Origin: Candidatus Thorarchaeota archaeon
Lineage (GTDB): Archaea > Asgardarchaeota > Thorarchaeia > Thorarchaeales > Thorarchaeaceae
Reading direction: 5' to 3'
DNA length: 19,269 bases
Assembly: GCA_048882325.1 (NCBI GenBank)
Contig: JBHLRS010000051.1
Span: forward strand, 1 to 19,269
Position numbers and translations under genes: made by a program. Of this stretch, positions 1 through 19,269 are shown one piece after another. The notes beneath the pieces are model-generated. The model made no database searches. It worked only from the letters and a program-made list of their open reading frames with translations, and was not told the DNA's origin. Every line of letters begins with the position of its first letter. Within the stretch, counting starts at the first letter, position 1.

Positions 1-1902
1 CCCGTATTCCAATGCCTCTAGGACTTGTTCTCTCGTGAGTTGAGTTGCAGAGTGGTCTGAGAGACCTTTGAAGATGCTTATCATGATATCTTGAGGGTAG
101 ATGTTTAGACTTGCAAGTCGATGAAAACAGCTGAGAGATCCAAGATTCTTTTTCATCGCAAGGGCTAGTGTCTTGAGATATTCAGGAACTATGAAGTCAA
201 TATATTGATTGTCGCTGAAAAGAAACGGCGGAAGGACCGTTAGAGTCACAGCGAGTGATAGGGACCAGAACTCTACGTTGAACCTAATTCTTGGATTTTT
301 GAACTCAATCTCCGCCGCTACACTATAAGGATCTTTTAGAAAATCGTTCATGACTCTAAAAGCAGGCACTGAGAACGCAAGATACTCTTCAGGGAGGAAC
401 ACATCTATCACATTGAAGCGGCGCATTCCTGAAAGAGTCATTCTTTCAATCAAGTCTTCCTTCCTGCTTACAATCATGAATTTCAGCATCTTCTCAGCAA
501 TTTCACGGATTTTCGCCCGTTCCTCTTCACTAAGTTTCAAGCTACTGTTCTTACTCATGAGATGCAGTTTGAAGTATGCTCGCTTCACAGCTGAGAGCCA
601 GCGTCGGACAGTCTTTTTATCTACATGTCTCCTTTCAAACAGGTCCCAATGAAGGACCCTGGATTGGAGATAGGACTCGTATCCTCGTCGCTCAATTTGA
701 ACAAGGTCTCTTTCTATCATTCGCAGTGATTGCTCTGCAATGGTCATAGGTTGAAATTCTGCATTGGTTTCGACGATCACATCTAGAAGATTCACAATTC
801 TATCATGTTCATTAATAGACTTCTCAAAGGCCTCCTTGAGTAAGTTCAGAATTCTCAACCAATTAGCTACTCGAGTGATATGCTTCTTGGCTTTTTTCTT
901 CTCGATCATCTCCTTCTGTAGAGATGTGACTAGGTCGATTACATGTTTCCTACTTTTTGATGAGAGAAAAGCAATAACTATGTTTGACTCGAGGATTTCG
1001 ACAACTCTGTGAATTGGCACTTTGAACGCTTTAAGGAGTCTCTGAGTTCCTTTCTTTCCTTCCTCAGCGGTAGTTGTTATGATGAACGCTACAATTTCAT
1101 TCAGTAGAGGCGTTGTCAGAATGGTTTCAGTTTCATGCTTCTTTCTCGTTTCGATAATGTTGAACAACTCAATAGCACGTTCAAACGCGTTTGATGTTGC
1201 TTTTGCTGTGTCTTGAAACTCCTTTGCTAGTGACCTCCACAGTTTTGCTCTTGTCTGCAATTTCTTGGCTTCTTTTGAATCAGCTAGCTTGGAGTGCAAG
1301 AAGTTTACAAATTCATTGAATTTCTCGATATCATCAATCGTAAGGAACATTGGAATTAGGTTCATTTCCAACGCATGGACAATCTTGCTGTAGGTAAATG
1401 TGAGTGAACTCAACAAGGACGAGAGGCCCTCGAACTCAAATGCGAGGACTCTCTCCATCACAGCATTTTCAATGGCACTACTGAAAAAGATCCTACTTGT
1501 TGTGTCGTTTGATATTAATGCTAGAGACCTTGCGGAGAGACCTTCGACATATGCGATGAACTCTGTTGTCGTCATTTTGCCATCTTGATATCGAAGCATC
1601 ACGGTCGTAATTGATTGTCTATCCTCAAGAAGACGGCATTCATCTGCGATGAGTTTGAAATCGATGCTCTTGTCCAGTTTTGATGCTTTCTTGTGACACT
1701 CTTTAGCTTCGTCATGTTTCCCCCATTTTTCATAGATCTTACTCAGATATGCCCATGATTGTGCATGGTTAGGTGCAAGCTTGACAGCTTTCTGAAATGC
1801 GACCTCTGCTTTTTCTAGGAAATCTCGCTTGACGTATGAATAACCTAGCTTGAAGAAGTTCGCAGCTTCGAATTGCCGCCGTTTCTCGTCCGTCGATAAC
1901 AC
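1..1902 (-). CDS. Large alpha-helical protein with N-terminal TPR motifs (partial, >=634 aa, 3' end runs off the window)
   Basis: My manual translation of the minus strand is open from GTG at 1902 to base 1 (MLSTDEKRRQFEAANFFKLGYSYVKRDFLEKAEVAFQKAVKLAPNHAQSWAYLSKIYEKMGKHDEAKECHKKASKLD...EQVLEALEYG). The first ~80 aa match the TPR consensus twice (LG.....A...F.KA..L.P; W..L...Y..MG..DEA..C..KA..LD). It is absent from the ORF track because no stop lies inside the window. The + strand ORFs at 350-1588 are its antisense shadows. Confidence 0.85.
   Translation of the reverse strand, partial: MLSTDEKRRQFEAANFFKLGYSYVKRDFLEKAEVAFQKAVKLAPNHAQSWAYLSKIYEKWGKHDEAKECHKKASKLDKSIDFKLIADECRLLEDRQSITTVMLRYQDGKMTTTEFIAYVEGLSARSLALISNDTTSRIFFSSAIENAVMERVLAFEFEGLSSLLSSLTFTYSKIVHALEMNLIPMFLTIDDIEKFNEFVNFLHSKLADSKEAKKLQTRAKLWRSLAKEFQDTAKATSNAFERAIELFNIIETRKKHETETILTTPLLNEIVAFIITTTAEEGKKGTQRLLKAFKVPIHRVVEILESNIVIAFLSSKSRKHVIDLVTSLQKEMIEKKKAKKHITRVANWLRILNLLKEAFEKSINEHDRIVNLLDVIVETNAEFQPMTIAEQSLRMIERDLVQIERRGYESYLQSRVLHWDLFERRHVDKKTVRRWLSAVKRAYFKLHLMSKNSSLKLSEEERAKIREIAEKMLKFMIVSRKEDLIERMTLSGMRRFNVIDVFLPEEYLAFSVPAFRVMNDFLKDPYSVAAEIEFKNPRIRFNVEFWSLSLAVTLTVLPPFLFSDNQYIDFIVPEYLKTLALAMKKNLGSLSCFHRLASLNIYPQDIMISIFKGLSDHSATQLTREQVLEALEYG
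799..1371 (-). repeat. Internal protein repeat in the TPR protein: two ungapped ~65-aa copies, 126 aa apart (1371-1177 and 993-799)
   Basis: LEMNLIPMFL-24aa-AKKLQTRAKLW-..N.FER aligns without gaps to LESNIVIAFL-24aa-AKKHITRVANW-..N.HDR, with 16/65 identities by manual count and a matching hydrophobic pattern. Confidence 0.7.
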
Positions 1903-1930
1903 CCCAACCCAAGATAGAACTAGTACACCT

Positions 1931-1942
1931 TCATATATATGA
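1931..1942. promoter_or_regulatory. Palindromic TATA element TCATATATATGA, candidate bidirectional promoter
   Basis: Perfect 12-bp palindrome in the 66-bp gap between divergent genes, about 29 nt from GTG 1902 and 27 nt from ATG 1969. This spacing fits archaeal TATA-to-start distances for leaderless transcripts. Confidence 0.55.
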
Positions 1943-1968
1943 TTCTTTGACTAGAATAAAATCGAAGG

Positions 1969-2205
1969 ATGCAAATGTCTGGATATCGATTTTCAACTGA
2001 ACGTCTTGAGCGCACGGATGACCTGACTGGAAAACATGAATTTTGGATTGGAGAAGTTCAAGGTAGAACTGTCACAATTCATTTTGGAAAAGTGGGTACT
2101 CAGGGACACCGCGCGTCACGTGAGTTCAAGACACATAATCTTGCAAAAGAGTTCCTGATTAAACGTCAGGAACATAAACTGAGGGAAGGGTATCATAGCG
2201 TGTGA
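1969..2205 (+). CDS. Stand-alone WGR domain protein
   Basis: FWIGEVQGRTVTIHFGKVGTQG...F.....A...L......KLREGY matches the WGR pattern (KFW...V...[WF]G[RK]xG..G...K..KGY). 78 aa; the start could be ATG 1975. Confidence 0.85.
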   Translation: MQMSGYRFSTERLERTDDLTGKHEFWIGEVQGRTVTIHFGKVGTQGHRASREFKTHNLAKEFLIKRQEHKLREGYHSV

Positions 2206-3836
2206 TCCAACGTTCTCCTCAAAACTCTTCCTGGAAGATCATCCAGTTGTCTATCATCTGAAACAACAAGAGTGCCATTGACTAGAACGTAGGAAATTCC
2301 TGTGGGAAATTGATGTGGATCAAGAAATGTAGCATTGTCAATAATGGTGTCAGGATTGAAAATCACAATATCCGCCCAGTTATCCTCTCGAAGTAGTCCT
2401 CTATCCTTGAGATTGAGTCGACTTGCAGGGTATCCAGTCATCTTATAGATGGCTTCCTCCAAACTTAGAAGTCCTTTTTCACGGACATATCTACCCAATA
2501 TTCGTGGATATGTTCCGTAGTGTCGGGGATGTGGTCTTCCATGACTCAGGATCCCTGTTGGAGCGACTCCTCCACCATCAGTACCAATCATAGTAAATTC
2601 AGATGTCATGATGCGTTCAATGTCTTCCTGTCCCATGCTCTCCATGGTCATCATAACTTCTGCTTTCTCATCCAAGAGCATTTCAAAAAGAACTGAGAAT
2701 TCATCAGGATAATCACGCGCTCGGGCTATCTCCGTAATGCTTAGTCCTTCAATGTCTTTCCATTTCTTGGTCTTTACTGAAGATATGAATATCTTGTCCC
2801 ATCCTGCTTCTTCGACTATATTCTCCCAACCTCTCTCCCTCTCTATCTCATCTCTAATTCTTGACTGATGTTCCTTCATATGGATCCTTTTGAGAAGTTC
2901 ATCAACACCCCCCTCGTGTACCCAAGGGGGAAGGAGAGAGATCAATGATGTACTCCCTCTATTGTAAGGGTACTGATCACATGTTACATTGATTCCCCTT
3001 GCATTAGCATCAGCTAAGAGTTGCAGAGTTTTTTTGCTCATCCCCCAAAACGATTTACCAGCGACTTTATGATGAGCAATCTGCCCTCCTACACAACCAG
3101 ACCCCTCAACAATATCAATTACTTCTTGAACTGCCTTTACAACGGTGGCACCTTCACCTCTAATGTGCGAAAAGTATAGTCCACCATTTTCCCCGACAAC
3201 CTTGGCAACTTCGATGATTTCATCTGTCGATGCATAAACCTGAGGTGGATAAATGAGTCCGGTACTCATTCCAAACGCACCCGATTCCATAGCTTCGGAC
3301 GCATAGCTCTTCATTGCATCAAATTCATCCGAATTAGGTGCTCTATCTTCATAAGCTGGACCACCTGCTATCCTAATTGCGCCATACCCCACGAGTGGAA
3401 CGATATTTGATGATAGCTTTGTTTTCTCCAGTGCGGATAGGTATTCACCAAAGGATCGCCAAGTAATATCAAATGACGCGCCAGGAGGTGAGAAAATGTC
3501 AAACTCCTTTTTTATTAAATCAATCCGCTCTTTATTCACAGGTGCAAGAGAAAATCCACAACTTCCAACAACTGACGTAGTTATACCCTGTCTGAGAGTG
3601 GATTCAAGACGATTGCTAAAAGGCAGAGCTGTATCGGAATGACTGTGCATATCAATGAAACCAGGACACACAACTAGATCCTGACCATCTATGGTGATAT
3701 CGACATTCTGATCTAGTTCTGTTCCAATTTCTCTGATTCTTCCATCTCTTACTAGTAGGTCTGCAAAGTAAGGTTCCACACCAGTCCCATCAACCAGTTT
3801 TCCATTCTTGATTAGGATATCAGATTCCTTCGCCAT
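2193..3836 (-). CDS. N-acyl-D-amino-acid deacylase (D-aminoacylase, amidohydrolase superfamily)
   Basis: Motifs DILIKNGKLVDGTG, PGFIDMHSHSD (metal-binding HxH), GITTSVVGSCG, GAFGMSTGLIYPP, SHIRGEG, CDQYPY, IGTDGG, PHPRHYGTYPRILGRYVRE, ADIVIFNP. Confidence 0.93.
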   Translation of the reverse strand: MAKESDILIKNGKLVDGTGVEPYFADLLVRDGRIREIGTELDQNVDITIDGQDLVVCPGFIDMHSHSDTALPFSNRLESTLRQGITTSVVGSCGFSLAPVNKERIDLIKKEFDIFSPPGASFDITWRSFGEYLSALEKTKLSSNIVPLVGYGAIRIAGGPAYEDRAPNSDEFDAMKSYASEAMESGAFGMSTGLIYPPQVYASTDEIIEVAKVVGENGGLYFSHIRGEGATVVKAVQEVIDIVEGSGCVGGQIAHHKVAGKSFWGMSKKTLQLLADANARGINVTCDQYPYNRGSTSLISLLPPWVHEGGVDELLKRIHMKEHQSRIRDEIERERGWENIVEEAGWDKIFISSVKTKKWKDIEGLSITEIARARDYPDEFSVLFEMLLDEKAEVMMTMESMGQEDIERIMTSEFTMIGTDGGGVAPTGILSHGRPHPRHYGTYPRILGRYVREKGLLSLEEAIYKMTGYPASRLNLKDRGLLREDNWADIVIFNPDTIIDNATFLDPHQFPTGISYVLVNGTLVVSDDRQLDDLPGRVLRRTLDHTL

Positions 3837-3842
3837 GACGCA

Positions 3843-4295
3843 TTACTCTCCAAGTAACTCTCGAAGCCTGTCAGGATAGAGAGGCAAACCCTCGCGATCT
3901 ATATCTTCTAAAGTCTTCCAATATGCTTGTATCGGAAGAGGAGGATCAGTTTCAGTTTCAAGACCTTCTATGACCTCTCTACTATAGAACGATTTGTCCG
4001 CAAAATCTGCTTCAAAGACAAGAACAATTTCATGTCCTATATCATCTTCAGTATCAAATAGTTCGTATATGTTTTCGATAGTTCCCAAAAAACGTATGTT
4101 CTCGATTTTGGCTCCTATCTCTTCCTTCACTTCTCTCTGAATTGTATCCTTCCCATATTCTCCGTATTGAATCTGACCACCCAGCGGGATATAGAAAATG
4201 TCCTTCTCTGTGGGCCACCTTGCGTACTCCACTAGAATCCTTGAGTCATTCCTGATTACGCAAATTGCCTTTGGTCTGATTAATCGTTGGTTCAT
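3843..4295 (-). CDS. Nudix hydrolase
   Basis: Nudix box GGQIQYGEYGKDTIQREVKEEIG (Gx5Ex7REUxEExG). SD GGTGAGG lies 4 nt before the ATG. It sits 6 nt upstream of the deacylase, so the two are probably co-transcribed. Confidence 0.92.
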   Translation of the reverse strand: MNQRLIRPKAICVIRNDSRILVEYARWPTEKDIFYIPLGGQIQYGEYGKDTIQREVKEEIGAKIENIRFLGTIENIYELFDTEDDIGHEIVLVFEADFADKSFYSREVIEGLETETDPPLPIQAYWKTLEDIDREGLPLYPDRLRELLGE

Positions 4296-4401
4296 ACTTC
4301 CTCACCAAGAAGATGCAGTGTGAGTGAATAGAATTCTATCTTAAATCATCGGATTATTTCTCACTTCGGAAAAGTGAAAAGACTGTCAGGGAGGTGGTGA
4401 A

Positions 4402-5610
4402 TTGATCGAAATGTATGAGATACGAGAGGCAAAAGATGAAGACAGGCATTCTGCAATCCGTCTTCTTTGGAAAGCACATAGTGTCACCGATGACCTTGAA
4501 GAAATCCGCGAAAAAGATTGGGCCAAAGGATGGCATAGCCCTTCAAAGAAAGATTGGTCATACGTAGCAATGGATGACAAGGAGGTTGTAGCAAATGTTT
4601 CATTCTTCGAGGATCGAGAGAATATTATTCGCGGGAAATCCATCCCATTCTCTGCTGTGTGGGGAGTAGGCACTCTTCCTCAACACAGACGAAAGGGTTT
4701 GATTCGAAAACTCTTCGTTGAATCTTTCAAAAGCATGAGAGAGAAGGACATAAGTCTATCAATTCTTGCTCCATTCTACAAGGCTTATTATGAGAAATTT
4801 GGTTACGCTTTAGCAGAATATCGCGTTAAGCACGAGTTTCCTAGGACTCTTCTTCGAATCATTAAGGGTAATGACCAAATCACAAATAGAGAACTTATTG
4901 ACAAAAGTGAAGCGAAGGTCGCTCAAGAGATGCAAGCCTCAATGAGTCGCTATGGCTCAAGAAATTTCCATACAATCTCAACATTGGAACGATTGATAGA
5001 GCAAAATCACTTTCACATCTTTGAAAGTAGCGGAAATCCTGTGGGCACAGTAAAATTCCACTTTAATCAGGTGAAAGAAGACCACCTTGACCTGTCGGTG
5101 TATGCAACAACGTGTACCTCGCTCGATATTTTCCCATCCATAGTTGAACTTGTGGGACAATACGCTGCCAATGCAACAACGATACGGTGGTATTGCGATC
5201 CTCAACTACCTGTGCGTTATTACATGGACGACTTACAACACTGGAATACGATTGATTGGGGCGGTATGATGATGCGAGTGGTTGATTTGGAAACATATTG
5301 TCAATCAATTGAAGTTTCCAAAGAAGCTACCGAATCAGTAATTATACGACTGAGTGATGACATGTGTCCGTGGAATCAAGGCACATTTAAACTCACACCA
5401 GTAAATAGCGCTCTTGAAATAGAGCGACTTGAGGGTTCAACTGAGCCAGATATTTCTCTAAATGCCCTAGCCCTCTCAAATGTAATTGGAGGACTTCACC
5501 CAGCCACATCACTTCGTAGTCTTGGGATGATCAACTGTCCTGACCTTGTTGCTCAGAATCTGGAGGCTATATTCCCCGCTGATTCTTTCGTTTCCTATCA
5601 ACGATTCTGA
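4402..5610 (+). CDS. Eis-like GNAT acetyltransferase (tandem GNAT plus SCP2-like C-terminus)
   Basis: Acetyl-CoA motif VWGVGTLPQHRRKGLIRKL, SILAPF..AYYEKFGY, MMRVVDLE, and the C-terminal LSDDMCPWNQGTFKL typical of the Eis family. SD GGAGGTGGTGA is upstream; the start is TTG 4402 or ATG 4411. Confidence 0.88.
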   Translation: MIEMYEIREAKDEDRHSAIRLLWKAHSVTDDLEEIREKDWAKGWHSPSKKDWSYVAMDDKEVVANVSFFEDRENIIRGKSIPFSAVWGVGTLPQHRRKGLIRKLFVESFKSMREKDISLSILAPFYKAYYEKFGYALAEYRVKHEFPRTLLRIIKGNDQITNRELIDKSEAKVAQEMQASMSRYGSRNFHTISTLERLIEQNHFHIFESSGNPVGTVKFHFNQVKEDHLDLSVYATTCTSLDIFPSIVELVGQYAANATTIRWYCDPQLPVRYYMDDLQHWNTIDWGGMMMRVVDLETYCQSIEVSKEATESVIIRLSDDMCPWNQGTFKLTPVNSALEIERLEGSTEPDISLNALALSNVIGGLHPATSLRSLGMINCPDLVAQNLEAIFPADSFVSYQRF

Positions 5611-5614
5611 TTGT

Positions 5615-6565
5615 CTAAGCCTTCTTCTCTTTCTCATAGGGTACCGCTATTCCCTTTGGCGGGACTGATCTACGTATTCCTGCAAGAGCCACGATTACTA
5701 GAGCATAGGGAATTATCTTCACGAGATTTGTCAATGTGACAAGCTCAGGTAATAGGATTGGAAAAACAAACTGCAAGCCAGTTACAAAACCAAAGAAAAG
5801 TCCTGCAAGGAAGCAGCCAATAGGGGTCCAATTCCCAAAGATGAGGGCTGCTAATGCGATGAAACCCTTACCTGCAGTCATTCCTTTTCCGAAAGCATTC
5901 TCAAAACCGATGCTTAGGTAAGCGCCACCTAGACCTGCAAGAGCACCACTTATGACAACTCCAATCACGCGTGTCCACTCAACACTTACTCCCGCAGCAT
6001 CTAAAGTACTAGGATCTTCTCCTGCTGCTCTTATTCTGAGACCGAATGGAGTTCGATAGAGAACATACCAGCTCAAAGCTGTTATAATGAACATATAGTA
6101 GATTATCGGGGAGAGAGAACCAAAAGCAGTGCCAATCAATGGTACGCCTTGTATCTGAGGGATGACTACCTCAGGAATTCTTGTAACAGAATCAGAAAGA
6201 CCCTGTTTTCCCCAAACAACTTGCAAGCCCAGTGTTGTTGATCCCATTCCAAAGAGGATGATTCCGGTTCCACTCACAATGTGGTTTCCTTTAAACTTGA
6301 CACAGACTAACGCATGTGCTGCAGCGAGAGTTCCCCCAGCAATCATTGCTATTATCAGCCCAATCCAAGGGCTTCCTGTATAATATGTACCAGCTACAGC
6401 TGAGAAAGCGCCTACAAGCATCATACCTTCAAGACCTATGTTTACGACTCCAGTGCGTTCTGAGAACATTCCACCTAAAGCGGTCAAAACAAGGGGCGTT
6501 GCCATCTGCAAGGTAGCTTTCAGTAACCAACCCATTAGCTCCAGCATTGGGTCTCCTGTCTGCAT
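5615..6565 (-). CDS. Nucleoside/sugar (CUT2/Nup-type) ABC transporter permease 2
   Basis: ATPLVLTALGGMFSERTGVVNIGLEGMML, RTPFGLRIRAAGEDP, GKGFIALAALIFGNW, IPY. The start overlaps the upstream stop (TGATG at 6565). Confidence 0.93.
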   Translation of the reverse strand: MQTGDPMLELMGWLLKATLQMATPLVLTALGGMFSERTGVVNIGLEGMMLVGAFSAVAGTYYTGSPWIGLIIAMIAGGTLAAAHALVCVKFKGNHIVSGTGIILFGMGSTTLGLQVVWGKQGLSDSVTRIPEVVIPQIQGVPLIGTAFGSLSPIIYYMFIITALSWYVLYRTPFGLRIRAAGEDPSTLDAAGVSVEWTRVIGVVISGALAGLGGAYLSIGFENAFGKGMTAGKGFIALAALIFGNWTPIGCFLAGLFFGFVTGLQFVFPILLPELVTLTNLVKIIPYALVIVALAGIRRSVPPKGIAVPYEKEKKA

Positions 6566-8076
6566 CAGCCTTCACCTCCCGACTCATAAAGATCTTCTGG
6601 AAAGATCCTCGAACCTACAACGACTAGCAAGATGATAGTTATACCAAACACTAGACTCTGACCAACGATAACCATAACTCCTGCAACAATTCCCATTGCA
6701 GCAATGAGAAGCCATTCAATAGCTGCAAAAACAACAAGAATCACTCCCCGTCGACTTCTCGATGCGAGTTCAACAAGTGCAAACATACTGATAAGACTCG
6801 TTAAGAATAATAATAGCGCAATAGAACCTCCAGAGTTAGAAACGCTCGCATCCAACAATGAAGCATATGAACCAAAGAGTGTAAGACAGAAGATTGCTGA
6901 TGTTCCCGCCATACCCGTTGTAAACAGGTGGATAAATGCAGGAACACGATCTGTCCTCAGCCAGATAGCATAATCACTCCCTCTTTTTGCTAACCAGTCT
7001 ATTGCTTTTGGTGCTGCAATAAATAGAACAATCAGACCCTGAATAACTCGGACCATCTCCAAGGGAATCCCTGCAATTCGCTGCATCTGGATTCCACCTG
7101 TTCTGAGAGCACCAAAGAATATTGCTGCAGCTAGAACACCCCATGGATTATTGTTACCCAGCACAGCTACAGTTATCCCATCCCAACCAAGCCCAACTGA
7201 CCAGTTGTCTTGGAAAAGATGGTGGTAACCGAGAATCTCTCCTGATCCTCCCATTCCCGCTAAAGCTCCTGCAATGCCAAGAGCCAACGCGATATTCTTT
7301 TTGGGATTTATCCCAGCAGTTTCTGCTGCATCTTTATTCTGTCCCACAGCACGCATTTCATACCCGAGGACAGTTCGGTTGATTAAGTAATCAACTGCAA
7401 TCACAGCTAAAATGGCTACGATAAAGCTTGCATTTAGGAAGTAACCCACAAGTTTAGGCAACTCTGCAGTGGCTAATATTTCGGGAGTCCGATCAAGTGC
7501 TTGAGAGGTATCTTTCAGAGGATATGTAACTAACCATGCTGTGAACAGTATTGCTGAGTATGACATCATCATTGTAGTGACTACTTCATGTGTACCTCTA
7601 TATGCCTTTAATATTCCAGGAAGCAATCCATATAGAAATCCAGCAAACGCTCCGAAAAGTAGTGCTGTGATTTGGTGAATCACAATTGGCAGTGAAAACA
7701 TATACCCTATAATAGCTGCAGCCATTGCACCCATGTAGAGTTGCCCTTCTGGTCCTATGTTGAAAAGACCACACTTGAAAGCCAAAGCTACCGAGAGCCC
7801 TGTAAAGACAAGTGGTGTAGCAAAGAATAGAACCCTGTCAAATTGAGTAATGGCGCCATAGAGAAGAGTTAGAAATCCAAGTCCAACATTGTATCCTGTC
7901 ATCACCATTACTAACGCACCTACCACTAGTGCTAATATAATGGAACCAGTCGCCCAAATTGCAGTTTTATGAAACGAAGGATCAGATAATTTCTCAATCA
8001 TGTTATCATAGAAAAACCTCAGATCGAATTTGCCCTGTTCATCTGCATACTCTTCCTCAATTCTCTCCTCACTCAT
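6565..8076 (-). CDS. Nucleoside ABC transporter permease 1 with extra C-terminal TM region
   Basis: ATPLVFTGLSVALAFKCGLFNIGPEGQ, HEVVTTMM, GYEMRAVGQN..AA..AGI, GWDGITVAVLG. About 140 additional hydrophobic residues follow IIQG/VIQGLIVLF. ATGA overlap with the ATPase stop. Confidence 0.92.
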   Translation of the reverse strand: MSEERIEEEYADEQGKFDLRFFYDNMIEKLSDPSFHKTAIWATGSIILALVVGALVMVMTGYNVGLGFLTLLYGAITQFDRVLFFATPLVFTGLSVALAFKCGLFNIGPEGQLYMGAMAAAIIGYMFSLPIVIHQITALLFGAFAGFLYGLLPGILKAYRGTHEVVTTMMMSYSAILFTAWLVTYPLKDTSQALDRTPEILATAELPKLVGYFLNASFIVAILAVIAVDYLINRTVLGYEMRAVGQNKDAAETAGINPKKNIALALGIAGALAGMGGSGEILGYHHLFQDNWSVGLGWDGITVAVLGNNNPWGVLAAAIFFGALRTGGIQMQRIAGIPLEMVRVIQGLIVLFIAAPKAIDWLAKRGSDYAIWLRTDRVPAFIHLFTTGMAGTSAIFCLTLFGSYASLLDASVSNSGGSIALLLFLTSLISMFALVELASRSRRGVILVVFAAIEWLLIAAMGIVAGVMVIVGQSLVFGITIILLVVVGSRIFPEDLYESGGEG

Positions 8077-9665
8077 ACGAAAGCCTCCTCCCTACGCTGA
8101 TCAATCCCATGTCCTGCCATCAGCAAGCCCAGCTCTTCAGCAGTTGTTTCATTAGGAGTTTTCAAAGCAACAATCTGACCATCAAATATGACTGCTATTC
8201 GGTCCGCCACACTCAAAATCTCATCCAGTTCTGCTGACACCATTAAAATTGCCACACCATCATCTCTCATGGATACAAGCACATTGTGAATGTATTCTGT
8301 TGCCCCAACATCAAGTCCTCTAGTTGGTTGAGCAGCCAGAATCAGTTTTGGATTTCTTGCAAGTTCACGTGCAACTATGACCTTCTGCTGATTACCACCG
8401 GATAGCGTGCTGGCTAGACTATGAATATTGGATACCTTGATCGAGTAATCATAAACAAGTTGATCAGCAAGATTATCAGATTCGGATAGGTCTAATAACT
8501 GCATAGCAGGGCCCGTAGCATATGGAGGTTTGTGATGTATGCCCAGCGATGTATTTTCTGCAATAGTGAAACCAAGAATAAGTCCTCTTAGATGGCGGTC
8601 TTCAGGGATATGACTCACGCCAGATTCTCGAACTTCGCGTGGACTAAGACCAGTGATGTCAGCTCCGTTAAGCAGAATTTTTCCAGCTTTAGGTTTTAGC
8701 AGTCCCGCAATTGCTTCAACAAGCTCTGTCTGTCCATTTCCTTCAACACCCGCTATTCCAAGTATTTCTCCTGCTCTCACTTCAAGATTGATTCCTTTAA
8801 CTGCCGTGACCTTCCTCTTGTCTTCAACAACAAGATCATTGACAGAAAGGACAATGTTTCCCGGTGTTGCAGGACTCTTTTCGACCCTAAATACAACTGG
8901 TCTGCCAACCATCATTCTTGCTAATTCTTCAGGTGAGGTGTCTTCTTTGTTGACTGTCCCAATTAATTCTCCATCTCTAAGGACACTGATTCTATCAGCA
9001 AGTGCCATTGGCTCCCTTAGTTTGTGAGTGATCAGGATGATTGTACGACCACTCTCTTTAAACCGTTCAAGGGTAATAAAAAGGTCATCAACTTCTTGCG
9101 GTGTGAGGACTGAGGTTGGTTCATCAAGGATCAGAATATCTGCATTCCTATAGAGTGTCTTTATTATCTCTACTCTTTGTTGAAGACCAACTGAGATGTC
9201 CTGTATTTTCTCATTTGGTTCAATCTGAAGACCATTCTCTTCAGCGATTCTCTTTATTCTGGCTGCAGCACCTTTGAAATCAATCGGCAGAAGAGAACTC
9301 ATCATTTTTGCTCCCATGAGCTTTTCTGCACTAGCTCTTCTTAGAACTGGTTCAAGACCAAGAATTACATTCTCAGTTACTGTCAATGTTGGAATGAGCT
9401 TGAAATGTTGATGCACCATACCGACACCGCGAATGATTGCATCCTGAGGTGACTGAAGCTCTACCTCCTCCCCCTTGATTTTTATTATTCCGGAATCTTT
9501 CGAGAGAAAACCGTAAAGAATATTCATCAGCGTGGACTTTCCCGCCCCATTTTCACCCAACAACCCATGTACCTCACCCTCTCGTATCCTTAGGGTGATA
9601 TCCTTGTTTGCTTGGACTCCTCCGGGAAAGGTTTTCGAAATGTTCTCAAGCTCTACTGCGTAGAT
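8073..9665 (-). CDS. Nucleoside ABC transporter ATP-binding protein (two fused NBDs, ~530 aa); probable non-canonical ATC start at 9665
   Basis: Walker A GENGAGKS, Q-loop MVHQHF, ILILDEPT, LSGGNQQK, AAQPTRGLDVGA. The frame extends 34 codons upstream of the track's TTG (IYAVELENISKTFPGGVQANKDITLRIREGEVHG), the expected NBD N-terminus, to an ATC 6 nt after AGGAGGT. An in-frame TAG lies a few codons further upstream. Confidence 0.92.
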   Translation of the reverse strand: MYAVELENISKTFPGGVQANKDITLRIREGEVHGLLGENGAGKSTLMNILYGFLSKDSGIIKIKGEEVELQSPQDAIIRGVGMVHQHFKLIPTLTVTENVILGLEPVLRRASAEKLMGAKMMSSLLPIDFKGAAARIKRIAEENGLQIEPNEKIQDISVGLQQRVEIIKTLYRNADILILDEPTSVLTPQEVDDLFITLERFKESGRTIILITHKLREPMALADRISVLRDGELIGTVNKEDTSPEELARMMVGRPVVFRVEKSPATPGNIVLSVNDLVVEDKRKVTAVKGINLEVRAGEILGIAGVEGNGQTELVEAIAGLLKPKAGKILLNGADITGLSPREVRESGVSHIPEDRHLRGLILGFTIAENTSLGIHHKPPYATGPAMQLLDLSESDNLADQLVYDYSIKVSNIHSLASTLSGGNQQKVIVARELARNPKLILAAQPTRGLDVGATEYIHNVLVSMRDDGVAILMVSAELDEILSVADRIAVIFDGQIVALKTPNETTAEELGLLMAGHGIDQRREEAFV

Positions 9666-9741
9666 GGTAAGACCTCCTATTGGGCAGTCCTATAGGACGA
9701 GGAAAGCAGCAACTCCTATTTATCTCTGCCCAAATAAACTG

Positions 9742-9773
9742 AAAAAAGAAGAGGAGAGAGGCAAAAGCCTCTC
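9742..9773 (-). terminator. Hairpin plus pyrimidine/U tract downstream of the BMP gene (terminator or attenuator / mRNA-stabilising stem)
   Basis: GAGAGGC-TTTT-GCCTCTC (9773-9756) followed by TCCTCTTCTTTTTT on the minus strand, 7 nt after the BMP stop. Confidence 0.6.
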
Positions 9774-9780
9774 AGTTTTA

Positions 9781-10902
9781 CTAAGTCCAGTATATTACTT
9801 CAGGTACGGTTTCAACCCCATTTATGATGTCATCCTTCAGATCATTCACAATATCGATCCAAGACTGTGGAATGTCTAGTAATGGCGGATCGTATGGGAC
9901 GAGCTCATAGACTTGAGTCAGATTACTGAATGGTCGAAGACCACCAATCTCCCAACCCAGACCATTATTTGAAAGGTTGTAGACCTCAATGGTACCAGAT
10001 GTCTTATTCAAAGTCCCATCATGAGTGTCTTTGATAGCATCAAAAGCTGCAACATCCACTCTCTTCAACATACTAGTAAGTGCGAATGTTGGTGATGAAG
10101 CTCCTGCTGGATCATCATAGCTTGAAGTTCCAAACCACATTTGTGGCGAATCCACTCCAACCATCCACAGAGGAGTTGTGTTGGTTCCTGCATTGATCTT
10201 GTTTCTTGTTGCCGTCCATGCACCAATCCCAGATCTTCCTGCAGCCGCATAAATGATATCAACATCAGCTGCATGCATTGCATCAGCCAAATTTTGACCT
10301 ATTGCAGTGTCAACCCAGCTGTTGGTGTACTGTACTGTGAAGTTAACACCAGGATTGGTGTAGTTTGCACCCCACACAAAACCAGCTGCGAATCTGTGAA
10401 TCAGCCACATGTCTTCGCCACCAATAAAACCAACATTGTCAGTTTTGGTCATTAGACCTGCAAGAGCGCCAACAAGGGCAGATCCTTTTTGTTCCTGGAA
10501 AACGCAACTACGCACATTTGGCGCAATTACGACATTATCAATTATAGCAAACGTCTGGTTTGGAAAGTCAGCAGCAACCGCAGTTAACGCGTCAGCTTGA
10601 TCAAAACTACCACAAATGATGATTTCATATGTACCAGCCGCTGCATAGTCTCTAAGATATGTTTCAAACTCGGTTACCTGATCGGGCTCAGCTACATCAA
10701 AATTCCAGCCTAGCTCCGCTCTGGCTCTTAGTCCTCCTGCATAAGTACCGTCATTGAAACTGAGGTCACCTCTTCCTCCAGTTCCCAGTATGATAGCTAC
10801 TTTTGCGGGAGCAGGGAAGAGCATAGGACCCAGAAAGACTACAGCACCTAATCCAATGACAAGAATCACTATGAGAATGACCGCTGTTGTTCTTTGTTCC
10901 AT
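9781..10902 (-). CDS. BMP/PnrA-family (nucleoside) ABC substrate-binding protein, N-terminal membrane anchor, 373 aa
   Basis: GGRGDLSFND, F.EQKGSALVGALAGLMTKTDNVGFIGG, DIIYAAAGRSGIG, WMVGVDSPQ, LTSMLKRVDVA. The probable start is ATG 10902 (MEQRTT...), after GAGGTGGAGTGA, rather than the track's 10968. Confidence 0.92.
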   Translation of the reverse strand: MEQRTTAVILIVILVIGLGAVVFLGPMLFPAPAKVAIILGTGGRGDLSFNDGTYAGGLRARAELGWNFDVAEPDQVTEFETYLRDYAAAGTYEIIICGSFDQADALTAVAADFPNQTFAIIDNVVIAPNVRSCVFQEQKGSALVGALAGLMTKTDNVGFIGGEDMWLIHRFAAGFVWGANYTNPGVNFTVQYTNSWVDTAIGQNLADAMHAADVDIIYAAAGRSGIGAWTATRNKINAGTNTTPLWMVGVDSPQMWFGTSSYDDPAGASSPTFALTSMLKRVDVAAFDAIKDTHDGTLNKTSGTIEVYNLSNNGLGWEIGGLRPFSNLTQVYELVPYDPPLLDIPQSWIDIVNDLKDDIINGVETVPEVIYWT

Positions 10903-11205
10903 TTCACTCCACCTCAATTGAGATGCAATTGACACATGTTCTGAATATTTCAGATTTGTGTTACTCAAAGATTTACAAACTCACTAAAAAAACCTCTTCT
11001 AAAAATGCACTTTTAAAACACTTTCAAATTGCTCTAAGCAAAATATAGTGGATTTAAATATTCAGCCATATTTTTGTTCAAACAATTATAAAAGTAACAA
11101 GTTGCGTTCGCATTATGAGTCCGCAATCTGTGACCCTCTGGTGAGAGCCTGCGCAGTGCCTTTAGGTTATATACTATTGTGGGTAGAAAAAAAAGGGGAA
11201 ATATC

Positions 11206-11676
11206 ATGATTATTGACAAGACTTCGTCTAATCCAACTGACTTGAAGACTAGACTCTATCAGATTGTAACTGAGGAAAAGATTAGTTCACTAAGTATGAT
11301 ATGTGGGATGGCAGGGATCGATGAGGACCAGACCCGCTCTTTGTTGGAAGAACTTGTCGATGATGGAACCTTGACCGGTTCATTCACTGACGATGGTGAG
11401 AGGTTCTTTCTCTCCGATGTCAAGGTTTCCGATGCACCTGTTGCTCCAACTAGGGATAAGGGATATGAGATTGCGAAGGCAGACACACGTCAGGGGAAGA
11501 TTGTCCTCATCGCTGGTCTTGCAACAATGATAGCTGGATACATCGCCAGTGGCTTAAGAACTTTCAACGCAGTCATGGAACATGTGGGCGGTGCAGTGGT
11601 CATGATTGGCCTAGGTGTCCTGATTGCAGGATGGCTTATGATCAGTCGGGCTGATCCTCCCAGTAATATCAAATGA
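11206..11676 (+). CDS. Winged-helix (PCI/DDRGK-like) domain protein with two C-terminal TM helices
   Basis: RLYQIVTEEKISSLSMICGMAGIDEDQTRSLLEELVDDGTLTGSFTDDGERFF has a helix-helix-helix-wing pattern. Two hydrophobic segments follow (IVLIAGLATMIAGYIASGL; VGGAVVMIGLGVLIAGWLMI). The start is probably ATG 11206, with TTATATA at ~11167. Confidence 0.7.
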   Translation: MIIDKTSSNPTDLKTRLYQIVTEEKISSLSMICGMAGIDEDQTRSLLEELVDDGTLTGSFTDDGERFFLSDVKVSDAPVAPTRDKGYEIAKADTRQGKIVLIAGLATMIAGYIASGLRTFNAVMEHVGGAVVMIGLGVLIAGWLMISRADPPSNIK

Positions 11677-11734
11677 CCGGATAATCATATGCCAACGAAA
11701 AGGTTGGTTGTTAGACGGAGAACTGATATGCTCC

Positions 11735-11742
11735 TTTATATT
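11735..11742 (+). promoter_or_regulatory. TATA box of the C_GCAxxG_C_C / LLM operon
   Basis: TTTATATT about 25 nt upstream of ATG 11767. Confidence 0.45.
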
Positions 11743-11766
11743 TATTGCATAAACGGAGTGGTCAGT

Positions 11767-12231
11767 ATGTCAGATGATGTTGTCGCACTCGGGATGAAGT
11801 ACTTCAATAAAGAAGGGCATAATTGTGCACAGACTGTTATGCGAACAGTGCTGGAGCACTATGGTATGGATTTCAAAGAGTCAACGAAGGCTATGGCAGG
11901 ACTCGGAGGTGGTGTAGGTCTAGATGGAAATGTTTGTGGAGCAGTAAGCGGAGCAGTAGCTGCTCTCGGAGTGCTCAACAGTAGGCGGTTTGAGGATTTT
12001 GAACAACACAAGAATGAAACCTATACCTCAGCTTTGAAATTCATGTACAAATTCAGGAAGAAGCACGAGACCATAATCTGCGATGAGCTTACAGGAATTA
12101 CTATGTCGGACAAGGATGCGCGAACCAAAGCTATTGATACCGGGGTTTTTCATAGAATCTGTCCTCAATTTGTTGAAGATGCAATTAGAATCGTCGTCGA
12201 AATGGAAGATAAGATGGGAGGAGTATCATAG
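11767..12231 (+). CDS. C_GCAxxG_C_C family putative redox-active protein
   Basis: HNCAQT, GLGGGVG..GNVCGAVSGA, TIICDEL, RICPQFV give the four conserved Cys. The probable start is ATG 11767 (MSDDVV), after GGAGTGG. Confidence 0.9.
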   Translation: MSDDVVALGMKYFNKEGHNCAQTVMRTVLEHYGMDFKESTKAMAGLGGGVGLDGNVCGAVSGAVAALGVLNSRRFEDFEQHKNETYTSALKFMYKFRKKHETIICDELTGITMSDKDARTKAIDTGVFHRICPQFVEDAIRIVVEMEDKMGGVS

Positions 12232-12234
12232 AAA

Positions 12235-13179
12235 ATGAGGTTTGGCATTCAGATTGAACCCCAATTTGGTTTCAGTTATGATGATGTTACCGAACTCTCA
12301 GATAGAGCTCTTGACAATGGTTTCACTGGTGTCTGGTTTTCAGACCACTTTATGTTAGACGCTAATGCAGTGGACAAAGAGCTTCTTGATCCTTGGCTAT
12401 TGATGGCCGCGCTGGTGCGCGACAATAAGAAGATTCGAGTTGGTAGCTTGGTGTTCTGTAATAGCTACAGACCTCCGGCTCTTCACGCAAAGATGGCTGC
12501 TACAATCGATGTCATTTCAAATGGACGTCTTGATTTTGGAATTGGAGCAGGATGGAAGAGATTAGAATTTTTAGCCTATGGCTACAAATTTCCTAAATTT
12601 GCGACTAGAGCAGAGCAGCTTGAGGAGGCAATTCAAATCATCAGGGGTATCTGGACGCAGGAGAAATTTACCTTCAAAGGCAAACACTACCAAGTGAAAG
12701 AGGTCGTATCATTTCCAAAACCTGTTCAAAATCCAGTTCCCAAAATATGGGTTGGTTCAAACAGAGGTGGACCAAGAATGATTGAGATAGCAGCTCAATA
12801 TGGGGATGGTATCAACGTCGCGTGGGGATTCTCTCCAGACCAGACAAATAAGATCTTCAATCAGCTAGAAGAATTTGCAGAAAAACATGGTCGAAAATCA
12901 GGAATGATTGCTAAGTCTGTTGGTCTTTGGACAAGAGTCATGAAGACTGAAGCTGAGATAGAAGATAGAATCAAGGAGAATGCAGCTAAGCGCGGAATCT
13001 CTAAAGAAGCATACCGAAAAAGGGTCGCATCATCCCTCTGGGGCACCCCTGAGACCGTCGCTGAAAGACTTGTACAGTACAAGGAGCAAGGAGTTTCTGA
13101 CATTGTCCTCATGTTTCCATATGGGGAGATGAGGGAACAGATTAACCTATTTGGCGAGAGCGTGGTTCCCCTACTCTAA
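12235..13179 (+). CDS. LLM-class (luciferase-like) flavin/F420-dependent oxidoreductase
   Basis: MRFGIQI, GFTGVWFSDHF, YRPPALHAKMAATIDVISNGRLDFGIGAGW, FTFKGKHYQ, PKPVQNPVPKIWVG, WGTPETVAERL. It starts 3 nt after the previous stop. F420 versus FMN use cannot be determined from the sequence. Confidence 0.92.
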   Translation: MRFGIQIEPQFGFSYDDVTELSDRALDNGFTGVWFSDHFMLDANAVDKELLDPWLLMAALVRDNKKIRVGSLVFCNSYRPPALHAKMAATIDVISNGRLDFGIGAGWKRLEFLAYGYKFPKFATRAEQLEEAIQIIRGIWTQEKFTFKGKHYQVKEVVSFPKPVQNPVPKIWVGSNRGGPRMIEIAAQYGDGINVAWGFSPDQTNKIFNQLEEFAEKHGRKSGMIAKSVGLWTRVMKTEAEIEDRIKENAAKRGISKEAYRKRVASSLWGTPETVAERLVQYKEQGVSDIVLMFPYGEMREQINLFGESVVPLL

Positions 13180-13243
13180 ATAGCTGTTGATCCAGAACTT
13201 GCTGGGACGAGAATTCGAATGTTCTTACTTCAAAAGCCAGGAG

Positions 13244-13292
13244 AGGAATGGGTTGATACCCCTCACAAAGCGCGAGGGAGCGGCCCATTCCT
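13244..13292. terminator. Long stem-loop between convergent genes (bidirectional terminator or 3' structure)
   Basis: AGGAATGGGTTG pairs with CGGCCCATTCCT (12 bp including 2 G-U), enclosing an inner CCCTC/GAGGG stem. It begins 9 nt after the MFS stop on the minus strand. Confidence 0.5.
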
Positions 13293-13301
13293 AAATTGGT
13301 C

Positions 13302-14708
13302 TTAAGCCATTGTTGCTGGTTGGTCATCTTCAAGATATACTTTAGCCTCTCCCTTCACTGGTTGACGGACCTTTAGAAGGAGGAGGATAGAAACAACAAA
13401 GAACAATAGTATTGCTAGCATTGCATTTAGGTGTGCATCACGTATCAATGCAGGATCCTGAGTAGGATTCGCTAGAAGCAGAACGGATGCATACACAAAT
13501 GGTCCAAGTATAGCTGCAAATTTGCCGGTAAGAGCATAGAAACCATACATCTCTGATTTCTTGTCCTCCGGGATGAATTGGCCATACATACCTCGTGCGA
13601 TGCTTTGTGATGATCCCATTCCTACCCCAGCAATCATGCCAACTGTCCACCAGATGATGGCACCAAAATCTACAAAGAGGTATGCTATTGAGAGGGCAAT
13701 GACCCAAATGAACAGTGTGATGATAAGCGCTCTTTTTGTGCCAATTTTGTCTGCAACAATACCGAAGACGAACGCACCTGGGATAGCTGCGAGCTGTGTC
13801 ACAGCAAAGAAGATGAGAATGTTCGTCGTACTGAACAAGTAGACCTCTTGACCAAAGATGGCTGCATAGTAGATTACGGTAGTAATCGCATCACTGAAGA
13901 GGAAATAAGCAACTAGGAACAGGGGAAGACCCTGATAGTTGCGGATGTTCTTGACTGTGTTTCTCACACGTCGATAGCCTAGACTAGCTAGAGATTGATC
14001 CTCCTCTCCTGGAAACACTGTCGCAGGTCTATTCTTGAGAGCCATTATACTTGGAATAGCAAAGACAAGGAAGAAAATGGCACTTGCAAAGAATGCGTAA
14101 GTGTATGGTAGATCAGCTAGGATAACAAGAAGAGCAATAATTATTGTGGCCATGGCTCCAACATATCCTGCTGCATAGCCATATCCACTAATGCGACCTA
14201 TATTCTCCTCATTGCTTATCTCCGGGAGCCACGCATTATAGAAGGGCAGTGCTCCTTGAAATCCAACATTAGCGATGATGAAGATTATCCATGCCCAAAC
14301 CCAGATGTCTAAACCTAAAATGGGTGCAAAGTCGAAACCGGGTAAAGGATTTTCAGGTCTAATTTCGGGAATGGCATCAATCTGAGAATATGTGAGCCCT
14401 GGAAGGAACACCATGAATGCAGTTAATGCAATACAGACTGAAGTATAGAACATCAGGAACTTTTTCTTGGTTCCTCCAAAGTCTGCAATTGCACCAAGCA
14501 CAGGTGCAGTTACTGCAATGATTAACATAGTGACACTTCCTGCATAGCCCCACATTGCATCTCCGAGGGTTTCATTCCAGACCAACACTCGGAAGTAGAG
14601 CGGATATAGAGCAGTCACTATTAGAACCGTGAAGCTGGTGTTTGCTAGATCGTATAGATACCAGCCAAACCGTTCTTTCCTATCGGTTGGGATTTCATCT
14701 TCTCCCAT
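13302..14708 (-). CDS. MFS transporter, UMF1 / Atg22-like family
   Basis: GWYLYDLANTSF, APVLGAIADFG..KK, FYNAWLPEI, GRISGYGYAAGYVG, FLVAYFLFSDAITT, G..ADKIGTKR, YGFYALTGKFAAILGP; about 12 TM segments. Confidence 0.9.
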   Translation of the reverse strand: MGEDEIPTDRKERFGWYLYDLANTSFTVLIVTALYPLYFRVLVWNETLGDAMWGYAGSVTMLIIAVTAPVLGAIADFGGTKKKFLMFYTSVCIALTAFMVFLPGLTYSQIDAIPEIRPENPLPGFDFAPILGLDIWVWAWIIFIIANVGFQGALPFYNAWLPEISNEENIGRISGYGYAAGYVGAMATIIIALLVILADLPYTYAFFASAIFFLVFAIPSIMALKNRPATVFPGEEDQSLASLGYRRVRNTVKNIRNYQGLPLFLVAYFLFSDAITTVIYYAAIFGQEVYLFSTTNILIFFAVTQLAAIPGAFVFGIVADKIGTKRALIITLFIWVIALSIAYLFVDFGAIIWWTVGMIAGVGMGSSQSIARGMYGQFIPEDKKSEMYGFYALTGKFAAILGPFVYASVLLLANPTQDPALIRDAHLNAMLAILLFFVVSILLLLKVRQPVKGEAKVYLEDDQPATMA

Positions 14709-14815
14709 TCGTTTCTACTCCTGATTTGTCTTGATAGACCAGAAGCATTGACCATAGCCTATATTTAACCCTGAGGGATTTGAAAGATTCACGCTCTTAG
14801 GTAAACAATAAGAGA

Positions 14816-15259
14816 ATGAGTGAGAGAAGTAGTGTATCAGTGATAAAGATGAGGAAAAAGGAGCTCTTTGAGTTTTGTAAGGAATGGCTCAGTGCTTGGA
14901 ACGGAAACAATCCTAAGGCACTTCTCAGGTATTACAGTGAAGAAGCTCTCTATGTCGATCCTGCGAATAGAGATGGTCTCAAAGGCCACAAAGAGATGGC
15001 ACGATACTTTGAGCGTCTTCTGGATGCTTACCAAGACTGGACTTGGAGACCTATCGAAGTGTTTCCAATTGAAACTGGAGCGATTGTAAAATGGGAGTGC
15101 ACAATCCCGGTGGGTCAAGAAACTATTCATGAAATCGGCCTCGACATTGTCGAGATCGATGGTGATAAGATAACAAGGAACGAGGTCTATTTCGATAGAA
15201 CCCGATTGATGGCAGCAATTGAGAAGAAACGCAGAGACCGTCGATCTGCAGATCTTTAG
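14816..15259 (+). CDS. SnoaL-like / NTF2-fold protein
   Basis: WLSAWN......LLRYYSEEALYVDP.....LKG...MARYF, GLDIVEIDGDKITRNEVYFDR. The start may be ATG 14849. Confidence 0.88.
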   Translation: MSERSSVSVIKMRKKELFEFCKEWLSAWNGNNPKALLRYYSEEALYVDPANRDGLKGHKEMARYFERLLDAYQDWTWRPIEVFPIETGAIVKWECTIPVGQETIHEIGLDIVEIDGDKITRNEVYFDRTRLMAAIEKKRRDRRSADL

Positions 15260-15993
15260 TCGAATCTCTTTGTCCAGTTTGCTACTATTTCATTGAACAC
15301 TCCAAACTTCTCAAGCATGACCGCATGTCCAGCATCTTTGATCACGTGCATCTCGGAACTTTCAATTTTGTCTTTCAAGTAGGTGGCATACTTGGCAGGT
15401 GTCATCACATCAGCGTCACCCACAAGAATCAATGTGGAGGACTTTATCTGGTGAACCTTGTCCATTATATCAAACTTGTCACAAACCTTGAAATCTCTGG
15501 TAATTATCTGTGGAGGACATTTTCGAACCTCATGTCTGGAGGCTTCAATCACATCTTCTGAAGTTTCTTCATGAAACATGAAATTTCCAATAGCTTCCAC
15601 ATATCCATCAAAGTCATTCTCCAGGAGATTGAACACCACAGGAGTGACCCTTAGTTTAGCTCCAGTTCCAACCAATATTATTCCTCTAAGATATTCTGGG
15701 TATTTTAGGGCATAAAGTTGTGCAAGCGCGCCACCCATACTATGACCCGCGAGGAATGGTTTGTCGAACTTTGAAACCACCTCATGAACATCACTAAAAT
15801 ATGAATGAAGGACATCCTCCTCGGCTCTATCTGGAGTCTTTCCGTGACCATTGAGATCGATGGCAACCACATGAAGCTTTGATGAGAGCCCTCTCAGTTG
15901 CATAAACCAAGTTGCAGTTGATCCGCCAGCGCCATGCACAAAGATCACTGTCCTACTATCACGTGCACCTGATTCCTCAAAATGTACAGGCAT
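15256..15993 (-). CDS. Alpha/beta fold hydrolase
   Basis: FVHGAGG oxyanion motif, DLNGHG, nucleophile GHSMGG, GDADVMTP (acid) and DAGH (catalytic His). Confidence 0.93.
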   Translation of the reverse strand: MPVHFEESGARDSRTVIFVHGAGGSTATWFMQLRGLSSKLHVVAIDLNGHGKTPDRAEEDVLHSYFSDVHEVVSKFDKPFLAGHSMGGALAQLYALKYPEYLRGIILVGTGAKLRVTPVVFNLLENDFDGYVEAIGNFMFHEETSEDVIEASRHEVRKCPPQIITRDFKVCDKFDIMDKVHQIKSSTLILVGDADVMTPAKYATYLKDKIESSEMHVIKDAGHAVMLEKFGVFNEIVANWTKRFD

Positions 15994-16096
15994 GACAAAT
16001 CACTCTAACCTCTGGCATACTCTCAAGCAGAAAAGTCTGGCTATTAATACAGAGAAGCTACCTTTAAATCAAAATCAATTGGCGAAAATATCTCGT

Positions 16097-16537
16097 ATGA
16101 CCCTTCACAATCGAAACCCACTACTCCTCTGCTTAGGAGGAGGTATTCTCATGATTTTCTCCGGTTTTAGTGGAGCAATAGGAGTGATTGGGGAGTTATC
16201 AGAAATAATCCAGTATGTCTTTGGATTGGCTTTCCTTGAAACATTCGAGAACTTCATGATGGGACTCGCAGCGTGGGCTGCAGTTGGAGGAATCGTAGTG
16301 ATTTTCGGTGGTTTTGTTTTGACCACCGATAAAGTCAGATTTGGCGGATACATCATAATGCTCGGAATAATTGTCGGGATTGTTGGTCTTCTTATGACTC
16401 TGGTGCAAATGGCTTCAACTGGAGTATTTGTTATGAATCTTGTAGTGCAGCTCCACCAATCCCTCGGCTGGATCGGAGCGATATTGGCATTTATTGCGAG
16501 AATTATTGCTGAACAGAAACCCCTGGTCGATCGCTAA
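16097..16537 (+). CDS. Hypothetical 4-TM membrane protein (146 aa)
   Basis: Four Gly-rich hydrophobic segments. The probable start is ATG 16097, with TTTAAAT at 16063-16069 about 28 nt upstream; the track's 15992 start would overlap the divergent hydrolase start and its promoter. Confidence 0.75.
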   Translation: MTLHNRNPLLLCLGGGILMIFSGFSGAIGVIGELSEIIQYVFGLAFLETFENFMMGLAAWAAVGGIVVIFGGFVLTTDKVRFGGYIIMLGIIVGIVGLLMTLVQMASTGVFVMNLVVQLHQSLGWIGAILAFIARIIAEQKPLVDR

Positions 16538-16540
16538 ATT

Positions 16541-16933
16541 TCACACGTCGAAAATTGAAACTGATGTCTCCAAATTTTTTGCAGCCTGAATACACTCTCG
16601 TAAGATACCTTCTTTGTCAACATCCATCCGCGTGAAGACTGACACAAACCAAACTCCTTTCCCCGTGCCGCAGATCAAACTGACTGCACCATCTGGATTG
16701 ATAGCAACAAATCCTTGCTCTGTTGCTAGCGCTCTAAGGAATGCTATATTCTTCAAGAAGAAACTCTGGATTTGGCCATTCCATGCCTGGATTATGGTCC
16801 CTATTTCAGCAGCTATATTCATGTTCTCGCTAGCATATGCTACCTTTCCTTCATATGTAAAGACACAGAAACCAGTAATTTCTGTATAATTACTCATTGC
16901 GATATCAATTGTACGTTTGATTCTCATAACCAT
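16541..16933 (-). CDS. Profilin-like protein (divergent Asgard-type profilin), ~128-130 aa
   Basis: MVMRIKRTIDIAMSNYTEITGFCVFTYEGKVAYASENMNIAAEIGTIIQAWNGQIQSFFLKNIAFLRALATEQGFVAINPDGAVSLICGTGKGVWFVSVFTRMDVDKEGILRECIQAAKNL. The order of elements and size fit profilin: N-helix, I.G..V...G.V.Y.SEN, helix ending AW, beta strands, T...FVA.N..G, and a C-helix. Recognised from memory of Asgard profilins. Start is ATG 16933 or 16927. Confidence 0.72.
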   Translation of the reverse strand: MVMRIKRTIDIAMSNYTEITGFCVFTYEGKVAYASENMNIAAEIGTIIQAWNGQIQSFFLKNIAFLRALATEQGFVAINPDGAVSLICGTGKGVWFVSVFTRMDVDKEGILRECIQAAKNLETSVSIFDV

Positions 16934-17024
16934 GGTATATTCAAGGTGTTCACATGACTTCTTCAAAAATAGATTCCTTGAATGTAGTATGAAAAGGTTG
17001 ATGAGATTTCCAACCCAGTGATAT

Positions 17025-17216
17025 TTGATCTTGAAGAATAGGAAAGAGAAAGGGCGAGCAAAAAGACGAAAGAAGTCACCCATTGGACACACAATTCCAG
17101 CAAGATATCGAACACATCCAATGATGCTCACCCGCTGGATGACAGATATAGACAACTACGCAAGAAAGAAGAAACGGAAAAAGACTCCACGAGCCTTAAG
17201 ACATCCCCACAACTAA
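17025..17216 (+). CDS. Small highly basic protein (63 aa), unknown function
   Basis: It fills the gap between profilin and the convergent membrane gene, and its stop overlaps that gene's stop. TTG start after GTGAT; 22/63 residues are K or R. Confidence 0.5.
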   Translation: MILKNRKEKGRAKRRKKSPIGHTIPARYRTHPMMLTRWMTDIDNYARKKKRKKTPRALRHPHN

Positions 17217-17815
17217 CCAACGCCGCTAGCAATGCTCATGGCTTTTGCTAAGAGTAGCGTTCTGTGGTGTAACTCATCATTACTGACGTTAGCTACAAAA
17301 CGACCTTCCTTAAGGGCAAAGCCGTGACGCAATGCCACATCCTTAAGGTTTCCATTCTTTAGCTCCGATGACACAAGCCTAAAGGAAAACCAATCTTCAG
17401 TTCCTTTTTCTTGGACATAACAACTGATGTTGAACGAGAGTCCATTTTCGAGAGTCACTTTGAATCTCTTGCCAATTGATTGCTTGATTGTCACATTTGG
17501 ACCGAGAATTCCTCGAAGGACAGAGGTAGTGAACAATGAAGCTGGACCAGGGAGGAAGGCCCATGACCAGAAACGAAAGGCGATGATCATCAAAGCTACT
17601 GCAGTTATGAGGCCTATATTATTGAAAGCCGCGACAACCCGCAAGCTTTGAGTCCAACCTGTCCCTGATGTAAATTCACCAAGTCCTGCAATTCCAGTTG
17701 TGTAATAGACAAAGAAGGTGATTGAAAACACTATAATGAAGGCTGAAAGGGCAATCCTAATTCTGTCTTTATAGAGTGCCTTTGCTTCAAGTAGGAGTTC
17801 GTTCTCCACTTTCAC
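17213..17815 (-). CDS. Hypothetical membrane protein (2 N-terminal TM plus soluble alpha/beta C-terminal domain)
   Basis: 200-aa ORF with hydrophobic IALSAFIIVFSITFFVYY and IGLITAVALMIIAFRFWSW. The GTG start overlaps the wHTH stop (GTGA), suggesting translational coupling. Confidence 0.75.
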   Translation of the reverse strand: MKVENELLLEAKALYKDRIRIALSAFIIVFSITFFVYYTTGIAGLGEFTSGTGWTQSLRVVAAFNNIGLITAVALMIIAFRFWSWAFLPGPASLFTTSVLRGILGPNVTIKQSIGKRFKVTLENGLSFNISCYVQEKGTEDWFSFRLVSSELKNGNLKDVALRHGFALKEGRFVANVSNDELHHRTLLLAKAMSIASGVG

Positions 17816-18189
17816 TCTTCCTCCAGTGCTTTCATGTAAATCTCACGAGAGTGTTTCCCATGAACCTTGCAGAGATCCACCAGGATATTGAGCAACGGAT
17901 GCTCATTATTTATTCGGATTGCGTAAAGCTTCGGTGTGAGCTGGTCAATCTGAATCATTTCATTCTCTTTCAGGTGGGATATCACGCCTCTGTACAGACT
18001 TCTTGACTTTCCACTATAGCCGATCAAGCGGCTCAATTGAACACCACTAACGCTTCGAGGGTAGATGTGGGCCAGTGCAAGAAGAATTGCTCTTCTTGTA
18101 TCATTCAGTGATGACATTAACTGGATTAATTCATACACTGATGCGTCATTGGTGTCAATCTCCACTTTCCACCGACCTACTATTACCAT
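17812..18189 (-). CDS. Winged helix-turn-helix putative transcriptional regulator
   Basis: LNDTRRAILLALAHIYPRSVSGVQLSRLIGYS...LYRGVISHLKENEMIQID....Y.IRIN shows an ArsR/TrmB/MarR-like wHTH pattern. Exact family and start (ATG 18189 or an internal GTG) are uncertain. Confidence 0.75.
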   Translation of the reverse strand: MVIVGRWKVEIDTNDASVYELIQLMSSLNDTRRAILLALAHIYPRSVSGVQLSRLIGYSGKSRSLYRGVISHLKENEMIQIDQLTPKLYAIRINNEHPLLNILVDLCKVHGKHSREIYMKALEEE

Positions 18190-18342
18190 TGTTGTGTTCA
18201 GGAAAACACATAATATTATGGCTTCGAAAGTTTCTCTCTCAAAGCCCTACGATAATGTCGGTAGTACACCACCTATATCTCTCTTACTGATTCTACTTTA
18301 CTGATTTTAGCGATTTATGGAAGGGAAACATCCGCCAAAGTG

Positions 18343-18394
18343 TTAATAATAAAAATTCAAGAGAAGTGTACTAGAACCTAACTAGTTAGGAGGT
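18343..18394 (+). promoter_or_regulatory. TATA-like box (TTAATAA), 14-bp palindrome CCTAACTAGTTAGG and SD GGAGGT for the rightward operon
   Basis: TTAATAA at 18343-18349, preceded by the purine-rich GCCAAAG; perfect palindrome at 18377-18390; GGAGGT at 18389-18394. Confidence 0.5.
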
Positions 18395-18401
18395 AAATGC
18401 T

Positions 18402-18989
18402 ATTTCATCATTTTCCAGCAAATACTTCGGTTGGCTCATTGCTCTAGTAATTGTCCTCGCTGGAAGTTGGTTCCTTTTGCCAGATGGTTATGAATCTTTG
18501 ATTGCCATCTTCGCGCCTCAGTTTGGTAATTACTTGAGGCCGACAGTCGTCTTGGTTAACCTCTTACTCGTCAATCCGATGAGTAATTTCACCATGATAG
18601 CGGTCTGGGCTGGAGCTGGCTTTGTGGGAGGAATGATGGCTGGAACTAAGAAGGGCGCCTTTGTTGTCGGTTTGATGACCTGGCTCTCTTGCTTTGTTCT
18701 CATAGCCCTGTGTATCTACCTGATTATACAGGGTGGTATAGCATTAGGGTCATTTGTCATTCCCCCAGGATCATCACTCGTTGATATTCTTGGGATTCCA
18801 ATATTTCAAGACCTAATTGACCAAGTGCTACCACTTATTTCAGGAGTTTTCGGCGGCGGTGGTGCATTTGACCCGACCTCACTGATGACACTTCTTCTGC
18901 CTTTCTTATTGTGGATACTGACACCAGCTGTTGTGGTCATAGTAGCTGCGATTGTTGGAGCAGTAGTCAGGCCAAAGGAGGACTTCTAG
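18402..18989 (+). CDS. Hypothetical multi-pass membrane protein (~195 aa); probable ATT start at 18402, or a 1-nt frameshift after ATG 18397
   Basis: The frame of the track ORF (18477) extends upstream through a clear TM helix (SSFSSKYFGWLIALVIVLAGSWFLL) to TAG 18387, with no ATG/GTG/TTG. ATT lies 7 nt after GGAGGT. The ATG at 18397 is out of frame and stops after 16 codons. Confidence 0.75.
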   Translation: MSSFSSKYFGWLIALVIVLAGSWFLLPDGYESLIAIFAPQFGNYLRPTVVLVNLLLVNPMSNFTMIAVWAGAGFVGGMMAGTKKGAFVVGLMTWLSCFVLIALCIYLIIQGGIALGSFVIPPGSSLVDILGIPIFQDLIDQVLPLISGVFGGGGAFDPTSLMTLLLPFLLWILTPAVVVIVAAIVGAVVRPKEDF

Positions 18990-18990
18990 A

Positions 18991-19269
18991 ATGAAACTAA
19001 ATAAAAAGCACGCAATCGTCATACTAGCGATAGGATTCCTATTCTCTATACCAGCTGTAGCTGCATACAACACTGGTTCCGTTGTTCTTGCTCAAGATTT
19101 CAATGAGGACTTCATTTTTGATCTGATTAACAATGGTGCGGAAGTTGTCTTCACAGCAATTGACGAGCAAGGAGCACCTGCAGTTGTATATGGGCAATTA
19201 GGAGTTCCGGATCAACAACTTGCCTTGGACGACCCCATGTACGAAGGATGCATTGTGATGGCACTCATC
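18991..19269 (+). CDS. Secreted or surface protein with signal peptide (partial, runs off the window)
   Basis: MKLNKKHAIVILAIGFLFSIPAVAA|YNTGSVVLAQDFNEDFIFDL... has a basic n-region, a hydrophobic h-region and a small-x-Ala (VAA) cleavage site. It is open for 93 codons to the window end. GGAGG is upstream, and it starts 1 nt after the previous stop. Confidence 0.8.
   Translation, partial: MKLNKKHAIVILAIGFLFSIPAVAAYNTGSVVLAQDFNEDFIFDLINNGAEVVFTAIDEQGAPAVVYGQLGVPDQQLALDDPMYEGCIVMALI

Follow-up and report, generated by a model that had tools for sequence, protein, structure and literature searches.

Natural AUH and CUG starts are regarded as curiosities in bacteria, two cases being confirmed in Escherichia coli. 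NCBI translation table 11 lists ATT, ATC, ATA and CTG as alternative starts, and common gene finders use ATG, GTG and TTG alone. A database look-up indicated that starts at ATT, ATC, ATA and CTG are occasionally annotated in bacteria. In E. coli, AUA, AUC, AUU and CUG initiate at 1-2% of the level of AUG, with an N-terminal Met (10.1101/063800), and AUU and AUA starts located behind extended Shine-Dalgarno (SD) sequences reach approximately 10% of AUG in Staphylococcus aureus (PMC13009471). The aIF1 of Sulfolobus does not accept AUU in vitro (PMC4705826), and an efficient use of AUH codons would hence need some tolerance in the Thorarchaeota lineage. No description of natural AUH or CUG starts in archaea, nor of such a habit in Thorarchaeota, was found in the reviews and literature searched.

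This research work concerned a window of 19,269 nucleotides, which is an entire contig of a Thorarchaeota MAG, and it indicated that the ATPase of a Bmp-type ABC importer is very probably translated from an AUC codon, at 9665-9663 on the minus strand. As far as sequence can tell, no reading other than AUC initiation agrees with the comparative data.

Probable Start Site of the ATPase Gene

On the minus strand, to which all coordinates of this section refer, an in-frame TAG (9690..9692) closes the frame ahead of the ATPase gene and is followed by GAC TGC CCA ATA GGA GGT CTT ACC, then by the ATC proposed as the initiation codon (9663..9665) on the basis of orthologue codons and ATPase profiles, and by TAC GCA GTA GAG. 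This leader contains an SD motif, AGGAGGT (9672..9678), complementary to the 3' end of archaeal 16S rRNA; the anti-SD sequence was taken from the literature, as a search of the MAG for 16S rRNA found none. The gap between AGGAGGT and ATC is 6 nt, or 7 nt when counted from the GGAGG core, and the spacing from GGAGG to ATG, GTG or TTG peaks genome-wide at 7-10 nt, the same as at the ATC. No in-frame ATG, GTG or TTG was found from the TAG (9692-9690) down to the TTG at 9561..9563, the first canonical start codon, which lies directly before the Walker A motif (P-loop) of NBD1, G-E-N-G-A-G-K-S-T (9531..9557). Codons 2-34 (9564..9662), the conserved N-terminal strand region of NBD1, are thus devoid of any canonical start. 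The full coding sequence (8073..9665) would comprise 530 codons plus TGA and encode tandem nucleotide-binding domains. The preliminary description of this DNA had given the same order at the same coordinates, no ATG, GTG or TTG ahead of the TTG adjoining Walker A, and an ATC where Met is expected; the sequence agrees with it on the first two points, and family profiles, which align from residues 3-5 of the protein, on the third. From a mechanistic point of view, pairing of AGGAGGU with the 3' end of 16S rRNA would put the P site of the 30S subunit on the AUC, Met-tRNAi would pair with the first two bases of this codon, which is how other near-cognate starts are read, and Met would be the first residue of the 530-aa ATPase.

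Comparison with orthologues clearly points to the same codon. The aligned start codon is ATH in 13/13 clade-A Thorarchaeota orthologues, i.e., ATC in 9-10 (the window's own copy L001, L002, L003, L005, L015, L016 and the MAG records L031, L032, L034 and L036), ATT in 2-3 (L018, L033) and ATA in one (L043), with GGAGG(T) kept 7-8 nt ahead in all of them, and the sequence upstream of the ATH, SD and spacing diverges across Thorarchaeota species. Since ATC, ATT and ATA are synonymous Ile codons, conservation of the codon alone would also fit an internal Ile, so that the upstream stops and the lack of another start have to carry the argument. Indeed, L015 and L033 each have an in-frame stop only two codons ahead of the ATH, and the arrangement of SD, 7-8 nt and ATH, without a usable canonical start, recurs in 13 independent Thorarchaeota assemblies, which is more than chance. 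Codons 2-34 display 10-20 synonymous versus 2-5 non-synonymous differences per orthologue, with the window's copy as the reference: purifying selection acts on this region. NCBIfam full-length ATPase models match residues 3-5 of the protein with profile positions 2-8, Pfam ABC_tran begins at residue 21 of the ATC-started ATPase, and some public orthologue proteins, known from protein records only, start with M-Y-A-V-E-L at exactly the ATC residue. A second clade of the ATPase gene has an ATG a few codons upstream, as do bacterial homologues, 1-3 codons upstream of the aligned codon. The AUC initiation claimed in the preliminary description is thus in line with upstream stops, substitution pattern and profile N-terminus alike, as it is with the orthologue alignment suggested there, in which the 13 clade-A copies bear ATC, ATT or ATA at this site and never ATG.

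As the MAG consists of 89 contigs and its contamination is estimated at 4.3%, one may invoke a sequencing or assembly error hiding a true ATG, for which one wrong base would suffice, or else a loss-of-function allele that arose recently in this genome alone. Such an explanation has practically no chance of being right, as ATC, ATT or ATA is found in 12 further independent assemblies of different species, and ATG in none, while the frame remains unbroken downstream and evolves under purifying selection. It had been foreseen that an assembly error, or a loss-of-function allele unique to this genome with ATG in all close relatives, would undo the claim, and the relatives keep ATH. A pseudogene or an artefact was also rejected upon orthologue comparison, with no lesion unique to this assembly and no relaxed constraint downstream.

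It is very unlikely that translation starts at a downstream canonical codon, either TTG 9563 or ATG 9527, and that codons 1-34 or 1-46 constitute an untranslated leader. These two codons are the only canonical ones, and the public call P0002 (8076-9527, 484 aa), as well as several orthologue calls, begin there. By contrast, most orthologues have a CTN codon (CTA, CTT or CTC) in place of TTG 9563, and in these the first canonical codon comes 34-46 codons past the ATH; the substitution pattern over codons 2-34 is that of a coding sequence; and inspection of the sequence found no SD before TTG 9563 or ATG 9527. Moreover, a start at M47 would lose Walker A and a start at L35 the strand preceding it, both of which are covered by the family profiles, as anticipated by the claim that a TTG start would cripple the protein.

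It appears just as improbable that the N-terminus is supplied by another route, be it an upstream non-canonical codon (ATA 9680, CTT, ACC) or a short uORF linked to the main frame by frameshifting or bypass. ATA 9680 is in frame, and a TTG at 9712, the sole TTG of the leader, in which no out-of-frame ATG or GTG was found, opens a frame of 12 codons that ends at the TAG overlapping the SD. However, this TTG is unconserved, and the GGAG preceding it abuts it without any spacer. ATA 9680 sits inside the SD and is replaced by TAA in L002 and L003, the codons between stop and ATH differ in every orthologue, where the ATH alone is kept, and L015 and L033 have a single codon in this interval.

The Surrounding Operon

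The gene upstream of the ATPase (9781..10902, minus strand) encodes a Bmp/PnrA-like substrate-binding protein (PF02608), with a probable ATG at 10902 behind GAGGTGGAG, according to start inspection. Downstream, on the same strand, permease 1 (6565..8076, PF02653) has an ATG which overlaps the TGA of the ATPase gene (ATGA), with GGGAGGAGG upstream, and permease 2 (5615..6565, PF02653) has an ATG overlapping the TGA of permease 1, with GGGAGGTGA upstream. A GC-rich hairpin followed by a U-rich tract, resembling a terminator or attenuator, lies between the binding-protein and ATPase genes (9741..9773, minus strand) and was found in both MFE and centroid folds. The fold of the whole ATPase leader was no better than that of shuffled sequences (z-score of -1.4), and no sequestration of the SD is claimed.

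PF00005 was detected twice in the ATPase, with Walker A in both halves, together with PF02608 once and PF02653 twice in the operon, which is on these predicted domains an ABC importer with a tandem-NBD ATPase, of the CUT2/Bmp type. CUT2/Bmp importers (RbsA, MglA, putative B6 ATPases) likewise possess tandem NBDs, and this operon has a Bmp/PnrA-like protein and two BPD_transp_2 permeases. The characterized members start at AUG, whereas the ATPase described here would start at AUC. The models of the putative B6 ABC transporter (NF047927-NF047930) were the best-matching ones; this identity was nevertheless rejected, as all subunits scored below the NCBIfam equivalog cut-offs (437 versus 670 bits for the ATPase, 36.5 versus 400 for the binding protein, and 162 versus 400 and 168 versus 465 for the permeases).

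The presence of two start types in one operon, SD and AUG for the binding protein and SD and AUC for the ATPase, offers a simple case for stoichiometry determined by the start codon. AUH starts have proved weak in every case measured, so that the ATPase, with its AUC start, would probably be synthesized at a much lower level than the binding protein. We infer that AUC may lower the output of both ATPase and permeases. As each permease possesses an SD and an AUG of its own, the stoichiometry argument is uncertain.

A Second Probable Near-Cognate Start in the Window

The preliminary description mentioned a second gene with the same pattern in the window, and we located it on the plus strand. An AGGAGGT (18388-18394) is followed, after 7 nt, by an ATT (18402-18404), this near-cognate start site (18388..18404) being preceded by an in-frame TAG (18387-18389). 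The corresponding coding sequence (18402..18989) is predicted to encode a membrane protein of 195 aa, which has no match to any Pfam or NCBIfam family, and the first canonical start of its frame is TTG 18477. Comparison of 22 genus genomes revealed a near-cognate codon at this site in 22/22: ATT in 15 (in one of them directly followed by ATG), ATA in four, ATC in one and ACG in two, with ATG, GTG or TTG in none. The ATG adjoining ATT 18402 in another frame lacks conservation, and a frameshift route was rejected on that ground.

Probable Near-Cognate Starts Genome-Wide

The suggestion that SD-guided AUH initiation is lineage-wide holds in substance, with two amendments: the codon set also comprises CUG and, rarely, ACG, and some 1-2% of genes are concerned. 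The genome-wide scan for SD-led ATH codons proposed along with it gave a weak result. Crude criteria (GGAGG, spacing of 6-10, at least 100 open codons, a stop within 30 codons) gave no clear excess in the one genome scanned, with ATH in 11/93 cases at peak spacing versus 9/90 off-peak, and the addition of a codon-usage filter gave 13/124 versus 7/185, a modest signal. Because these counts were weak, comparative and domain-based tests were used. Shadow ORFs in other frames or strands were removed from the comparative pass, as were alignments extending over the conserved SD or over leaders of weak conservation, and most of the seeming N-terminal extensions then turned out to be ordinary ATG starts. 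Candidate C4 (18073-19632) was dropped because it adjoins a run of N, as was the CTG start of a dsDNA_bind protein, whose domain does not require the CTG; CcmE, CDP-OH_P_transf and Na_Ca_ex were dropped as ambiguous.

Within 507 orthologue pairs, 4 had an SD and a near-cognate start versus 155 with an SD and a canonical start. A near-cognate start is needed in approximately 1% of all genes and 2.5% of SD-led genes (about 510 orthologue pairs), and at least nine near-cognate sites in the genome, CUG included, are supported by comparison or by domain truncation. The first canonical start would truncate the Pfam domain of eS25 (ATC start) and, for genes with a CTG start, those of a cytidylyltransferase, MTHFR, a response regulator, an acyltransferase and an RNA methyltransferase. 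The CTG start sites alternate with ATG, TTG or GTG in relatives. AUH is strictly retained at three genes, encoding the ABC ATPase, the 195-aa membrane protein and a vWA protein, over 13-28 species, the last of these having an ATC start in 27/28 genomes. AUG occurs at none of the three sites. Overall, these comparisons suggest that roughly 1-2% of genes in the genus start at AUC, AUU or AUA, CUG or rarely ACG behind an SD, which is unusually frequent with respect to published bacterial figures. We lean slightly toward a broader interpretation, in which Thorarchaeota, and perhaps Asgard archaea generally, would combine SD-led translation with a systematically widened start set (NUG, AUH, occasional ACG), selection keeping weak codons at particular genes over tens of species.

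Such starts would have direct consequences for public annotation. The P0002 call for the ATPase begins after Walker A, and the calls for its orthologues are a mixture, some truncated and others wrongly extended, in line with the claim that gene callers truncate such genes. In this genome, eS25, MTHFR and the cytidylyltransferase would likewise be cut within their domains. If the widened start set is real, at least 1-2% of public Asgard proteins would have wrong N-termini, some of them without catalytic motifs. Systematic N-terminal errors matter here, Asgard proteomes being heavily mined for eukaryote-like proteins.

Initiation Machinery

Alternatively, AUH and CUG may be read by means of a dedicated component (a variant initiator tRNA, for instance, or aIF1 or aIF2 of altered stringency), with an N-terminal residue possibly other than Met. 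The frequency of about 1-2% and the strict AUH retention at three genes indeed exceed the documented bacterial cases, TTG accounts for approximately 29% of GGAGG-led starts, and no initiator tRNA was found in the MAG by ARAGORN (with or without introns), Rfam tRNA hits or motif scans, the single copy of CAU tRNA seen being of the elongator type. Such a component is nevertheless unlikely, if somewhat less so than a downstream start. The codon set (NUG, AUH, rare ACG) is the exact one-mismatch neighbourhood of AUG, as with a normal CAU anticodon; no tRNA combining an initiator-type anticodon stem with a non-CAU anticodon was found, except tRNA-Sec; and aIF1 is present, its gene starting ordinarily, at GTG behind AGGAG. 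Reading of the AUC by conventional Met-tRNAi is thus favored here. Feedback via a fidelity factor, in the manner of infC, was not found, the gene concerned encoding a transporter ATPase and aIF1 starting at GTG.

Comparison With Known Systems

The closest described starts are the AUU codons of E. coli infC (IF3) and pcnB, which share with the present site an AUH at the true N-terminus behind an SD and conservation in relatives, with weak Met-tRNAi initiation in E. coli (10.1101/063800; PMC4705826). By the absence of another start, the codon, the SD spacing and the conservation, the predicted ATPase start belongs to this type, with which it would share the initiation mechanism only. Indeed, infC and pcnB are two bacterial genes policed by IF3, infC being autoregulatory, whereas this system belongs to an archaeon with aIF1, aIF1A and aIF2, the codon is AUC, the ATPase has no connection with initiation fidelity, and the habit seems to extend to about 1-2% of genes. 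The AUU and AUA starts of S. aureus (infC, cvfC1, ccpN, citZ) also combine AUH with a strong SD, extended and start-proximal in that case, and are conserved across species (PMC13009471). Their output is approximately 10% of AUG, and the four sites were obtained by Ribo-Ret (PMC13009471), while the sites reported here, at least nine in one archaeal genome with CUG included, come from sequence comparison or domain truncation. Translation table 11 contains the same codon set and merely permits such starts. A lineage that has eukaryote-type initiation factors, and that uses and conserves near-cognate starts in about 1% of its genes, may offer a route into the evolution of start stringency from archaea to eukaryotes. 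In the latter, initiation at CUG, ACG and AUU under the control of eIF1 and eIF5 involves the same one-mismatch set, and the start is proofread by the same aIF1/eIF1 family (PMC4705826). However, eukaryotic near-cognate sites depend on scanning and Kozak context and mostly serve uORFs or isoforms, whereas those described here would be fixed by the SD and be the sole start of the main ORF.

Start site of the ABC ATPase gene

The ABC ATPase gene (8073-9665, minus strand) is very probably translated from an AUC codon at 9665-9663, as judged from its sequence and that of its orthologues. Such a start had been proposed in the preliminary description, whose reading of the site proved exact when the minus strand was re-read: an in-frame TAG (9692-9690) is followed by eight codons and then by the ATC, itself followed by TAC GCA GTA GAG CTT GAG AAC. 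The Shine-Dalgarno (SD) sequence AGGAGGT (9678-9672) lies 6 nt ahead of the ATC (7 nt from the GGAGG core), and the first in-frame ATG, GTG or TTG is the TTG at 9563-9561, directly ahead of the Walker A motif read at 9557-9531. The frame opened by the ATC encodes 530 residues that include two ABC_tran domains.

The gene is part of a minus-strand operon for a Bmp-type ABC importer, with a Bmp/PnrA-like binding protein (9781-10902, probable start ATG 10902, behind GAGGTGGAG), permease 1 (6565-8076) and permease 2 (5615-6565), the ATGs of the permeases overlapping the TGA of the ATPase and of permease 1, respectively. The best NCBIfam models for this operon were those of a putative B6 transporter, every score being far under cut-off. 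Between the binding protein and ATPase genes, a GC-rich hairpin followed by a U-rich tract (9773-9741, minus strand) may act as a terminator or attenuator. The two closest relatives share an AT-rich box, agataaata (about 9722-9714, minus strand), which is a possible internal promoter. Folding of the leader as a whole gave no significant structure (z = -1.4). The window is a whole 19.3-kb contig (C51) of a 3.6-Mb MAG (89 contigs, 44% G+C), and its nearest named records are Candidatus Thorarchaeota MAGs such as LRSL01000063 (SMTZ1-45), at 84% protein identity, which places the host among the Asgard archaea.

Conservation of the proposed start among orthologues

The ATPase was compared across 24 genomes of the same genus and named MAGs. 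Throughout one clade the aligned codon was ATC (loci L001, the window's own, L002, L003, L005, L015, L016, L031, L032, L034 and L036), ATT (L018 and L033) or ATA (L043), in each case 7-8 nt after GGAGG; L013 reads ATG ATG ATT, and in a second clade E-Y-A-V-E-L is preceded by an ATG at a distance of two or three codons. L015 and L033 have no room for another start, since a stop stands in frame two codons ahead of their near-cognate codon, and the codons between stop and start differ in every species. Selection on the protein was visible from codon 2 onward: codons 2-34 of each orthologue differed from L001 by 10-20 synonymous and 2-5 non-synonymous changes, and the upstream leader retained 22-57% ungapped identity. 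The position of the TTG at 9563 was not conserved, being CTA, CTT or CTC in most orthologues, in most of which the first canonical codon (ATG, GTG or TTG) comes 34-46 codons past the near-cognate one. Full-length ATPase models (B6, AlsA, AraG, XylG, RbsA, GguA) aligned residues 3-5 of the protein to profile positions 2-8, and the ATG start of homologues from Chloroflexota and Actinomycetota lies 1-3 codons ahead of the aligned position. Finally, the distance from GGAGG to the start peaks genome-wide at 7-10 nt, an optimum matched by the ATPase gene. These five lines (orthologues, selection, non-conservation of the TTG, profile-defined N-terminus and spacing) agree with the proposed AUC start and exclude an error of assembly or a loss-of-function allele private to this genome, as well as a start further downstream or an alternative one upstream.

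Public annotation differs from this start. The public protein of the window's ATPase has 484 aa and begins at M47, past the P-loop; the calls for its orthologues begin at M, V or L codons inside the gene or reach back to unrelated codons upstream, and a few begin M-Y-A-V-E-L. The orthologues L013, L015, L016 and L018 (genomes G003, G012, G001 and G035) carry an NBD1 insertion of ~75-90 residues between query residues ~117 and ~122, resulting in open frames of 568-617 aa.

A second probable near-cognate start in the window

The second gene thought to share this pattern shows it as well. A 195-aa membrane protein (region 18388-18989, plus strand) without a matching family in Pfam or NCBIfam begins at ATT 18402-18404, 7 nt past AGGAGGT; the SD region itself contains an in-frame TAG, and the first canonical codon follows 25 codons downstream. 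Among 22 genus genomes the site was ATT in 15 (once directly before ATG), ATA in 4, ATC in 1 and ACG in 2, and in none ATG, GTG or TTG. The SD does not vary, and the site is directly followed by the conserved peptide S-S-F-S-S-K-Y-F-G-W-L; some genomes have an out-of-frame ATG adjoining the site, which is not conserved.

Probable near-cognate starts elsewhere in the genome

Similar starts were found on other contigs of the same MAG (G000). A 429-aa vWA-domain protein (C4, 58109-59395, minus strand) has ATC 8 nt after GGAGG, an arrangement shared by 27 of the 28 genomes of the genus; several of these lack a canonical codon for 63-75 codons, and the first 120 residues are 78-100% identical across the genus. 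In six further genes the first canonical codon would cut the Pfam domain. In ~18 genomes a cytidylyltransferase (C1, 74867-75361, minus) carries CTG two codons past a stop; the others have TTG, ATG or GTG at or beside the site, an exchange that marks a start codon. The CTG of MTHFR (C32, 30392-31315, minus) is retained in nearly all 24 genomes. Ribosomal protein eS25 (C36, from 10798, plus) seems to be translated from an ATC behind AGGAG, its S25 domain beginning at residue 3 and its first canonical codon standing at residue 40; its open frame of ~295 codons, far above the usual eS25 length, is possibly a fusion or contains a missed stop. Further CTG candidates are an acyltransferase (Acyl_transf_3; C20, 8890-9789, minus), an RNA methyltransferase (Methyltrn_RNA_3; C30, 10986-11840, plus) and a response regulator (Response_reg; C7, 63033-63407, minus).

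The frequency of such starts was evaluated by comparing stop-to-stop ORFs from 800 kb of the congeneric genome G001 (~64% mean protein identity) with the whole of G000; after removal of shadow ORFs and of alignments falling short of the N-terminus in either genome, 507 pairs were left. An SD of at least 5 nt preceded a canonical start in 155 pairs, a near-cognate codon with no canonical start available in 4 (ATC, ATT, CTG, CTG) and some other codon in 5. The N-terminal extensions were strongly conserved in the four near-cognate pairs (scores 37-177) and weak in the five others (8-26), which most likely reflect ordinary starts further downstream. A 4-nt SD preceded the CTG in two or three additional cases. 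Near-cognate starts thus represent ~1% of all genes and ~2.5% of SD-led genes, and strict criteria yielded 18 genes genome-wide. The lineage-wide use of AUH (AUU, AUC or AUA) suspected earlier is supported by orthologue pairs and individual genes, but SD-plus-ATH counting on G000 alone gave little excess, so the shuffled-background scan suggested at that time would have been underpowered. GGAGG-led genes at optimal spacing start with ATG (55%), TTG (about 29%, unusually common) or GTG (16%).

Initiation mechanism and known systems

These comparisons establish the near-cognate codon, the SD ahead of it, the spacing between them and the conservation of all three. From a mechanistic point of view, the SD-antiSD duplex would position the P site on AUC, with which Met-tRNAi may pair at the cost of a third-position mismatch. 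The start codons seen (NUG, AUH and rare ACG) all lie within one mismatch of AUG, in keeping with an ordinary CAU anticodon. No 16S rRNA gene was found in the MAG, and no initiator tRNA was recognisable among the 31 tRNAs found, the one CAU tRNA (C63) being of elongator type; many tRNA genes have introns, some at non-canonical positions. At three AUH sites (13-28 species) AUG never occurred, even with third-base variation at two of the sites, which suggests that a weak start is favoured by selection.

In bacteria, SD-led near-cognate starts have been described but are rare. In Escherichia coli, AUH/CUG-type codons yield 1-2% of AUG output, with N-terminal Met (10.1101/063800), and in Staphylococcus aureus AUU/AUA behind extended SDs yield about 10% (PMC13009471). 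Reviews of archaeal initiation name no start codons beyond AUG, GUG and UUG (PMC7531240, PMC4705826), near-cognate sites were put aside in a Ribo-seq study of Haloferax (PMC7261190), and our literature search on Asgard or Thorarchaeota and start codons found no description of such a habit. In vitro, the aIF1 of Sulfolobus rejects AUU (PMC4705826), so the Thorarchaeota lineage would have to tolerate AUU at strong SDs. The aIF1 (SUI1) gene of the MAG (C3, 175131-175343, minus strand), whose product has an N-terminal Cys-rich, zinc-knuckle-like segment, starts with GTG 11 nt after AGGAG. A loop like that of infC, in which the fidelity factor acts on its own start, is thus absent here.
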